Of a stretch of DNA of 64,000 nucleotides, positions 1-64,000 are shown one piece after another. Every line of letters starts with the position of its first letter. Position 1 is the stretch's first letter. The stretch is from Pseudomonadales bacterium (lineage in GTDB: Bacteria > Pseudomonadota > Gammaproteobacteria > Pseudomonadales > GM7GCV1). The stretch is from positions 114,453 to 178,452 of the forward strand of contig OZ244871.1 of the NCBI GenBank assembly GCA_965221105.1. The letters are read 5' to 3'. Under the pieces are notes generated by a model. That model worked only from the letters and a program-made list of their open reading frames with translations. It made no database searches and was not told where the DNA came from. The translations under genes were made by a program, and so were the position numbers.

Positions 1-46
1 TGGTTTCCAGGCCAGTTGTTTCCGTGTCCAGCACAACCTGTCTCAC
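1..46 (-). CDS. dnaQ: DNA polymerase III epsilon subunit, N-terminus (runs off window edge)
   Basis: GTG at 46 with GGAGG RBS; translates MRQVVLDTETTGLET (ExoI motif); downstream of rnhA; not in ORF track. Confidence 0.85.
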   Translation of the reverse strand, partial: MRQVVLDTETTGLET

Positions 47-90
47 TGTGTGATCCTCCCCGTTTCCAATTCCAGTGTGCCAGCCATTCG

Positions 91-531
91 TCATCCCGCC
101 GAAAGCTCGTCAATACCCCGATTGGCCAGCATATCAGCGCGTTCATTACCTGATTCACCGCTGTGACCTTTCACCCACAGCCATTCAATCTGGTGGCGCT
201 GGGTTTCCTCATCCAGACGCTTCCAAAGGTCTGCATTTTTGACGGATTTTCGTGCGGCTGTCTTCCAGTTTCTGACTTTCCAGTTGGGCAACCATTTGGT
301 AATCCCTTTCAACACGTAGGTCGAATCCGTATAAACCCGCACGTCGCATGCTTCCCGCAGCGATGCCAGACCCTGAATCGCCGCCATAAGCTCCATCCGG
401 TTGTTGGTCGTGCCTGGTTCGCCACCCCAAAGTTCCTTCTCATGCTCACCATACCCAATCAACACTCCCCAACCCCCCGGCCCCGGATTCCCGCGACAGG
501 CGCCGTCAGTGTAGACAACCACTGGTTTCAT
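91..531 (-). CDS. rnhA: Ribonuclease HI
   Basis: [34 protein letters not shown] motifs. Confidence 0.97.
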
Positions 532-1364
532 GCGCCCTCCGGCCCTTGGTTGTGTTCCCTGAGGCTGCGGGTTGCCACCGCGGCTGGGAATCGCACCAGG
601 TGCCTGGGTGGCGTGCGAACAGATGCGGAACCCACCCAGCCGTCCACTTCCCTGCGTGCGTGAATCATGTAAAAGCCACCTCCTGGAACGCCTCTGCGTC
701 TGAGAACATCATCGAATCGGTCGGTGTAGCCCATACATTTCTCGTTTTGCAGCGGGTAACCATAGAATCCAAAAGCGACATCCTGGGGTTCGCACCCCAT
801 AAGTTTTAACCAGTCGGTTACCCGGGATCGGGTGAGTCGGTGATGCGCCCAGGGAAGGCTGTTGCGCAGCAGTACCTGCAACGCCTTGCGCACTCCGAAA
901 AGCGAGTGGGGATTAAAACAGATAATGATCAGATGCCCCTGCGGAGACAGTACCCGAGCCGCTTCTCTCAAAGCCGCATGAGGATCTGGAGAAAATTCCA
1001 AGCTGTGGTGCAACACCAGAAAATCTGCAGCGCCCTCATCCAGAGGCAGTGCATCGAGATCTGATATGACCCTGGAGTATGAGTCCGGTTGTGCTGAACT
1101 TCCACCGAGTGCCGGAGAAATATCCACCTTGAGTGTCTTACCTGTCGTTTTCCCCATCAACAGCGCACCGGCTCCAGAGATTTGCAGCATCGTACCTGTC
1201 CTGTACTCAGTGCGGCATTGCTCGATCAGTTCGAGTTCCTGAGAGAGCATACGACGCCCTACAGGCGTCTCGAACCAGCGTCTCAGATGAGGCGCTGCCC
1301 GACCCAGGCTCGCTACAGGCTGCTGCCAAAAGCCGTTCACCAGATATCTCCAGCCCGATTCCAT
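528..1364 (-). CDS. Class I SAM-dependent methyltransferase (YafS-like)
   Basis: [34 protein letters not shown] motif; conserved position between rnhA and gloB. Confidence 0.8.
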
Positions 1365-1498
1365 CTCAAAACCTTTGTGCCCAGGAGTCTATTCCAATCC
1401 AGAAATGAGTCTGAAATGGGTAATAAGCCCAGGGTGATTCCATGGGGTGTTCTAGCGTATAATTGGTCAGCTACCATTGTCCAATAAAACAGCACTGA

Positions 1499-2272
1499 AT
1501 GTTCACTGTAACGCCTGTTCCGGCCTTTAGCGACAACTACTTCTGGCTGATTGAATCAGCTGGAGAATGCTGGGTCGTGGATCCAGGTGACGCACGACCG
1601 GTATGCCAGACAATTGAAGAGAGGGGCCTTGACCTCAGCGGCATTCTGGTCACGCACCACCACCCGGATCACGTGGGGGGCATTGCGGAACTTGTGGGTT
1701 TGGAAACACCGGTCATCGGGCCTGCCCGGAGGGTCTTGCCCCAGGTTACGGACCCGGTCTCCGATGGCGACACCCGGGAAATTTTCGGTGTTTCTTTCCG
1801 CGTCATTGAAGTGCCTGGACACACACTGAACCATATCGCCTACTATGCGGAGCCGCCCGGGCAGGAACCACTGTTATTTTGCGGTGACACGCTGTTTGCC
1901 GGAGGTTGTGGGCGACTGTTTGAGGGCTCGCCACAACAGATGTTTTCGTCTTTGCAGAAGCTCGCAGCACTCCCTGATGAGACCCTGGTGTATTGCGCCC
2001 ACGAATACACCCTCGCAAACCTCACATTTGCACACAGCCTGGAGCCGAACAATGCCGCACTCAGATCGCGTATCAGTGATGCGGAAAATCTGCGTAACAC
2101 AGGCACCCCAACTGTCCCATCTGACATGCGCCTTGAAAAGGCAACGAATCCGTTCCTCAGAACGGATTCTCCAGAACTGATTCAGAGCGTGCGCGAGCAG
2201 GGGTGCAGCTCTATTGGAAGCCCATCGGAGATATTTGCCGCTGTGCGCGCAATAAAAGATAACTTCAGATAG
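1499..2272 (+). CDS. gloB: Hydroxyacylglutathione hydrolase (glyoxalase II)
   Basis: THHHPDHVGG, PGHT, FCGDTLF.GGCGR, CAHEYT motifs. Confidence 0.96.
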   Translation: MFTVTPVPAFSDNYFWLIESAGECWVVDPGDARPVCQTIEERGLDLSGILVTHHHPDHVGGIAELVGLETPVIGPARRVLPQVTDPVSDGDTREIFGVSFRVIEVPGHTLNHIAYYAEPPGQEPLLFCGDTLFAGGCGRLFEGSPQQMFSSLQKLAALPDETLVYCAHEYTLANLTFAHSLEPNNAALRSRISDAENLRNTGTPTVPSDMRLEKATNPFLRTDSPELIQSVREQGCSSIGSPSEIFAAVRAIKDNFR

Positions 2273-2431
2273 GACCGATGAGCTGACTCAGAGAAATTTT
2301 TTGCGTGAGATTTCCGTGTCAGTTTCTGCGTCGCTATAACCATCGTCACAACACAGGCCTTTCTCCAATACAGCAATGTTTCACTTCAAAACACGCATTC
2401 TGCCAGTGGCGGTCTGTCTTGGGGTGGGCGC

Positions 2432-2569
2432 GCCCAGGCCTACTACCGAATCTCAAGCTATCTCCAATCCATGACCCACCAGGGCTACAATCCGCTGACC
2501 GCCATCCAGATCGCCCTCAACGGCACCGCCGCCACAATGATCAAGCAGGAGAAGGGGGCGAGTAGTTAC
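2432..2569 (+). mobile_element. IS66-family transposase 3' remnant with right end
   Basis: Translates AQAYYRISSYLQSMTHQGYNPLTAIQIALNG, resembling an IS66 transposase C-terminus; ends GGGGCGAGTAGTTAC (IS66 ends are GTAA..TTAC). Confidence 0.7.
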
Positions 2570-2634
2570 AAACTCACAAATTCTTGATGGGGATGCCGCT
2601 TTGTGGACTCCCCCGAACAGGACACCAAGCTCAA

Positions 2635-2809
2635 TCAGGAAACAAGAGTGTACCTACCAAATTCATCGAAGGGACTCGGGGTTCCACCAGATTGGGTCTG
2701 CTCTATATCGACGTTGTGACGGTCGGCGGGTGCCAGGGAAGGCGGGTTGCGGAATCGACTGCCTCATTCGCCGGCACGGGGGAGGATGTATCGGGGGGGG
2801 GTGCTTCAT
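2635..2809 (-). pseudogene. Frameshifted lasso-peptide-like RiPP precursor (reconstructed 58 aa)
   Basis: GGAG RBS, ATG 2809, C9 tract; two +1 corrections give ..RLPWHPPTVTTVDIEQTQ-SGGTPSPFDEFGRYTLVS* (WxxP leader, Thr-2, Asp9). Confidence 0.55.
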
Positions 2810-2877
2810 TGGGGTCGTCTCCAAGTACAATTGGATTAAGTATTCTATGAGACTGGCCGCCAAAAGAGAAGTGTGAA

Positions 2878-2897
2878 TTTCAATGTGAGACACTACT
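2878..2897 (-). repeat. Degenerate copy of the cassette terminal inverted repeat
   Basis: TTTCAATGTGAGACACTACT is 17/20 identical to the reverse complement of the left IR at 17832. Confidence 0.65.
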
Positions 2898-3842
2898 GAC
2901 TGGGGTGTCTGCGAAGAGGGGATACAGTGCCAGGGCGCTTCACACCTCACCGTTGCCAGTGACGCGCTGCCCTGAGGCTCCCGTGAGCTGTACAACGGGT
3001 TCTCCTCAGGGTCAACCGTGCAGAACCATTCCTTGAACAGCTGTGGGCTTCATACATTCGTACCACATTGCCCGTCTCACGGGGCACTCCGAATGGCTCA
3101 TGTACGTCGAGCCGACGGGATGGTTTTCTGTCTCCCTCATCCACGGGAGCGCTGCTTACGCAGCCAAGGGCATCTACAGTGTTTCAGTGACATGACCTGT
3201 GATGTCATGTGATGGCTCAGTTGATGAGTGCTGAGGTCTCTCCTGTCAGGTTTTACTACTGTAGGCTCCTTCGATCCTTTCGGGTTTTCTGTCGAGACTG
3301 ACCCCTGCATGGCGCCGTTGTACCCCTGACGGCTGGGGGAGAGATCTCAGAAGGTGTGTTGACCAACCTTCTGAGTGCCTGTGCATCCTACCCTGAGGTA
3401 TTGGATTTAAAGGCCATGTGCTGTGCGCCCTCTCGTCGCACCTCTATGCTGTCAGAGATGATGAGTCCCTCTCGAACATAGCACTTCGCCGGGGTGTCAG
3501 TGTGCGTCGGCTGGCGCAATTGAACGATGTGACCGGCGCGTCAGTGATTGAACCAGGACAGGTGCTGATACTGGGTACCGAGTTCTTTGACTCAGAAACA
3601 CCCTTTACCGTCACGCCAGGAGACTCTCTTTTTCTGTGGTCACGGCACGACCCAACGGTGCTGCCTCAGAGCTTGCTTTCACGCTGGGACAGCCTGACCA
3701 GAACTGAGATCACCCATCCAAGGCCAGGTTCTCCGGGAAAGTACGCCTCAAGCTGAACGAGAGTGGTCGCTTACGGAAAATCCGTCACGGTGTCCTACCT
3801 GGAAGCGGCCACCCGGCGTTCTTGCCATGAATCTGAGCGCGC

Positions 3843-4067
3843 TCAGCTGTCGTCACCCTCAGAATCTTCCTCAGCATCATCTTCTTCGGCTGAGGACTCT
3901 TCATCTGTTGCCTCCATCTCCATATCCATCTCCATCTCCATATCCATCTCCATTTCCATCTCCATTTCGGCGGAATCTGAGTCGGCTTCGCCTTCAGCCG
4001 CACTCAGTGGCATGGATATTAAAGCTGCAAGCAGCAGGAACAATTGCAGTAACGCTGTGATTTTCAT
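3843..4067 (-). CDS. Small exported acidic Met-rich protein (74 aa) with (M-E/D)9 repeat
   Basis: GAGGAG RBS, ATG 4067, hydrophobic signal peptide ending LSA-A; mature part lacks K/R. Confidence 0.75.
   Translation of the reverse strand: MKITALLQLFLLLAALISMPLSAAEGEADSDSAEMEMEMEMDMEMEMDMEMEATDEESSAEEDDAEEDSEGDDS
3912..3965 (-). repeat. Nine tandem ATGGAN hexamers coding (ME/MD)9
   Basis: Plus strand NTCCAT x9. Confidence 0.9.
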
Positions 4068-4146
4068 GAAGTCACTCCTCGTGAACATTGGGTTGTTTTC
4101 CGTATCGGCCGAAAAAGGCCCGACCGAATCTGATTCTAACAGGCTA

Positions 4147-4869
4147 TCAATAAGTTGCAATCTCTCTTTGAATATCGTTGACCACCGCTGCCGGGTCCTT
4201 GGCCTGGGTAATGGGCCGCCCCACTACAAGGAAATCGCTGCCCCAGGCAATTGCCTGGGCAGGAGTCACAATGCGCAGTTGATCGCCGGACTCAGAACCT
4301 GCCGGACGAACCCCAGGTGTGACCGTCGCAAAGTCTTCACCACATGCCGCCTTGAGTGCCGCAGCTTCACGAGCCGAACACACTGCACCATCCAGCCCGG
4401 CCTGGGCAGCCAGCTGAGCGAGATGTACGACCTGGTCTTCCACTGAACCTGAAATCCCAAGACCATGAAGATCAGATGTCCCCATACTGGTTAACAGTGT
4501 CACCGCAATCAGCAGTGGACGTTTTTCTGGATGTACCTGATCGAGAGCAGCACGAGCAGCGCGCATCATGTCCAAACCCCCCAAGGCATGCACGTTCAGC
4601 ATCCATAAATCCATCTCGGATGCAGCCAGAACAGCTCCGGCTACGGTGTTGGGAATATCGTGAAATTTGAGATCAAGAAATACGCCAAAGCCCATGTCGA
4701 TGAGCCGCCTGACAACTGTCGGTCCCGAACTGGTGAAGAGTTCCTTACCCACTTTGACCTGGCAACTGCCAGGGTCGAGGCGGCTGGCCATATCAATTGC
4801 CTGCTGCTCACCCGGATAATCCAGTGCGACGATCAGCCGCCCGGCACGATGGGAATCAATCGCTCTCAC
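4147..4869 (-). CDS. pyrF: Orotidine-5'-phosphate decarboxylase
   Basis: LIVALD, VKVGKELF, FLDLKFHDIPNTV, VVGRPIT. Confidence 0.97.
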   Translation of the reverse strand: MRAIDSHRAGRLIVALDYPGEQQAIDMASRLDPGSCQVKVGKELFTSSGPTVVRRLIDMGFGVFLDLKFHDIPNTVAGAVLAASEMDLWMLNVHALGGLDMMRAARAALDQVHPEKRPLLIAVTLLTSMGTSDLHGLGISGSVEDQVVHLAQLAAQAGLDGAVCSAREAAALKAACGEDFATVTPGVRPAGSESGDQLRIVTPAQAIAWGSDFLVVGRPITQAKDPAAVVNDIQREIATY

Positions 4870-4870
4870 T

Positions 4871-6052
4871 CTACCCGTTCAAATTCAAATGAAAGCGTGA
4901 TCTGAGCGTCTCCCAACGCCGGCAGCTCGGACATTGCCAGTGATATTCGCGTGCTTCATATCCGCAGTGGTGACACTGATAGAATTCCGGCATACCTATG
5001 TCTTCATGCGGAGAACCTACCATGCTGATGTCCACATGGGCAACAAGACGCTCGTCGAGCCCTGAAACGAGACGAACCGGCATATTTCCGATACCCTTGG
5101 GCCGCCTCTCTTCGAACAGCTGGACCAACCTGCCCTGCTGACGCTCCTCGCCCAGCTTTTTTGCAAGCAGAACCAGTATATGTCCTGAACCCGTCCGCCT
5201 GTATGCGGCTTCGAGCACACCCAGAAATTCCTCTTTGTGCCCGGTCGCCGTGCACACCTCCTCCAGCAAAGTCAACGCACCAGCCATGGGTTCTGCTGAA
5301 TCATGAATATGGTTTTCCAGAATCTCCCGTGCCCGTTCAGGGTGGTCGAGCATGAACTCAAGCGATGCCATCAAGAGCTGGGGGCGACGATTGGGTGAGC
5401 TCACCTGCTTGGCTTGCCTGATGAAGCGGTGCGCAGTCAAATAGTCCTTATTGGACAGGGCAACTTCAGCCTGCTCACAGTAAAAATGACTGCACCGGTG
5501 GGCAATCAGCTCCTGTTCCTGTTTATCTATATGCCCGCTCAGCTCCTTGGCCGCATAGGATGCTTTGAGCCATTCACGTTCGATCTGATAGAGATCAATC
5601 AGCAGATACAACGCTGGAATACGGTGTGAACCGGATTTTTCCACCAACTCCTGAAGGTGCTCCTCTGCGCGATCCATCAACCCCGCCTTACTGTAATCCA
5701 GTGCCAGCTCGAACCTGGCCTGGGAAATCTGTTTGTCAGACAGTCCGTCGCGACGTATCAGATTCTCATGGATGCGTATTGCACGCTCCAGCTCACCTCT
5801 GCGACGATGCAGGGCACCCAGTGTAAAGTGAGTTTCCAGGGTATCGCTGTTGACATCAAGTGCAGAGATAAAGGCATCGAGTGCATAATCCGGGAGGTCA
5901 GTGGTGACATGTGCGGTCAGCTTTTGATTTTCGAATAGCACCGGCCAATTTCTGTATTTCCTGGGGCTGTCGCGAAACTGCCAACGGGCCAGCACCCAGC
6001 CGGAGGCGACTGCCAGAAGCAACATGAGGTAGAGAAAAATATCTGCGGTCAT
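4871..6052 (-). CDS. lapB: LPS assembly protein B (TPR + rubredoxin-like)
   Basis: N-terminal TM helix, RRRGELERAIRIH, C-terminal CHHC..WQCPSC; lapA-lapB-pyrF synteny. Confidence 0.88.
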   Translation of the reverse strand: MTADIFLYLMLLLAVASGWVLARWQFRDSPRKYRNWPVLFENQKLTAHVTTDLPDYALDAFISALDVNSDTLETHFTLGALHRRRGELERAIRIHENLIRRDGLSDKQISQARFELALDYSKAGLMDRAEEHLQELVEKSGSHRIPALYLLIDLYQIEREWLKASYAAKELSGHIDKQEQELIAHRCSHFYCEQAEVALSNKDYLTAHRFIRQAKQVSSPNRRPQLLMASLEFMLDHPERAREILENHIHDSAEPMAGALTLLEEVCTATGHKEEFLGVLEAAYRRTGSGHILVLLAKKLGEERQQGRLVQLFEERRPKGIGNMPVRLVSGLDERLVAHVDISMVGSPHEDIGMPEFYQCHHCGYEAREYHWQCPSCRRWETLRSRFHLNLNG

Positions 6053-6058
6053 GGGATT

Positions 6059-6343
6059 CTAAGACACCTGAGTGTCGGTACTCTTTTCAGCGCAACGCAT
6101 AGCCGCTTTGTGAGCGCGGCTCAGCCTGAATTTATAGGCCAGAATCAAAGGATAGGAGGCCACCAGGGACAGCAGCACACCAGTGACCAGACCCAGAATA
6201 AAGACGCCCCCCACACTCAGGGTTCGGCTTCCCGCCAAAAAGCTGAATTCGACCAATTGCTCATTCGCGGTCAGGAAAACAAGTCCAACTACAAATACAA
6301 AGATACAGGACAGCAGGAGGAGAATTCGTTTCAGCCAAAGCAT
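6059..6343 (-). CDS. lapA: LPS assembly protein A
   Basis: Two TM helices with N.Q.V.F.FL loop; between ihfB and lapB; start uncertain. Confidence 0.75.
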   Translation of the reverse strand: MLWLKRILLLLSCIFVFVVGLVFLTANEQLVEFSFLAGSRTLSVGGVFILGLVTGVLLSLVASYPLILAYKFRLSRAHKAAMRCAEKSTDTQVS

Positions 6344-6475
6344 GGAAAATGCCCGCATTTCCAGGGGGAACGGAAGCTCTGGTAGCTTCCATCCAGAGAG
6401 AATCAGCAGACTTTATGATAATCCATTGAAAACGAAATGTCTCTTCCAATTGGACTCCGGAGAGAGGACATGCAG

Positions 6476-6754
6476 TCAGTCGTTTACTCGGCTGCGCAAT
6501 TCCTTGCCAGGCTTGAAATGCGGCACATATTTGCCATTGAGTTTGACCGAATCACCGGTTTTCGGGTTTCGCCCGACTCGCGGAGCCCGATAGTGCAAAC
6601 TAAAACTGCCAAAGCCCCTGATCTCAATACGCTGACCGCGGGCGAGTTGCTCAGACATCATTTCGAGAATGCTTTTCACAGCAAAATCAACATCACGGGC
6701 TTGCAGTTGATCCTGCTTGAAGGCTATTCGATCAATGAGTTCTGATTTAGTCAT
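6476..6754 (-). CDS. ihfB: Integration host factor beta
   Basis: [42 protein letters not shown]. Confidence 0.97.
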
Positions 6755-6899
6755 CGGTCTACTCTAACTCAAACAATTCCCTGTGCGCCAGACACACTAT
6801 AATGATGCATGCGCTGAATGAACTGAAACACCTCAGTTTTTTCGAAGGGAACGCGCTTCGCACGGGTCTACAACCAGTTCTTCTGCCAGGCAGGCCCAA

Positions 6900-8582
6900 C
6901 TAGCGATCCGTGTTTTCCATTTGCGCCTTGATCAGGTCACCCAGCGAAGCTGGCGCGGCATTTTCCGCTTCGGACTTGCGGTGTTTACGAATGGCGTCTT
7001 TTTCTTCATCAGCTTCACGAGCCTTGATGGAGAGAATCAGGCCGCGATTCTTGCGGTCAATGGAGACAATTTTCACTTCAACTTCATCGCCAACATTGAG
7101 TACATTACGTGCGTCTCCAACTTTCTCCCGACTGATATCGGAGGCTTTGAGAGTACCTTCAATGTCCTCTGCCAGCGTAATGATTGCCGCTTTTGCATCG
7201 ACTTCCTTGACAATACCTGTGACGATCGATCCCTTGTCATGTGCGCGCACGTAGTCAGAGAATGGGTCATCCGACAGCTGCTTGATGCCCAGAGAAATGC
7301 GCTCACGCTCGGCATCAATTGCCAGAATAAGGGCCTCGATTTCTTCACCTTTCCTGAATTTGCGGACCGCTTCTTCACCAGCTTCCTGCCAGGAGAGGTC
7401 GGAAAGGTGAACAAGACCATCAATATTGCCGTCCAAGCCAATAAAGATACCGAAATCAGTGATGGACTTGATACTGCCTGTGACCTTGTCACCTTTGGAG
7501 TGCTTCTCTGAAAACGCTTCCCAGGGGTTTTGAAAGCACTGCTTGATCCCCAGAGATACACGACGGCGTTCCGCATCAATATCCAGAATCATAACCTCGA
7601 CTTCATCGCCAATCTGAACAACTTTGGACGGATGAATATTCTTGTTGGTCCAGTCCATCTCTGACACATGTACCAGGCCCTCGATTCCATCTTCCAGTTC
7701 GGCAAAGCACCCGTAGTCAGTAAGGTTCGTCACACGGGCTTTCACCTTGGTACCTTCGGGGTAGCGGTCAGACACTGCCACCCAGGGATCGTCACCCATC
7801 TGCTTGAGGCCAAGTGACACGCGATTCCGCTCGCGGTCAAACTTGAGAACACGGACATCAAGTTCCTGTCCGATCTCGATCATTTCGGAAGGATGCTTGA
7901 TTCGTTTCCAGGCCATATCCGTGATGTGCAGAAGTCCATCGATCCCACCCAGATCAACAAAGGCTCCGTAGTCAGTGAGATTCTTGACAATGCCTTTGAC
8001 AACAACACCTTCTTCCAGCGAGGCGAGCAGTGCTTCACGCTCTTCACTGTTGACACTTTCAAGCACGGCACGGCGAGATACCACCACGTTGTTGCGTTTT
8101 TGGTCGAGCTTGATGAGCTTGAATTCCAGCGACTGCCCTTCCAGATGGGTTGCTTCGCGGGTTGGACGAACATCCACCAGCGACCCTGGAAGGAAGGCCC
8201 GCACGCCACGAATATCGACGGTAAAGCCACCTTTGACCTTGCCTGTAATCAGACCAGAAACCACATCTTCACCATTATGGGCTTTCTCAAGGTCCGCCCA
8301 TGTTTCAATGCGCTGAGCTTTTTCACGAGAGAGACGGGTCAGACCAAAACCGTCTTCCACGGCTTCAAGGGCAACCTGAACCTCGTCGCCTACGGTGACG
8401 GCGACTTCGCCCTCTTCACTGACAAACTGGTTGACGGGAATAATGCCCTCAGACTTAAGACCTGCGTGAACAGTGACCCAATCCTGATCAATATCAATAA
8501 CGACACCGGTTACGATCGAACCGGGTTTCATTTCTACGGTTTTTAGACTCTCTTCAAAGAGTTCTGCAAAGCTTTCATTCAT
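6900..8582 (-). CDS. rpsA: 30S ribosomal protein S1
   Basis: [13 protein letters not shown] start; repeated S1 domains. Confidence 0.98.
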
Positions 8583-8796
8583 GGAGGTACACCTGCACCT
8601 GCGGGGGGCTTGGCACGGGCCGGCAGTTCAGGCCGGGTGACATCACCAAAGCTGACCCCACCACCCTGTCAGTCAGTGGTCCGGTTCAATCAAGCGATCT
8701 GAGTCCCTGTGCTGACGGATTTTCAGATCACTGCCAGTCGAGTGCTGAGGCCAGCCCGATCAAGAAACCCTGGCGTACGTGACGGCATGAACTGGT

Positions 8797-9639
8797 TCAG
8801 GTATTGACCTGTTTCCAGAGGTTCACAGCCTGTTCAAGCACCTCATCAATCGACATATTCGTAGAATCAATCTGGATTGCGTCTGCTGCAGGGTGAAGCG
8901 GGCTTGCTTTCCGGCTTCGATCACGCTCATCGCGCAATTCGATGTCTTGTACGAGGGCACGCAGCCTATCACCCCTGTCAAACTCATTCAAGTCCTTGTT
9001 TATCAATCGGTTAGCGCGATGCTCGGTCGATCTTTCGGCCTTTTTTTCCGCCAGCCCGTCAAGCTGCTCAAGTCGCCGCCTGGCTCGCTCTTGAGCAGAT
9101 GCGGTCAGAAAGATTTTGAGTCGTGCCTCCGGAAACACAGCGGTCCCCATGTCCCTGCCATCGGCAACCAGCCCGGGGCCATCAGCGCAGGCCCGCTGGG
9201 ATTCCAGGAGTTCGGCCCTGACCTCAGGGACTGCTGCCAGTTCCGAAGCCAGTGCTGCTATGTTCTCCTGACGCAGTTCAGACGACAGGTCTTCGCCGTT
9301 GAGGAGCACCGCTCCATCTTCGAAACTGAGCGTGGTATCGCGTACCACTGACAGGAATTCGTCCACTTTTGAGATGTCAATCCCACGCCGACGGGACAAA
9401 ACAGCGAGGGTTCGGTAGAGCGCTCCGCTGTCAAGGTACCTGAATCCAAGTCGCGCCGCGAGCATCTCTGCCAAAGTACCCTTCCCGGAGCCGCTGGGCC
9501 CATCAACACAAATTATCGGAACTGGTAATCGGTCGCGCAACTGAGGTGCTCCCTCTGCTGGTTCAGATTTCCCTGCAGAGGTTTGCACATCTTTTTTTTG
9601 CGGGATTCCTCCCGGGCTGCTTCCAGGTTCTGTGAGCAT
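8797..9639 (-). CDS. cmk: Cytidylate kinase with N-terminal extension and internal insertion
   Basis: DGPSGSGKGT, LDSGALYR, ADGRDMGT; TGATG overlap with aroA. Confidence 0.93.
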   Translation of the reverse strand: MLTEPGSSPGGIPQKKDVQTSAGKSEPAEGAPQLRDRLPVPIICVDGPSGSGKGTLAEMLAARLGFRYLDSGALYRTLAVLSRRRGIDISKVDEFLSVVRDTTLSFEDGAVLLNGEDLSSELRQENIAALASELAAVPEVRAELLESQRACADGPGLVADGRDMGTAVFPEARLKIFLTASAQERARRRLEQLDGLAEKKAERSTEHRANRLINKDLNEFDRGDRLRALVQDIELRDERDRSRKASPLHPAADAIQIDSTNMSIDEVLEQAVNLWKQVNT

Positions 9640-10967
9640 CACTGGTGCACCTCTATCTGCATTCCCAGTTGCTGTGCACTCTCAACAAAATTGGGAAACG
9701 AAGTCGCCACATTGTCGCAGTTCAGAATTTCAACCGGCCCGGCCGCACGAATTCCAGCGACCGCAAATGCCATGGCAATACGGTGGTCACCATGTGAACT
9801 GACACGTCCCTTGGTAAAAGCCACACCTGAAGCAACACCATGAATCTCAATACCATCATCCAGAACCTGGTGTCGAACTCCAAGAACACCCAGCCCTTCG
9901 GCCATTGCCTGGATTCTGTCGCTTTCCTTGACACGCAGTTCTTGAGCACCAGACAGACGTGTCCTTCCCTCTGCACAACTTGCTGCAATAAATAAAACAG
10001 GGAACTCATCAATCGCCAAAGGAACCAGTTTCTCGGGGATAGTGATGCCACTCAACCGGGATGAACGTGCGCGAACATCTGCAACCGGCTCTCCGCCCAC
10101 CGAGCGTTCATTTTCCAGAGTCAGATCCGCTCCCATCTGCCGGAGGATATGAATGACGCCATCACGAGTTGGGTTCATACCGACATGTCTGAGCACGACA
10201 TCAGCATTCTCGGCTATACAGGCCGCAACCATAAAGAAAGCAGCTGAGGAGATGTCCCCGGGGATATCAAGATCAGTGGCTGTCAGAATGCCGCCGCCGT
10301 GCAGGCTGATTCGGCTGTCTGCCCGTTCAACCGGGTACCCAAATGCACACAGCATGCGCTCGGTATGATCCCGGGTGGGCGCAGGCTCAATAACCGCTGT
10401 CTCGCCCTGGGCGTAGAGACCTGCCAGCAAAATGCTGGATTTGACCTGCGCACTGGCCATGGGCATAGGATACTCAATCCCCACCAGATGTTTACCACCT
10501 TTTATTTCAAGGGGAGGGCATCCTGCGCGAGCAGTGATAACCTGCGCGCCCATGAGCGAAAGCGGGGCTGCCACGCGCGACATGGGACGCCTGCTGAGAG
10601 ACTCATCACCAACAAGCATCGAATCAAATCCCTGTGCCGCCAGCACCCCCGCCAGAAGACGCATGGATGTCCCTGAGTTGCCCAGGTTCAGCGCTGCTTC
10701 AGGTGTGTTCAATCCGTGCAGGCCAACACCTTGAATCTCCAGTTCGCCTTCGACCGGATCGCTGATTTCAACCCCCATCGCACGAAACGCCGACAGCGTC
10801 GCCAGCACATCCTCTCCCTCGAGAAACCCGGAAACTCTTGTCCTGCCCACAGCGAGACTACCGAGCATAATGGCTCGGTGAGATATGGACTTGTCGCCAG
10901 CCACACGCACCCTGCCATCAAGCGTCGTCACGGTGCTTGAGATGAATCTCAGATTGGAAGCAGGCAT
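9639..10967 (-). CDS. aroA: EPSP synthase
   Basis: GDKSISHR, LGNSGTSMR, SAQVKS, ELRVKESDRI, DHRIAM. Confidence 0.97.
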   Translation of the reverse strand: MPASNLRFISSTVTTLDGRVRVAGDKSISHRAIMLGSLAVGRTRVSGFLEGEDVLATLSAFRAMGVEISDPVEGELEIQGVGLHGLNTPEAALNLGNSGTSMRLLAGVLAAQGFDSMLVGDESLSRRPMSRVAAPLSLMGAQVITARAGCPPLEIKGGKHLVGIEYPMPMASAQVKSSILLAGLYAQGETAVIEPAPTRDHTERMLCAFGYPVERADSRISLHGGGILTATDLDIPGDISSAAFFMVAACIAENADVVLRHVGMNPTRDGVIHILRQMGADLTLENERSVGGEPVADVRARSSRLSGITIPEKLVPLAIDEFPVLFIAASCAEGRTRLSGAQELRVKESDRIQAMAEGLGVLGVRHQVLDDGIEIHGVASGVAFTKGRVSSHGDHRIAMAFAVAGIRAAGPVEILNCDNVATSFPNFVESAQQLGMQIEVHQ

Positions 10968-10980
10968 GCGCAACGGGTGC

Positions 10981-11910
10981 TTACATCTGCGGAGTTACAG
11001 CTTTTGTGGACAGCGTATCTGGAGCCGTCTGATCGATGTCCCGATAACGTCTGCGCGCCGCCTGAGAGCGCCTGAGAATATCCTCAATCTGCTCTCCTGA
11101 ACCCTGCCTGATCAGTTCTCGAAGCTGTAGCAGGTGAGATTCAAAATTATCCAGTTGCCGAAGGAGTGCTGGCTGGTTGGCAAGAAATATGTCGCGCCAC
11201 ATCAGGGGGTCGGACTCGGCTATTCTCGTAAAATCCCGAAAGCCCCCGCCAGCGTAGCGGAATATCTCCGTTGTGGCGTCCAATGCCGCCAGTGAGTCCA
11301 CCAGTCCATAGGCCAGCAAATGAGGCAGGTGACTGGTTGCAGCAAGCACCTCATCATGATGTTCAGTGTCCATCAAATCTACCTGACTTCCCACTGCTTG
11401 CCACAACTTCGACACCAGCTGAATATCCTTCGCGGCATTGCAGGCCAGGGGCGTCAGGATGACTCGCCTGCCTTCAAACAGAGTGGAGCTGGCTGATTCG
11501 ATCCCGGTTTTTTCCGATCCGGCAATCGGATGACCTGGGACAAAGGGGACAGGGTCGCGGGACCAATAGTGCTCTGCAAGCTCAACCACACGTGCCTTGG
11601 TACTGCCGACATCGGTAAGAACGACACCCTCGGGCAGGGTATTGGCAAGAACGCTGAATATGTCGCCGTAGCTCCCAACCGGCACCGCCACAACAACCAG
11701 GTCTGAGCGTCTGAGTCTGGATACCCTGTCGGCGAGCTGGTCGTACGTGCAGGCGTGATCTGCAATACCCTTGTCTAATGCAATGTCGTTGGTTTCCGAG
11801 CGACGGTTCACCAGGCTGACGCTGGCAGCGATTCCATTGGCCTTGACCGCCCAGGCTAGACTGCCGCCGATAAGACCTGATCCCAGGACAACGAGATTCT
11901 CAAACAACAT
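10981..11910 (-). CDS. tyrA: Prephenate/arogenate dehydrogenase
   Basis: GSGLIGGS, TDVGSTK, GHPIAGSE, SHLPHL, GGGFRDFTRIA. Confidence 0.92.
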   Translation of the reverse strand: MLFENLVVLGSGLIGGSLAWAVKANGIAASVSLVNRRSETNDIALDKGIADHACTYDQLADRVSRLRRSDLVVVAVPVGSYGDIFSVLANTLPEGVVLTDVGSTKARVVELAEHYWSRDPVPFVPGHPIAGSEKTGIESASSTLFEGRRVILTPLACNAAKDIQLVSKLWQAVGSQVDLMDTEHHDEVLAATSHLPHLLAYGLVDSLAALDATTEIFRYAGGGFRDFTRIAESDPLMWRDIFLANQPALLRQLDNFESHLLQLRELIRQGSGEQIEDILRRSQAARRRYRDIDQTAPDTLSTKAVTPQM

Positions 11911-11918
11911 GGAGCTAC

Positions 11919-13010
11919 CTAGAGTGCCGCAATGGGGTATGAACCCAGTATTTTCAGCTCGCACCCAAGCCTGATAAGGCCGTCCAGCACTTCCTGAACC
12001 TCCGTTTCCTTGACATGTGCCGAAAAGTCCAGAAAAAACACATAGGTCCATTTCTGCGACGGTGAGGGCCTGGACTCCAGTCGGGTCAGATCTATCTGCC
12101 GATCCCTGAAGGGTTTCAAAAGTTCGAGCAGCGCACCCGGGCGATTGCGAACAGAGAGCATCAACGAAGTCTTGTCGCGACCACTGGGTTCAGTCAATTC
12201 CTTGCCAATAATCAGGAAACGCGTGGTGTTGTCCGGCCGATCCTCGATCTTTTCAGAGAGTATTGTCAGATTGTAGAGTTGAGCCGCAATGTCCCCAGCG
12301 ATAGCTGCACTGTTCCATTCGCTGCTAATACGCTTGGCAGCGTCTGCGTTGCTGTTGACAGCAAAGCGATCGACACCGGGATAGTTTTCCTCAAGCCATC
12401 GTCTGCACTGCGCGAAAGTCTGACTATGCGAGTAGATGCGCGTGATCTTTGCGGGGTCTGTGCTGCCAGCAATCATCAGATTATGGTGAATACGCTGCTC
12501 AACCTCGCCGACAATCTTCAAGTTGGAGTACATGAAGCTGTCGAGAGTGTGACTGACCACGCCTTCAGATGAATTTTCCACCGGCACCACACCGTAATCT
12601 GCCGCCCCGGCTTCAACCTCACGAAACACCTGGTCAATGGTCGACATGGGCCGCGCCAGAGAACTATGGCCAAAATGCTTGAGTGCCGCCTGCTGGGTAA
12701 AGGTCCCCTCTGGCCCGAGATAGGCAACACTTGTTGGGCGTTCGAGCGCCAGACAGGCCGACATGATCTCTCGAAACAGACGGGCAACTTCTTCATCGGA
12801 AAGAGGCCCCGTATTGAGTCCCATGATACGGGTCAGTACCTGAGCTTCACGCTCGGGACGGTAAAAAACAACCTCCTCACCCTGGTCGCCAATTTTGATT
12901 TCTGCAACATCCTGAGCCTTTTGTGCCCGCTCGTTGATGAGCTTGAGAATCTGTTCATCGAGGACATCGATCTGCTCACGAACAGCATCAAGCGACCTGT
13001 TACTGGTCAT
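11919..13010 (-). CDS. pheA: Chorismate mutase/prephenate dehydratase
   Basis: CM domain, [25 protein letters not shown] domain LESRPS; ATG overlaps the gyrA end. Confidence 0.96.
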
Positions 13011-15591
13011 GCTCAGCCCCGTTTCCGGCTTCTGCATGAGCTGCATCTTCAGTCTTCTCCTGGTCGCGTTCATCAATGCGTTCGGCAGCAATGAGGTGCG
13101 CCTCATCCTTGAGTCGAATCACCCGGACGCCCTGAGTGTTTCGGCTCATCACCGATATTTCGTCGGTCTTGGTTCGAACCAGGGTTCCTCCGTCGGTGAT
13201 CAGCATGATCTCATCACTCTCAAACACCTGAACAGCCCCAACCAGAGGGCCATTCCGTTCAGAGGTCTGCATGGCAATGACACCGCGCCCACCGCGTCCC
13301 TTCACGGGATATTCGTCAATCAGCGTCTGTTTTCCATAACCGTTCTGGCTGACAGTGAGTACCTTGCCGCCGTGCTCGGGGATTATCAGTGAGATCACCG
13401 AGCTGGTGGCGTCCAGGCGTATGCCCCGCACTCCGCGTGCGGTGCGCCCCATGGCCCGAACATCAGCTTCATCAAACCGCACCGCTTTCCCGGAATCCGC
13501 AAAAAGCATGACAGTACAATCGCCCTGTGTGATAGCGGTTCCAACCAGATGATCGCCCTCATCCAGTTCAACAGCGCGCAAGCCAGTAGTACGAGGCCGG
13601 GAAAAGGCAGAGAGCACTGTTTTCTTCACCGTTCCCTGAGCTGTCGCCATAAAGATATACCGATCATCGCTATATTCACTGACCGGAAGAATAGCTGTTA
13701 CCCGCTCATCCTCATCGAGCGGCAAAAGGTTCACCATAGGCCGCCCCCGGCTCTGCCGGGATGCCTCGGGAATCTGGTAGACCTTGAGCCAGTATACTTT
13801 GCCCATATCCGTAAAACAGAGGATGGTGTCGTGCGAGCTGGCTACCAGCAAATGATCGACCCAGTCTTCGTCCTTGAGATTGGTCGCTGACTTGCCCATA
13901 CCGCCACGACGCTGGGCCTGGTAATCTGCAAGGGGCTGGCTCTTCGCATAGCCCTGATGCGACAGCGTGACCACTCGGTCCTGTTCTGGGATCAGGTCTT
14001 CGTGGTTGAGATCCATCTGGCTGGCGACAATTTCCGTGCGGCGATCATCTCCGTAGGCATCACGAACCTCAATCAGCTCTTCCTGAATCACCTCAGTCAG
14101 CCGCTCGGTGTTCTCCAGTATTTCCAGGTACTCACCTATAGCTGACAACCTTTCCCGATATTCCTTGAGCAATTTTTCGTGCTCCAGTCCCGTCAGGCGA
14201 TGCAGACGCAATTCCAGAATGGCCTGAGCCTGCTCTGGTGACAGGAAGTACAGATCATCGCGCATCCCATACCTTGAATCGAGGCCCTCAGGGCGCGATG
14301 CGTCGGCCCCGGTCCGACCCAGCATTTCTGAGACATAACCAGGCTCCCAGCCCCGACTCAGCAGGGCCTCTTTGGCATCGGCAGGTGTTGACGAAGCCTT
14401 GATCAGGGCAATGACCGGATCAATGTTGGATATGGCGACCGCCAAGCCTTCGAGCAGATGGCCCCGCTCACGCGCCCTGCGCAGGAGGTACAGGGTACGC
14501 CGGGTGATTACTTCACGGCGATGCTGTACAAAGGCATCGAGGAGCTCACGCAGATTCAGGGTTTTCGGCTGACCATCGACCAACGCCACAGAGTTGATCC
14601 CGAACACTGTCTGCATCTGTGTCTGAGCGTAGAGATTGTTGAGCACGACATCGCCGGATTCGCCGCGCTTCATCTCTATCACGATGCGCAACCCATCCTT
14701 GTCAGACTCATCGCGCAACTCCGCAATACCTTCGATCTTCTTCTCTTTGACAAGCTCTGCAATCTTTTCAATCAGGCGTGCCTTGTTGACCTGATAGGGA
14801 ATCTCATGAACGATGATCGTGTCACGGCTGCTCTCCTCATCGTACCTAACCTCTGCACGGGCACGTACATAAATGCGTCCTCTGCCGGTACGGTAGGCCT
14901 CGACAATTCCTGCACGCCCATTGATGATGGCTGCAGTTGGAAAATCGGGTCCAGGAATGAGGCCCATCAGTTCCTCGATGCCAATCTCCTCGTTTTCAAT
15001 CACCGCCAGGCAGCCATTGACAACCTCGGTGAGATTGTGCGGCGGGATATTGGTTGCCATGCCAACCGCTATACCCGAGGAGCCGTTGACCAGAAGATTC
15101 GGAATCCGGTTTGGCAAAACATCTGGAATCAGCTCAGTTCCGTCGTAGTTTTCGACAAAATCGACCGTTTCCTTGTCCAGATCCGCCAGCAATTCATGGG
15201 CAATCCTGGCCATACGGATTTCTGTGTATCGCATGGCCGCAGCACCGTCACCATCTACGGAACCGAAGTTGCCCTGCCCATCCACCAGCATATAGCGCAA
15301 CGAGAACGGCTGCGCCATGCGGACAATGGTGTCGTACACGGCGGAATCACCATGAGGGTGATATTTACCGATGACATCACCCACCACTCGTGCCGACTTT
15401 TTGTACGGCCGGTTCCAGTCATTGTTCAGCTCATTCATTGCAAAAAGCACACGCCTGTGCACAGGCTTGAGCCCGTCGCGGACATCGGGCAGAGCTCTGC
15501 CAACAATGACACTCATGGCATAGTCCAGATAGGACTGCTGCAGCTCATCCTCGATATTGATCGGGAAAATTTCTCTTGCTATTTCACCCAT
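13000..15591 (-). CDS. gyrA: DNA gyrase subunit A
   Basis: [19 protein letters not shown], GyrA box QRRGGMG. Confidence 0.99.
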
Positions 15592-15936
15592 TTGGCGGGA
15601 GTTCCTCTGGTCACATGGACACCCTGTCCAGCGTACTCTGGAGCGACAAAGTGTGGGGTCTCTGTTACTCCTGCACGAATGGCTTCGACTGGCTATTATT
15701 TTTTCAGAAGCAGACTGCTCAACACGCGCAAAATTGTATCAAAACACGCGTAAAAGCCCAGTCAATTCGTGTCAGAATGAGGTAGCGAAATTGCCACCGG
15801 AGGGGCGCTGTACATGTACCAGCCACAATAGCACTGGTCACGGCAGACATAAAAAACCCGCCATCGGAACAGTGCCACCCCATACACCGCAAACCCAGGC
15901 ACGTCACAGTAGTGCGATGCTTATCACGCCTGCCTC

Positions 15937-15969
15937 ATAAAAGAACGCCCGGTGAAAACCGGGCGTTCT
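15937..15969 (-). terminator. Rho-independent terminator
   Basis: AGAACGCCCGGT-N4-ACCGGGCGTTCT 12-bp stem followed by a T-run on the minus strand. Confidence 0.8.
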
Positions 15970-15988
15970 GTGAGCAGATAGTCTGAGG

Positions 15989-16312
15989 TCATTCAGTGGC
16001 GTCTGCTTCAGCCGCTTCTTCCATGGGTTCGGCAGCTTCTTCATCCATCTCAGATTCGCCCTGTTCTGCCTCGTCCATTGCATCATCCATTGGCTCGTCC
16101 ATTGCATCATCCATCGCGTCCATTGGCTCGTCCATCGCCTCGTCCATCGCCTCGACCGCATCCTCTGACCCGGCAGGAGACATGTAGTCCATCTCCATGG
16201 TTTCAGCCGCCTGCGGGTCACTTTCAGGGGCCGATGCGGGTTCTTCCTGTGCGCAAGCTACAAGAAACACGGCACACAGGCCTCCGACTATCAGTTTGAT
16301 TTTGTTCAGCAT
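15989..16312 (-). CDS. Acidic Met-rich lipoprotein with MD(E/D)(A/P) repeats
   Basis: GAGGAG RBS; lipobox LVAC; 12 Met and no K/R in the mature part; own terminator. Confidence 0.8.
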   Translation of the reverse strand: MLNKIKLIVGGLCAVFLVACAQEEPASAPESDPQAAETMEMDYMSPAGSEDAVEAMDEAMDEPMDAMDDAMDEPMDDAMDEAEQGESEMDEEAAEPMEEAAEADATE

Positions 16313-16458
16313 GAGTCACTCCTCTTCATAATAGTGTTGTCTTGGGGGGAAGTAGTATAGCCTTTCACAAACCAAAATGCTCGGCTGGCCGGCTCGATGT
16401 GCGCCTGTTCATGAGCAGAGCGAGTGTACCAGGTGCGCAGACAGCCTGCGTCCACCAG

Positions 16459-17679
16459 CTAACCACTCCTGCCACGGGTTGCGGCGATACGCAATCGCAG
16501 GGCGTTGAGCTTTATAAAGCCTTCAGCGTCCGCCTGGTTGAACGCACCCTCATCTTCATCAAAGGTTGCTATCTGCTCATCAAACAGTGTGTCTTCGGAC
16601 TCACGGCCGACGACTATCACGTTACCCTTGTACAGCTTCAGGCGGACCCTGCCATTGACGGTCGACTGGGATTCGTCAATTGCAGATTGCAGAATACGTC
16701 GCTCCGGCGACCACCAGTAGCCGTTGTACACCAACCTGGCATAGCGTGGCATCAGGTCGTCCTTGAGATGCGCCACCTCTCGGTCCAGAGTGAGGGACTC
16801 GATGGCCCGATGCGCTTTGAGCAGAATGGTCCCACCGGGTGTCTCGTAACAACCCCGGGACTTCATGCCCACATAGCGATTCTCTACGAGGTCCAGACGG
16901 CCAATGCCATTGTCGCCACCCAGCCTGTTCAACCGCTCCAGCAAGGTTGCTGCAGAAAGGGACTCGCCATCGATACTGACGGGGTTGCCGCCTTCGAAGG
17001 CTATCTCAGTATAAGCTGGCTGGTCCGGAGCAGCTTCCGGAGATACACTCCAACGCCACATATCTTCTTTCGGTTCCCACCATGGGTCTTCGAGGTTGCC
17101 ACCTTCGTAGGAAATATGAAGCAGATTGGCGTCCATGGAGTATGGCGATTTTCTATCCGCACCGGCAAAGTCAACCGGAATACTGTGGGTATCGCAGTAT
17201 TCCATGAGCTTTTCGCGGGAATTCAGATCCCACTCGCGCCAGGGTGCTATGACCTGAATGCCGGGTTTGAGGGCATAGGCCCCCAGCTCAAAGCGCACCT
17301 GATCGTTCCCTTTGCCTGTGGCTCCATGAGAAATGGCGTCTGCACCAGTCTGGTCGGCAATTTCCACCAGGCGACGTGCAATCAGTGGACGTGCGATGGA
17401 CGTACCGAGAAGGTACTCACCTTCGTACACTGCATTTGCGCGAAACATTGGAAAGACATAGTTCGTTACGTAGTCTTCACGCAGGTCTTCTATATAGATT
17501 TCCTTAACGCCGAGGGCCTGAGCCTTGGCTCGCGCCAGCTCTACCTCCTCACCCTGCCCGATATCCGCAGTAAAGGTCACAACCTCTGCCTGATGATGAT
17601 CCTGCAACCAGCGCACGATAACAGACGTATCCAGCCCACCGGAATAGGCTAAAACGACTTTGTTCACTGTCATGGACAA
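16459..17679 (-). CDS. argG: Argininosuccinate synthase
   Basis: [34 protein letters not shown]. Confidence 0.98.
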
Positions 17680-17917
17680 TCACTCTGGAACAGGTTGTAC
17701 GGGGCGCACATTCTACACCATGGCCGGACACGCGTCGCCAGGAATATGACCGGCAGTTACTGGACGGAGCAATCTCATTTCAACTGATCAGGTACCGGCC
17801 CCAGCCAGAAATACAACCACTCCGGATGCGCGGTAGTGTCTCAGTTTGAAAATAATCCCATTCTGCCGGTTGAAACGGGTATACTGAGCGTAACATCGAT
17901 CTGCTTCGGAGAGAAAG

Positions 17918-18587
17918 ATGAAACAGTACCGTTACCCCCCCCCCCCCGCATAAGTTAATATATCCCCTGCTCCTGCTGCTGGCAGGGCTTGCGGCACCGG
18001 CCGCGGCGCAGACGACCGTCACCAGCAGCGGGCGAGACGGCCCCACCGCTTGTCTGGCTCAACAGGAGATCACTCCTGATAATGTCCCCATCACGAGTTT
18101 GTCTACGACCAGTGTGACCTTCACGAGACCGGCCGTAAATTGGAACCAATACGTCGCACGGCTCGGCGATGCGCCAGCACCTGCAAATGCCACTATGTCT
18201 GCCAATGTTTTCAATGCCCGTACAGGAGTGAATGTAAACGATTTTACTGGACCTATATCCCCTTCCACAATACAAATAAGCCGAAACCAATCCGTCTCTG
18301 GCCTGGCTGCGAAGACAAACTATTACATCGAAATTTCTGTGGATGATTCAGGACCTATCCCGAAACAGGTGTTTGCCAGACACTGCTTCATGACCGGCGG
18401 CTCCTACACCATATCGGCCAACCCCATCGCTTCAGGCCCAACGCAGGGGTCAACCGGGTGCTTCACGATCAGCCCCCTCACCCAGCAGGATGTGCGCAAC
18501 TGCTGGTGCGGGCGCAAGACTACCCTGCCCCTGTTCAGCTCCACCCAGGACAACACCGATTTCCTGAACAGGTGGGGGTGCCGATAG
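17918..18587 (+). CDS. Secreted Cys-rich FN3-like protein (about 222 aa), out of frame at a C13 tract
   Basis: GGAG RBS, ATG 17918; C12 would give MKQYRYPPPPHKLIYPLLLLLAGLAAPAAA-QTT.. in frame with ORF 18099-18587; 6 Cys; SGLAAKTNYYIEISV is FN3-like. Confidence 0.75.
17935..17947 (+). repeat. C13 homopolymer (slipped-strand contingency tract)
   Basis: 13 consecutive C starting at codon 6; the current length gives TAA at 17951. Confidence 0.9.
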
Positions 18588-18652
18588 CGGCCCGTGCCGG
18601 ACACAGGCAGGAGGCAGCCAGACCGTCCCTGTCGTTGCAGACCGCCGGAGCC

Positions 18653-18685
18653 GCCGTCGCCCGTCTTCAGAAGGTGGGCGACGGC
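18653..18685 (+). terminator. GC-rich hairpin downstream of the cassette cargo gene
   Basis: GCCGTCGCCC..GGGCGACGGC 10-bp stem; no clear U-tract. Confidence 0.45.
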
Positions 18686-19306
18686 AGGCGTATTCCTGGA
18701 TGTGCCGAAACCTCATCGACACAAACCTGCACGGAGATTTTCAAACTGGGCCACTACCGGATGCGCTGGCATCAGAACTTCGCGCATGTATCCAGTGTGC
18801 AGAACAGCCGGGCTGAAATTCCCCCTAATTCCCAAGATTGCAGATTCTCAAGAACACATGCTGGGGCGAGTAGTGAGCGCATAGCTTCGAATTAGGGTAC
18901 AATAAGACCCTGTTGGGAAAATCGGATTTGGGCTGTCGTCACCTGGAGCGGTACTTCCCGCTCGGGCTGTGCTTTCCAGCCAGAAGGATGAGGTCCTCTC
19001 GTTACATTCCGCTGCAGTGCGCGGCCCGAAGCTGCTCATATGCCGGTAGGTTTAATTGTAACTTTTTCTGAGGGCCGCCCCTGATGTCGTAAACGACATA
19101 GTCGCCAGGGGCGAGGCTGTGTCAAGCACTGCAATCTGTTATCCGTAGTGCACTACTTTAGAGTAACCCGTACCTCTAAAGCTCTAAACTTCGGCAGTTC
19201 ATTAAGCCATGTACCATCAGGCTACCGGGTAATTGGCAGGCCTCTTCTATTTCTATCGTACAATGAGAGCTGTTTCGCTGCCATTCGGCCTCCATCAAGG
19301 ACTCCC

Positions 19307-20368
19307 ATGAGTGCCAATACTCTCAGCATAACCCGGCCTGACGACTGGCATCTTCACCTGCGAGACGGTGCTGCACTCCAGCTGACCGTGCCCCACGCTG
19401 CCCGCTACAACGGCCGTGCTATTGTCATGCCGAATCTGCAACCACCCCTGGTCACCGTAGATCTGGCGGCGAGCTACCGCACAAGAATTCTGGCGGCCCG
19501 GCCCCAAGGCTCCGCATTTGAACCCCTGATGACTTTGTACCTCACAGACAACACAGCCGCGAGTGAGATTCTCGCGGCCAGTGCCCATCCAGCGGTGACC
19601 GCCTGCAAGCTCTATCCAGCGGGAGCAACAACCAACTCAGACTCAGGTGTCACCGACATCACCAACATTCACGGGACACTTGACGTCATGCAGGACGAGG
19701 GCATACCTCTGCTGATCCACGGCGAGGTCACTGACCCGAATGTCGATGTGTATGACCGTGAGAAGGTCTTTATCGACCAACACCTTGCCCCCCTGCTCAA
19801 GGATTTCCCGGAGCTCAGGGTTGTGCTTGAGCATATCACCACCGCTGAAGCTGCGCAGTTTGTCGAGAGTGGGCCCGCCAATCTGGCAGCCACGATCACA
19901 GTCCATCATCTGCTCTACGAGCGTAACCACATGCTCGCAAGTCGGATTCAACCCCACTTGTACTGCCTGCCGATTCTGAAGCGCAGACAGCATCAGGAGG
20001 CGCTTCTGCGAGTGGCGACGGGGGGCAACCCGCGCTTTTTCCTGGGCAGCGATTCCGCACCACACAGCATTGGGGAGAAGGAGAGCAGCTGCGGCTGCGC
20101 TGGCTGCTATACCGCGCATGCGTCCCTGGAGCTTTATGCGGAAGTTTTCGAGGCCGCTGGCGCTTTGGATACACTTGAGGCATTTGCAAGTCATCGGGGT
20201 CCGGATTTCTATGGGCTGCCGCGAAATAGCGACCGGATTGTTCTGGAAAGAAAATCATGGACAATTCCCGACAACTATACATATGGCGACTCTCACCTGA
20301 AGCCCCTCCGCTCAGGTGAACAGATTCAATGGCGCCTTTCCTCTTCAGGAACCAAGCCACATGAGTGA
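19307..20368 (+). CDS. pyrC: Dihydroorotase
   Basis: [30 protein letters not shown]; AAGGA RBS before ATG 19307. Confidence 0.97.
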
Positions 20369-21032
20369 GACCCGCACCTCCGAGCCCCCCCCAGAACTGC
20401 TGGCCAGCAGCGAAGGTTCTGTTCTTGCCGATCGATTTCGGGGATTCCTGCCGGTTGCTCTCGATGTCGAGACCGGCGGCTTCCGGGCGGACACACACGC
20501 ATTGCTGGAACTTGCCGCAATCCCAATCCTGATGGACACTCAGGGACAGCTCTACCTCGAACACTGTTATTCAGCCGAAATCGAGCCCGTCGTGGGTTTG
20601 AAGGTCGAGGAAAGCGCACTGCAGTTCACTGGCATTGACCTGGACGACCCCCAGCGCGAGGCACTTCCGGAAAAAGAGGCACTTAAGCAGGTGTTTCAGC
20701 CTGTTCGCCAACTGGTGCGCGAGTACGACTGTACACGCGCAATCATAGTCGCGCATAATGCACATTTTGATCTCGGGTTCATCAACGCCGCCTGTGAGCG
20801 GCAGAACATTAAACGCAACCCCTTTCACCCGTTTTCCTGCTTTGATACAGCCACGCTCGCGGGTCTTGCCTACGGCCAGACAGTACTTGCGCGAGCCTGC
20901 ACTGCCGCGCAGATCTCCTTCAATGACGATAATGCTCACTCGGCGCGCTATGATGCAACCAAGACGGCTGAGCTTTTTTGTAAAATTGTCAATGCTTGGC
21001 CCTTCCGGCCAAACTGGCAACTGCACACTTGA
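20361..21032 (+). CDS. rnt: Ribonuclease T
   Basis: [33 protein letters not shown]. Confidence 0.96.
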
Positions 21033-21071
21033 AACCTGAACAACATACCACATCACAGGAACACAACAAGA

Positions 21072-23369
21072 ATGTCTGACTCGCTTGAAACGGCAGCACT
21101 CGAATACCACCGCAAACCAACCAGGGGAAAACTGTCCATCCAGCCGACCAAACCGCTCTCCAACCAGCGTGACCTGGCGTTGGCCTACTCCCCCGGTGTC
21201 GCGCACCCCTGCCACAAAATTGCCGAAGATCCTCAGGTTGCCGCGGAATATACATCCCGCGGCAACCTTGTCGGCGTTGTAACCAATGGAACTGCGGTTC
21301 TGGGGCTGGGCGCACTCGGTGCGCTTGCCGCGAAGCCGGTTATGGAGGGCAAGGCGGTACTGTTCAAAAAGTTCGCTGGAATTGATGTCTTTGATATCGA
21401 AGTTGACGAAACCGATATTGATCGTTTCGTGGACGCAGTAGCCGCCCTGGAGCCGACCTTTGGTGGCATCAATCTGGAAGACATCAAGGCACCGGAGTGC
21501 TTTTTTATCGAGAAAAAACTCCGTGAACGAATGAATATACCGGTCTTTCATGACGATCAGCACGGAACTGCCATATGTTCAGCGGCAGCCGTATACAACG
21601 GTCTGCGTATTGTTGACAAGAAGATCGAAAATGCTCAACTGGTGGTATCCGGTGGAGGCGCGGCCAGTATTGCCTGTACCGACCTCCTGGTCAGCATGGG
21701 ACTCAAACGCGAAAACGTGCTTATGATCGACAGTCGCGGTGTCATCTACGCTGGCCGCGAGCAGGGCATGAACGAGTGGAAAGCAGGCTATGCTGCTGCA
21801 ACCGACGCCCGCACTCTGGATGATGCCATAGTGGATGCTGATATCTTCATGGGCCTGTCGGGTCCCGGTGTTCTGACCCCGGACATGTGTAAAAAAATGG
21901 CCCGCGATCCACTGATCCTGGCCATGGCCAACCCCGTCCCGGAAATTATGCCCGAACTCGCCAAGGAGGCCAGACCCGACGCAATTATCGCAACCGGGCG
22001 GTCCGACTACCCCAACCAGGTCAACAACGTCCTCTGCTTTCCGTTCATATTTCGGGGTGCACTGGATTGCGGGGCCACTACCATCAACGAAGCCATGAAA
22101 CTGGCCTGCGTCCGAGCCATTGCCGATCTCGCGCACCAGGAAGCCAGCGAAGCTGTCGCTCGCGCCTATGTCGGTGAAAGACTCGAATTTGGCCCGGAGT
22201 ACCTGATTCCCAAACCCTTTGATCCGCGGCTCATTGAGCAGGTGCCGTTAGCTGTTGTCGAGGCGGCCATGGAGAGTGGAGTTGCCTCACGGCCCATTAC
22301 GGATCTCGAGGACTATGCACAGCAACTGAAAAGTCACAATCATCGCAGCCGTATTTTCATGCAGGCTGTCATTGAATTTGCACAATCCCACCCCGCCCGG
22401 GTCGCGTTTTCCGAAGGCGAAAACAGCGATGTGCTGCGTGCGCTGCAAATGGTCATTGACGAAGGCGTCGCCCGGCCGGTCATTATTGGTCGACGCACGG
22501 AGGTACATCGAAAAATTGAGAAGCTGAATCTTCGGTACGAAGAAGGTCGTGACTTTGATTTGGTCGACCCGGAGAACAACGACAACTACGCCAAGCACTG
22601 GAAGTACTACCACGAACAGGTCGGCCGCTTCGGTGTTTCTGTAGAATCAGCGCAAAAAATTGTTCGTTCAAACAATACCGCACTGGCCGCCACCATGGTC
22701 GCTCTGAATGATGTGGATGCGATTCTGTGCGGCAAGGCCGGTCGCTACGATCTGCACCTGCGCAACGTTGCCGCTCCTTTGGGCTACACACTGGCAGACA
22801 AGGTACGGATGTCAGCTGTCTGTGCGCTCCTGCACTCGGATGGACCGCTGTTTCTCACCGATCCCTTTGTGCATGTTGATCCCTCTGCAGAACAGGTTGT
22901 TACCAACGCTGAAAACGCTATCGACTTCGCTCGCAAGTTCGACATTGAACCAAAAGTCGCCCTGGTATCGCACTCGAACTTCGGTTCCTACGAAGATCCT
23001 TCCGCAAAGAAAATGAAGCAGGCGTCGGAAATTTTGCGGGAAAAACACCCTGATATCGAGATAGACGGCGAAATGGTGGCCTTTTCCGCCCTGAATGGAG
23101 ACTTCAGAGATACCATAATGCCCCAGGCGAACCTGACCGGACGGGCAAATGTCCTGGTCATGCCCAACATGGATTGCGCAAGCATCGCGCTGGGCATGAT
23201 TCGCTCACTGACCGCAGCGCGACTGATCGGTCCCTATCTCTATGGACTTGAGAGAAGTGCCCACATACTCATACCCAGCGTCTCGGCTCGGGGTATCTTT
23301 AACATGACCGCACTCTGCTCGGCAGACGCACAAAAAACAGGTATTTCCTCACCCGCTGATTCACGTTGA
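21072..23369 (+). CDS. maeB: NADP-dependent malic enzyme with PTA domain
   Basis: [42 protein letters not shown]; C-terminal PTA-like domain. Confidence 0.96.
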
Positions 23370-23455
23370 GTACGGTGCGGGGATTTCTCTGCCCACCTTA
23401 TCCATTCTCCGCATTCAATGAATGAACGCCCGGCTTCACAACGCACACTACTCAA

Positions 23456-26284
23456 ATGCAAGAAATTCAGATTCGTGGCGCGCGTACCCACAATTTAAAG
23501 AATATCGACCTGAATATTCCCCGCGACAAATTGGTCGTCATCACAGGCTTGTCGGGGTCTGGAAAATCTTCGCTTGCATTTGACACCCTGTATGCCGAAG
23601 GTCAGCGTCGATATGTCGAGTCGCTTTCGGCATATGCACGCCAGTTTCTGGCTATCATGGACAAGCCGGATGTCGACAGTATCGAGGGACTGTCTCCAGC
23701 CATCTCCATTGAGCAGAAGTCAACCTCCCACAACCCAAGGTCTACGGTAGGAACGGTTACCGAGATATATGACTATCTGCGCCTGCTGTACGCACGTATT
23801 GGTGATCCGCGCTGCCCCCGGCACGATCAATCTCTCGCCGCGCAGACAGTGAGCGAAATGGTCGATATGGTTATGGAAGCTGCTGCGGAGACACGGATTC
23901 AGATCCTGGCACCCATGGTTCGGAATCGCAAGGGCGAACACAGCCACATGTTTTCGCAGTTGAGGGCCGATGGCTTTGTCCGGGTACGAATCGATGGCCT
24001 GGTTGCTGATCTGGATGATCTGCCAGAGATCAACAAAAACCAGAATCACCAGATTGAGGTAGTCGTCGATCGGCTCAAAATTCGCCCCGGAATCGAACAG
24101 CGGGTCGCCGACTCTCTGGAAACGGCCTTGGGTTTGACCGACGGCCTGGCCCTGCTGGATAACCTGGATGACCCGGATGCGGGGAAGCTTTTTTCCGCAC
24201 GATTTGCCTGCCCGCTCTGTGACTACAGCCTCAACGAGCTTGAGCCGCGCCTGTTTTCGTTCAATAACCCCGCCGGGGCCTGCCCAAGCTGCGACGGGCT
24301 GGGCATCAGGCAGTTCTTTGATCAGACAAAAATCATCCAGTATCCAGAGATCAGCCTGGCGGATGGTGCAATTCGTGGCTGGGATCGACGCAACTTCTAC
24401 TACTATCAGATGCTCCTCTCTCTGGCTGACCACTACGGTTTCGACATGGAGGCACCCTTTGAAGACCTGGCAGAGAGCAGCCGGGACGCTATTATGATGG
24501 GCTCCGGCGATGATGTCATTGAGTTTAGCTACGTCAATGACAGGGGCGACACCTATGTACGACGCCACCCGTTTGAAGGTATTGTGCGCAATTTCGAACG
24601 TCGCTACCGGGACACCGAATCGCAATCCGTACGCGACGAGCTCAGCAAGTTTCTGACCACCCGGGACTGCGAGGACTGCGGCGGCAGTCGCCTGCGTGAG
24701 GAGTCCAGGAACGTCTATGTGGATGAACACCCACTCCACGAAATAACGGCCAAGACGGTGCGGGATGCTGTCAGCTACTATTCACAACTTGAGCTCAGCG
24801 GCATTCAGGCAGAAATCGGCGAAAAGATACTCAAGGAGATCCGCGAACGTCTGCACTTCCTGTCCGATGTGGGGCTTGGCTACCTCAACCTCAATCGCAG
24901 CGCGGACACGCTGTCAGGCGGCGAAGCACAGCGCATCCGACTCGCAAGCCAGATTGGCGCGGGACTGGTCGGAGTTATGTATGTTCTGGATGAACCTTCC
25001 ATTGGGCTCCATCAGCGTGACAACGCCCGGCTTCTCTCAACACTCATGCGCCTGCGCGACCTGGGCAACTCCGTCCTGGTCGTCGAGCACGACGAAGAAG
25101 CCATCCGCACAGCTGACCAGATCATCGACCTGGGCCCCGCGGCTGGCCTGCATGGTGGAGAGATTGTCTGCCAGGGCGATGCTCAAACCATCGCCGGGTG
25201 CACAGAATCCCTTACTGGAGATTACCTGTCGGGACGCAAGTCCATTGCGGTCCCCAGCCAGCGACTCAAGCCCGCTGAAGGTCAATGGTTGCGCATTAAG
25301 GGTGCCAGCGGCAACAACCTCAAAAATGTTGAACTTCAGGTGCCCAAGGGGCTGATGACCTGCGTCACCGGCGTCTCAGGATCCGGCAAATCCACGCTGA
25401 TCAACGATACTCTCTATCCCCTGGCGGCCACTGCCCTCAACAAGGCATCGACCCTCAACCCGGCACACCACACTTCCGTGGAAGGACTGGATCTGTTCAT
25501 CAACTGTGTGGATATCGACCAGAGCCCAATTGGCAGAACACCCCGCTCAAATCCGGCTACCTATACAGGCCTGTTTACTCATATTCGCGACCTGTTTGCA
25601 GGCACCGAGGAGTCTCGAGCTCGTGGCTACAAACCGGGGCGATTCAGCTTCAATGTCAAAGGTGGACGCTGTGAAGCCTGCCAGGGAGATGGTCTGATCA
25701 AGGTGGAGATGCATTTCCTGCCCGATGTCTATGTCCTGTGCGAGCACTGCACCGGTCAGCGCTACAACCGGGAGACTCTGGAAGTACAGTACAAGGGGCG
25801 CACCATCCATGAAGTGCTGGAAATGACGGTTGAGGTTGCGCTGGATTTTTTTGACGCAGTGCCTCCCATCAAGCGTCGTCTGGATACCCTGATGTCAGTG
25901 GGGCTTTCCTATATCAGACTTGGTCAGCCGGCGACCACTCTATCAGGAGGTGAAGCCCAGCGCGTCAAACTCTCTCGCGAACTGGCCAAGCGCAATACCG
26001 GCTCAACTCTCTATATACTGGATGAACCTACTACAGGGCTGCATTTTCACGACATCAAACAGCTCCTTGATGTTCTCCATCAACTGAGGGACGACGGCAA
26101 CACCCTGGTTGTCATAGAACACAATCTCGATGTCATCAAGACAGCCGACTGGATTATTGACCTGGGTCCGGAAGGTGGATCTGAGGGTGGCGAAATCATT
26201 GCAACTGGAACCCCTGAGCACGTAGCCGGGGTGAAGTCTTCACATACCGGAAGTTTTCTCAAGCCCTTGCTGAAAGACGCCTGA
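23456..26284 (+). CDS. uvrA: Excinuclease ABC subunit A
   Basis: [14 protein letters not shown], two LSGGEAQR signatures, zinc fingers. Confidence 0.99.
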
Positions 26285-26409
26285 GCGCACCAGCACATGA
26301 GAAGGGCTGCACACGCGGCTTTCCTTGTACAGCGCCAATTGATACCAGGGGGGCCTCCTGCGCAAGAAAAGTCCTTCTGCTTCCCCAACCTCAGGCCCCT
26401 CGACAGCCG

Positions 26410-26470
26410 GGCGATCCTGCCATCCTGTGGCTGCTTGACGAACTCAACCGGACCGGCAGGGTCTTCTCCA
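26410..26470 (+). mobile_element. Short transposase C-terminal relic
   Basis: GDPAILWLLDELNRTGRVFSR; 26443-26464 is 20/22 identical to the reverse complement of 46051-46072. Confidence 0.55.
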
Positions 26471-26639
26471 GACCGAATGCACAACCCAAGACAGGTGCAT
26501 GGCATCCGAATCGGGGGCAGCACCTCTGAAATCTACAGATCTACGTGGCATAAAAAACTATGAGTCACTCCGATCCCATATTTTCTAGACAAATCGCGCT
26601 ACACGACTACAATCGCCTTTCCGCCACTGAGGCTACTGA

Positions 26640-27158
26640 ATGCCCACTCTTCCGCTCAAACCCGCACAGCAAAACTCATACAGCGACGCTGAAATCCGCC
26701 ACAGCGAAACTGGCATCGTCTTCGGAGAGGGCCGTCCGCAATTACCTGTGCGAGAAATGCTGATGATCGATCGGATTATCGAAATCAACAGGGATGGTGG
26801 TTCCTACGGTAAAGGCCGGATGATCGCCGAAATGGATATCAACCCGGAACTGTGGTTTTTCAAGGTTCACTTCCCCGGGGACGCTGTCATGCCTGGTTGC
26901 CTTGGTTTGGACGCAATGTGGCAAATGGTCGGTTTCTATCTCGGCTGGCTCGGCCATCCTGGACGAGGGCGAGCCCTGGGTGTAGGCGAGGTCAAATTTA
27001 CCGGTCAGGTCATGCCCGACGCTCAAAAAATTCGATACACAATTGATTACTCCAGAGTTGTCGCGCGAACTCTGGTCATGGGCATTGCCGATGGTGAGCT
27101 GGCATGTGACGGGAAACCGATCTACATGGCCAAGAATCTCAAAGTCGGATTGTTCTAG
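26640..27158 (+). CDS. fabA: 3-hydroxydecanoyl-ACP dehydratase/isomerase
   Basis: [43 protein letters not shown]. Confidence 0.96.
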
Positions 27159-27236
27159 CCAACGCTGGGCACATCGCATTCAAAAGCCGCAATTTAGAGT
27201 TAAAATAAACGCCAGTCTGATAATCGCAGGACTCCT

Positions 27237-28448
27237 ATGAGAAGAGTTGTAATCACTGGGTTAGGTATTGTTTCCTGTTTGGGTAACGACACGAAAACGG
27301 TGGCGGAATCCTTGCGCGAAGGCACTTCTGGGATAACCCATAACGAAGAATTCTCAGAGATGGGATTCCGCAGCCAGGTCAGCGGCAAAATCGATATAGA
27401 TGTACAGGCCCGAATAGATCGCAAAGCGCTGCGATTTATGGGCGATGCTGCGGCATTTGGCTATATCTCCATGGATCAGGCGATTCAGGATTCAGGTCTC
27501 TCGGAAGGGGAAGTATCCAACGAACGGACCGGGCTGATCATGGGTTCGGGCGGCACCTCCTGTGCCAGCCAATTGGAATGTGCAGATATTATCCGGACTC
27601 GCGGTGTGAAGCGGGCAGGTCCGTACAGGGTCACCCAGATCATGGGCAGCACGGTATCAGCCTGTCTGGCGACGCCTTTCAAAATCAAGGGCTACAACTA
27701 CTCCATGACCTCGGCCTGTGCCACCAGTTCCCATTGCATAGGAAACGCTGTAGAACTCATCCAGTGGGGCAAACAGGATATTGTCTTCGCTGGCGGTGGT
27801 GAGGAACTGCACTGGAATATGGCTGGTGCCTTCGATGCCATGGGGGCCCTGTCGTCCAAATACAACGAAGCGCCGGCCACCGCATCCCGGCCCTATGACG
27901 CCAACCGCGACGGCTTTGTAATATCGCTCGGCGCTGGTTGTGTTGTCCTTGAGGAATATGAACATGCCAGGGCACGCGGTGCCAAGATGTATGCTGAAGT
28001 AGTTGGTTACGGTGCTACATCGGATGGATACGATATGGTTGCACCTTCTGGAGAGGGGGCACAGCGCTGCATGCGCATGGCGCTCCAGGATGTCGAGGGA
28101 TCCATTGATTACGTGAATACCCACGGTACCAGCACTCCGGCTGGCGATATCACCGAACTGGAAGGCATTCAGGCCCTGCTCGGTGACAACATGCCAGCCG
28201 TAGCCTCAACCAAATCCCTCTCTGGCCACTCGCTCGGCGCTGCCGGCGTTCACGAGGCCATATTCTCATTGATTATGATGGAAGAAGGTTTCATCGCTGC
28301 ATCAGCCAATATAGAAACTTTGGACCCGGGTGCAGAGGGTGTGCCCCTGGTGCGTGAACTTCAGGAACATGCTGACCTTCAACAGATCATGTCGAACAGC
28401 TTTGGTTTTGGCGGCACGAATGCCTGCCTGATTTTCCGGAAAGTCTGA
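27237..28448 (+). CDS. fabB: Beta-ketoacyl-ACP synthase I
   Basis: [40 protein letters not shown]. Confidence 0.97.
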
Positions 28449-28597
28449 GCCATTCAGGCTGAATACTGCGGCGCATAAAAAACCCACTCTTCAGGACTCC
28501 CTGTGTGGCCCCCCTGAACATTTCAGACTTCTCGAATGCGCCAGGACACCCTGCTGATCTGGCCCGAAGTGCAGGGACTTGTTGGGGCAGGCACTTG

Positions 28598-29089
28598 TCA
28601 AAACGGGATATCGTCGTCGAAGTCATCAAATGAAGGTGCACCCTGCTGCTGGGCAGGTTCCGGAACAGCAGCACTCGCGGTGCCCATGGCGGCTCCGGAG
28701 GCCATAGCTCCACCTCCGGATGAGTCGGCACCCTGACCAGCGCCCCCTCCACGGGAATCGAGCATCTGCATTTCATTGGCAACAATTTCAGTGGTATAGC
28801 GGTCAGCGCCACTTTTATCCTGCCACTTGCGTGTCTGCAATCGACCTTCTACATAGATCTTGGAGCCTTTCTTCACATACTCTCCAACGATTTCGGCCAG
28901 GCGGTTGTAAAACACCACGCGGTGCCACTCTGTCCGTTCCTGCTGCTCGCCGCTGTTCTTGTCCTTCCAGCTCTCGGAAGTAGCCAGGCTGACATTTGTG
29001 ACAGCGTCACCACTTGGAAAAAATCTTGTCTCTGGATCCTGCCCGCAGTTGCCAACAAGAATTACTTTGTTCACGCCCCGTTGAGCCAT
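28598..29089 (-). CDS. ssb: Single-stranded DNA-binding protein
   Basis: [22 protein letters not shown]-terminal DDDIPF; GGAGG RBS. Confidence 0.98.
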
Positions 29090-29153
29090 GATACCTCCAT
29101 TCCGAATATTTGCTTCAGGCGCCGTGCGCACCGAACCATGGACTATAGCAGAA

Positions 29154-30362
29154 TCAGTCCTCAATCCGGCAGTCTTTCCCACTTTGCCGATTTTCAGGCA
29201 GTCCGGTGTACGACCAGCCAAGCCCCCTCGCAGGCAATACAGCGGCACACCAGACCAATGAAAGAGCCGCTGAAAGGTAAAACAGGGATTGTGTACCATA
29301 CCAGGACAGCACCAGGCCTCCAACTGCTCCACCGGCGAAGACTCCAAGAAACTGACAGCTTGAATAGAGACCGGCAGCCGCTCCCTCGCTGCCAGGTACT
29401 GCACTCTTGGTCAGCGTGCTCGGCAGGGTAGCCTCAAGAAGATTGAACCCCCAGAAGAACAGGAGCAACCCAGATACGAAGAGTGCGCAGCTGTGCGTGT
29501 GACTCATAAGAAGCATTGATATACAACAGACCGCACCTGCGACAAGAATAGACTGTTTGGCCTGCCCCCGCCGGTCCCAGAAACGCATAAAAGGAGCCAT
29601 CAGGATAAACCCGCCACCAACAACAGACAGATACAGCACCCAATGTGTATCCAGTGGAATTCCCAGGTTTTCAATGAGGATATCCGGGACGGCCACCCAT
29701 ATGCACATTTGCATAAAGTGCAGTACAAAAATTCCCAGATCCAGGCGCAGCAGATTCGGAGATACCACGACCGGGTCTTTGGCAGGGACTGTCCGCCGGG
29801 GTGGTTCCCGTTCACTCAGAAGAAATACGATGACACAGGCGAGAAGTCCCAAAGTAATGCTGGCACCAAAAATGCCGCTGAGACCCCAGTAGGTGGCCAC
29901 CAGAGGCCCGAACACGATAGACATTCCAAAGGAAACCCCGATTGAAATACCGACCAATGCCATGGCCATTGTGCGGTTGCGTTCGTCAATATGATCGGCC
30001 ACCAGGGCAATCAGAACGGCAGAAACAGCCCCCGCCCCCTGTACAGCACGCCCCAGAATGAGCAGATCGACAGTTTCGGCCTGCGCGCACATCAGGCTGC
30101 CGATGACAAAGAGGATAAAGCCAAACATCAGCACGGGACGTCGACCATATTTATCCGAAAGCCAACCAAAGGGTATTTGCAGGCATGCCTGGGTCAAGCC
30201 ATAAACGCCCATCGCTACACCCAGTTTCACCGTGGTAGCCCCAGGGAGTTCTGCTCCATAGATACTCAGAACAGGAAGCACCATGAACAGCCCGAGCATC
30301 CTTATGAGATAGAGAAATGCGATTGAACCCAGGAATTTTTTTTCAGCCTGACTCAAAGCCAT
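29154..30362 (-). CDS. MFS transporter (YajR-like)
   Basis: [21 protein letters not shown] motif [11 protein letters not shown]; adjacent to ssb. Confidence 0.88.
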
Positions 30363-30476
30363 GGTGCAGGATCAACGTTCGAAAAAAGAGCGACTCAGGC
30401 TCATATTGGGGTTACCACAACCAGGTTATATCATCCGGAACTGCTGGCACATACAATAGCGACGGACACCAGGCAC

Positions 30477-30501
30477 AAAAAAAGCCGGGGCTCTGCCCGG
30501 C
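30477..30501 (-). terminator. Terminator of the alpha operon
   Basis: GCCGGG-N6-CCCGGC followed by T7 on the minus strand after rplQ. Confidence 0.75.
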
Positions 30502-30520
30502 CTTCTTCGCGTCGCCAACC

Positions 30521-30922
30521 CTAGTCTCCGGATACAGTTTCAACAGGCTCTGCTGCAGTACCGGTGGAACGATCCACAAGTTCAACGTAGGCCATTGGTG
30601 CGCCGTCCCCGGTGCGAGGCGCACATTTAAGAATGCGAATATACCCCCCGGGACGGGATGCGTACCTGGGGCCGAGCTCGGAAAACAGCTTACCCACAGC
30701 CTGCTTGTCACGCAGCCGGGCAAAGGCAATACGCCGATTGGCAGCACTATCTTCCTTTGCCAAGGTGATCAGGGGCTCGGCGTGGACACGCAGCTCCTTG
30801 GCCTTGGCAAGAGTGGTTTTAATCAACTCGTGACCGACCAGCGAGACACACATATTCTGGAACATGGCTTTGCGATGAGGAGAGGTACGGCTGAATTTTC
30901 GACCGCTGTAACGATGTCTCAT
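30521..30922 (-). CDS. rplQ: 50S ribosomal protein L17
   Basis: [24 protein letters not shown]. Confidence 0.98.
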
Positions 30923-30952
30923 GGTGAGCAGTTCCTGTCTAAAAGTCGCCGA

Positions 30953-31945
30953 TCAGGCAACGCCTTCTTTCTTCAAGCTTGCGGGAGGCCAATTTTCCAG
31001 GCGCATTCCCAGGCTCAAATCCCGGCCTCCCAGAACATCTTTGATCTCCGTTAATGACTTTTTGCCCAGATTGGGCGTTTTCAGCAGTTCCACTTCGGTG
31101 CGCTGAACCAGATCACCAATGTAGTAGATGCTTTCCGCCTTGAGACAGTTGGCAGAGCGAACCGTCAGTTCGAGGTCATCCACCGATCGCAGCAGTACCG
31201 GGTCTACCAGTTCTTCAGGTGCCTGTGGCTGGGAAATAGCGCTGGCTTCCAAATCTACGAAAGCAATGAGTTGCTGTTGCAAAATGGTTGCTGAACGGCG
31301 AATTGATTCTTCGGGATCCAGGGTACCATCGGTCTCAAGGTCAAGAACCAGTTTGTCGAGGTCGGTGCGCTGCTCCACACGTGCAGATTCCACAGTGTAG
31401 GACACTCGTTTCACCGGGCTGAAGGTAGCATCAAGTTGCAACACGCCTATGGGCTTGGATTCCTCATCACCGGTCGTCCGCCCGTCGACTGGCTGATAGC
31501 CGCGACCAGTTGCAACCTTAAGCGTCATCGTCAGGGATGCACCCTCAGCAAGGTGTGCGATGACATGATCGGGATTGGCAATTTCCACATCATGATCAAT
31601 CTGAATATCTGCCGCAGTCACCACACCGCCGGTCGTGCTGAGTGTCAGGTAGGCTTCATCACGAGCATTCAGCGAGATCGCCACCCCCTTGAGGTTGAGC
31701 AGGATTTCAATAACATCCTCTTCCACACCTTCCAGCGCACTGTACTCGTGCTCCACGCCTTCAATCTGCACCTCGACGATGGCCGAACCCGGCATGGATG
31801 AGAGCAGGATTCGACGCAGTGCGTTTCCCAGGGTGTGACCAAATCCGCGCTCCAATGGCTCGAGCACAACTTTTGCACGCGTGGGACCCAGTTCTGAGAC
31901 ATCAATGTGCGAGGGAGTCAAAAATTCGTTGGCATTAATCTGCAT
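30953..31945 (-). CDS. rpoA: RNA polymerase alpha subunit
   Basis: [29 protein letters not shown]. Confidence 0.99.
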
Positions 31946-32040
31946 TCTGCACCTGCGAAATAAAATCCTGGTTTATAGCTCTTTAAGCCTTTAAGTACGC
32001 GCATGTACCCCTGTCGTCTGAAGACTGAAGCACACTCCGA

Positions 32041-32664
32041 TCACTTGGAGTACAGTTCGATAATCAGGTTTTCGTTGATTTCAGCGGGCAACTCTTCCCT
32101 ATCTGGCAAGCGCGTATAGACGCCTTCCATCTTGGATGAATCAACCTGTACCCATGCAACTTCGCCCCGCTGGGCTGCCAGATTGAGAGCTGCCTGAATT
32201 CGCAACTGCCTGCGGCTCCTCTCACGAATTGACACCTGATTTCCGGGCTGAACCTGATAGGACGGAATATTCACCTTGTGACCATTGACCAGCACAGCGT
32301 TGTGAGAAACCAATTGACGGGCTTCACTTCGCGTTGAACCAAATCCCATGCGGTAGACAACATTGTCGAGCCGGGATTCAATAATCTGCAACAGGTTGTC
32401 ACCGGTGTTGCCCTTGCGACGCGCTGCAGCCCTGTAGTAGTTGCGAAACTGCTTTTCGAGAATACCGTACAAGCGGCGGACTTTCTGCTTCTCACGGAGT
32501 TGAACGCCGTAATCAGACAAGCGGCCACGACGTGCACCCTGGATGACTCCGGGCGGGTTTTCAGCCTTGCACTTGGATTCGAGCGGACGAATACCACTTT
32601 TGAGAAAAAGATCGGTACCTTCGCGACGGGCAAGTTTACATGTAGGTCCTGTATATCTGGCCAT
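32041..32664 (-). CDS. rpsD: 30S ribosomal protein S4
   Basis: [27 protein letters not shown]. Confidence 0.99.
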
Positions 32665-32691
32665 CTATTCCTGAACTCCTGAATCCAAACG

Positions 32692-33084
32692 CTATACCCG
32701 ACGTTTTTTCGGCGGGCGGCACCCATTGTGGGGGACCGGCGTCACGTCGGTGATTTGGTTGATTTTGAAACCGCAGTTGTTCAAAGCCCGGACAGCTGAT
32801 TCTCGACCGGGACCTGGCCCCTTGACTTCAACGTCCAAGTTCTTCAAGCCGAACTCAAGTGCTGCAGTACCCGCGCGCTCGGCCGCCACCTGGGCAGCAA
32901 AGGGCGTACTCTTTCTCGACCCGCGAAATCCAGAGCCGCCCGCAGTGGCCCAACAGAGCGCATTACCCTGACGATCACTGATAGTCACGATGGTGTTGTT
33001 GAATGACGCATGGATATGCGCGATCCCATCGTGGATATTCTTTTTGACTTTCTTGCGTCCAGTCTTGCTACCGGATTGAGCCAT
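32692..33084 (-). CDS. rpsK: 30S ribosomal protein S11
   Basis: [28 protein letters not shown]. Confidence 0.99.
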
Positions 33085-33124
33085 GAATCCTCACCTGTTT
33101 TACTTCTCTTTGAGTCATTGCGGA

Positions 33125-33481
33125 CTAGCGCTTGATGGGCTTGCGTGGCCCTTTGCGGGTGCGCGCATTGGTTTTGGTTCGCTGACCGCGCAGCGGTAAT
33201 CCGCGGCGGTGGCGGATTCCCCTGTATGCGCCTAAATCCATAAGGCGCTTAATGTTCATGGATACTTCTCGTCGGAGATCACCTTCCACGGTCAATTTGG
33301 TAATTTCGGCACGAATCCCATCAAGCTCGGTGTCGTCCAGATCAGCGATTTTGGTACTTTCCTCGATACCCGCAGCTGCACAGATTTTCTTCGCTGCATT
33401 TTTTCCAATTCCATAGATATGCGTCAGCGAAATGACCGCGTGCTTCTGGTCCGGGATGTTGACACCCGCTATACGAGCCAT
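33125..33481 (-). CDS. rpsM: 30S ribosomal protein S13
   Basis: [24 protein letters not shown]. Confidence 0.99.
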
Positions 33482-33583
33482 TCTATTCTCTCCAAAAAAG
33501 GGATCGGTCAGTGACTTACACCTAGCCAATCCGAAACCACACCGCTTTTTGAAAGCACGGCAGACCGGATAAAAAAGGCGCGT

Positions 33584-33612
33584 AGGATACTTACAACTGC
33601 CAATACAATCAA
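33584..33612 (-). promoter_or_regulatory. Putative sigma70 promoter of the alpha operon
   Basis: TTGATT-17-TATCCT followed by GC-rich ACGCGCC upstream of rpsM. Confidence 0.6.
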
Positions 33613-33643
33613 TCTCTTATCAAGCACAGGCGACGGGTAAACA

Positions 33644-33760
33644 CTAGCCTTGTCGCTGCTTGTGACGAGGTTCTGCACTGCAGATCACACGCACGGTGCC
33701 CTTACGCTTGATCACCTTGCAATTGCGGCACATCTTTTTCACAGAAGCTCTCACTTTCAT
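33644..33760 (-). CDS. rpmJ: 50S ribosomal protein L36 (Zn-binding type)
   Basis: [38 protein letters not shown]; read manually, not in ORF track. Confidence 0.97.
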
Positions 33761-33837
33761 TTCAATTTCCTCACTGCGATTGCCTGCACTGCAGCGAGCA
33801 GCCTCGAATCCTGCGGCCGATCACTGAACGCCGGTTT

Positions 33838-35166
33838 CTAACCCTTAAAGTTTGCTTTTTTCATCAGCGACTCATACTGATGACTCATCAGATGCGTTTG
33901 CACCTGCTGCATAAAGTCCATGCTCACCACCACAGCAATCAACAGAGATGTACCACCAAGATAAAAGGGCACATTCCAGAATGCCGCAAGAAACAGCGGC
34001 AGCAGGCATACTGCCGTAATGTAGACAGAGCCAACCATGGTCAGCCGGGTCATCACATCGTCAATGTGCCTGCTTGTCCGCTCTCCGGGTCGTATACCTG
34101 GAATATAGGCACCCCCGCGCTTCAGATTGTCCGCCATTTCCTTGGGATTGAAGATCAATGCTGTATAGAAAAAGCAGAAGAAGATGATCAGCGCAGCAAA
34201 CATCAGCATATACAGGGGCTGACCGGGTCCAATGGCCAGGGACACTTCCTGAAGCGCGGTTTTTACCCAGTTGGTTTCGCCCTCGGCACCCTGACCAAAC
34301 CAGGTTGCCAATGACGCTGGGAACAGCAGCAGGCTGCTGGCAAAAATGGCCGGAATCACCCCAGCCTGATTGAGCTTCAGCGGCAGGAAACTGCCCTGTG
34401 CTGCGGCAGCCTGACCTGGCCCTGCTTGACGTCGTGCGTAGTTTATCGGGATACGCCTCTGCGCCCGCTCACAGAACACAACAAAATAGACGACTGCAAT
34501 GGCAACCAGCGCAATAACCACCAGAACCAACACATTGAGTTCGCCGGTTCTTGCCTGCTCTATAGACTGACCAATTGCAGCCGGCAGCCCGGCAACAATC
34601 CCGGCAAAAATCAGCATTGAGATACCGTTGCCTACGCCGCGCTCATTGATTTGTTCACCGAGCCACATCATAAACACAGCTCCGGCAACAAGCGTCGGAA
34701 CGGCAATCAGCATAAAGTTCGTATTGTTTGCGTAGATCAGCCCCTGACCGCCGAGGCCAACGGACATGCCGACAGCCTGAATCAAGGCCAGAACCACAGT
34801 ACCTATTCGGGTGTACTGCTGAAGCTGGCGACGCCCGGCCTCCCCCTCCTTTTTCAACTGATCAAGGGAGGGCGTAACAGCGGTCATCAGCTGCATGATA
34901 ATAGATGCTGAAATATAGGGCATGATCCCAAGAGCCAATATGGACATACGCTCCAGAGCACCACCCGAGAACATGTTGAACATCCCCAGAATGGTGTCCT
35001 GGTTCCGGGTAAACAGATCGGCCAACCGATCCGGGTCGATGCCAGGCAGCGGGATATGTGTGCCGATACGGTAGACGACAATCGCCAAAAACAAAAAGCG
35101 AAGGCGCGCCCAAAGCTCACCCATGCCACGCATGTTCCCCAGTGAGAGGTTACCCTGCGTTGCCAT
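33838..35166 (-). CDS. secY: Preprotein translocase SecY
   Basis: [37 protein letters not shown]. Confidence 0.99.
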
Positions 35167-35657
35167 CACTCCTTCCTGTCAGATACATGCGCTGCGGACT
35201 CAGCCTGGACACGTGCTTCGCCAGGCTCTGCAACTGATCCACCAGCTGCTTCTATGGCCGCTCTGGCGCCTTTGGTCACGCCCAGGCCGACAACCCGGAC
35301 CGCCTTGGTCAGTTCACCACTGGCGAAAATCTTGGCGCGGGTCATCTTGCTGCCCACCAGATCCGCCCGTTTGAGTGCGTCAAGATCGATAATTTCAGCA
35401 TCAAGTTTGTTCAGTTCACCCAAACGAATCTCAGCCGTGGTCATGCCCACACGAGAACGGAACCCATACTTCGGCAGACGCTTGCGCAGTGGCATTTGCC
35501 CACCTTCAAACCCGGGCGCAACCGTGCCGCCAGACCGAGACTTCAAACCCTTATGGCCACGACCCGCAGTCTTGCCATAACCGCTGCCGATCCCACGACC
35601 AACGCGCTTGCGCTTTTTGGCACGCCTGGGATTCGGGCTCAGTGTATTCAGATACAT
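35166..35657 (-). CDS. rplO: 50S ribosomal protein L15
   Basis: [18 protein letters not shown]. Confidence 0.98.
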
Positions 35658-35720
35658 TGTCTTACCTATCTATCAATAAGCAATAAGCTTGTGCGTCGGC
35701 CAAGCCAGACTGCCGTTGCC

Positions 35721-35912
35721 CTAGTCCTCAACCTGCAGCAGGTAGGACACCTTTTTAATCATGCCGCGATTTGCCTGTGTATCCAGTACTTCCACGCACT
35801 GTCCGATACGGCGCAGCCCGAGACCTGCCACACAGGCCTTGTGGTTCTTCAAGCGACCATTGACACTGTGTACGAGTTTCACCTTGACGGTTTTGTGTTC
35901 TGCCTTTGGCAT
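35721..35912 (-). CDS. rpmD: 50S ribosomal protein L30
   Basis: [21 protein letters not shown]. Confidence 0.96.
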
Positions 35913-35948
35913 GTTGCTTGCCCTCTCTACTTTTCAGATGTCTCGGGC

Positions 35949-36458
35949 CTAGCCCGCAACTTCTGTAATGTCCAGGCCACGTTTGGCAGCCACTTTTTCC
36001 GGTGACTGCATATTCTTAAGCGCCTTAAAAGTCGCCTGCACCACGTTGACAGGCGCGGTTGATCCGTAGCACTTGGCGAGCACGTTTTGCACGCCGGCCA
36101 ATTCCAGAACAGCCCGCATGGCACCGCCTGCAATGACACCGGTTCCCTCAGATGCAGGCTGCATGTAGATCTTGGACGAGCCATGAACTGAAGATGCGGC
36201 GTAGTGCAGCGTGTTCCCGTTAAGTTCTACCTCGATCATATTGCGACGCGCTGCTTCCATGGCCTTCTGAATGGCGGAGGGAACCTCGCGCGATTTGCCA
36301 CGACCGAAGCCGACCCTGCCATTGCCATCCCCAACTACGGTGAGTGCGGTAAAGGTAAATATCCGTCCACCCTTGACCGTCTTGGCAACCCGATTGACTT
36401 CAACCAGCTTTTCCAGCAATCCTTCTGCAGGATCTTTTTCCCTGTTCTGCAATGCCAT
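35949..36458 (-). CDS. rpsE: 30S ribosomal protein S5
   Basis: [19 protein letters not shown]. Confidence 0.98.
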
Positions 36459-36470
36459 CAGACGATCACC

Positions 36471-36830
36471 CTAGAATTTTAGACCAGACTCGCGGGCGGC
36501 TTCAGCCAGCGCTTTGACGCGCCCATGATATTTAAAACCGCTGCGATCGAAGGCTACAGAAGTAATGCTGACCGACTTGGCCCGCTCAGCGACCAGTGCG
36601 CCTACCGCCCTGGCAGCCTCCATGTTGCCGGTTGACCCACCGTTCAGTTTCTTTTCAACCGTGGACGCAGCAGCAACCACAGTACTGCCCGCAGGATCAA
36701 TAATCTGGGCATAAATATGCCTTGGCGTTCGGTGAACACAGAGGCGATGTATCCGCAATTGTCTGAGTTTGGCACGTGCCTTGCGGGCACGACGGATACG
36801 GGAGGTTTTTTTGTCAATCATCCTGTTCAC
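36471..36830 (-). CDS. rplR: 50S ribosomal protein L18
   Basis: [22 protein letters not shown]; start may be 36821. Confidence 0.97.
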
Positions 36831-36834
36831 CTGC

Positions 36835-37368
36835 TTACTTTTTCTTCGCTTCTTTCAGGCGAACCTGTTCATCAGCATAGCGAATACCCTTGCCTTTATA
36901 TGGTTCTGGCGGACGAAATGAGCGCACCTCGGCAGCAACCTGACCAAGCAATTGCTTGTCAGCACTCCTGAGCACAATTTCTGTCTGACTCGATGTCTCC
37001 GCCGTCACCCCCGTGGGCAGTTCGTACACAACGGGATGTGAAAACCCCAACGCAAGATCCAGCTTCTGACCACTGGCTTTGGCCCTGTAACCAACACCAA
37101 TGAGCTGCAATCTCTTCTCAAAACCCTCAGATACACCTTCCACAGCATTGTTGACCAGTGCACGCATGGTACCTGCCATGGCCGTGTTGGGCTGATGTTC
37201 ATCCGCCATCTGGATGCAGAGTTGCTCGCCGTCCTGCACCAGCTTGACCGAATCATGGAGACCCACGGTCTGCTCACCCTTGCTTCCCTTGATGGTCACG
37301 AGTGCACCATCAACGCGCACGTCGACGCCACCGGGGATGGGAATTGGACTATTAGCTACTCGAGACAT
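36835..37368 (-). CDS. rplF: 50S ribosomal protein L6
   Basis: [22 protein letters not shown]. Confidence 0.98.
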
Positions 37369-37384
37369 CTGTCTGTTATCCACA

Positions 37385-37777
37385 TCAGAATACGGTACAC
37401 ATCACCTCACCGCCGACGCCTTTGGCGCGTGCCACGCGGTCGGTGATCACCCCAAGATTTGTTGAAACAATCGCCACACCGAGGCCACCTCTGACGCGCG
37501 GCATCTCAGCTGCCGATGCGTAGGCTCGCAAACCGGGACGGCTGTAGCGGCTGATTTCTTCGATAACCGGCTTACCCTCAAAGTACTTCAGGGTAATGGT
37601 CAACTCCTTTTTCACGTCATCACTGGTCGCGTAGTCAGAGATATATCCCTCCTCCTTCAGCACCCGTGCGATTGATTCCTTGACCTTGGAAGCAGGCATC
37701 TCAACACATTCCATAGTACGGGCCTGCGCGTTGCGAATGCGCGTCAGCATATCGGCGATGGGGTCTTGCATACTCAT
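37385..37777 (-). CDS. rpsH: 30S ribosomal protein S8
   Basis: [22 protein letters not shown]. Confidence 0.98.
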
Positions 37778-37791
37778 CAATCCTGTACCTC

Positions 37792-38097
37792 CTACCAGCT
37801 CGCCTTGACTACACCGGGAATGTTGCCTCGCATGGCGTGCTCGCGAAGCTTGTTTCGGCACAGACCAAATTTGCGGTACACCGCGTGGGGGCGACCTGTC
37901 AGGCGACACCGGCGCTGCTGACGCGTGGGGCTGGCGTTTCTCGGCAACCTTTGGAGTTCAATCTGCGCAGTCCAGCGTTCTGCATCGGCAGTCGCCCGAT
38001 TCTTGATCAATGCCTTGAGCTCAGCGCGCTTTTCTGCATATTTCTGAACCACCTTGGCGCGTCTCTTTTCGCGCTCGATCATGCTGATTTTTGCCAT
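37792..38097 (-). CDS. rpsN: 30S ribosomal protein S14 (101-aa type)
   Basis: [23 protein letters not shown]. Confidence 0.98.
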
Positions 38098-38102
38098 TGG
38101 CC

Positions 38103-38645
38103 CTACTCACCTCGCAGTGGAAAATTGAAAGCTCGCAGCAGTGCGCGACCCTCGTGATCATTGCGGGCGGTGGTACTGATACAGATATCCAGACCACGGA
38201 GTTTATCCACCTTGTCGTAGTCAATCTCAGGAAAAATAATCTGCTCATTGACACCCATGGAAAAGTTGCCACGCCCATCAAACTGTTTGGAGCTAATACC
38301 TCGGAAATCGCGGATACGCGGGATGGCAATAACCACAAGTCGCTCCAGGAACTCATACATGCGTTCGTTACGCAGGGTTACCTTGCACCCAACCGGCCAG
38401 CCTTCGCGAACCTTGAACCCGGCTACTGATTTGCGAGCCCTGGTCACCTGAGCTTTTTGTCCGGCGATCGCTTCCAGGTCGCGCACGGCGTTCTCGAGCA
38501 GTTTCCTGTCTCCGAGCGCTTCACCAACACCCATATTCAGGGTGATCTTGGTAATACGCGGCACTTCCATGGGATTTTTGAGTCCCAGCTCTTCTTTCAG
38601 CCTGCCCAGCAGCTCGTTTTTATACAGGTCTTCGAAATGTGCCAT
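38103..38645 (-). CDS. rplE: 50S ribosomal protein L5
   Basis: [25 protein letters not shown]. Confidence 0.98.
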
Positions 38646-38669
38646 TTTTTTGCTCTCTCAGGATGCCCC

Positions 38670-38990
38670 TCAGGCCCCTATGACATCGCCACTGGATTTA
38701 TAGACGCGAACCTTGCTGCCGTCTCCCTGCATTTTGAACCCAACGCGGTCAGCCTTGCCGGTTTCCGGGTTCCAGATGGCCACATTGGATACCTCAATGG
38801 GAGACTCCTTTTCGATAATTCCGCCGGGAATCTCAGCCTGTGGATTTGGCTTCTGGTGCCTCTTGATCATCTGAACACCACCGACAATCAAACGCCCGTC
38901 AGCCAGCACATGCTGCACCTTGCCGCGCTTGCCCTTATCTCTGCCCGCAATGACAACCACTTCGTCGTCCTGCTTAATCTTGTTGGCCAT
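38670..38990 (-). CDS. rplX: 50S ribosomal protein L24
   Basis: [20 protein letters not shown]. Confidence 0.98.
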
Positions 38991-39027
38991 GTTTCAGTTC
39001 TCTCTTTTTCCAGACGCGCCCAGCGAA

Positions 39028-39396
39028 TCACAGCACTTCCGGTGCCAGCGAGATAATCCTCATGAATTGTTCATCGCGAAGTTCACGTGTTACCGGACCA
39101 AAGATACGTGTCCCTACGGGCGCATTCTGGGCGTTCAACAGCACCGCAGCATTGTCGTCAAAGCGGATGATGGAACCGTCCCGGCGACGGACACCCTTGC
39201 GGGTGCGAACCACCACAGCGTTCATCACCTGGCCTTTTTTTACCCTTCCACGGGGAATGGCCTCCTTGACGGTTACTTTGATAATGTCACCAACCCGAGC
39301 ATAGCGACGCCTTGAGCCACCTAACACCTTGATGCACATCACGCGACGAGCACCCGAGTTGTCTGCTACATCAAGGTAGCTCTCTGTCTGAATCAT
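39028..39396 (-). CDS. rplN: 50S ribosomal protein L14
   Basis: [21 protein letters not shown]. Confidence 0.99.
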
Positions 39397-39436
39397 GTTC
39401 CAACTCCAGATAATCCCTGCTTTCGGCGGAAGTCGC

Positions 39437-39733
39437 CTACAGCTGTACTGCGCGCTCGTCAATGCTGAGCAGCATCCAGCTCTTGGTCTTTGATAGCAGA
39501 CGATGCTCAGCCACCGTTACCAGATCACCCTCCTGGCACTCGTTATTTTCATCGTGAGCATGTATTTTGGTGGTTTTGATGACGTACTTGCCGTAGATCG
39601 GGTGCTTCACCCGACGGACCACTTCAACCGAAATGGTTTTATCCATCTTAACGCTCACGACCCGACCGCTGAGCGTTCGAGTACTTTTTATGTGTTCTGT
39701 ATGTTCTTCCGACACAGTGGCTTCTTCCGACAT
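39437..39733 (-). CDS. rpsQ: 30S ribosomal protein S17
   Basis: [25 protein letters not shown]. Confidence 0.97.
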
Positions 39734-39927
39734 TAGTTCTCACCTGCTTTCTGGGTGAGTACAGTTTTTATCCGCGCAACATCACGACGCACTTCACGCA
39801 CGCGGTGTGGCTGACCCAGTTGACCAGTGGCGTGCTGCATGCGCAGTCCAAGCTGCTCCTTGCGAAGCTCCAGAAGCTGCTGGTTCAGTTCGTCTACCGA
39901 CTTTTCACGCAATTCGCTGGCCTTCAT
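39733..39927 (-). CDS. rpmC: 50S ribosomal protein L29
   Basis: [17 protein letters not shown]. Confidence 0.97.
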
Positions 39928-40340
39928 CACATCACCGTGCGTTTCACAAAGCTTGTTTTAACCGGAAGTTTCCGTGCTGCGAGTTTAAAGGCCTCACGAG
40001 CCAACTCCTCAGAAACACCTTCCATCTCATACAGCACCTTGCCGGGCCTGACCTGTGCAACCCAGTACTCGACATTACCCTTACCCTTGCCCATACGCAC
40101 TTCAAGTGGCTTCTCGGTAATCGGCTTGTCCGGGAACACCCGTATCCAGATCTTGCCGCCACGTTTTACGTGACGAGTCATGGCACGACGTGCGGCCTCT
40201 ATCTGGCGGGCAGTAATACGTCCGCGACCGATTGCCTTAAGCGCATATTCACCAAAGCTGACCTTGGCGCCACGCTGGGCGAGTCCGCGATTGCGACCCT
40301 TCTGAACCTTCCTGAACTTTGTTCGTTTTGGCTGTAACAT
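39927..40340 (-). CDS. rplP: 50S ribosomal protein L16
   Basis: [18 protein letters not shown]. Confidence 0.99.
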
Positions 40341-40357
40341 CTGTTGCTGCCCCGTAT

Positions 40358-41038
40358 CTACCTGCCAGAACGGCCTTTCATGCCGGTACCAGCTTCGGCC
40401 TGTTCATCGGCACCGATAATCTCACCCTTAAATATCCATACCTTTACACCAATAATGCCGTAGGTAGTCAGGCCCTCTGCAGTCGAGTAGTCCACATCAG
40501 CACGCAGGGTATGCAGCGGAACACGTCCCTCGCGATACCATTCGGTACGTGCGATTTCAGCACCGCCCAATCGACCACTCACCTGAATCTTGATACCCTG
40601 GGCACCACTTCGCATGGCATTCTGAACCGCACGCTTCATAGCCCGGCGAAACATCACCCTGCGCTCAAGCTGCTGGGCAACACTTTGTGCAACCAATGAT
40701 GCATCCAAATCTGGCTTGCGCACTTCCTCGATATTGATCTGCACAGGCACACCCATCATCTGGTTGAGTTCAGTGCGCAGGCGATCAACATCCTCACCTT
40801 TTTTGCCAATCACGACGCCGGGGCGTGCCGTGAATATAGTCACCCGAGCACTGGAAGCGGGCCGCTCAATTTCGATGCGGCTCAGTGACGCATGTCCAAG
40901 CTTTTGAGCGAGGTACTCACGCACCTGAAGGTCAGTGAACAGCTTGTCGGCATAATCCTGCTTCTCGGCATACCAGACGGACTGGTGCTGCTTGGTGATA
41001 CCAAGGCGTATGCCAGTTGGATGAACTTTTTGACCCAT
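40358..41038 (-). CDS. rpsC: 30S ribosomal protein S3
   Basis: [19 protein letters not shown]. Confidence 0.99.
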
Positions 41039-41041
41039 GGA

Positions 41042-41386
41042 CTAAGCCTCCCCTGCCTCGTCGGCCACCTTCACAGTGATGTGGCAGGTGCGCTTCAAAA
41101 TCCTGCCCGGACGGCCTTTGGCCCGAGGTTTAAAGCGTTTCATCGTAAATCCTTCGTCAACGTATATCGTTGAGACCAGCAGTTCATCGACATCTGCGCC
41201 TTCGTTGTGCTCTGCATTGGCAATCGCCGACTCCAGAACTTTCTTTACCAGATGCGCGCCCTTCTTGGAGCTGAACTCCAGCAGATCCAGAGCTTCTTCG
41301 GCACTTTTGCCACGAATCTGGTCCGCGACCAGCCTGGCTTTCTGCGGAGAGAGCCGGGCGCTGCGCAATGTTGCTGCTACTTCCAT
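41042..41386 (-). CDS. rplV: 50S ribosomal protein L22
   Basis: [23 protein letters not shown]. Confidence 0.98.
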
Positions 41387-41397
41387 CGTCATCCTCA

Positions 41398-41670
41398 CTA
41401 TTTGGCCTTCTTGTCAGCCGCATGGCCCTTGTAGGTGCGTGTGGCGGCAAACTCGCCGAGCTTGTGGCCGACCATCTCTTCATTAATCAACACCGGCACA
41501 TGCTGACGGCCGTTGTGTACTGCAATTGTGAGGCCAACCATCTCTGGAAAGATGGTCGAACGGCGTGACCATGTCTTGATCGGTTTACGATCATTTTTCT
41601 CTGCAGCCGCTTCCACTTTCCTCAGCAGGTGTGCATCAATGAAAGGACCTTTGTATAGCGAACGAGCCAT
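41398..41670 (-). CDS. rpsS: 30S ribosomal protein S19
   Basis: [15 protein letters not shown]. Confidence 0.98.
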
Positions 41671-41689
41671 GTCGTACCTCTGCGCCCGA

Positions 41690-42514
41690 TTATTTGTTGC
41701 GATGCCGCACAATCATCTTGTCTGTGCGCTTGTTCTTGCGAGTTTTGTACCCCTTGGCAGGAGTACCCCAGGGAGACACCGGATGGCGGCCACCGGAAGT
41801 GCGGCCTTCACCACCACCGTGCGGATGATCTACCGGGTTCATGGCCACACCACGGACAGTTGGGCGCACCCCACGCCAGCGCTTGGCACCGGCTTTCCCC
41901 AGCGAACGCAAATTGTGTTCACTGTTGCACACCTCACCCAGTGTTGCACGACACTCAGACAACACGCGGCGCACCTCACCACTGCGCAGGCGCAGGGTTG
42001 CATGAACGCCTTCACGGGCAACCAACTGCACACTGGTACCCGCACTGCGGGCCAGTTGAGCACCTTTACCGGCTTTTAATTCGACACAATGCACCACACT
42101 CCCCACAGGGATGTTGCGCAGCGGCAGGCAGTTGCCAGTCCTGATGGACGCACCTGAACCTGATTGAATCTCATCGCCCGTTCGAACGCCTTTGGGTGCG
42201 ATGATGTACCGATGCTCGCCATCGGCATAGCAGACGAGCGCGATGAGAGCACTGCGGTTGGGGTCATATTCCAGACGCTCAACGCGCGCCGGAATACCGT
42301 CTTTATTCCTCTTGAAATCGATAACGCGATAGCGCCGTTTGTGGCCACCACCTCGATGACGAGTGGTGATACGCCCTGCATTGTTGCGTCCGCCGGTTCT
42401 GGATTTCTGCTCCGTCAGCGGCGCATAGGGCCCCCCCGTGTGGAGCCCATCGTGCACGACGCTCACGACATGCCGGCGACCCGGGGAAGTTGGTTTGCGT
42501 TTTACAATAGCCAT
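41690..42514 (-). CDS. rplB: 50S ribosomal protein L2
   Basis: [21 protein letters not shown]. Confidence 0.99.
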
Positions 42515-42528
42515 CTGTCTGTCTTCCA

Positions 42529-42837
42529 TCAAATCGCCGCTGTAAAGTCAAGCTGCTGGCCTTCAGCCAGACTCACGTAGGCCTTTTTCCAATTGTTGCG
42601 GCGACCGAACCCTGTGCGTGTGCGGCGAACTTTGCCCTTTTGATTCAGTACCTGAACCTTTTTCACGCTGACATCAAACACGGACTCCACTGCAGCCTTG
42701 ATTTCGGACTTGGTAGCATCCACGGCGACCTTGAATACATATTGATTCGCGTTTTCTCCTGCGAGAGCGGACTTTTCTGAGATATGCGGCTTACGGATAA
42801 GATTGAAAAGACGCTCCTGACGCGTATTGATACTCAT
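42529..42837 (-). CDS. rplW: 50S ribosomal protein L23
   Basis: PHISEKS, WKKAYV. Confidence 0.97.
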
Positions 42838-43457
42838 GCCAGCATCTCCTCAATCTGCTTGAGCGCGGGAACCGTCACAACCACTGTGTCGGCTCCGACC
42901 AGACTCACGGGATCAATACCATTGACATCACGCACATCTACCCGATGCAGGTTCCGGGAGGACAGATAGAGATTTTCACTGACTTCATCCGCAACGATCA
43001 GAGCACTTTCGACTTCATACTCGCCCAATTTGGCAATCAACCCCTTGGTTTTTGGGGCATCCAGATCGAAGGACTCGACCACCATCAGGCGATCTTGACG
43101 GGTCAGTTCGGAAAGAATCGAGCGCATGGCTGCGCGATACATTTTCCTGTTGAGCTTGACACTGTGATTCTGATCGGCGCGTGCAGCAAAAGTCACACCA
43201 CCCGAACGCCAGATCGGGCTGCGGATAGTGCCTGCACGAGAGCGCCCGCTGCCTTTTTGACGCCAGGGCTTTGTGCCGCCACCGGATACTTCCGAACGAT
43301 TTTTCTGCTTTCTGGAGTCCTGGCGTGCATTGGCCAGGTACCCCACTACAACCTGATGAACCAGATCCTGGTTAAACTCGCGAGCAAAATTGACATCGGA
43401 TACTTCGACAGTCCCGCCTGCCGCTTCACCTTTTGGGGCTGCAATGACCAGTTCCAT
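42834..43457 (-). CDS. rplD: 50S ribosomal protein L4
   Basis: [23 protein letters not shown]. Confidence 0.98.
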
Positions 43458-43466
43458 AATCAACCT

Positions 43467-44099
43467 CTAGGCCTTCACTGCCGGATTGACAACCACGTCG
43501 CCGCCGGAAGGACCCGGCACCGCACCTTTAAGGAGCAGCAGGTTGCGCCCGGCATCAACGCGCAGTATTTCCAGATTTTGAGTGGTCACCCGCTCAGCAC
43601 CCATATGGCCAGCCATTTTTTTACCCTTGAAGACGCGTCCGGGAGTCTGGCACTGACCAATAGAGCCTGGAGCTCGATGGGATATGGAGTTGCCGTGAGT
43701 TGCATCCTGCATGCGGAAATTCCAACGCTTCACCGCACCCTGAAAACCCTTGCCCTTGGAGGTGCCGGTTACATCGACCTTTTGTCCGGCTTCAAAGCAT
43801 TCCGCGGTGACTTCCCCGCCGACTTCAAGATTCTCCACGGAATTCACACGAAATTCCCATAGCCCACGACCAGCTTCAACATGTGCCTTGGCAAAGTGTC
43901 CTGCCTCGGATTTGCGTACTCGGGAAGTTTTGCGGGAACCGGTGGTTACCTGAACTGCTGAATACCCATCGGTTTCAACGGTTTTGATCTGCGTAATGCG
44001 GTTTGGCTCAACCTCGACAACAGTCACCGGAACCGATGTGCCATCCTCAGCAAATACGCGAGTCATGCCGCTCTTGCGGCCGACTATACCAATAGTCAT
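43467..44099 (-). CDS. rplC: 50S ribosomal protein L3
   Basis: [25 protein letters not shown]. Confidence 0.99.
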
Positions 44100-44112
44100 T
44101 TTCTTTCCTCTT

Positions 44113-44161
44113 GTGTACGGGGCTGTTACCCACTATGGCCGCCCATTTCAGAGCGTTACAC
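44113..44161 (-). promoter_or_regulatory. Candidate structured RNA leader upstream of rplC
   Basis: GUGUA..UACAC outer stem enclosing CGCUC/GGGCG and GGG/CCC hairpins just before the rplC RBS. Confidence 0.5.
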
Positions 44162-44369
44162 CGAGAACACCGGAAAAAGAGCTTTCTTGTCCACGCCTGT
44201 CAGTCCTCTGCCCCAATCCCGATGTATGCATGTATGCACTGCGGTTCTGCAGCTGGCCTGTGACTTGCCTTCAAACAAAAAATCAAATTTTCAGTCGTGC
44301 TGTCCTCTTTTTCATACGATGTTCATTCATAGACAGACACTACAGATTTCCATCCCCCGGTGCTGCCAT

Positions 44370-44687
44370 CTAGCCCAGACTGATCTGAACTTCGACGCCG
44401 GCTGCCAGATCCAGATTCATCAATGCGTCTACGGTTTTTTCAGTTGGCTCCAGAATATCCATGAGGCGCTTGTGGGTGCGAATCTCGTATTGATCCCGTG
44501 CATCCTTATTGACGTGCGGCGAGATCAGTACGGTGTAGCGCTCCTTTCGGGTCGGCAAGGGAATGGGGCCACGCACTGCCGCACCAGTTCGCTTGGCCGT
44601 ATCAACGATCTCCTTCGCGGACAGGTCAATCAACCGATGATCAAACGCCTTCAAGCGAATGCGAATGTTCTGATTCTGCATATGCAC
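44370..44687 (-). CDS. rpsJ: 30S ribosomal protein S10
   Basis: [28 protein letters not shown]. Confidence 0.99.
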
Positions 44688-44818
44688 ATTCCAACCGGTT
44701 TTCAGGCCAAGGGTTCGTAGAACAACTTCAACCAGGTGACTTAACTCATTGCTTTTAAGCCACTTTTATTACGAACAACGCCGGCCACCCTGGGGTGACT
44801 GGCGCCAAAGAGGCGCGC

Positions 44819-44847
44819 ATTCTATAGATTTAGGGATTTTAGGTCAA
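44819..44847 (-). promoter_or_regulatory. S10 operon sigma70 promoter
   Basis: TTGACC-17-TAGAAT with GCGCGCC discriminator. Confidence 0.75.
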
Positions 44848-44993
44848 CATCATCAATCACATTTTAGCGCGCGGCTCTGCGTGGCGAGAGAGCTGACAAG
44901 ACACTGCCAGCCCTGTTTTTCTCCAAGGTGGCAGATACACAGGGAACTGATTGCTGTCTGCGTTCATCTGTGGTACGGCGTTCTCATGTCGAA

Positions 44994-45770
44994 CTACTGA
45001 ATCCTGGCCTTGAATTTCTGCAATGCCTGCTGAATTCTGGCAGTGTTCTCCGGACCCATGCGCAGCAGTTGCTTGTGCACCATATTCAACCCTTCCAGTG
45101 ACTCGTCCGCATACAGATAGCTGCCCTCGGGACGCACCAGCCTGATTGGCTCCTCCACCACTGGTGCTCCCAATGCAACGTCAATGGCAGCGATCAATGT
45201 ACGCCTGAAGCTCCCTTCGGGGTAGCCCAGTTCAGTGTATGCCTCATCGAACAGAGGTTCGTAAAACCGATAGAATGCAACAAGAAGTTCAGTGTCCACC
45301 GCCTGGACAAGATCAGCGTAGGCGGTGTAGCGACGGTAACTGCCCGGGGCGACAAAGAGTTGTCCGTTTTCCTCGACCACCTCCAGAGCGCCCTCGGGCG
45401 CAATGAGTGGGCTGTGCGGATAGATGAGCGCGCCCCGCGCCGCATTGTCGACCTGAAGGACCAGCTTTCGGATAAACTGGTCCTGTTGCAGCAGACCAAG
45501 GCGAACGGAGCTGAGTAACATTTCCAAATGGCGGAGCAGGAGCGCATCGCTGTTCTCCAGTTTGGGCAATGTTCCAGTGAGTTCGTAGGTATTGCTGAGT
45601 TCTGGCGGCGGCGGGGGAATTTCGCGGGGAATCCTGAATGGTTTTACCCCCTGCCCTGTCGCATCTGAGGATGCAATCGCTGGAGGCTCGGCCTCAGGCA
45701 AAGCAAACAGATAGATCCCAAGCGCCACTATGACCAGCAAACCTGCACCTATACCAAGATTCCTTTTCAT
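44994..45770 (-). CDS. DUF3014-like membrane-anchored protein
   Basis: N-terminal TM + Pro-rich linker; LP.LE.SD, SYRRY..Y, PLFDEAY.ELGYP, KQLLRMGPEN; GGAGG RBS. Confidence 0.8.
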   Translation of the reverse strand: MKRNLGIGAGLLVIVALGIYLFALPEAEPPAIASSDATGQGVKPFRIPREIPPPPPELSNTYELTGTLPKLENSDALLLRHLEMLLSSVRLGLLQQDQFIRKLVLQVDNAARGALIYPHSPLIAPEGALEVVEENGQLFVAPGSYRRYTAYADLVQAVDTELLVAFYRFYEPLFDEAYTELGYPEGSFRRTLIAAIDVALGAPVVEEPIRLVRPEGSYLYADESLEGLNMVHKQLLRMGPENTARIQQALQKFKARIQ

Positions 45771-45948
45771 GACTGTCCTCCAAAAGGCGGGGCTGAGAGC
45801 CGATTGTAGCCAAGATTGGAATTCTTGGGAGGAACTATTGGCACCCTGATGCAATCGCCTCTGCCCTTCCTGTCGATGAATACAGAGGAATACATTGTGT
45901 GTCAGACCCTCGCTGCACAAGGAAGTGGACGGCTTCCATCCCCTGAAT

Positions 45949-46273
45949 CTCAGATATCCTGCCCGCGGATCTTTTTCTGTTACATTGTTTGGGAGACCAT
46001 ACACCCGTTTTCAGGCAGCTCGTAGGCCATGCGAAGCTCAGTTCCAGGGTAGACCCTGCGGGTCTGGTTGAGCTGCCCAAGAAGTCCTGCACTGGCCGCC
46101 TTGCTCGCGGTCCCGAGGATGCGCACCCGCACGATGCCCTGCTCAGGCTCTGGAATGATATCCGCCACCGATCGAAACGGCTCAGATGCAAGCGCTGGGG
46201 TAAAAGCGCGTGTACCGCTGGTGACCTCTTGGCCTGCGCACAGCCATGGTATCATGATGGCCTGATCAGTCAC
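45949..46273 (-). mobile_element. Transposase C-terminal relic plus IS-end motif
   Basis: ADIIPEPEQGIVRVRILG..LLGQLNQTRRVYPGTELRMAYEL; motif CTCAGATATCCTGCCCGCGG (45949-45968) just past the stop is 17/20 identical to 46566-46585. Confidence 0.6.
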
Positions 46274-46439
46274 TGATCATTTCGATTGATCGAACTGCCA
46301 CTGTCGAGAGTACAGTTTTTTTCTGGTCCTGCACGCCCGAGATCGGGGCGAAATGATCGCCTAAATATCTCCAATTGTCTGCATGCATGTATCAAGAAGT
46401 GTGCTGTGCTAGAATCTGCGCATGTGCTGAAGCCATTCT

Positions 46440-46545
46440 TCGATTGGCGACCGGACTGAGCACCGCGTGTGAGTTGCCTGAAAACCGGTACAATCGACCT
46501 GAAACTCTCACCACAGTGGCAGAAAAAGTCAGGGGGGCAGAACTT
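46440..46545 (+). mobile_element. Second, inverted relic of the same transposase 3' end
   Basis: GAGTTGCCTGAAAAC (46471) is 14/15 identical to the reverse complement of 46007-46021; shared CAGAAAAAG downstream. Confidence 0.5.
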
Positions 46546-46565
46546 CCAAACCTGACAATGCGAAC

Positions 46566-46827
46566 CTCAGATGTCCTGACCTCGGCACTTTTACTGCTCA
46601 CTTATTTGAAATACTCTCGCCGGTTTTGGCCTGTTTTCGGGCTTCACGGGATTGTATTTGGGGTGTCTGCACGGTGGGCACCCTGACATGGTTTTCAGAT
46701 TATATGAGCACTTCAAGAATGTGCCCTGTGCCTCAAAAAAACAAAAGACTGAAAAAATGTATATTTTTCAGGGTTCATATCCGATTGTATGTTTCTCGTA
46801 TAAGGGACTGAGATCGGGACGTCTGAG
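46566..46827. mobile_element. MITE-like element (262 bp)
   Basis: CTCAGATGTCCTGACCTCGG versus reverse complement of 46808-46827, 16/20; no target duplication seen. Confidence 0.5.
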
Positions 46828-46937
46828 CCTATTCCCTCGCCAACCCTGATCGGCACTCCATGCACACCCGGTTCATCGTCCCGGGACGCTGTGACACCTT
46901 CGGGACCGGACACGAGCGCAGTGACAGAGATGTACTT

Positions 46938-47990
46938 ATGAGTGAAGACACACCGAAAAGACCAACTGGCCTGCCGACCACGCGGCACGATGCGCTGTTC
47001 CGCACCCTGCTGACCAATCCTGAGCGGGCAGGACAGGTCTTGCGCGATCATCTGCCAGAGCCGATTGCCACGCGTCTTGCTGCGCAGGATCCGCGATTGA
47101 TCGATGGCAGTTTTGTTGATGAGGCCCTGCGCGGAAGCCAGGCCGACCGACTGTTCGAGGTGACACTGGATGGTGGCACTCCGCTGCTCATTTACGCATT
47201 GCTTGAACACAAAAGCGAACCGGACCAGAAAACCCCGCTCCAGCTTGCCGGGTATATGATCAATATCTGGAAACGCTATGCCGATGAGCATCCAGACCGC
47301 AAGAGCCGATTGCCAGCGATCATTCCGATTGTCTTCTACCATGGTGCCGCGCACTGGACTGTTCCGCGCTCCCTGTTTGATCTGATCGAGGATGATGAGG
47401 AGATACGTCCATTCAGCCGTTCCATGGCCTATGTCCTGCGTGATATTGGTCAGATGAGCCTGGAGCAGATGTCGTCCCGCCCTGAAGTCCGGTCAGTGTT
47501 TCATGTGCTGCATATCTCGCGGCGAGACAGGATTGGGCACGAGGAACTGGCCGATATCATCGCCCCGCTTGTCGATGGATCGGACTTGGAATCGGCCACT
47601 CTGCACTATATAGTAGGTGATCAGAAGATTACGCAGACCATGCTTGAGGCTGCGCTGCGTCAGGCGAAACCGGAACGATGGGAGGCCCTCATGGGCACAC
47701 TTGCTGAAACCTGGTTCGAACAGGGCAAAGCTGATGGGATGGCTGAGGGTGAAGCCAGAGGCAAGGCTGTTGGGATGGCTGAGGGTGAAGCCAGAGGTGA
47801 AGCCAGAGGCAAAGCCAGAGGCAAGGCTGAGACCTTCCTGCAACTGGCGCGTCTCAAATATGGCGATCTGTCCGAGCAGTGCATCGAAGCGGTGCGCATC
47901 GCCTCTGCCACGCAACTGGATCACTGGCTGCACGCTCTGCTCAGCGCTGAAACGCTGGAGGACATTTTCAATCCTCCTCACTCACAGTGA
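46938..47990 (+). CDS. Rpn family recombination-promoting nuclease (PD-(D/E)XK)
   Basis: HDALFR, SFVDEALR..QADRLF, LLEHKS, PAIIPIVFYHG..W; C-terminal G-E-A-R repeats. Confidence 0.92.
   Translation: MSEDTPKRPTGLPTTRHDALFRTLLTNPERAGQVLRDHLPEPIATRLAAQDPRLIDGSFVDEALRGSQADRLFEVTLDGGTPLLIYALLEHKSEPDQKTPLQLAGYMINIWKRYADEHPDRKSRLPAIIPIVFYHGAAHWTVPRSLFDLIEDDEEIRPFSRSMAYVLRDIGQMSLEQMSSRPEVRSVFHVLHISRRDRIGHEELADIIAPLVDGSDLESATLHYIVGDQKITQTMLEAALRQAKPERWEALMGTLAETWFEQGKADGMAEGEARGKAVGMAEGEARGEARGKARGKAETFLQLARLKYGDLSEQCIEAVRIASATQLDHWLHALLSAETLEDIFNPPHSQ
47691..47990 (+). CDS. Nested in-frame small protein (RpnS-type antitoxin candidate, 99 aa)
   Basis: GGAGG at 47681-47685, ATG at 47691 in the Rpn frame; MGTLAETWFEQG.. 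Confidence 0.65.
   Translation: MGTLAETWFEQGKADGMAEGEARGKAVGMAEGEARGEARGKARGKAETFLQLARLKYGDLSEQCIEAVRIASATQLDHWLHALLSAETLEDIFNPPHSQ
47724..47831 (+). repeat. 36-nt duplication plus 12-nt tandem units in the Rpn C-terminus
   Basis: 47724-47759 and 47760-47795 are near-identical, followed by GGTGAAGCCAGA-like units. Confidence 0.85.
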
Positions 47991-48059
47991 GCTGAGTGCT
48001 GCCACACAGTGTCCGGCGGCCAATTGTCAGGCGGGCTCTGGTCATGAGTCACACGTCTT

Positions 48060-48072
48060 GTCAGGACATCTG
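48060..48072 (-). repeat. 13-bp perfect inverted partner of 46568-46580
   Basis: GTCAGGACATCTG is the reverse complement of CAGATGTCCTGAC. Confidence 0.7.
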
Positions 48073-48175
48073 GATGGTGCTCTGGTTGGCCGGGTACACT
48101 GCTGCAACCTGCTCGAGGCCATCGGTATCCACCTGACCATCCTGCCCGAAAAATTGCTGAAACCCAGAGACGGCG

Positions 48176-50272
48176 TCAATGCTGCCCCGAATCAACTTTC
48201 CGCATGGGCGGCAATGCCGCCACCAACTGGCGACCATAGCTTTTCGTCAGGAGTCTAATGTCTGTAATAGTTACCCTGCCCTGATCTGTTTCCGATCTCA
48301 ACAACCGCCCCACTCCCTGGACAAGGCGCATGGATGCATCTGCAAGACTGATATCACGAAAGCTGTTGCCGCCCCTGGCCTCAACCCATTCCGCCAAGGC
48401 TTCTTCCTCCGGTTCAGTCGGCACACTAAAGGGGATCTTGGCAATCAGCACATGCTGACAATAGCTTCCTGGCAGATCAATACCCTCCGCAAAACTGGCG
48501 AGCCCAAAAATAGTGCTCCCCCGACCTTTATCGATTCGTGAGCGATGCATATCGAGCAATCGCTGCTTGCTCCGACTGCCCTGGATCAGCACCAGCTTCT
48601 GCCAGTCAGGCTCAAGCCGGTCAAATACCTGGTCCATCTGCCGTCCGCTGGCAAAAAGTACCAGATTGGCTTTTTCGCAATCGAGCAGCCGGGGAATGGA
48701 ATCAACCAGATAGGCATCGTGAGCATCGGCGTCCTTGGGGTCTGCAGCATCTGGAGGAATTTCCAGGCTGGCATTTTTGGGGTAGTCGAATGGACTGGGT
48801 AGTTGCAGACATTCGGTATCCTGACCAAGACCAGTACGCATTTTGAGACGGTCAAAACTATCCAAAGCTGCAAGAGTCGCTGATGTCAGAACAGCACCAG
48901 CTCCTCGTTTCCACAAGTGCTCGTGCAGCACATCTCCCGCCAGTATGGGGCTGGCAAAGAGTTCGTAGTCATCACGATCTTCATACAACTGCACCCAGCG
49001 AGCCTGATTATGCTCATCTGCTGATTCACCGAGGCAATAGTTACTCCACAGGCGGTGTGCGTTTTCTGCACGACTCAGCCACTGCCCTGCAATTGGAAAC
49101 CACCGGTCGCGACCATCCGGCCCGGTACCGGACTCTCCAGATGCCAGCAACTCGGAAAGCCGCTCCAGTCTGTTGCAGAGCCTGGACTGCAATTCCGCGA
49201 TAGAGTCTGCCTGTGCCCTGAGCGGGCCCGGCACCTCGCCTTGGACGAAACGGACTGCAATGCGATCTCCAGTATCTCGCTCAGGCCGGGACTCGATAAT
49301 CTCCGCGAGCACCGGCCGTATGAGTTGAAAACTGTCAATAAGGGTTGTTCCCAGCGCGAGGATTTCTTCTGCCGTAGATACGAGCCCTTCGATAGAATCA
49401 AGCTCACTCTGAAGCCGAGCCAGAAGCACGTTTTGCTGCTCCAAATGGCCCAGAGCAGTTCCCAGCCTGAATCTCACAGCGAAGTGACGCCGCGCCTTTT
49501 CTCCCAGATGATGGGCTTCATCAAAAACATACATGCAGTCTTCAACCGATGGCAGGATAACTCCGCCGCCAAGCGCAAGATCCGACAGCACAAGATCATG
49601 ATTGGCCACCAGTACCAAGGAATCTTCCAACTGGTTGCGCGCCGAAAAAAATGCGCAGTGGCTCACATGAGGACAGGCACGTCCCATGCATTGATAGCGA
49701 TCACTGGTGAGGGGGCGCCAGTCATCCTCTGTTACGCTGTGCTCCCAGGTATCCCGGTCGCCATCCCAGATGGAGTCTGCACGTGCATTCTCCATCGACT
49801 GATAGAGTCGCAGTCGGTCGGCAGTGAGCGCCTGCGCATCACCTTCCAGATACATGCTGATCTGGTCCGCAGCTGGGTCTGTAGCGAGTACGTTTTCCAG
49901 CTTGACCTGACACAGGTAGCGACCGCGCCCCTTGACCAGTTGAAATCCAAATGACAGCCCCGCCTGTTCGATAACATCCGGTATGTCCTTATTCACCAGC
50001 TGCTCCTGAAGAGCGATGGTGCCCGTGGAGACGATCAAGGTTTTTCCCTGTTGCCGAGCCACGGGAATTGCTGCCAGCAGGTAGGCCAGGGTTTTGCCTG
50101 TCCCAGTGCCAGCCTCTATAGCTACTACCCTCTGTTCAGGTTGGGAATGCAGTAACTGTTTCGCAATTGCCGCAATCATGCGTTTTTGGGTCGGACGAGC
50201 CCGAAACCCCGTATTTTTCAGGAACTTTGAATAAGCAGCCTGAATCTCGGCCTTGACGTCAGCAGGGATCAA
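48176..50272 (-). CDS. dinG: ATP-dependent DNA helicase DinG
   Basis: EAGTGTGKT, KGRGRYLC, Fe-S Cys cluster, DEAHH, QGVGRLLR. Confidence 0.94.
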   Translation of the reverse strand: MIPADVKAEIQAAYSKFLKNTGFRARPTQKRMIAAIAKQLLHSQPEQRVVAIEAGTGTGKTLAYLLAAIPVARQQGKTLIVSTGTIALQEQLVNKDIPDVIEQAGLSFGFQLVKGRGRYLCQVKLENVLATDPAADQISMYLEGDAQALTADRLRLYQSMENARADSIWDGDRDTWEHSVTEDDWRPLTSDRYQCMGRACPHVSHCAFFSARNQLEDSLVLVANHDLVLSDLALGGGVILPSVEDCMYVFDEAHHLGEKARRHFAVRFRLGTALGHLEQQNVLLARLQSELDSIEGLVSTAEEILALGTTLIDSFQLIRPVLAEIIESRPERDTGDRIAVRFVQGEVPGPLRAQADSIAELQSRLCNRLERLSELLASGESGTGPDGRDRWFPIAGQWLSRAENAHRLWSNYCLGESADEHNQARWVQLYEDRDDYELFASPILAGDVLHEHLWKRGAGAVLTSATLAALDSFDRLKMRTGLGQDTECLQLPSPFDYPKNASLEIPPDAADPKDADAHDAYLVDSIPRLLDCEKANLVLFASGRQMDQVFDRLEPDWQKLVLIQGSRSKQRLLDMHRSRIDKGRGSTIFGLASFAEGIDLPGSYCQHVLIAKIPFSVPTEPEEEALAEWVEARGGNSFRDISLADASMRLVQGVGRLLRSETDQGRVTITDIRLLTKSYGRQLVAALPPMRKVDSGQH

Positions 50273-51354
50273 TTGAGTTGTACGCCCTGTATCAGATCTC
50301 GAAAACGATCAACCCGTGCCGGCTTCCAGGCAGATTGTGTTGATAGATTTCCCCAGACGGGATCATCAGGAACCCTTCCAATGACATGCACATGGAGCTG
50401 GGGCAGGTAATTCCCGAGCGCCGCCACATCAATTTTTTCTGCGGCACACTCCTGACGCAACAGATTCGCGATCCGGTCCGATTCGGCCAGCAATCGCGTC
50501 CGACACGCTCCAGACATATCATCGAGATCCCGGTATCGACCACATCTTGGTACCAGAATAAACCAGGGAACCTCAGCGTTCCTATGCAGCAAAACCCGTG
50601 AGCACTCAAGGTCACCAATCCAATGGCAGTCCCTGTCCAGCTGCGGGTTCAGCTGAAATTCAATTTCTGCTTCAATGTGTTCAAGAATCCTCGCCATCAA
50701 CCGATTTGCCTCCCCAAACCGTCCTCCATCTTTCAGCAACTCTGCCTCATCCTGAATCCAAGGACCCTCAACCAGCTCATCTCGGCTCTTTTCGATTAGC
50801 GCGGATGTGGAGGCCGGCGTGAACTCCAGATGAAACTGAAGACCGATGATCCGCCGGTGCCAGACAAACGCCTGGTGGGCGCAGGCTGTGCTCGTGGCAA
50901 GATGCAGAGCACCATCCGGTACAGTGAAGCTGTCCCCATGCCAGTGCAGGCAATCGAATGTGCGGGGAAGAAGATCGCAGAGCCAGGAGTCTGACCCGGC
51001 TGGCGTCTGCTGTACCGGATACCAGCCAATTTCCTTGTGTCCGAGGGCGCCCACCTCAGCTCCGAGCACCTGCGCCACCAGTTGCGCGCCCAAGCAAATA
51101 CCCAGAACCCATTTGTGCTGATCGATGGCCTGGCTGATATAGACTTTCTCAACTTCGAGGAAGGGGAACTGATCCGTGTCGGATACCGACATGGGGCCAC
51201 CCATAACAACCAGCAAATCCACCTGTCCCAGCTCCGGCAGACGGTACTCAGAATACAGGCGCACAATCTCGATATGGTGACCACGCCCCTCAAAATAGGG
51301 AGCAATGGTTCCTGATCCTTCAAAGGGCACGTGCTGTAAAACGCAGATATTCAC
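50269..51354 (-). CDS. Type 1 glutamine amidotransferase-like domain fused to a HIT-family domain
   Basis: QHVPFEG, GGPMSV, GICLGAQL, QFHLE; then PWFILVPR, AALGNYLPQLHVHVIGR. Confidence 0.82.
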   Translation of the reverse strand: MNICVLQHVPFEGSGTIAPYFEGRGHHIEIVRLYSEYRLPELGQVDLLVVMGGPMSVSDTDQFPFLEVEKVYISQAIDQHKWVLGICLGAQLVAQVLGAEVGALGHKEIGWYPVQQTPAGSDSWLCDLLPRTFDCLHWHGDSFTVPDGALHLATSTACAHQAFVWHRRIIGLQFHLEFTPASTSALIEKSRDELVEGPWIQDEAELLKDGGRFGEANRLMARILEHIEAEIEFQLNPQLDRDCHWIGDLECSRVLLHRNAEVPWFILVPRCGRYRDLDDMSGACRTRLLAESDRIANLLRQECAAEKIDVAALGNYLPQLHVHVIGRVPDDPVWGNLSTQSAWKPARVDRFRDLIQGVQLN

Positions 51355-51619
51355 CTGTGGTATCCGTCATGAGCACCGCCCCGATTCAGGCACCTGACCT
51401 GCGACGGTGAAACCGTCAAGGATTCACTGTCAGCCAACGCAGGGCAACGTTCGCAGCTTGCCCGTACTATCCTGCCCGCGACCATGCCCGTGGTGCTCGC
51501 CTCTCCCATCTGCTCAGATTCAATTATGATTTCCCGTTTCAGGGCACTAGAATGCCTGGTCATTCTATAGCATTCCCCTGTACGAAAGCTCCCAAATCCA
51601 ACCGATCAGGACTGAATAC

Positions 51620-52612
51620 ATGCGCCAGGTGTACACAGAATTCCACTTTGATCAGCTTGCCGACTGGATGTCTGAACAGGGTCTGGATGAATGGGCAGAC
51701 GCACTGCCTTCAATGGTGGATAGGGGCTTTGACTATAAGCGCTACGGAGATCTGCAGGGCTGGTTGGAGCTTCTTGATGAACTTCCGGACATCGAGGCTG
51801 AAGAGGTCGAGTTGACCAGCCAGGTTGCACTGCACTCCTCAGCGCTGGATCCGGAGAGCGGCGCGCAGATCGAGCAGGCTCTGCGTGGGCTTGTCCCCTG
51901 GCGGAAAGGTCCATACAGTCTTTTTGGTATTGATCTCGATGCCGAGTGGCGCTCTGACTGGAAGTGGGAACGAATATTGCCGGGGCTTGATTCCCTTGAC
52001 GGCCAACTGGTGCTGGATGTTGGTTGCGGTAATGGGTATCACCTCTGGCGTATGCTTGGTGCTGGTGCCCGACGGGTTATTGGCATCGATCCCTCACCCA
52101 GATTCGCTATCCAGTTCCAGATCATCAAGCGACTCATGGGCGATTATCCCGCGCACCTGGTACCCTGCACGATCGAGGCACTTCCAGCTTCACTGAACGC
52201 CTTTGACTCCGTATTTTCCATGGGGGTGCTGTACCACCGCAGATCCCCCATCGATCATCTCCTTGATTTGCGTAGCGTGCTGTCTTCCCGTGGGCAGCTT
52301 GTACTGGAAACTCTGGTGATCGCCGGCGATCAGACCCGGTGCCTGGTCCCTGCAGACCGCTATGCCAAGATGCGCAATGTCTGGTTTATTCCCAGCATCG
52401 GAATGCTGTCACTCTGGTTGACACGACTTGGTTTTCAGGATATCAGAGTGATCGACGAGACACCGACGAGCGTCGATGAGCAGCGCACGACCGACTGGAT
52501 GCAGTTCGAATCCCTGGCGGACTTTCTTGATCCCTGCGACCAGAGCAGAACGATTGAAGGTTATCCCGCCCCAGTCCGCGCCACCCTGACGGCTCGCAAG
52601 CCAGCTGATTAA
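51620..52612 (+). CDS. cmoB: tRNA U34 carboxymethyltransferase
   Basis: PWRKGP, EWRSDWKW, DVGCGNGYH, SMGVLYHRRSP, RYAKMRNVWF. Confidence 0.96.
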   Translation: MRQVYTEFHFDQLADWMSEQGLDEWADALPSMVDRGFDYKRYGDLQGWLELLDELPDIEAEEVELTSQVALHSSALDPESGAQIEQALRGLVPWRKGPYSLFGIDLDAEWRSDWKWERILPGLDSLDGQLVLDVGCGNGYHLWRMLGAGARRVIGIDPSPRFAIQFQIIKRLMGDYPAHLVPCTIEALPASLNAFDSVFSMGVLYHRRSPIDHLLDLRSVLSSRGQLVLETLVIAGDQTRCLVPADRYAKMRNVWFIPSIGMLSLWLTRLGFQDIRVIDETPTSVDEQRTTDWMQFESLADFLDPCDQSRTIEGYPAPVRATLTARKPAD

Positions 52613-52629
52613 AGCCGGTCTTGAAGTGC

Positions 52630-53121
52630 CTATTGCGCTTCTGATTCCCGTTCCAGCGCCTTCACCAGGGACGAAAATGTCTTCATGTTTTTACTGTTCA
52701 TGGACATGAGTATCCGGTGAGATTCGATGACTTTCTCTCGGGTTACATCAGACGACCCGGAGCAAAATTTCATTTCCTCCAGATCTGATGTTGTCTTGGA
52801 AAAATCGTCGGTGATCTGAAATATTTCATCGAAACCCATGCCCTCGATCAAACGGATCATGGATGAATCTGTGATGATCAAAAGGGGCTTGATGCCCGAC
52901 AACTCCGAGTGGAGCGCAACCTTGGCAAGAAAACCCAGGGTCGTGCTGTCGACCACCCTGGCATCTCTGAGATCGACCACGACGGATTTCAGCAAATCAG
53001 CCTCAAACAAGCGGTCAACATAGTTGCTGAGCGCCGTGCACAGCGTCACCCGCACATCTCCGACGAGCTTGAGGTAATAATTCCCTCGCCTGGTGGCGTA
53101 GTAGATCCGACCTTCGCTCAC
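52630..53121 (-). CDS. STAS anti-sigma-factor antagonist (RssC-like)
   Basis: LKLVGDVRVTLC, DSTTLG phosphoserine motif. Confidence 0.88.
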   Translation of the reverse strand: MSEGRIYYATRRGNYYLKLVGDVRVTLCTALSNYVDRLFEADLLKSVVVDLRDARVVDSTTLGFLAKVALHSELSGIKPLLIITDSSMIRLIEGMGFDEIFQITDDFSKTTSDLEEMKFCSGSSDVTREKVIESHRILMSMNSKNMKTFSSLVKALERESEAQ

Positions 53122-53122
53122 A

Positions 53123-54295
53123 TTACCTCTGGTATCCGCGCGCTATCATGAAGATCCCTATATCATCCGGCAGTTCATCCGGCACTTGAACGCCAAGACA
53201 CTGCAGAACATTGTCTATATCCGGTTTACATCGCGTTAGCTTGCTCAGCAGATGAGCTTCCTGCGCTGCGAGGCCCTGTTGCGGCAGCACCTCCAGAATA
53301 CCGTCGGTAAAGGCAATCAGGATAAATTTATCCGGCAGCTCGATCTCATTCACGACCCAGTGTGTGCCGGGAAACAGACCCACGGGCTTACCTCTGCCTT
53401 TCAGGAAGTGCGCCTTTCGATCTGAAACAAGCACCGGCATGGGCAATTGTGCACCTACGGCGTATCTGAGCGTATTTTCTTCCATATCCAGCGCACCGGA
53501 AAACATGGTGAGGTGCTTGTCCACCTCGTTGTCGAGTAACACCTCGTTGATGTTCTCAAGAAAGCCCTCAGGCGCATGGGACAGGGCTGCACGGTCTTCT
53601 TCCTGAACCTGGCGACGCACGATCCTCCTCATCAACTGACGCACCATGACCGTCACGAATGCGGAAGAAGCTCCGTGCCCGGACACATCCATCAGGTAAA
53701 ACAGATAGTAGTCCTTGAGTGCTGGCATGTAATTGATAAAGTCTCCGGACAAATACAGTGAGGGCAGGATTTTCCGTGCCAGGTAGTATGGCTCTTCAAC
53801 AACCGGGGATGGCGGCAACAGCGATTGCTGCATCTGTCGGCCGGCTATCTGATCAGCCTTGAGAATGCCCAACTGTTTTTCCGACTGCTCCATGGCCTTT
53901 TCGAGTCTGCGGCGTATGCGAAGATTTCGCGCAATATGAACACGCCTCTCCTTGGCGCGTTCGGTCGCAAGTACCAGGGTACGTTCGGTAAACGGGCAAG
54001 GCAGACAATCCCGGTTGGGGTGCTGAAAAGCATCCACTACCTGCTCAATCTTGTGCCGGCGAATCAGCTGCACATATTGGATCTGGTGCTTCTTGGGGTA
54101 GCGAAACGCTATGCGCCGCTCCGCTTCATCACAGAGATCAATGTCGCACACAACGATATCGGGTGCACTGCGCTCGGTGGTTGCAGAGAGTGCCTCCAGA
54201 TTTGCGAAACCAAAAACCTCATGTCCACGGCGCACCAGATAGCGCGAGATAAGTCTTCGTGTGAGCGGATCAGTGTCCAGGGTAAAAATACGCAA
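53123..54295 (-). CDS. Receiver + PP2C/SpoIIE phosphatase (Pseudomonas RssB-like)
   Basis: PSLYLSGDF, DVSGHGASSAFVT, TDGILE, PDDI. Confidence 0.9.
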   Translation of the reverse strand: MRIFTLDTDPLTRRLISRYLVRRGHEVFGFANLEALSATTERSAPDIVVCDIDLCDEAERRIAFRYPKKHQIQYVQLIRRHKIEQVVDAFQHPNRDCLPCPFTERTLVLATERAKERRVHIARNLRIRRRLEKAMEQSEKQLGILKADQIAGRQMQQSLLPPSPVVEEPYYLARKILPSLYLSGDFINYMPALKDYYLFYLMDVSGHGASSAFVTVMVRQLMRRIVRRQVQEEDRAALSHAPEGFLENINEVLLDNEVDKHLTMFSGALDMEENTLRYAVGAQLPMPVLVSDRKAHFLKGRGKPVGLFPGTHWVVNEIELPDKFILIAFTDGILEVLPQQGLAAQEAHLLSKLTRCKPDIDNVLQCLGVQVPDELPDDIGIFMIARGYQR

Positions 54296-54303
54296 GACTG
54301 CCC

Positions 54304-55032
54304 CTAGAAATCGGTATCAAAATCGTCCGGTTCGTCCAGCAATTTCCCATCCTTGATCAGGTACTCCCTGCGCTGCAGGTAGGCATCCTTGATAAAGAGG
54401 TAGCGATCTCCGCGCAGGATCTCCTCGGTATCGAGCAGTCCAGCCCGACGCTGAACCAGGTCAGCCGCATTCAACCCATAGCGCGCAGTCGATTCATCAA
54501 TGCGGCTGAGGGGATTGAGCACATAGTCGACAACCCTGGATGGTGCATCCCTGAGCGTTGAAGGCCCCAGAACAGGCAGATAGATATAGGGCCCCGAGCC
54601 GATGCCCCACACTGCCAGCGTCTGGCCAAAATCTTCCGGCAGATCTTTCTCCAGATCCATGGATTGTGCCACTTCAAACAGTCCCAGAACACCCAGCGTG
54701 CTGTTCACCAACACCCGTCCGGCATTCCTGGCAGCCTGTTCCAATTTCCCCTGGAGCAGATTATTGGCGGCACTTCCGGCTTCCCTGAAATTCGAGAACG
54801 CCCTGGAGATGGCCTTTTCAGCGGGGTCTGGCATGAGCGCACGATATCCGTTGGCAACCGGTTTCATGAAATGGACATCCAGCACTTCAGTGGCGTTGTA
54901 GGAAACCTTGTTGAATTTCTCCACGGCCGAATCGGCAGGCTCAATGCTGGTACGGGTCGCTGTTGCGCAGGCACTGAGCAGTGCCAGAAGCATGCAGAGA
55001 CCGAGAAACCGGGAGGCGAGTGCCTTATTCAC
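54304..55032 (-). CDS. mlaA: MlaA/VacJ lipoprotein
   Basis: Lipobox LSAC, NNLLQG, EDFGQTLAVWG.GSGPY..LP.LGPST.RD; start uncertain. Confidence 0.92.
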   Translation of the reverse strand: MNKALASRFLGLCMLLALLSACATATRTSIEPADSAVEKFNKVSYNATEVLDVHFMKPVANGYRALMPDPAEKAISRAFSNFREAGSAANNLLQGKLEQAARNAGRVLVNSTLGVLGLFEVAQSMDLEKDLPEDFGQTLAVWGIGSGPYIYLPVLGPSTLRDAPSRVVDYVLNPLSRIDESTARYGLNAADLVQRRAGLLDTEEILRGDRYLFIKDAYLQRREYLIKDGKLLDEPDDFDTDF

Positions 55033-55238
55033 AGCGGCAAAACCTTTAGTTGACAAACAGCGCATCGAAGGCTCCGGCCAGGAGCCGGAATGATCACCCA
55101 CCATTCTAACGCTCCCGGCACACTTTGACAGCGGAACTTGACAATATTGCACGAAAAAAACATCCCCGATTCTTACACTTTCTCAACATGGTGAGGCAGT
55201 TTGCGAATGGGGGGCCGAATGATGTGAAGCAGGGACTC

Positions 55239-56156
55239 CTACAACAGGATCAGATAGATCAGCCATGCGTACAGTGCATACTGAATCAGATAGTACAGCG
55301 GCTTGTTTCGGCGTTTTACCCATTTGCCAAGCGTGCGAAACTGGTAGAAGAGCCAGAACATCCGATTGATGGCCCCAACCTTGTCACCCTCTCTGTTTTT
55401 GGTGGCAGTAGCAGCCATAACCAGACGTGAAAACAGTACGTCGAACCAATCGACCAGAAAAAAATTCACCGGTCGTTTCACATCCAGGAACAACACAATA
55501 CGGTTCTTGTCCGTCGCATTTTCGGCATAGTGGATGTACGTCTCATCAAACATCACCGCCTCACCATCACGCCATGAGTAGGCTGTACCGTCAACATTGA
55601 TGTAGCATTGATCAGAGTTTGGTGTCACCAGACCCAGATGATATCGAAGTGAGCCTGCATAGGGATCGCTGTGCGTTGCCAGCCGCGCCCCCGGAGGCAG
55701 CATGGCAAACATACCCCCTCGCACGGTTGGGATCGAATCGAGCAACTCAACCGTTCTCGGGCACAGTGATTTGGCAGAGTCGAGAGAGGAACCGTACCAC
55801 TTGAGATAGAACCTCTTCCACCCGGTTTTGAAGAACGAATTAAACCCCAGGTCATCCAGATGCTCGGATGCTTTTATGTCCCGTCCCCGATTCAAGCTCA
55901 GCGCCTCATCCCTGATGATTTCCCAGTTGTCGGAGAGCACCTTGAATTCGGGAAATTCGGCGAGGTCTATATACGCTGTGTTCCGTACTCTGGAAAACAG
56001 ATAGAACAGGCAGTTGACCGGTGCGAAAATACTGGCATGGCCGCTGATTCGGCGGCTCAGTTTCTCATACTTGACCTGCCCCCGATTCTGCACATAAATC
56101 GCGCAGCAGACCCAGATTCCCAGAATCCAGAACCCCATCCAGAAAAACCCCTCCAC
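55239..56156 (-). CDS. lpxO: Lipid A hydroxylase LpxO (Asp/Asn beta-hydroxylase family)
   Basis: DLGFNSFFKTGWKRFYLKWY, HSDPYAGSLRYHLGL, FDETYIH. Confidence 0.9.
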   Translation of the reverse strand: MEGFFWMGFWILGIWVCCAIYVQNRGQVKYEKLSRRISGHASIFAPVNCLFYLFSRVRNTAYIDLAEFPEFKVLSDNWEIIRDEALSLNRGRDIKASEHLDDLGFNSFFKTGWKRFYLKWYGSSLDSAKSLCPRTVELLDSIPTVRGGMFAMLPPGARLATHSDPYAGSLRYHLGLVTPNSDQCYINVDGTAYSWRDGEAVMFDETYIHYAENATDKNRIVLFLDVKRPVNFFLVDWFDVLFSRLVMAATATKNREGDKVGAINRMFWLFYQFRTLGKWVKRRNKPLYYLIQYALYAWLIYLILL

Positions 56157-56210
56157 ACCTGGGATTGGAAGACCCGCAATTATACGTGGGCGGCCTCAGT
56201 TTCCAACTGC

Positions 56211-56250
56211 CAAAAAAAGCCCTCGCCACTCGGGGAGTAGGCGAAAAAAC
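56211..56250 (-). terminator. Possible terminator after pnp
   Basis: TCGCC/ACTC imperfect stem flanked by A-runs on the plus strand. Confidence 0.4.
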
Positions 56251-56310
56251 CTGCCCAGCGAGCTGTATCTGATTTTCGACAGGTACCACCGGCGTCCTTG
56301 AGGATGAGGC

Positions 56311-58524
56311 TCAGGCCAATCTCTCGCCGTCAGCCGGTTTGGCGGACTCTTCAGTCGGGACACTTTCGGCTTCAGTGGCCGCAGACGCTGTGACCGACTT
56401 GGCACCCTCGGCAGCAGAGGCCTCGGCCTCCTCGCGGGCCAGTTCCCTGATGGATAGCTTGATTCGACCACGCTGATCAACATCCAGGCATTTCACCCGG
56501 ATTACCTGACCTTCAGAGAGATAGTCGGTCACTTTCTCAACGCGTTTTTCGGCAATCTGGCTAATGTGCAACAGTCCTTCCGTACCAGGCATAATCTCAA
56601 CAAAAGCGCCAAAATCGACAATACGTGTAATTTTGCCCTCGTACACCTCACCCGCTTCCGGGTCTGCACAGATCATCTCAATGCGGTAGAGAGCATCTCG
56701 CAGTGATTCTCTCTCAGTTGCATAGATTTTGACTGTGCCATCATCCTCGATATCGATGGTTGCACCGGTTTCCTCAGTCAGGGAGCGAATGGTTGCGCCC
56801 CCCTTGCCGATCACGTCGCGAATCTTGTCCTGATCAATCCTGATCACTTCCATGCGCGGTGCATTCTCGGACACTTCTTCACGACCTGCAGAAAGTACCT
56901 TGTTCATTTCCCCCAGGATATGCAGTCGAGCAGCCTGCGCCTGCTCGAGAGCGATCTCCATGATTTCCTGGGTAATGCCCTCGATTTTGATATCCATCTG
57001 CAGAGCAGTCACGCCGGCGGCACTCCCGGCAACTTTAAAGTCCATGTCACCCAGATGATCTTCGTCACCAAGAATATCAGTGAGTACGGCAAATCCTTCA
57101 TCCTCTTTCACGAGACCCATGGCAATGCCGGCAACGGGTGCCTTCAGCGGCACTCCGGCATCCATGAGCGCCAGGCTGGTTCCGCAGACCGAAGCCATCG
57201 AACTCGATCCATTGGATTCGGTAATTTCAGATACAACCCGCAGTGCATAGGGGAAGTCATCCTGGCTGGGCAACATGGCCGCGATACCGCGACGCGCCAG
57301 CCGACCATGGCCAATCTCGCGACGACCCGGTGTACCCATACGGCCACATTCACCAACCGAGTAGGGCGGAAAATTGTAGTGGAGCATGAAGTGATCCTTG
57401 CGTTCACCCTCAAGCGCATCAATGATCTGGGCGTCCCTCTGGGCGCCGAGAGTTGCAGCAACAATTGCCTGGGTCTCGCCGCGGGTAAAGAGAGCGGAGC
57501 CGTGGGCCTTGGGCAGCACACCGACTTCCACAGCAATGGGGCGGACGGTCTGATTGTCCCGACCATCGATACGCGGCTCACCGGCAATAACCCGGCTGCG
57601 TACAATTTTCTTTTCCAGTTTCCTGAAGAGATCGGTAACATCGCCTTCACCCGGCCCTTCTTCGCCCTCAGTTGCCAGTGCGGCCACTGCAGACTCTCTG
57701 GCAACTGATACGGCCGCGACGCGTTCCTGCTTGTCGGTAATCTGATAGGCAGATCTGATTGCTTCGTCGGCCTGGGCGGCCACTGCAGCTTCAAGCTCTG
57801 CATCGACATCTTCAGGTTGCCAGTCCCAGCGCGGTTTCGCAGCATCCGCAGCAAGTTCAGCAACTGCCTGAATCACCGCCTGCATTTCCTGATGACCGTA
57901 CAGCACAGCGCCCAACATAATGTCTTCGGGCAGTTCGTCGGCTTCGGACTCAACCATGAGTACGGCTTCCCGAGTGCCTGCGACAACCATGTTGAGATCG
58001 GAGCTTTCAAGCTCCGAATAACCGGGATTCAGCAAATAACCGCTTTCCCGATTGAAGCCAATTCGGGCTCCACCGACCGGACCGTTAAACGGAATGCCTG
58101 ATATCGCCAGGGCCGCTGAAGCGCCGATCATGGCGCAGATATCCGGGTCGACATCCTTCTCTGACGACATCACTGTCAGAACAACCTGCACCTCATTCCT
58201 GAAGCCGTCAGGAAACAGGGGGCGAATCGGCCGATCAATCAGCCGTGATGTCAGGGTTTCCTTTTCCGAAGGGCGACCCTCGCGCCTGAAGAAGCCACCG
58301 GGGATCTTCCCGGCTGCATAGGTCTTTTCCTGGTACAGAACCATCAGCGGAAAGAAGTCCATGCCCGGTTTTTCCCGTTTGGCACCAACCACAGTTGCAA
58401 GCACTGAAGTCTTGCCCATGGTCACCATGACAGCACCCGTTGCCTGGCGTGCAATACGCCCCGTTTCGAGCCGCACAGTCTGCCCGCCATATTCAAATTG
58501 CTTGATAATTGGATTCACTTTCAT
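56311..58524 (-). CDS. pnp: Polynucleotide phosphorylase
   Basis: [36 protein letters not shown] and S1 domains. Confidence 0.99.
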
Positions 58525-58593
58525 TGTTCCTGTTGCCTGATATGGCCCGGTCAGCCTTCATCCCGAGAGCGGGCCTCTGCCGTATCCTTTCGT

Positions 58594-58863
58594 TTAGCGG
58601 CGCAGTCCCAGCTTCTTGATCAACTCACCGTATCCCACGAGATTCTTGCTTCTGATATATGCCAGCAACTTGCGACGCTGGTTCACCATGCGAATCAGTC
58701 CACGGCGCGAGTGGTGATCTTTGCTGTGCTCGCCGAAATGCGATTGAAGCTTGTTGATATTTGCTGTCAGCAGAGCTATCTGTACTTCCGTCGATCCGGT
58801 GTTTGCTTCGCTTCCACCAAACTCTTTGATAATTTCCGCTTTTTCAACTGCACTGAGTGCCAT
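58594..58863 (-). CDS. rpsO: 30S ribosomal protein S15
   Basis: [27 protein letters not shown]. Confidence 0.98.
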
Positions 58864-58971
58864 CGGACATCTCCTGTGAATATGCCATGTCAATCGAGCA
58901 GCCCACGCATATTTACAGACTACTTTCCGAATCGGAAACGCTGTCTCCAGAAGAGCCATGACGCCTCCACC

Positions 58972-59925
58972 TTAATCGAACGCCAGTACCCTTTTTGGTT
59001 GAATGCGCCGATCCTCGGTTACTTTCCCAACACCGAGAAACTGCCCGGATGCCGAAAAGACGCGCACTATATAGATTTCTTCGGCAAAACGATAGTCCTG
59101 CACCGATGAGGGCTGCCCCTGCACAAAGCCCTGCTCCTCACCGGCTGGGATCTGAAGAGCCGGCATGTGGCCAATCAGTGCATCCACCGGCAGCAGAAAT
59201 CTGTCCAGACCCGCAGGAGATTCCTGGTCGTACAGTGCTTCAAGCTCTTCCAGCGCAACCGCCTGATCCTCGGTGAAACTGCCCGCGGCTGTCCGGTGCA
59301 GGGCTACCAGATGCGCACCGACTCCCAGATCAGTACCTATATCTTCGGCCAGTCTCCGTATGTAGGCACCTTTGGAGCAGGCCACGCGAATGTCGAATTC
59401 CACCTGCTGCGCTTTCGGCCCCTTACCCTCTTCAAAAGCGGTCATTTCAAGTTCATTGATGGTCAGGCTGCGTGGCTGCCGTTCAACTTCCACACCTCTG
59501 CGCGCCAGTTTATACAGGGGGGTGCCCTTGCGTTTCAAAGCGGAGTACATGGAAGGAATCTGTCTGATGTGGCCGCGAAATTTCGCCAGCGATTGCCTGA
59601 CATCATCTGGACTGATCCGGCTGGCATTGACGAACCGGACAATTTCGCCTTCCGCGTCGCCGGTGCGGGTACTGATGCCGAGCCGAACCCTCGCGGTATA
59701 GGCCTTATCGGCATCCAGCCCCCACTGAGTAAACTTGGTCGATTCTCCAAAACAGATAGGCAATACACCAGTCGCCATCGGATCCAGGCTCCCCGTATGA
59801 CCAGCCTTTCGGGCATCAAACAGCCTTCGAGCGCGCTGAAGAGCGGCGTTGGAACTGATCCCTTTGGGCTTGTTCAATACAAGCACAGCGTTGAGCGCCC
59901 GACCTGATGTACGTCTCCTGCCCAT
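58972..59925 (-). CDS. truB: tRNA pseudouridine(55) synthase
   Basis: KAGHTGSLDPMATGVLP, PSMYSALK, CSKGAYIR. Confidence 0.96.
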   Translation of the reverse strand: MGRRRTSGRALNAVLVLNKPKGISSNAALQRARRLFDARKAGHTGSLDPMATGVLPICFGESTKFTQWGLDADKAYTARVRLGISTRTGDAEGEIVRFVNASRISPDDVRQSLAKFRGHIRQIPSMYSALKRKGTPLYKLARRGVEVERQPRSLTINELEMTAFEEGKGPKAQQVEFDIRVACSKGAYIRRLAEDIGTDLGVGAHLVALHRTAAGSFTEDQAVALEELEALYDQESPAGLDRFLLPVDALIGHMPALQIPAGEEQGFVQGQPSSVQDYRFAEEIYIVRVFSASGQFLGVGKVTEDRRIQPKRVLAFD

Positions 59926-59937
59926 CTGACTGTCAGG

Positions 59938-60315
59938 TCAATCGTGGTGTTTCGCAGAATCGGACTCCATGGCCCGATCAATAAGATCTGAAATCTCCAG
60001 TGCACGGAAGACTGTTTCATCGAAGATGAAGTTGAGCTGCGGAACCACACGCATCTGAATATGCTGCCCGACCTCTTTACGCAGAAATCCTGCAGCCCGA
60101 TTGAGAACCCCGACACGCTCCTCAACACCTGTGTTTTTGGGATTATCGACAAAGGTCACGAATACCTTGGCATGGGCAAGATTTCTGGAGACCACAACTG
60201 CATTGACGTTTACCATGCCAATGCGCGGATCGCGCAACTGGTCACCGATGATCAGCGCCAGTGCTTTCTGGATGGCATCCGCTACCCGGTCAGATCGACT
60301 GAAGTCTCGCGGCAC
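59938..60315 (-). CDS. rbfA: Ribosome-binding factor A
   Basis: FSRSDRVAD, RDPRIG, AAGFLR, VPQLNF.FD; probable GTG start. Confidence 0.95.
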   Translation of the reverse strand: MPRDFSRSDRVADAIQKALALIIGDQLRDPRIGMVNVNAVVVSRNLAHAKVFVTFVDNPKNTGVEERVGVLNRAAGFLRKEVGQHIQMRVVPQLNFIFDETVFRALEISDLIDRAMESDSAKHHD

Positions 60316-60375
60316 CGTTTGCAGTCTGTTCCGGTTCCCCCGCACCCGTCCTGAATTCAATTGCCAGGACAGGAG

Positions 60376-62961
60376 CTAGAGGCTTCGCTCGGTGCGCACG
60401 ATGTCAAACACCTCGATCTGATCACCAGCCTGGACATCGGTGTAATCCTTGACGCCTATGCCGCACTCCATGTTGTTGCGTACTTCATTGACATCGTCCT
60501 TGAAGCGACGCAGTGATTCCAGTTCACCCTCGTATATAACGACATTTTCACGCACAACGCGAATGGGTTTGCTGCGAAAAACGGTACCCTCGACAACCAT
60601 ACAGCCGGCAATGGCTCCAAACTTGGGCGAACGGAATACATCCCGCACCTCGGCAATACCGACAATTTCTTCTCTCTCTTCCGGATCGAGCACGCCGGAG
60701 AGTGCCTGCTTCACCTCATCGATCAGCTGATAAATAATGCTGTAGTAGCGAACCTCTATATTTTCGGCTTCAGCGAGGCGGCGTGCGCCTGCGTCTGCAC
60801 GCACATTGAATCCCAGCACAATGGAGTCAGTGGTCAATGCCAGGTTTATGTCCGATTCATTGATACCCCCAACACCAGCAGAGACGATGTCAACACCGAC
60901 CTCGTCATTACCCAAATCCAGAAGAGCGGACTGAATTGCTTCTGCAGAGCCACGCACATCCGATTTCAGCACGACAGAAAGGACTTTCTTTTCCGGACTG
61001 CTCCCCATGCTGGTAAAGATGTTTTCCAGATTGACTTTTTGCTGACGCTCCTGGCGCTTCTGGCGTTCAGAATCACGGCGAAAATCAGCAACCTCCCGCG
61101 CACGGCGCTCATCTGGCACAACCAGGAATTCATCACCTGCATCAGGCGCGGAATCCAGTCCAAGAATCTCCACTGGGACCGAGGGGCCGGCTTCCTGAAC
61201 CTGATTGCCATATTCGTCCATCATGGCCCGCACCCGACCAAAAGAATCACCGGCCAGCAGGATATCGCCCTGCTTCAGGGTGCCGCGCTGGACCAGTGTT
61301 GTGCAGACAGCTCCGCGTCCCTTTTCCATTCTGGACTCCACAACAACGCCGGTCGCCGGACCGTCCAGTGGAGCCTTGAGCTCCAGCAACTCGGCTTGCA
61401 GGGAAATTGAATCAAGCAAGGCTCCGATACCCTCTCCTGTCTGGGCAGATACCGGGACAAACTGAACCTCACCGCCCCAGTCTTCAGGAATCACGTCGAG
61501 CTGACTCAATTCGTTTTTCACCCGCTCGGGGTCAGCGCCTTCCGTATCGATTTTGTTGACGGCCACAATGATTGGCACGGAGGCGGCTTTGGCGTGTTGA
61601 ACCGCTTCCTCTGTCTGCGGCATGACGCCGTCGTCAGCAGCAACTACCAGGATAACAATATCTGTGCAGTTGGCTCCACGCGCACGCATCGCGGTAAATG
61701 CAGCGTGTCCTGGAGTGTCCAGAAAGGCAATTTTGCCGTGATCAGTGACAACGCTGTATGTCCCTATGTGTTGCGTAATCCCTCCCGCCTCGCCAGACAC
61801 AACCTGGCTTTTGCGGATATAGTCGAGCAGAGATGTCTTGCCGTGATCGACGTGACCCATCACTGTGACAATAGGTGCTCGGGGGGTTTCTTCACCGTAG
61901 GATTCGGACTTGACCGCTTCTACCAGTTCATCTTCTACATCTTGACCCGACAGCAGGACGGGCGTATGGCCCATTTCTTCAACCAGGATTGACGCCGTTT
62001 CCTGATCGACGGATTCGTTGACGGTCACCGCCTCACCCATTTTCATGAGCTGTTTGACGAGTTCACCACTCTTGACAGCCATCTTCTGTGCCAGTTCGCC
62101 GATCACAATGGATTCGGGCAGCTCAACCCTGTATACCTGGGTGACAGTTGGCTTGTTAAAGGTATGTTTGTTTTTGGCACGTATTTTTGCTACTTCTTCC
62201 GCGCGTTCCCGCGCCCGCTCTTCGGCTTCAAATTCCTCTTCTTCGTGCAGGGCAAAATCCTGGGGACGATGCGAGTGCTTGCGCCAATCCTTGCTGTCGT
62301 GATCGGATTGCACCTTGGCCCGGCCGCTGCCACGCTTTTTTTTGGCAGGCAGTTCTTTTTCCGCCTCACCAGCCTTCTTGACAACCTTGGCACCTGGTCT
62401 GACAGATTCTGCAGGAACAGGCTGTTCACCCAACCCGCGTCTATTGGCTTCTCCCTGTGTGCGGCTTGCTGCAGCCTTGGCATTGGCTTCGGCCTCAATC
62501 CGATTCCTTTCCGCCTCTTCCGCTTTGCGTCGTGCCTGGTGCGCGGCAAGGCGACGCTGCTCGGCATCATCAATAGCCCTGCTTGCGCTTTCCGATTGTG
62601 CTGCCTCATTTCTGAGCCGCTGTGCTTCCTGCTCGGCCTCCGCCTGAACCCTGATCTCCTGATCCGTACGCTTGACGTACGTTCTCTTTTTTCGGACCTC
62701 AACATTTACTGTTTTTTTGCCGGTCGAGGCACCGGTCCTGAGCGTCTCGACCTTTTTGCGCTTCAGGGTGATCTTTCGTGGCTCGCGTGAACTGGCACCA
62801 TGCAGGGTCTTCAGGTAGCTGAGCAGCACCTGTTTCTCGTCGTCGGATACAATTTCGTCGGCGGACTGATGATTGAGTCCTGCCTCATTCATTTGCGTCA
62901 GCAGGCGTTCTTCGGAAGCGCCCACGCTCTTGGCTAATTCACTGACTTTTACTTCTGCCAT
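60376..62961 (-). CDS. infB: Translation initiation factor IF-2
   Basis: [38 protein letters not shown]. Confidence 0.99.
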
Positions 62962-63039
62962 GGGTTCCTCCGAATCATCGGAGCCTCTCGTTGGTGGCTG
63001 TATAAGGGGTCCGCCCGTCTCATTCGATTTCTGACCCGA

Positions 63040-64000
63040 TTACTCGGCCTCTGCTTCGTCAAACCAGGGTGCACGGGCGGTCAAAATAAGCTGGCCCGCA
63101 CGCTCTTCGTCCATACCCTGGATATCGAGCAGATCATCGATGGCTTGTTCAGCCAGGTCTTCCATTGAGCAAATGCCGTTGGCAGCGAGCGCCTTAGCGG
63201 TCATTTCATCCATCCCGGCCATACTGAGCAAATCTTCCCTGGGTTCACCCGCTTCGAGTTTCTCTTCCGATGCCAGCGCCAGGGTCAGCAGAGCGTCTTT
63301 CGCACGTGAGCGCAGCTCTTCCGCGGTCTCCTCGTCAAAGCTTTCTATGCCCAGCATTTCCTCTAGAGGGACGTAGGCAACCTCCTCAAGACTTGAGAAG
63401 CCCTCCTCTACCAACACAGTGGCGACATCTTCATCAACATCGAGCTTGTCCATAAAGTCCTGCAGATACTGCCCGGCTTCTTCCATCTGCTTGGATTCAG
63501 CCTCTTCTTCGCTCATGACGTTGATGTTCCAGCCAGTCAATTCTGATGCCAGGCGCACGTTCTGTCCAGCCCGGCCAATCGCCTGCGCCAGATTGGTCTG
63601 TTTGACTGCAACATCCATGGTGTGTGAATCCTCATCAACCACAATGGATTCGACTTCAGCGGGAGCCAGCGCGTTGATCACCAGATGCGCGGGATTATCA
63701 TCCCACTGGATAATGTCCACGCGTTCTCCATCCAGCTCATTGGATACAGCCTGAACCCGTGCACCGCGCATACCGACACAGGCGCCCACCGGATCCATGC
63801 GACGATCATTGGTCTTGACCGCAATTTTTGCCCGGGAGCCGGGATCCCGTGCGGCTGAGCGAATTTCGATAACCTGCTCGGCAATCTCGGGCACTTCAAG
63901 CTCAAAGAGTTTGGTGAGCATGCCCGCGCTGGCTCGGCTCAGCATAAGCTGCGGCCCCCGGCCTTCGCGGTCAATAGAGTCCAGAACGGCTCGAATGCGA
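63040..64000 (-). CDS. nusA: Transcription factor NusA (N-terminus beyond window)
   Basis: [36 protein letters not shown]; C-terminal acidic repeats. Confidence 0.98.

Follow-up and report, generated by a model that had tools for sequence, protein, structure and literature searches.

The analysed stretch of DNA, here termed the window (64,000 nucleotides, C1:114453-178452), belongs to the 2.77-Mb single contig (C1) of a Pseudomonadales bacterium and carries, in the gap between gloB and pyrF, the remains of a short peptide gene lying among fragments of other elements. On the plus strand, positions 2431-2569 hold a solo fragment of the 3'-end of an IS66-family element, more than 35 copies of which, with 80–94% identity, occur in the genome. 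Pfam gave no match for the short window ORF over this 140-base repeat, and the identity as IS66 came from full-length copies, since two full ORFs of 488 residues end in it, one of them scoring 123.8 bits on DDE_Tnp_IS66. Only these 2 of the 33 ORFs that cover the 140-base end are full length, and thus most copies of it are decayed. On the minus strand, a group II intron is represented by a 545-base 5' fragment that breaks off within domains 1–4; it was located at 2899-3443 using Rfam and blastn. Rfam family RF02012 matched at 2999-2858 (45.4 bits, gathering score 34), and two other intron copies are 90–92% identical to the fragment up to 2898/2899. The intron copy at C1:1729065 continues into a reverse transcriptase (RT) ORF (RVT_N 111 bits, RVT_1 110 bits); for the intron of the window, no RF00029 match was found at E up to 1 in 2000-4200, and no RT ORF is present.

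The C-terminal LysM remnant of an MltD-like lytic transglycosylase occupies 3397-3756 on the plus strand (LysM, 41.3 bits) and aligns to residues 387–483 of a 492-residue protein with SLT and three LysM domains encoded after gloB in G008, a genome of the same genus (E 4e-16). In G008 and in G006, also of this genus, gloB is followed by a gene for a 491–492-residue lipoprotein (SLT and three LysM) and then by pyrF, either directly or past a small gene. Judged from these alignments, the first three quarters of the mltD-like gene (window 2273-3756) have given way to debris of mobile elements, which includes the fossil of the peptide gene. The alternative that 2273-3762 is a whole frameshifted mltD was rejected, as only the last ~100 residues are recognisable. 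At 3843-4160 (minus strand) a small ORF encodes a signal peptide and an acidic Glu-Met repeat, coded at 3912-3965 by nine copies of a 6-base unit; G006 has a ComEA-like 127-residue gene at about this position. Elsewhere in the window, a ribosomal protein S15 leader (RF00114) was recognised at 58807-58926 on the minus strand, with 39.8 bits against a gathering score of 39.5.

Between the IS66 end and the intron fragment, the minus strand holds a copy of a peptide precursor gene. Its 5' untranslated region (2896-2810) is common to a paralogue, c_659, as determined by blastn and DNA alignment, and includes a Shine-Dalgarno-like GGAG, read directly at 2822-2819, 9 bases 5' of the start codon; c_659 has the same 5' region with AGAG at this place. 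The ATG (2809-2807), whose context is again the same in c_659, is followed by AAG, then by CA and a run of nine C (C9, 2801-2793), which begins at the sixth base past the ATG. Next comes a leader-frame piece of 27 residues (2792-2712) with a recognition-like W-x-P-P-x-V motif, supported by translation, blastn and a profile match, and then a core-frame piece (2712-2635), which on translation supplies the last part of the leader and a core of 18 residues with Ser at its end, before a stop codon at 2637-2635. The ribosome-binding site, start, C run and two reading frames had been given in this form in a preliminary description of the DNA, and each was found as described there.

The ATG, leader and core of this copy stand in three different frames, such that no single ORF runs from start to stop and two frame changes are required to join them. 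At the C9 run the ATG frame is out of register with the leader frame and leads into an unrelated frame of 47 residues; the run would be in frame only at a length of 1 modulo 3, e.g. C10. The second break, at 2712/2711, is a 1-base deletion of one G of a GG pair that is confined to this copy, being absent from the three paralogues included in the DNA alignment. A repair by one C in the run and one base near 2712 had been proposed, and it stands, with C10 restoring the run and the missing base accounting for the second break. A scan of 2273-3762 gave no promoter-like (sigma-70-like) site and three terminator-like sites (1.2 expected), none of them at the end of the precursor copy, which is flanked by no cluster genes.

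The gloB–pyrF gap of the window was used as a blastn query against its own genome, and seven copies of the precursor were found in the genome. Window 2801-2687 matched C1:749205-749323 (84.9% over 119 bases, E 4.8e-30), window 2737-2646 matched C1:1189100-1189189 (copy c_1189; 76%, E 1.7e-10) and window 2896-2793 matched C1:659343-659229 (copy c_659; 74.8%, E 3.2e-13). Three more places in the genome hold the gene, making seven with the window copy. The reading frame is uninterrupted from start to stop in two copies, at C1:749187-749384 (66 residues) and C1:1189021-1189197 (59 residues), while four are broken solely at the poly-C run and keep the peptide frame open to the C-terminal Ser, a residue found in all seven copies of this genome. 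A profile was prepared from 12 family members, leaving out the window rows and including four of the six other copies, and was run on the 102,642 six-frame fragments of the genome. The six other copies ranked first (E 5.5e-33 to 1.8e-13), and the leader piece of the window was seventh (E 0.015), matching profile positions 4–36. The core piece matched the adjoining positions at E 3, which is weak alone; it aligns with the family core, including the E-x-x-x-Y motif and the C-terminal Ser. Given the blastn homology and a profile rank directly behind the six other copies, the window copy is more than a chance motif.

The window copy is a mosaic, its 5' region resembling c_659, its leader the copy inside a biosynthetic cluster and its core c_1189; it may have arisen by recombination among paralogues or have arrived as a fragment. 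After the in-cluster copy (C1:749187-749384) come an HprK-like ORF (Hpr_kinase_C, 33.7 bits), another precursor copy that is out of frame, an ORF of the Asn-synthase type, and genes for a GT8 glycosyltransferase and a sulfotransferase. The best NCBIfam model for the Asn-synthase-type ORF is the lasso cyclase NF033535, at 273.9 bits (E 3e-81), which is below the cut-off of 525. The window copy had been described as dispersed away from its cluster, with no maturation genes in the window. Both points were borne out, as there is no B1, B2 or C match within C1:114453-178452 and the only cyclase-like gene of the genome lies 632 kb off, at C1:751579-753108. The intact copy c_1189 directly follows a Sulfotransfer_1-type gene (C1:1187922-1189335), and its stop codon directly adjoins a copy of the IS66 end that sits 66 bases behind the window copy. 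At c_1189, homology to the cluster of a relative begins just past the end of the relative's B1 gene, so B1 was cut out there.

No match above cut-off was obtained in this genome for PF13471, PF05402 or NF033537, and tblastn with the B1 and B2 proteins of relatives found only a 30-residue remnant of B1 and a 72-residue remnant of B2. The sole cyclase-like gene has a 41-residue in-frame deletion right after the SGGxDS loop, in comparison with an 88%-identical relative. The genome-wide search for maturation genes that had been suggested therefore gave a cyclase-like gene, itself internally deleted, while B1 and B2 survive as remnants only. With this gene content, the genome would be unable to mature such peptides.

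Intact members of the family were present in other genomes. A word-indexed search of 5.8 billion proteins returned 9 unnamed homologues of 61–77 residues among 267 candidates. A profile search of 1.84 billion representative proteins gave 5 matches at E up to 0.001; of these, one is a more distant family member of 62 residues, and two, both long proteins, are probably spurious. Species-representative genomes were also scanned with a pattern, which gave 14 loci in 5 MAG chromosomes, titled Pseudomonadales bacterium, Candidatus Azophilus sp., Gammaproteobacteria bacterium (twice) and uncultured Pseudohongiella sp. Once 11 duplicates that stem from overlapping loci are set aside, the 41 rows for these loci leave 30 distinct precursor copies. 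No Pfam or NCBIfam precursor model matched the intact members, and a profile search of the PDB with the family gave 0 matches at E up to 10.

In the five MAG chromosomes the precursor copies stand near genes for an RRE protein (B1), a B2 peptidase, a cyclase and a kinase. Transglut_core3 (B2; 78–85 bits) and PqqD (~70 bits) were above cut-off in all five, mostly within tens of kb of precursor copies. On the curated lasso models, B2 proteins of the relatives reached 66 and 77 bits against NF033537, whose cut-off is 33; their B1 was matched best by a lasso PqqD chaperone model, at 48 bits, below its cut-off of 80, and the cyclase-like proteins were also below NCBIfam's curated cut-off. In one relative the stop codon of the precursor is 21 bases upstream of the B1 start. 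The clusters further include GT8 and two kinds of sulfotransferase. In G001:C1:2013955-2039610, tandem modules each consist of a precursor, B1 and a 573-residue protein of no known family, and four B1 copies occur within 8 kb.

The complex of B1 with the precursor was predicted from self-made alignments. It gave an ipSAE of 0.47, against 0.00 for the best of 3 controls, and is weak support for an interaction; the mark that it passed was also passed by 116 of 157 solved complexes and 2 of 215 mismatches, and 18 of those 157 complexes and both mismatches fall at 0.60 or under. The fold runs share at least 79% of contacts, with a partner pLDDT of at least 51. RRE-leader complexes have been solved structurally, and the pass may therefore stem from likeness to them.

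The copy had been called lasso-precursor-like at the outset, and this is upheld by a homologous family whose intact members, in five MAG chromosomes, lie near genes for the RRE protein (B1), B2, the cyclase and an HprK-like kinase. A lack of intact homologues and of RRE-dependent machinery, in this genome or in relatives, had been named as the outcome that would make the motif match a coincidence; what was found instead is two intact copies here, 9 database proteins and relatives equipped with RRE-dependent machinery.

Comparison of the DNA gave indications of how the cluster reached this genome. The cluster region, C1:744000-762000, has 92–95% DNA identity to the cluster of the MAG titled Pseudomonadales bacterium, and no fewer than six distinct places of this genome match the cluster of one relative at 87–95%; for gloB and pyrF, the identity to same-genus genomes is only 63–69%. 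On account of this difference, the lasso-type cluster looks to have been acquired horizontally and then shattered into at least six places, with B1 and B2 lost. The B1 proteins of four MAGs show 95–97% mutual identity and, together with the identities of the cluster, point to recent horizontal spread among co-occurring bacteria.

The window copy was then compared with the sequence rules for lasso precursors, all of which it had been said to meet. With the pieces joined, W-H-P-P-T-V and, later, T-Q precede a core that starts Ser-Gly, and the leader motif, Thr at -2, Ser1 and Asp9 do fit this copy. The W, P-P, V and T are invariant across the leaders of the family, in which the motif spans -15 to -10; a section of PMC10368454 places YxxPxL at -17 to -12 in other phosphorylated lasso precursors. 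Asp9 is not the conserved acid, and its fit was partly luck: the family-invariant acid is a Glu, residue 10 in this copy, followed four residues later by an invariant Tyr. Core positions were counted by hand, and may contain slips, with cleavage assumed after Thr-x (Thr at -2); on this count the Glu is at core position 9, 10, 11 and 12 in 1, 5, 20 and 10 of the 36 copies with E-x-x-x-Y, and any Asp or Glu falls at 7–9 in only 9 of 37 copies. As the lasso ring comprises 7–9 residues (stated in part of PMC8498205), a Glu at 9–12 does not fit such a ring. If cleavage takes place two residues later, following the spacing in that section of PMC10368454, the Glu moves to 7–10 and in 26 of 36 copies lies within 7–9, with many cores then starting with Pro.

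These positions raise the question of whether the family, though real, is other than classical lasso peptides: the precursors might be substrates of the kinase, sulfotransferases and glycosyltransferase, or lariats with another cleavage site or a larger ring. The place of the invariant Glu under Thr(-2) cleavage speaks for this, as does its shift to 7–10 under the later cleavage, though with Pro at the start of many cores; so do the cyclase and B1 scores under the curated cut-offs, and the GT8 and two kinds of sulfotransferase in the clusters. On the other side, B2 is above the curated lasso cut-off, the lasso cyclase model is by far the best family for the cyclase, a precursor is directly upstream of B1, and every copy here ends in Ser, the residue that an HprK-type kinase phosphorylates at the C-terminus in paeninodin-type systems (PMC8498205, in the portion on these systems). 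On balance this alternative was considered unlikely.

The C run is a feature of the family as a whole. In the seven copies of this genome its length is C9, C11, C12, C14, C15, C18 and C31, and it stands just past the start codon in all copies but one (7/7 here and 29/30 in relatives, C10–C27). By a crude test that considered ATG starts only, within 45 bases of the run, the nearest ATG is in frame with the peptide in 2/7 copies here and in 10/29 of the relatives' copies, together 12/36 or one third. In one relative, tandem duplicates are identical over 420 bases except for C12 in one and C13 in the other, and one is out of and the other in frame. Runs of G or C of at least 9 bases number 52 in the genome (longest 31), against 23 runs of A or T (longest 10), and 41 of the 52 have an ATG within 30 bases upstream by hand count. 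One of the 52 is a second poly-C run of the window, C13 at 17935-17947, a few codons past an ATG; Logan contigs around it have a depth of thousands to tens of thousands, and its flanks are thus highly repeated in the samples.

An intact member is built of an ATG, 2–9 codons and a hypervariable poly-C run, coding for poly-Pro when in frame; then a leader with the W-x-P-P-x-V ... T-x motif, expected to be read by the RRE (B1); and then a variable core with the invariant Glu, the Tyr four residues on and the C-terminal Ser that the kinase is expected to phosphorylate. Slippage in the run would set whether the ATG frame enters the peptide frame. Across copies the pattern of the runs is that of a contingency locus, and it is from this pattern that we infer switching.

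By the same token, the window copy could be a live gene in the OFF phase that slippage of its C run can switch on. The four other out-of-frame copies, with their peptide frame open to the C-terminal Ser, would suit this reading, as would the fact that runs such as its own vary in length between duplicates that are otherwise identical. It is largely refuted by the unique deletion at 2711/2712, which splits the leader from the core, such that a change in run length is insufficient to restore the downstream frame; in addition, C9 is identical in the contigs of four read runs, which would hide minor variants, and the genome is without B1 and B2. A switchable gene at this place is therefore very improbable.

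Equally little credence was given to a sequencing or assembly error as the source of the frame breaks, with the gene being intact in the cells. Homopolymers are error-prone, and the four read runs, all of one study and from no more than three samples, may contain the data behind the assembly and so not be independent of it. The second break lies outside a homopolymer, and a 495-base contig over 2540-3034 was recovered from all 4 runs with 0 differences from the window, at the depth of neighbouring single-copy contigs and with no indel listed at the C9 run or at 2711/2712. The evidence from reads consists of contigs, which drop minor length variants, and about 2505-2539 and 3141-3364 are without a long contig. 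Neither frame break looks like an assembly slip. Inspection of 2712 and 2793-2801 had been advised, and in the contigs of the four runs C9 and the deletion are unchanged; the view that the second frameshift is outside a homopolymer and the copy probably dead is supported by the deletion being unique to this copy and the same in all four.

A start of a group II intron-encoded protein at this ATG, or real genes in the plus-strand ORFs of 88–111 residues that overlap the region, had in their favour the Rfam match to D1–D4 ending 49 bases before the ATG, and can practically be dismissed, given that similarity to intron copies ends at 2898/2899, that the full intron copy continues for ~560 bases into an unrelated RT ORF, that 2896-2793 matches the 5' region of another precursor copy, and that 0 of 7 alternative ORFs had a Pfam match at E up to 1. 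The paralogue match and the end of the intron similarity together refute the ATG as an intron protein start.

Thus, window 2635-2896 (minus strand) is in all probability a dead mosaic paralogue of an HprK-kinase-associated family of lasso precursors. That the copy is dead follows from the out-of-frame C9, the unique 1-base deletion and the lack of flanking cluster genes. It is a pseudogene and does nothing; as the gene is broken, B1 and B2 are lost from the genome and the cyclase has an internal deletion, no product is expected from it.

The closest described systems are those of the paeninodin type, phosphorylated lasso clusters of Firmicutes and Proteobacteria with an HPr-kinase homologue, split B1/B2 and often a sulfotransferase, as set out in part of PMC8498205. 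The present family resembles them in its short precursor with a C-terminal Ser, the HprK-like kinase gene right after a precursor, the stand-alone PqqD-like B1, the B2 peptidase, the Asn-synthase-type cyclase, the sulfotransferases of the clusters, and a leader with an aromatic-x-x-Pro motif and Thr at -2. The paeninodin leader has the same spacing as the leaders described here, with its aromatic residue at -15. The family differs in the poly-C (poly-Pro) stretch right past the start codon, in the many precursor copies per genome, several of them far from the cluster, and in a Glu at core 9–12 rather than 7–9; this genome differs further in being without B1/B2 and in the broken state of the window copy.

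Contingency loci are known from surface-protein genes in Neisseria, Haemophilus and Campylobacter, which have poly-G/C tracts in the 5' part of their coding region. As in these, the homopolymer of the family follows immediately on the start codon and varies in length among copies that are otherwise identical; roughly a third of the copies are in frame, and those out of frame keep the downstream frame open. Unlike in these, the run gates precursors of natural products instead of surface proteins and is known from the comparison across copies alone, and the window copy cannot be switched on. Dispersed multi-copy RiPP precursors served by one enzyme set are also known, e.g. the prochlorosin procA genes of Prochlorococcus, which encode lanthipeptides. 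With them the family shares many precursors, a conserved leader, a hypervariable core and the location of some copies far from the modifying enzymes; it differs in the RiPP class, in the homopolymer gate and in the incomplete enzyme set of this genome. A literature search of titles and abstracts found no relevant paper on phase-variable lasso or RiPP precursors, or on homopolymeric tracts of sponge symbionts.

Tentatively, and with clearly less confidence than the assignment of the dead paralogue itself, the window copy may be regarded as the fossil of a horizontally spreading, gated library of precursors, in which each gene would have its own hypermutable poly-C run and any cell would express a random third, the peptides having a 10–12-residue ring or being cleaved two residues past the usual Thr(-2) site. 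The value of the window copy is as a pointer to a precursor family that is unmatched by Pfam, NCBIfam or any PDB chain and all but one member of which carry a run of the type described for surface-antigen genes in pathogens. Should the gating prove real, a clonal symbiont population could diversify its small-molecule output by this means.

Follow-up and report, generated by a model that had tools for sequence, protein, structure and literature searches.

Mobile insertion cassettes (MICs) are described as elements that have the inverted repeats of an insertion sequence (IS) or transposon at both ends, contain one or more passenger genes but no transposase, and need a transposase provided in trans (PMC6542083, where MIC231 of Bacillus cereus (Chen et al., 1999) is cited as an example). 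Tn3-type MICs of Xanthomonas are reported to carry effector genes (PMC4337579), and an MIC of Aeromonas to carry qnrS2 (PMC5444012). A second group of described systems, the poly-G/C contingency loci, is recorded from Campylobacter, Neisseria, Haemophilus and Bordetella (PMC8355987, PMC5084427, PMC1891110). In the literature searched, we found no description of an MIC with a phase-variation switch.

The cassettes that we describe here resemble MICs in having IS-type ends, passenger genes, no transposase and target duplications of the parent element’s length. Unlike described MICs, they have an IS1-family parent, reach dozens of copies per genome and are spread over more than one bacterial class; each forms a full expression unit with poly-C-gated cargo, and 5′ modules and cargo have been re-assorted at the tract. 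With contingency loci, as the cited sources present them, they share a 5′ G/C tract, surface or secreted products, a reading frame set by tract length and many loci of which most are OFF. Those sources concern fixed chromosomal genes of host-adapted pathogens, whereas here a subset of the genes, which we infer to switch, sits in transposable cassettes of unrelated bacteria. We put the probability at about 80% that these are IS1-family-derived, transposase-less mobile insertion cassettes packaging secreted-protein genes that would be switched by slippage and mobilised in trans.

Two such loci lie in the window, the whole 64,000-nt stretch of DNA that was analysed, both at the places where a first-pass annotation had put them and with the shared layout that it had listed: related terminal repeats matching at 17 of 20 positions, a ribosome-binding site (RBS), an ATG and poly-C tracts of C13 and C9. 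Locus 1 is a 927-bp cassette on the forward strand (17832–18758). Its left terminal inverted repeat, an IS1-family end, is GGTAGTGTCTCAGTTTGAAA (17832–17851) and its right repeat, on the opposite strand, is GGTAGTGGCCCAGTTTGAAA (18739–18758); as an inverted pair they extend over 23 nt and are 91% complementary. Directly outside them lie two identical copies of the 8-bp target-site duplication GGATGCGC (17824–17831 and 18759–18766). A −10-like hexamer, TATACT, begins at nucleotide 49 of the element (17880–17885) and may serve as part of a promoter. It is followed by the RBS GGAGAG (17908–17913) and an ATG at element nucleotide 87 (17918–17920), in a region where the block TCGGAGAGAAAGATGAAA is kept in seven left ends of this genome. 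Six codons past the ATG lies the C13 tract (17935–17947), the proposed slippage switch, which is OFF in the assembly: the ATG frame reads into ...PPPPA and terminates directly past the tract. The cargo ORF beyond it (17949–18587) encodes 212 aa of the family that we call A, with a signal-peptide-like N-terminus, a core predicted to be an FN3-like β-sandwich and a Cys-rich C-terminus, and since its frame requires C12 or C15, the start codon does not read into it at C13, as had been annotated. Downstream of the stop codon, a GC-rich hairpin (18645–18690) lies in a region (18630–18738) that folds at −47.7 kcal/mol (z −2.9). The hairpin motif GGCGGCC..GGCCGCCTTTT is present in other cassette copies, most of which continue with a T run and so look terminator-like; a consensus scan of the locus 1 copy called no canonical terminator.

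Locus 2 runs leftwards on the reverse strand and represents a second type of cassette. Its left terminal repeat, AGTAGTGTCTCACATTGAAA (2878–2897, a 17/20 match), is followed by the −10-like hexamer TAGAAT at element nucleotide 51 (2842–2847) and by a block (2793–2822) comprising the RBS GGAGAC, an ATG at element nucleotide 89 (2807–2809) and the C9 tract (2793–2801). This locus too is out of frame, and the view that one of the two examples is decayed was borne out. The short-peptide cargo, of a family that we call C (2635–2792), retains a conserved, leader-like ..RLPWHPPTV.. followed by a variable tail, and carries an internal 1-nt frameshift; in a comparison of seven paralogues, no other copy was interrupted within the peptide. 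The end of an IS66-type element (2431–2570), of which the genome holds more than 50 copies or fragments, truncates the cassette, and thus no right repeat is left. On the other side, the cassette was inserted into a repeat (2898–3443), two paralogous copies of which (genome positions 2479052 and 1729605, 90–92% identical) run unbroken past the insertion point, with homology extending 135 nt beyond the junction. Further type-2 left ends lie at genome positions 659344, 2367076 and 2717229, and the cargo behind left ends of this type belongs to families C, A and B.

For the locus 2 cargo, which had been annotated as a lasso-like precursor, that label gained no support. Lasso cores have Gly, Ala, Ser or Cys at position 1, Asp or Glu at positions 7–9 and Thr at position −2. 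Inspected by eye, two of the seven paralogues have an acidic residue at positions 7–9 after the ..TR site. A search for the lasso protease/cyclase gave no PF13471 match over the cut-off anywhere in the genome, and the genes next to locus 2 encode a LysM protein and a hydrolase resembling glyoxalase II.

Allowing ≤2 mismatches, we found 37 matches in the 2.77-Mb genome to the terminal repeat GGTAGTGNCTCAGTTTGAAA, a 20-nt sequence with which an IS1-family insertion sequence ends; a reversed-pattern control gave 0. Within the window there are three matches against 0.06 expected, a count that none of 100 shuffles reached. Searches of three same-genus genomes gave 0 matches, and seven other same-family genomes gave one match in all. 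The matches delimit at least 10 two-ended, transposase-less units of 369–1379 bp, along with about a dozen one-ended units, and the count of ‘only two examples’ in the first-pass annotation was therefore too low. Target duplications of 8 bp flank six of 10 two-ended units (three perfect, three at 7/8) and were not found at the other four. In nine of the 10 units the cargo is the only long ORF, and the cargo proteins match no transposase family. Several copies have been truncated or interrupted by other IS, namely locus 2 and those at genome positions 1278601 and 431784. In one same-genus genome the flanking genes lie next to each other, separated by a spacer of about 240 nt that holds no cassette.

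The layout of the window loci recurs in the other copies. Across 32 left ends from three genomes, the order is repeat, −10-like hexamer, RBS, ATG and poly-C, with median positions of nucleotide 49 for the hexamer, 88 for the ATG and 107 for the tract. Four to eight leader codons separate the ATG from a tract of 8–20 nt, beyond which most left ends continue with a signal peptide and then a six-Cys FN3-like protein of about 200 aa; the 3′ side ends with a GC hairpin followed by the second repeat. As to the proposal that this chassis supplies a promoter, the hexamer matches TATAAT at five or more of six positions in 22 of the 32 left ends, again at a median position of 49, but a consensus scan called no −35/−10 sigma-70 promoter at either window left end. 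Correia elements of Neisseria are promoter-bearing MITEs that are abundant, short, repeat-bounded, non-autonomous and without a gene. The cassettes are like them in that both bring expression signals to insertion sites, but contain an entire gene, complete with a switch and a hairpin.

An autonomous IS with the same ends, which the first-pass annotation had expected, was found in other genomes as an IS1-family element. The genome analysed here retains a 72-aa remnant of a transposase C-terminus (genome positions 1881379–1881594), with the repeat adjoining at 1881606. The remnant is not long enough to be scored against PF03400; its relatives comprise 1547 proteins at E≤1e-3, about 295 aa long and matching PF03400, and those that are named are called ‘IS1 family transposase’. 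The repeat is present at 78 of 80 transposase loci of other genomes and lies directly 3′ of the gene in 52 of the 80, and many such loci form 1.5–3.2-kb units with 8-bp duplications. IS1-family elements, as described in ISfinder, have terminal repeats that begin with GGT and generate 8–9-bp duplications. The parent element has both traits, with the repeat consensus GGTAGTGG[CG]TCAGTTTGAA[AT]. The cassettes share with the single-ORF type of this family the terminal repeat, the 8-bp duplications and the spacing of the first gene, the first ORF of transposase-carrying relatives lying 39–127 nt from the left repeat; they differ in that a secreted-protein gene takes the place of the small first ORF and the transposase. 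In the relatives that we found, the transposase is encoded in a single open frame, unlike in classical IS1, for which the cited account describes a transposase made by frameshifting between two ORFs (PMC3196728).

These observations suggest that the left end of a cassette retains the position of the expression signals of the parent’s first gene (the hexamer near nucleotide 49, the RBS and the ATG near nucleotide 88), and that cassettes of about 0.75–1.0 kb with 20-nt IS1-type repeats at both ends insert with 8-bp target duplications. A full-length IS1-family element, of the kind present in one to four copies in other genomes, may move them in trans. Neither this genome (0 PF03400 matches, the remnant only) nor 199 other genomes of the order (none, with one further remnant) has an intact IS1 transposase. 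As only the remnant is present here, cassette mobility in this genome is historical or requires an incoming element; it can be ongoing only if a transposase enters from outside.

Poly-C tracts in this genome lie 1–17 codons past start codons and reach 31 nt. G/C tracts of ≥12 nt number 35 against about 0.8 expected, and their length distribution is bimodal. Among the tract-bearing genes here, 14 are ON, 42 are OFF and two are without a start, with both OFF phases populated; cassettes of other genomes are ON in three cases and OFF in 15. Set against a random one-third, the ON share is thus 14/56 here and 3/18 elsewhere, a deficit that could reflect decay or homopolymer miscalls rather than switching. 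Otherwise identical paralogues vary in tract length alone (17 versus 11, 20 versus 18), and the DNA tract itself therefore changes length. The refuting outcomes that the first-pass annotation had set for its proposal (no further copies, copies without the layout, invariant tracts) were checked, and the results went in favor of the proposal. Slipped-strand mispairing at the tract would shift the start codon into or out of the cargo frame, giving heritable ON and OFF states.

Long homopolymers are also known slippage sites for RNA polymerase, and the poly-C might act mainly through non-heritable slippage of the polymerase or the ribosome, with OFF copies giving a weak but steady output in all cells. 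That most copies in three genomes are out of frame, yet have ORFs open for about 200 codons, is in keeping with this, as one would expect if such copies still serve a purpose. We nonetheless consider it unlikely as the main role of the tract: the length differences reside in the DNA of otherwise identical paralogues, and all three phases are populated, as DNA-level switching predicts. The two processes are compatible with each other.

The OFF excess, the truncated or interrupted copies and the absence of a transposase from this genome would fit dead relics, that is, internally deleted IS copies with decaying pseudogenes whose tracts are homopolymer assembly errors. Several lines of evidence make this very improbable. 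The cargo ORFs are open and six Cys are conserved in 11 paralogues, which argues for purifying selection. The tract occupies the same position in three independent assemblies, and a 14,633-nt contig from three further runs reproduces the C13 of locus 1 and shows no differences, a comparison made between contigs, the form in which the runs are kept. The number and bimodal lengths of the long tracts likewise speak against assembly error, and perfect duplications at three of 10 units here and 11 of 20 elsewhere indicate fairly recent insertion.

Homology between cassette copies ends exactly at the tract. The same cargo stands behind unrelated leaders (identity 0.49 upstream and 0.98 downstream), and the same leader precedes different cargo (1.0 upstream and 0.58 downstream); the 5′ module therefore acts as a part that can be detached, and the cargo is interchangeable, as had been proposed. 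The poly-C belongs to the shared layout, but many poly-C genes of this genome are not flanked by terminal repeats, which means that the chassis is not the only carrier of the switch. The switch might instead belong to the cargo, with IS1 ends having captured, as passengers, some of the genes that were already poly-C-switched in this organism and its neighbors, and the layout being the start of the IS first gene joined to those genes’ own 5′ ends. Families B, C and several others show the same arrangement of ATG, a few codons, poly-C and signal peptide without repeats and with their own conserved upstream regions, and the 39–127-nt spacing in transposase-carrying relatives implies that the spacing is generic to the IS. 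We regard such capture as rather doubtful, because family B and a 268/284-aa family occur in two-ended cassettes of other genomes (L126, L134 and L129), one family-B-like gene in this genome retains a right repeat, and the exchange of leader plus tract between cargoes, and of cargo between leaders, runs in both directions.

Cassette cargo falls into families A, B and C, the 268/284-aa family and others. The 11 family A paralogues with the six conserved Cys are 21–60% identical to the window copy. Family A has 19 matches in this genome and 0 in 20 relatives, and most of its 86 homologues lie on contigs of other cassette-bearing genomes. The annotation of this cargo as FN3-like gained modest support. 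In an AF2 model the core has a pLDDT of 87–94, the best Foldseek matches are all FN3 or Ig-like (E 1e-3 or weaker), and the family profile matches multi-FN3 proteins repeat by repeat; the neighbors in the Atlas, at 0.84, are FN3 clusters, which we take as no more than a lead. The Pfam fn3 profile did not match the family A cargo. Once secreted, these FN3-like proteins may exert their effect at the surface of the cell or on a host.

The same cassettes are present in unrelated bacteria, including Arenicellales, Paracoccaceae and other metagenome-assembled genomes (MAGs). Three unrelated MAGs have 79, 86 and 52 repeat matches, and open full-length IS1 transposase genes number one to four beside these 52–86 matches. 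In 18 of 20 two-ended units from other genomes, a tract of C9–C20 lies at nucleotides 97–113; these 20 units carry at least four kinds of cargo, and perfect 8-bp duplications flank 11 of them. Whole-cassette DNA identity to the copies of this genome is 70–87%.

Beyond the main reading of these loci as IS1-derived cassettes, we tentatively suggest a broader role for the poly-C, one that is possible though far from assured. The tract may be both switch and joint, serving as a common site of recombination where cargo is newly combined with 5′ modules consisting of repeat, promoter, RBS and leader, with one master IS1 copy per genome spreading the products. Unrelated co-resident bacteria would then trade in a public library of secreted FN3-like and other small proteins whose expression is stochastic, amounting to a transposon-borne, inter-class contingency system.

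Most accounts present phase-variable genes as chromosomal loci that stay in place and belong to a few host-adapted pathogens, and MICs as rare curiosities with ordinary passengers. Here, dozens of 0.9-kb cassettes per genome, each a self-contained secreted-protein gene with a putative frame switch, occur across bacterial classes, and they make a tractable system, since its parts are few: ends of 20 nt, an expression and switch module of 100 nt, and a single small transposase. If switching and trans-mobilisation are true, stochastic variation of the surface and secretome would be horizontally acquirable as a plug-in unit, and an IS family would deliver a community-wide library of proteins for interaction with hosts or the environment.

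The cassette at window positions 17832-18758 (locus 1), on the plus strand, is a 927-bp unit bounded by the 20-nt IS1-family terminal inverted repeat GGTAGTGTCTCAGTTTGAAA and a near-perfect inverted copy of it, and it is flanked on both sides by the perfectly matching 8-bp direct repeat GGATGCGC. In its left end, TATACT at element nt 49 is followed by GGAGAG and an ATG at nt 87, and six codons past the ATG lies a tract of 13 Cs (C13; 17935-17947). The frame of the ATG runs into a stop directly past this tract, and the long frame (212 aa, 17949-18587) requires C12 or C15 to join the ATG, bearing out the first-pass annotation, which had read the gene as out of frame. Folding gave a hairpin near the right end (-47.7 kcal/mol, z = -2.9), and consensus scans of the unit found no full promoter and no canonical terminator. 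An argininosuccinate synthase gene lies on one side and an amidohydrolase gene on the other; in one same-genus genome the homologues of these two genes have about 240 nt between them and no cassette. This comparison holds at the level of gene adjacency, the intergenic DNA being too diverged from that of the same-genus genome to align base by base.

The repeat occurs far more often than chance would allow, with three matches in the window against 0.06 expected and, at two mismatches or fewer, 37 in the genome against none for a reversed control; the window itself sits in a single contig of 2,769,150 bp. Pairing of repeats yielded 10 two-ended units of 369-1379 bp, and about 12 more copies are one-ended or interrupted (one is split by a 1.85-kb IS), so that the cassette family proposed from two examples does have further members. 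Target duplications of 8 bp are perfect in three of the 10 units, match at 7/8 in three and are lacking in four. Nine units carry a single long ORF, which in eight belongs to the FN3-like, Cys-rich secreted proteins of family A; the cargo of one two-ended unit is an unrelated Cys-rich protein. Aligned left and right ends agree on a common anatomy that consists of the repeat, a TATAAT-like hexamer, TCGGAGAGAAAG-ATG, leader codons, poly-C, a signal peptide, cargo and stop, and then a GC hairpin, often a T run, and the closing repeat. The layout first noticed behind the terminal repeat is therefore kept in the other copies, and we regard the cassette anatomy as well supported.

Some copies depart from the simple form. 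At genome positions 280271-281594, cassettes of 947 bp and 369 bp stand head to tail with 8 bp between them, and because this spacer matches the first cassette's duplication at 7/8, the pair suggests a nested or adjacent insertion. A 1379-bp cassette at genome 431784-433162 has about 480 extra bases between left repeat and gene start, a tract of only G8 and no target duplication. The window also holds two short-period (6-12 nt) TCCATC-type arrays within small minus-strand ORFs (3913-3968 and 16020-16163), each with similar plus-strand sequence just downstream (4070-4099 and 16314-16343).

Locus 2, the decayed cassette, begins with a left repeat that starts at window 2897, reads leftwards on the minus strand and matches at 17/20; TAGAAT follows at nt 51, an ATG at nt 89 and a C9 tract. 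Its earlier description as decayed and out of frame holds, as the C9 tract leaves it out of frame, an additional frameshift lies inside the peptide, and an IS66-type end (window 2431-2570) truncates it. Its outer flank is itself a repeat, and two paralogues run unbroken through the insertion point. This second type of left end is found with the short peptides of family C, with family A and with the secreted Cys proteins of family B. At genome 2367076-2368300 it stands ahead of a family-B gene in which the tract has degenerated to CCCCACCC and an internal in-frame ATG begins the signal peptide; this unit may be a ‘locked-on’ derivative.

Family A proteins are about 205-235 aa long; their N-terminus is hydrophobic and closes with AxA-like motifs, six cysteines are conserved, and the 11 paralogues are 21-60% identical to the window copy. 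Pfam and NCBIfam searches of the cargo proteins, family A included, gave no match. An AlphaFold2 model built on an 11-sequence alignment has a beta-sandwich core (residues about 45-155, pLDDT 87-94) and leaves the Cys-rich tail unmodelled. Foldseek matched FN3 domains best, at E about 1e-3; the neighbours in the ESM Atlas, at 0.84, are likewise clusters of FN3; and the family profile matches multi-FN3 proteins repeat by repeat. On these grounds the label ‘FN3-like’ given to this cargo at first reading is reasonable but not established.

Family B comprises about eight paralogous secreted Cys proteins of about 195 aa with the leader MFSLKVQCDV and poly-C of 11-21 (for example at genome 97212, 274013, 525346, 589717, 1672508 and 2715960). 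In this genome they have their own conserved upstream region and no terminal repeats; in a Paracoccaceae MAG they lie inside IS1-type cassettes (fetched loci L126 and L134). Family C consists of 49-57-aa peptides that share a conserved RKRPWHPPTVKTV-like segment, end in a hypervariable 20-aa tail, lack an evident signal peptide and are each preceded by poly-C of 9-31 (genome 456091, 749199, 750964, 1189031 and 2643718; window 2635-2809). From its sequence, family C looks like a precursor-peptide family. The peptides do not fit the rule for lasso precursors, no lasso protease in the genome matched over the cut-off, and the neighbouring genes are unrelated; the ‘lasso-like’ label is not supported. 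A single 51-aa query found no family C match in five other cassette-rich genomes, an uninformative empty result.

Several IS families were considered as the parent of these transposase-less units and rejected. IS6 and ISL3, which also make 8-bp duplications, gave no matches to PF13610 and PF01610, and for IS1595, which likewise makes them, PF12762 gave five fragmentary matches, none of them near a matching repeat. IS are very abundant in this genome, including a 1.3-kb IS605/TnpB-like element in about 21 copies, an IS66-type element whose 140-nt end (window 2431-2570) is present in more than 50 copies, fragmentary IS1595 transposases, and elements resembling IS21, IS630 and IS4/IS1634; the ends of its multi-copy IS (IS605/TnpB-, IS66-, IS21-, IS630- and IS4/IS1634-like) differ from those of the cassettes. 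The parent emerged through a same-order genome, in which a short repeat-bounded contig carries an ORF matching IS1 transposase marginally. A tblastn search with that ORF turned up a 72-aa transposase remnant at genome 1881379-1881594, reaching a repeat at 1881606. Full-length proteins related to the remnant (1547 at E<=1e-3, with identities of up to 84%) are about 295 aa long, carry PF03400 and, where named, are all called ‘IS1 family transposase’. Among 80 public-genome loci encoding this transposase, 78 have the repeat, and in 52 it lies directly past the transposase stop; the autonomous IS with the same ends that had been postulated thus exists in other genomes. This genome has no intact copy, as PF03400 had no match in it, and among 200 genomes of the order the transposase query matched only this genome's remnant and one other.

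Many transposase loci are 1.5-3.2-kb units with 8-bp duplications and passenger ORFs. Since their small first ORF, with a -10-like hexamer ahead of it, begins at a distance of 39-127 nt from the left repeat, the putative promoter, RBS and ATG (about nt 88) of the cassettes occupy the position of the parent's first-gene expression signals. Eight IS1-family relatives fetched from other genomes (L037, L065, L083, L090, L094, L096, L104 and L076) have in common a small first ORF of about 63-96 aa, which starts ..RP.D.NQLAK.IV.. and contains the motif GG(L/I)KGG.ARA; in many of them, varied passenger genes separate this ORF from the transposase.

Both the repeat and family A are missing from close relatives, apart from a single repeat match. 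Three same-genus genomes gave no match to the repeat and seven other same-family genomes gave one, and family A was absent from all 20 relatives searched, as against 19 matches in this genome. Family A is small globally, since of 1.84 billion representative clusters 181 match it at E<=1e-3, and its 86 homologous proteins are found mostly on large contigs from other records, including MAGs of Arenicellales bacterium, Candidatus Poriferihabitans sp. and Paracoccaceae bacterium. These three MAGs have 86, 79 and 52 repeat matches (controls 0) and between one and about four open full-length transposase genes. Of 20 two-ended units fetched from these MAGs, 18 carry a tract of C9-C20 at nt 97-113 and 11 are flanked by perfect 8-bp duplications; the cargo comprises family A, family B, a 268/284-aa family and others, and two units carry unrelated cargo and no tract. 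At the DNA level, entire cassettes are 70-87% identical to the copies in this genome, and in 32 left ends from three genomes the -10-like hexamer, the ATG and the tract lie at median positions 49, 88 and 107.

Long homopolymers are strongly enriched in this genome, with 35 G/C tracts of at least 12 nt against about 0.8 expected, and A/T runs end at 10. Most long tracts lie a few codons past a start codon and ahead of a signal-peptide-like segment. Among 58 tracts of at least 8 nt with a downstream ORF of at least 45 aa, 14 put the start in frame, 42 put it out of frame, with both wrong phases represented, and two have no start; for cassettes of the other genomes the in-frame count is 3 of 18. 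Two paralogues without a difference in the 100 nt before and the 400 nt after the tract have tracts of 17 and 11, and another pair, with identities of 100% and 95%, has 20 and 18. The excess of tracts, their position near starts, the mixed phases and these length differences together form the signature of slipped-strand contingency loci, as read from the assembled consensus. Poly-C of at least 12 is frequent also in one same-genus and one same-family genome, where the fetched tracts adjoin N runs and are therefore given no weight; in the former (G002, e.g. L141-L146) poly-C/G tracts of up to 30 lie directly beside runs of about 20 Ns, and may be either real tracts that interrupted the assembly or masked stretches.

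Four sequencing runs (X1-X4; three samples from one study) were compared with the window as assembled contigs only. Contigs span the left (3365-17997) and right (18548-19300) junctions of locus 1, and long contig cover is absent at about 17998-18010 and 18433-18547. The C13 tract is reproduced without a difference in X1-X3, and in X4 the contig shows a single gap that is not placed. Depth summed over contigs is 1,269-37,923 within the cassette, compared with 14-48 for the bins beside it, a figure that includes contigs of other organisms and is no copy number. Over window 17609-18742, contigs at least 90% identical to the cassette interior have depths 30-800x that of flanking single-copy DNA, and several diverge exactly past the tract (loose ends at 17947). 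These samples are therefore rich in related cassettes.

Pairwise comparison showed that homology between copies ends at the tract. One cargo stands behind unrelated leaders (in one example, identity is 0.49 upstream and 0.98 downstream), and one leader with its tract precedes unrelated cargo (1.0 upstream, 0.58 downstream). Together with the pairing of one type of left end with families A, B and C, this supports the view that cargo is interchangeable, and suggests that the poly-C tract may be the joint between leader and cargo.

In kind, the cassettes are mobile insertion cassettes (MICs), a class of transposable elements dependent on an active transposase according to a report citing MIC231 (PMC6542083), with further examples in Xanthomonas (PMC4337579) and Aeromonas (PMC5444012). 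In function they are like simple-sequence contingency loci. We found no description of transposable, self-contained poly-C-gated cassettes common to several bacterial classes in a literature search with partial journal coverage, so that an earlier description is possible. Switching, expression and mobilisation in trans of the cassettes are proposed on the basis of their sequence. Because many poly-C genes of this genome, families B and C among them, lack the repeats and are preceded by upstream regions of their own, the switch would belong to a wider gene pool, of which the cassettes would be the mobile part.

Follow-up and report, generated by a model that had tools for sequence, protein, structure and literature searches.

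A mobile insertion cassette with IS1-type ends carries a probably phase-variable gene for a putative exported FN3-like protein in a Pseudomonadales bacterium

Results

The window analysed here is a 64,000-nt stretch of the genome of a Pseudomonadales bacterium. Between argG and pyrC, both confirmed by profile search (626.9 and 438.5 bits, respectively), it holds a 927-bp element that ends in two 22-nt inverted repeats, IRL on the plus strand (17832–17853; GGTAGTGTCTCAGTTTGAAAAT) and IRR on the minus strand (18737–18758; GGTAGTGGCCCAGTTTGAAAAT). IRL and the reverse complement of IRR match at 20 of 22 positions. Copies of the 8-bp sequence GGATGCGC abut the repeats directly, at 17824–17831 on the left (direct-repeat family D11) and at 18759–18766 on the right (found in the direct-repeat search). 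The two copies are identical at all 8 positions; by simple arithmetic, the chance of an exact 8-mer match at fixed positions is 1 in 65,536. The inverted repeat pattern has two matches in the window, with 0.00 expected from 100 shuffles. Hence, the repeat and pattern searches bear out the repeats and the perfect target-site duplication described in the first-pass annotation, and its length and position for the element were also correct.

The leader (17854–17917, plus strand) contains a −10-like hexamer, TATACT (17880–17885, plus strand), and a ribosome-binding site, GGAGAG (17908–17913, plus strand). It may include a promoter; a σ70 scan of its plus strand found none. A GC-rich hairpin lies downstream of the passenger gene (18653–18685, plus strand), with a folding energy of −35.9 kcal/mol and a z of −3.2 for the segment 18640–18705. 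This hairpin is a possible terminator. Its stem is not followed by a T-run, and no plus-strand terminator was found by stem-plus-T-run criteria, a rule that the hairpin fails. An Rfam search gave no match at E up to 1. A tblastn search with the partner transposase described below found no transposase inside the element. Two inverted repeats, a target duplication of 8 bp and the absence of an internal transposase gene fit the definition of a mobile insertion cassette (MIC) given in the excerpt of PMC3913671, and so support the earlier description of the element as a transposase-free MIC.

The same annotation had placed a single passenger gene between the hexamer, the ribosome-binding site and the hairpin. 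These three features were located as described, but the passenger is not one intact ORF. Its frame is broken at a tract of 13 C's (C13; 17935–17947, plus strand), the presumed slippage switch. The ATG at 17918 opens a short plus-strand frame, MKQYRYPPPPA, which crosses C13 and stops at TAA 17951–17953; this is the off reading. The only long frame in the element (17922–18587, plus strand) lies in another frame. C13 lies in the 5ʹ coding region, six codons past the ATG, and exceeds the in-frame length by one nucleotide; with C12 or C15, the ATG and the long frame would be continuous.

Within the long frame, a putative Sec-type signal peptide (17949–18008, plus strand; HKLIYPLLLLLAGLAAPAAA) would direct export, with predicted cleavage before QTTV. 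The mature protein would have 192 aa and end at a TAG stop (18009–18587, plus strand). The long frame matches no Pfam or NCBIfam family (two sub-cut-off Pfam matches had E values of 0.08–0.1), and the Pfam fn3 model (PF00041) gave no match to the protein at E up to 1. Structure prediction (pLDDT 84.5, pTM 0.76) gives an FN3-like β sandwich at residues 53–163 of the protein, P0001 (window 18078–18410, plus strand), and a Cys-rich helical tail (C155, C180, C194, C196 and C220). Structure comparison yielded a Z of 9.2 with an rmsd of 2.9 over 89 residues, and a Foldseek E value of 7.7e-05; the ten best structure matches are all FN3-type structures or, in two cases, the RsgI4 sensor domain. The FN3 likeness of the passenger is thus at the level of the predicted fold only. 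Across 30 homologues, the block AAP..AQTTVTS is conserved, and the same alignment contains invariant Cys. Separately, a protein atlas returned an FN3 theme with scores all under 0.9, which we treat as a lead only.

The element is not a one-off, and its passenger is not random. At up to 3 mismatches, the repeat pattern occurs 36 times genome-wide (reversed control, 0); in 40 relatives the same repeat occurs 0–3 times per genome. The genome contains at least ten paired elements of 369–1,379 bp, with duplications that are perfect in three and match at 7/8 positions in three. Of the nine paired copies that were compared, eight share an ATG with a C run of 8–20 shortly after it, a signal peptide and an exported protein containing Cys; the ninth (genome position 431784) has extra DNA between the element end and the gene. 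Seven paired copies and the window copy are members of one FN3-like superfamily, and two further paralogue subfamilies are homologous to the window passenger (hhalign 98.7% and 98.1%). Element bases 1–118 share 77–84% identity with the leaders of five other copies. The closest copy in the genome has 78–91% identity, and a near-identical sister copy is absent. In the window element, the leader and the cargo resemble different subfamilies, and the change from one to the other falls at the C run.

Other genomes have 157 loci at which relatives are encoded. Among the 75 loci that span at least 5 kb, 26 have both repeats, and at these two-ended loci the duplication is perfect in 9 and 7/8 in 6. When class is mapped onto a tree of the cargo proteins (64 sequences), 19 changes of label are required, and starred branches force 13 or more of these. 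On this tree, Alpha- and Gammaproteobacteria of sponge-associated lineages are freely intermixed in their cargo genes. Judged by these sequence comparisons, the family to which the cassette belongs is large and crosses class boundaries.

C runs of 7–23 occupy the equivalent spot in 59 of the 75 loci. Among the 58 homologous loci with an upstream ATG, those in frame make up less than one third (10), loci with one nucleotide too many are over-represented (30), and the remaining 18 have two too many. The commonest length is C9 (22 loci), and 15 of these loci have one nucleotide too many. Run lengths among copies extend from 7 to 31 and span all three frame classes, with the caveat that homopolymer lengths from long-read assemblies may be miscalled. 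Within this genome, the out-of-frame copies split about evenly between the two classes. Database homologues start M..PPPP..KL, and many are in frame. At the window locus itself, the comparison of strains and sequencing runs rests on Logan contigs, not raw reads. Contigs of runs X1 and X3, which may come from the source sample, span the C run and do not differ from C13. The X5 contig over 17878–17997 has 9 extra letters whose exact placement is not given by the alignment; the C run at the same locus in X5 is probably 22 long, which would leave the gene in the same out-of-frame state as C13. Taken as a pattern across these sequences, the data suggest that the passenger is probably a phase-variable gene caught in its off state.

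The first-pass annotation took the perfect duplication as a sign of recent insertion. This was not borne out: the same site is occupied in a strain that has diverged by 1–4%, and the closest copy in the genome is far from identical. In runs X5 and X6, which represent the diverged strain, contigs run from the flanks into the element ends at this site. Under a 31-letter rule, the X5 and X6 contigs bridge the right junction only; on the left they extend 15 and 30 letters into the repeat. Position 18764 is T in both runs, making the right duplication copy 7/8. An empty site, proposed earlier as a check, was found neither in the contigs of runs X1, X3, X5 and X6, where no joint skips 17832–18766, nor in five relatives, where only coding parts align (65–75% identity) and the argG–pyrC spacers are unalignable. 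These spacers are 211 bp in relative G001, ~165 bp in G005 (extrapolated) and 6.3 kb in G003.

Both termini of the cassette read GGTAGTG and are flanked by the 8-bp duplication. IS1-family elements have GGnnnTG ends and 8–9-bp duplications (ISfinder). Partner elements with a transposase occur in other genomes. One, L129 (2,502 bp), has a 298-aa transposase ORF and is flanked by GAAAAATA; another, L140 (1,528 bp), has a 305-aa transposase ORF and is flanked by GAAAATGG. Both end in the same repeats as the cassette, identical at the two ends of L129, and in each the 8-bp duplication is perfect. Each has a single transposase encoded by one ORF free of internal stops, and the L140 protein is 54% identical to that of L129. 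The last codons and the stop of the partner transposase lie inside the right repeat. In addition to its transposase, L129 contains a small ORF and a methylase-HNH gene as passengers. Against Pfam PF03400, the L129 transposase scores 36.9 bits (cut-off 24.1), and in NCBIfam its best IS family is transpos_IS1, at 79.3 bits, below the cut-off of 100 (E 3.5e-22 vs 7.5e-06 for the next model). Plasmid proteins of cultured bacteria that are 55–62% identical are annotated by NCBI as “IS1 family transposase”, and an IS1-annotated element on an Acidiphilium plasmid ends in the same repeat as the cassette. The ends and duplications of L129 and L140, the PF03400 match and the plasmid annotations together support the assignment to the IS1 family made in the first-pass annotation.

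Four of five cassette-rich genomes have one intact transposase vs 33–66 repeat ends. In the present genome, searches for IS1 (PF03400 included), IS6 and ISL3 transposases gave no match, and the cognate transposase that had been proposed as a check, although found in other genomes, is represented here only by a C-terminal remnant (residues 230–298, 54% identity; genome 1881382–1881588). Self-BLAST repeat clustering revealed many other IS types in the genome, among them one of 1.3 kb in 21 copies with ends GGGAATTATATAC; the cassette ends occur in none of these.

Discussion

We consider it quite likely that the element, a member of this cross-class family, is an IS1-derived MIC, moved in trans, with a switchable exported FN3-like cargo. 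The cassette would be a non-autonomous IS1-family derivative that retains the two 22-bp ends recognised by an IS1-type DDE transposase. Supplied in trans, this transposase would have inserted the cassette between argG and pyrC and generated the 8-bp duplication. Since an intact transposase copy is absent from this genome, the cassette is probably stranded here. As an expression unit the cargo would be self-contained, comprising a leader that includes a ribosome-binding site, an ATG and five more codons, the C run read as prolines, a Sec-type signal peptide and, last, an exported protein of ~190 aa that combines an FN3-like sandwich with a disulfide-rich tail. Slipped-strand mispairing would alter the length of the C run and thereby turn the gene on or off, with C13 corresponding to off. 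The family is multi-copy not only in this genome but also among sponge-associated Alpha- and Gammaproteobacteria, between which it would move. The cassette may also have some role towards the host.

Is the C run a heritable switch? It could instead be a recoding site, where a +1 ribosome shift on CCC-C, or slippage by RNA polymerase, would allow constitutive low-level expression of out-of-frame copies. tRNA-Pro slips +1 on CCC-N, and the excess of loci with one nucleotide too many also fits recoding, both in the full set and among the C9 loci. The window copy likewise has one nucleotide too many, and the probable C22 in X5 preserves the frame of C13. However, the run lengths fall in all three frame classes, with the out-of-frame classes about equal in this genome, and the ten in-frame loci are joined by many in-frame database homologues. 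Furthermore, paralogues within one genome are not independent, so the frame skew may reflect shared ancestry. For these reasons we regard recoding as unlikely, and favour a phase-variable switch.

We see still less reason to view the cassette as a dead relic, with a passenger pseudogene whose frame was broken by decay or assembly error, and with ends that are irrelevant. The gene is out of frame, an intact cognate transposase is absent from the genome, no RNA run is among the sequencing runs listed as containing the cassette, and occupation of the same site in the diverged strain argues that the insertion is old. Nonetheless, the long frame runs uninterrupted through 221 codons and retains all invariant residues of the 30-sequence alignment (window copy included), both repeats and the duplication are intact, and C13 is reproduced in the X1 and X3 contigs, possibly from the source sample. 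The frame break lies exactly in a C run that is carried at that spot family-wide, and we consider a relic very improbable. It is even harder to credit that the ends come from another IS family. IS6, ISL3, IS1595 and IS256 elements also have GG termini and 8-bp duplications (ISfinder family table), and the partner transposase has weak, sub-threshold matches to the models for all four. Against this, IS1 is the only model above the Pfam cut-off and by far the best NCBIfam match, the related plasmid proteins are named IS1 family by NCBI, and IS6 and ISL3 transposases are absent from this genome. Derivation from IS1 therefore remains our reading of the ends.

How does such a cassette compare with known systems? 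IS231 is a member of the IS4 family. MIC231 of Bacillus cereus was moved in trans by the IS231A transposase (PMC3913671, in the excerpt available). As described in parts of PMC3913671 and PMC3281130, MIC231 and the mic elements with qnrD or qnrS2 resemble the cassette in having two inverted repeats and a target duplication, in lacking an internal transposase, and in carrying a single passenger that brings its own expression signals. In contrast, they derive from IS231 or from unknown partners, whereas the partner here is IS1-type; and they occur in single or few copies with an enzyme or resistance gene, whereas the present cassettes number dozens per genome and encode diversifying exported proteins with a poly-C run. 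The likeness to IS1 elements lies in the PF03400 match of the partner transposase, the GGnnnTG-type ends and the 8-bp duplication. Unlike IS1, the cassette has no transposase, the partner element is 1.5–2.5 kb with passengers (L129), and the partner transposase is one ORF of 298–305 aa rather than the classical insA/insB pair with a −1 frameshift. ISfinder also includes single-ORF IS1 members, and hence the single ORF excludes only the classical subgroup.

Correia elements, which are bacterial miniature elements (MITEs), are non-autonomous and multi-copy, have IS-type ends and outnumber their autonomous partner. The cassettes share all of these features, their partner being likewise outnumbered, but MITEs, for which a definition is given in the excerpt of PMC3281130, are short and normally non-coding, whereas the cassettes are ~0.9 kb and each carries a complete gene. 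A further parallel is with contingency genes. Neisseria pilC has a poly-G run in its signal-peptide region. Homopolymer contingency genes have been described in host-adapted bacteria, with tracts in Campylobacter and Bordetella among the examples (PMC1891110, PMC8355987 and PMC5084427, as far as the excerpts go). As in those accounts, the reading frame of a gene for an exported or surface protein depends on a G/C run in its 5ʹ coding part, and there are many loci per genome, most of them off in any one sequence. The difference is that the known loci in these excerpts are chromosomal and fixed, whereas here the switch, the start codon and the signal peptide travel across classes in a transposable cassette. 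In the excerpt of a preprint on srp RiPPs (10.1101/2023.06.09.544420), homopolymers serve only as a read filter.

In literature searches of limited coverage, no work linking mobile insertion cassettes with phase variation was among the best matches, nor was anything relevant on sponge symbionts with homopolymer switching, and a search for contingency loci was empty. In previous descriptions, MICs are rare and carry a single enzyme or resistance gene, and phase-variable homopolymer genes are fixed chromosomal loci of pathogens. The cassette brings together the switch, the start codon, the export signal and the gene inside one transposable shell. This shell is amplified to dozens per genome and is common to Alpha- and Gammaproteobacteria of sponge-associated lineages.

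Much more tentatively, and with the balance somewhat against it, we suggest that these lineages might share a pool of “mobile contingency genes” across classes. IS1-derived cassettes with stochastically switchable exported FN3-like proteins would be served by one master transposase per genome and exchanged between co-resident symbionts. The C run would perhaps act as a junction at which leaders and cargoes are re-assorted, and the community could vary its display to host and phages alike. If the switching is real, uncultured symbionts gain a transferable means to vary their exported proteins, and the IS1-type transposase with the 22-bp ends becomes a defined experimental pair.

A probable mobile insertion cassette with IS1-type ends

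The 927-bp cassette (17832–18758) lies, as first annotated, between argG (16459–17679, minus strand; NCBIfam, 626.9 bits) and pyrC (19307–20368, plus strand; 438.5 bits). Its left inverted repeat, read from the window, is GGTAGTGTCTCAGTTTGAAAAT (17832–17853, plus strand); the right repeat (18737–18758, minus strand) is an imperfect reverse complement of the left arm, matching it at 20 of 22 positions. The 8-bp duplication GGATGCGC abuts both arms (17824–17831 and 18759–18766), and these end structures are all as the first-pass annotation described them. A degenerate two-arm pattern occurs at only two places in the 64 kb, with none expected from 100 shuffles.

The proposed passenger gene stands only in part. 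The leader contains a -10-like TATACT (17880–17885) and, 5ʹ of an ATG at 17918, a GGAGAG (17908–17913); there is also a hairpin at 18653–18685 (-35.9 kcal/mol over 18640–18705, z -3.2) without a T-run after it. The ATG is followed by five more codons, a run of 13 C's (17935–17947), and a TAA in its own frame (17951–17953). Hence, the ATG frame is broken at the C run, and the sole long frame, of 221 codons (17922–18587), is a different one. A simple scan of the cassette plus strand for σ70 promoters and terminators returned nothing, and the cassette had no match in Rfam.

GGnnnTG ends with 8–9-bp duplications are IS1 traits (ISfinder). The IS1 assignment is supported by autonomous elements with the same ends. 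IS1, IS6 and ISL3 transposase models have no match in this genome, which holds only a transposase remnant (residues 230–298, 54% identity, E 1e-19; genome 1881382–1881588) abutting a lone repeat. The cognate transposase was found elsewhere. The repeat occurs 33–66 times in each of five cargo-bearing genomes (≤2 mismatches; controls 0), and two of their unusually long repeat pairs are autonomous elements. In L129 (G045:C1:2049935-2052436; 2,502 bp), the two ends are identical repeats, the duplication is GAAAAATA, and a 298-aa ORF reaches 36.9 bits against the Pfam model DDE_Tnp_IS1 (cut-off 24.1). For this ORF, the best IS family in NCBIfam is transpos_IS1, at 79.3 bits, yet under the cut-off of 100. 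In L140 (genome G041; 1,528 bp), the duplication is GAAAATGG, and the 305-aa ORF ends inside the right repeat. An intact transposase is present as one copy in four of the five genomes, and as a fragment only in the fifth. Proteins 55–62% identical, on plasmids of cultured bacteria, are named IS1 family transposase by NCBI in three of the best four of 20 matching records (Acidiphilium, Hoeflea and Mesorhizobium). The Acidiphilium gene ends in GGTAATGTCTCAGTTTGAAATT, and the Hoeflea record has GGTAGTGTCTCAGTTTGAATTT ~880 bp downstream. The cassette shares only its terminal 20–24 bp with L129 and L140.

Besides its transposase, L129 holds passenger genes, namely a small upstream ORF and a split N6/N4 DNA methylase (PF01555, 74.1 bits) with an HNH nuclease domain fused to it (PF01844, 49.7 bits). 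The same arrangement occurs in decayed form in another genome (L131). The genome holding the window is IS-rich overall (160 repeated intervals of ≥500 bp), and includes a 21-copy IS of ~1.3 kb (genome 242359–243668 and 20 further copies) whose ends, GGGAATTATATAC, are unrelated to those of the cassette.

Age of the insertion

The first-pass annotation took the perfect duplication as a sign of recent insertion. This was not borne out. Contigs from sequencing runs X1 and X3, which may come from the source sample, are identical to the window over both junctions (17300–17997 and 18548–19300). Runs X5 and X6 are from another study, and their flanks are 1.3–4% diverged. Their left contigs extend from argG into the left repeat, by 15 and 30 letters, and a further contig starts 40 letters within the right repeat and reaches the pyrC side; under a 31-letter bridging rule, the right junction alone counts as bridged. 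Position 18764 is T in X5 and X6, so the right duplication copy matches at 7 of 8 positions. No joint skipping the cassette was found in the contigs of X1, X3, X5 or X6. Since the diverged strain has the cassette ends at the same site, the insertion is older than a split between strains, and an intact 8-bp duplication does not imply recent insertion.

The locus is not always occupied. In other species of the genus or family, argG and pyrC are separated by 211 bp (G001) or ~165 bp (G005, extrapolated), spacers that, at ~75% identity of these relatives, are not alignable to that of the window. Nor is the repeat confined to this locus, occurring 36 times in the genome. Without the cassette, the spacer would still be ~690 bp, versus ~165–211 bp in the two relatives; the DNA beyond the cassette (18767–19306) is unique in the genome.

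A cassette family with a common plan

The 36 occurrences in the 2.77-Mb single-contig genome (window, G000:C1:114453-178452) were scored at ≤3 mismatches; 18 are on each strand, and a reversed-pattern control gave 0. Ten plus/minus pairs bound 369–1,379 bp, mostly 900–947 bp. Three have perfect 8-bp duplications (the window cassette, CAAATTTT and ACCCATTG), three have 7/8, and the remainder have none. We compared nine pairs, leaving out the 369-bp element. Oriented by gene, eight share one plan: repeat, leader, ribosome-binding site, ATG, C run of 8–20, signal peptide, Cys-containing exported protein, GC hairpin and second repeat. The ninth (genome 431784, 1,379 bp) has extra DNA between that end and the gene. 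Two more paralogue subfamilies in the genome are homologous to the cargo family (hhalign 98.7% and 98.1%).

The window cassette has no near-identical sister in this genome, the best match being 78–91% identical over parts. Its leader (bases 1–118) resembles those of one subfamily (77–84%), and its cargo from base 104 resembles a copy with a different leader (78–91%). These alignments overlap solely inside the C run (bases 104–116), which, judged from sequence, may be a recombination junction between leader and cargo. The mosaic comparison of 17832–18758 took in genome 2128666–2129449, 2216857, 1866505 and 1278601.

At genome 280271–281594, two cassettes (L004 and L015) lie head to tail with a gap of exactly 8 bp, GAATATCG, which agrees with the first cassette's left flank at 7 of 8 positions; the arrangement looks like an insertion of one cassette at the other's edge. 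The window contains a second GGTAGTG-type end on the minus strand (about 2876–2897; AGTAGTGTCTCACATTGAAATT, 4 mismatches). There (2793–2897; genome 117245–117349), the repeat end is followed by a leader, ATG, C9 run and short frame without a signal peptide. This frame resembles ~50–57-aa frames of the type NSGNSAGN..RKR.W.PPTVKT that follow C11–C31 at genome 456091, 659222, 749199, 750964, 1189031 and 2643718.

The C run as a candidate switch

Loss of one C, or gain of two, would bring the ATG into the long frame, which directly 3ʹ of the run encodes HKLIYPLLLLLAGLAAPAAA-QTTV, read by eye as a putative Sec signal peptide. The long frame has no ATG, GTG or TTG before residue 60. Hence, an exported product needs the upstream ATG and reading through the C run. 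A 129-letter X5 contig spans 17878–17997, differing in 1 letter and adding 9, whose place the alignment does not assign; if these 9 lie in the run, the X5 strain is C22, the same frame as C13.

Such runs are widespread. Counting C and G together, the genome contains 68 runs of ≥8 (52 of ≥9; longest 31), ~45 of them, counted by eye, a few codons 3ʹ of an ATG. In the majority of the latter, a signal peptide follows; in a minority, short peptide frames without one. The run genes have at least five distinct leader types (e.g. MFSLKVQCDV-Cn-ARLTALAA), and not all are bounded by GGTAGTG repeats. A manual count put roughly 7 of ~31 signal-peptide genes in frame. A run of 7–23 occupies the same place in 59 of the 75 loci from other genomes, and database homologues often start M..PPPP..KL. 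Among the 58 of these with an upstream ATG (L050–L128), 30 carry one surplus nucleotide, 18 carry two and 10 are in frame; the commonest run length is C9 (22 loci).

We read the C run as a slippage switch that is off at this cassette. Programmed +1 shifting or transcriptional slippage at the run is a live alternative, and the excess of loci with one nucleotide too many (30 of 58) is in its favor. However, the skew (30/18/10) may reflect shared ancestry, since copies within one genome are not independent; for this reason, we attach no statistical test to it. With the C run read as a switch, the run genes are candidate switchable genes for exported proteins, spread over the whole genome.

Cargo and its spread

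An AlphaFold2 model of the cargo (30 homologues; pLDDT 84.5, pTM 0.76) predicts a beta sandwich (residues 30–165) and a helical Cys-rich tail. The top structural matches to the model are all fibronectin type III domains or similar sandwiches (Foldseek best E 7.7e-05; VIA-align Z 9.2, rmsd 2.9 over 89 residues, model residues 53–163), and Pfam fn3 has no sequence match to the cargo. Five Cys are invariant among the 30 homologues, and a sixth nearly so. Among 1.84 billion representatives, a profile search recovered no more than 156 proteins at E ≤0.001 (69 at ≤1e-10, 23 at ≤1e-30), some of them giant multi-repeat proteins aligning to the sandwich only. A word-seeded search found 90 homologues, all unnamed or hypothetical and none with a Pfam domain.

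Species-representative genomes have 157 loci encoding cargo relatives. Of 79 kept, we surveyed the 75 fetched at ≥5 kb, dropping four shorter ones. Both repeats are present in 26 (≤5 mismatches), 831–1,461 bp apart, with 9 perfect 8-bp duplications and 6 at 7/8. By record title, hosts are Alphaproteobacteria (Paracoccaceae, Aestuariivita, Rhodospirillaceae) and Gammaproteobacteria (Arenicellales, Candidatus Poriferihabitans, Pseudomonadales, Candidatus Azotimanducus, Thiotrichales). In a quick maximum-likelihood tree of 64 cargo proteins (the window and 63 loci with open frames ≥170 aa; 12 shorter-frame loci dropped), class changes 19 times, at least 13 of these forced by starred branches, versus 21.3 on average for shuffled labels. 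Hence, host class is distributed nearly at random across the tree. The sister of the window cargo (98) is an alphaproteobacterial copy with 74% identity. Forty relatives of the window genome have 0–3 repeat matches each (1, 0 and 0 in the three of the same genus).

Relation to known systems

The cassette, with its IS1-type partner, fits the definition of a mobile insertion cassette given in PMC3913671, as the first-pass annotation proposed. It differs from the described mobile insertion cassettes in copy number, in its cargo, a diversifying exported-protein family, and in having a built-in homopolymer. In contrast to classical contingency loci, it is transposable and shared between bacterial classes. 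We infer a host-facing or surface role for the cargo.
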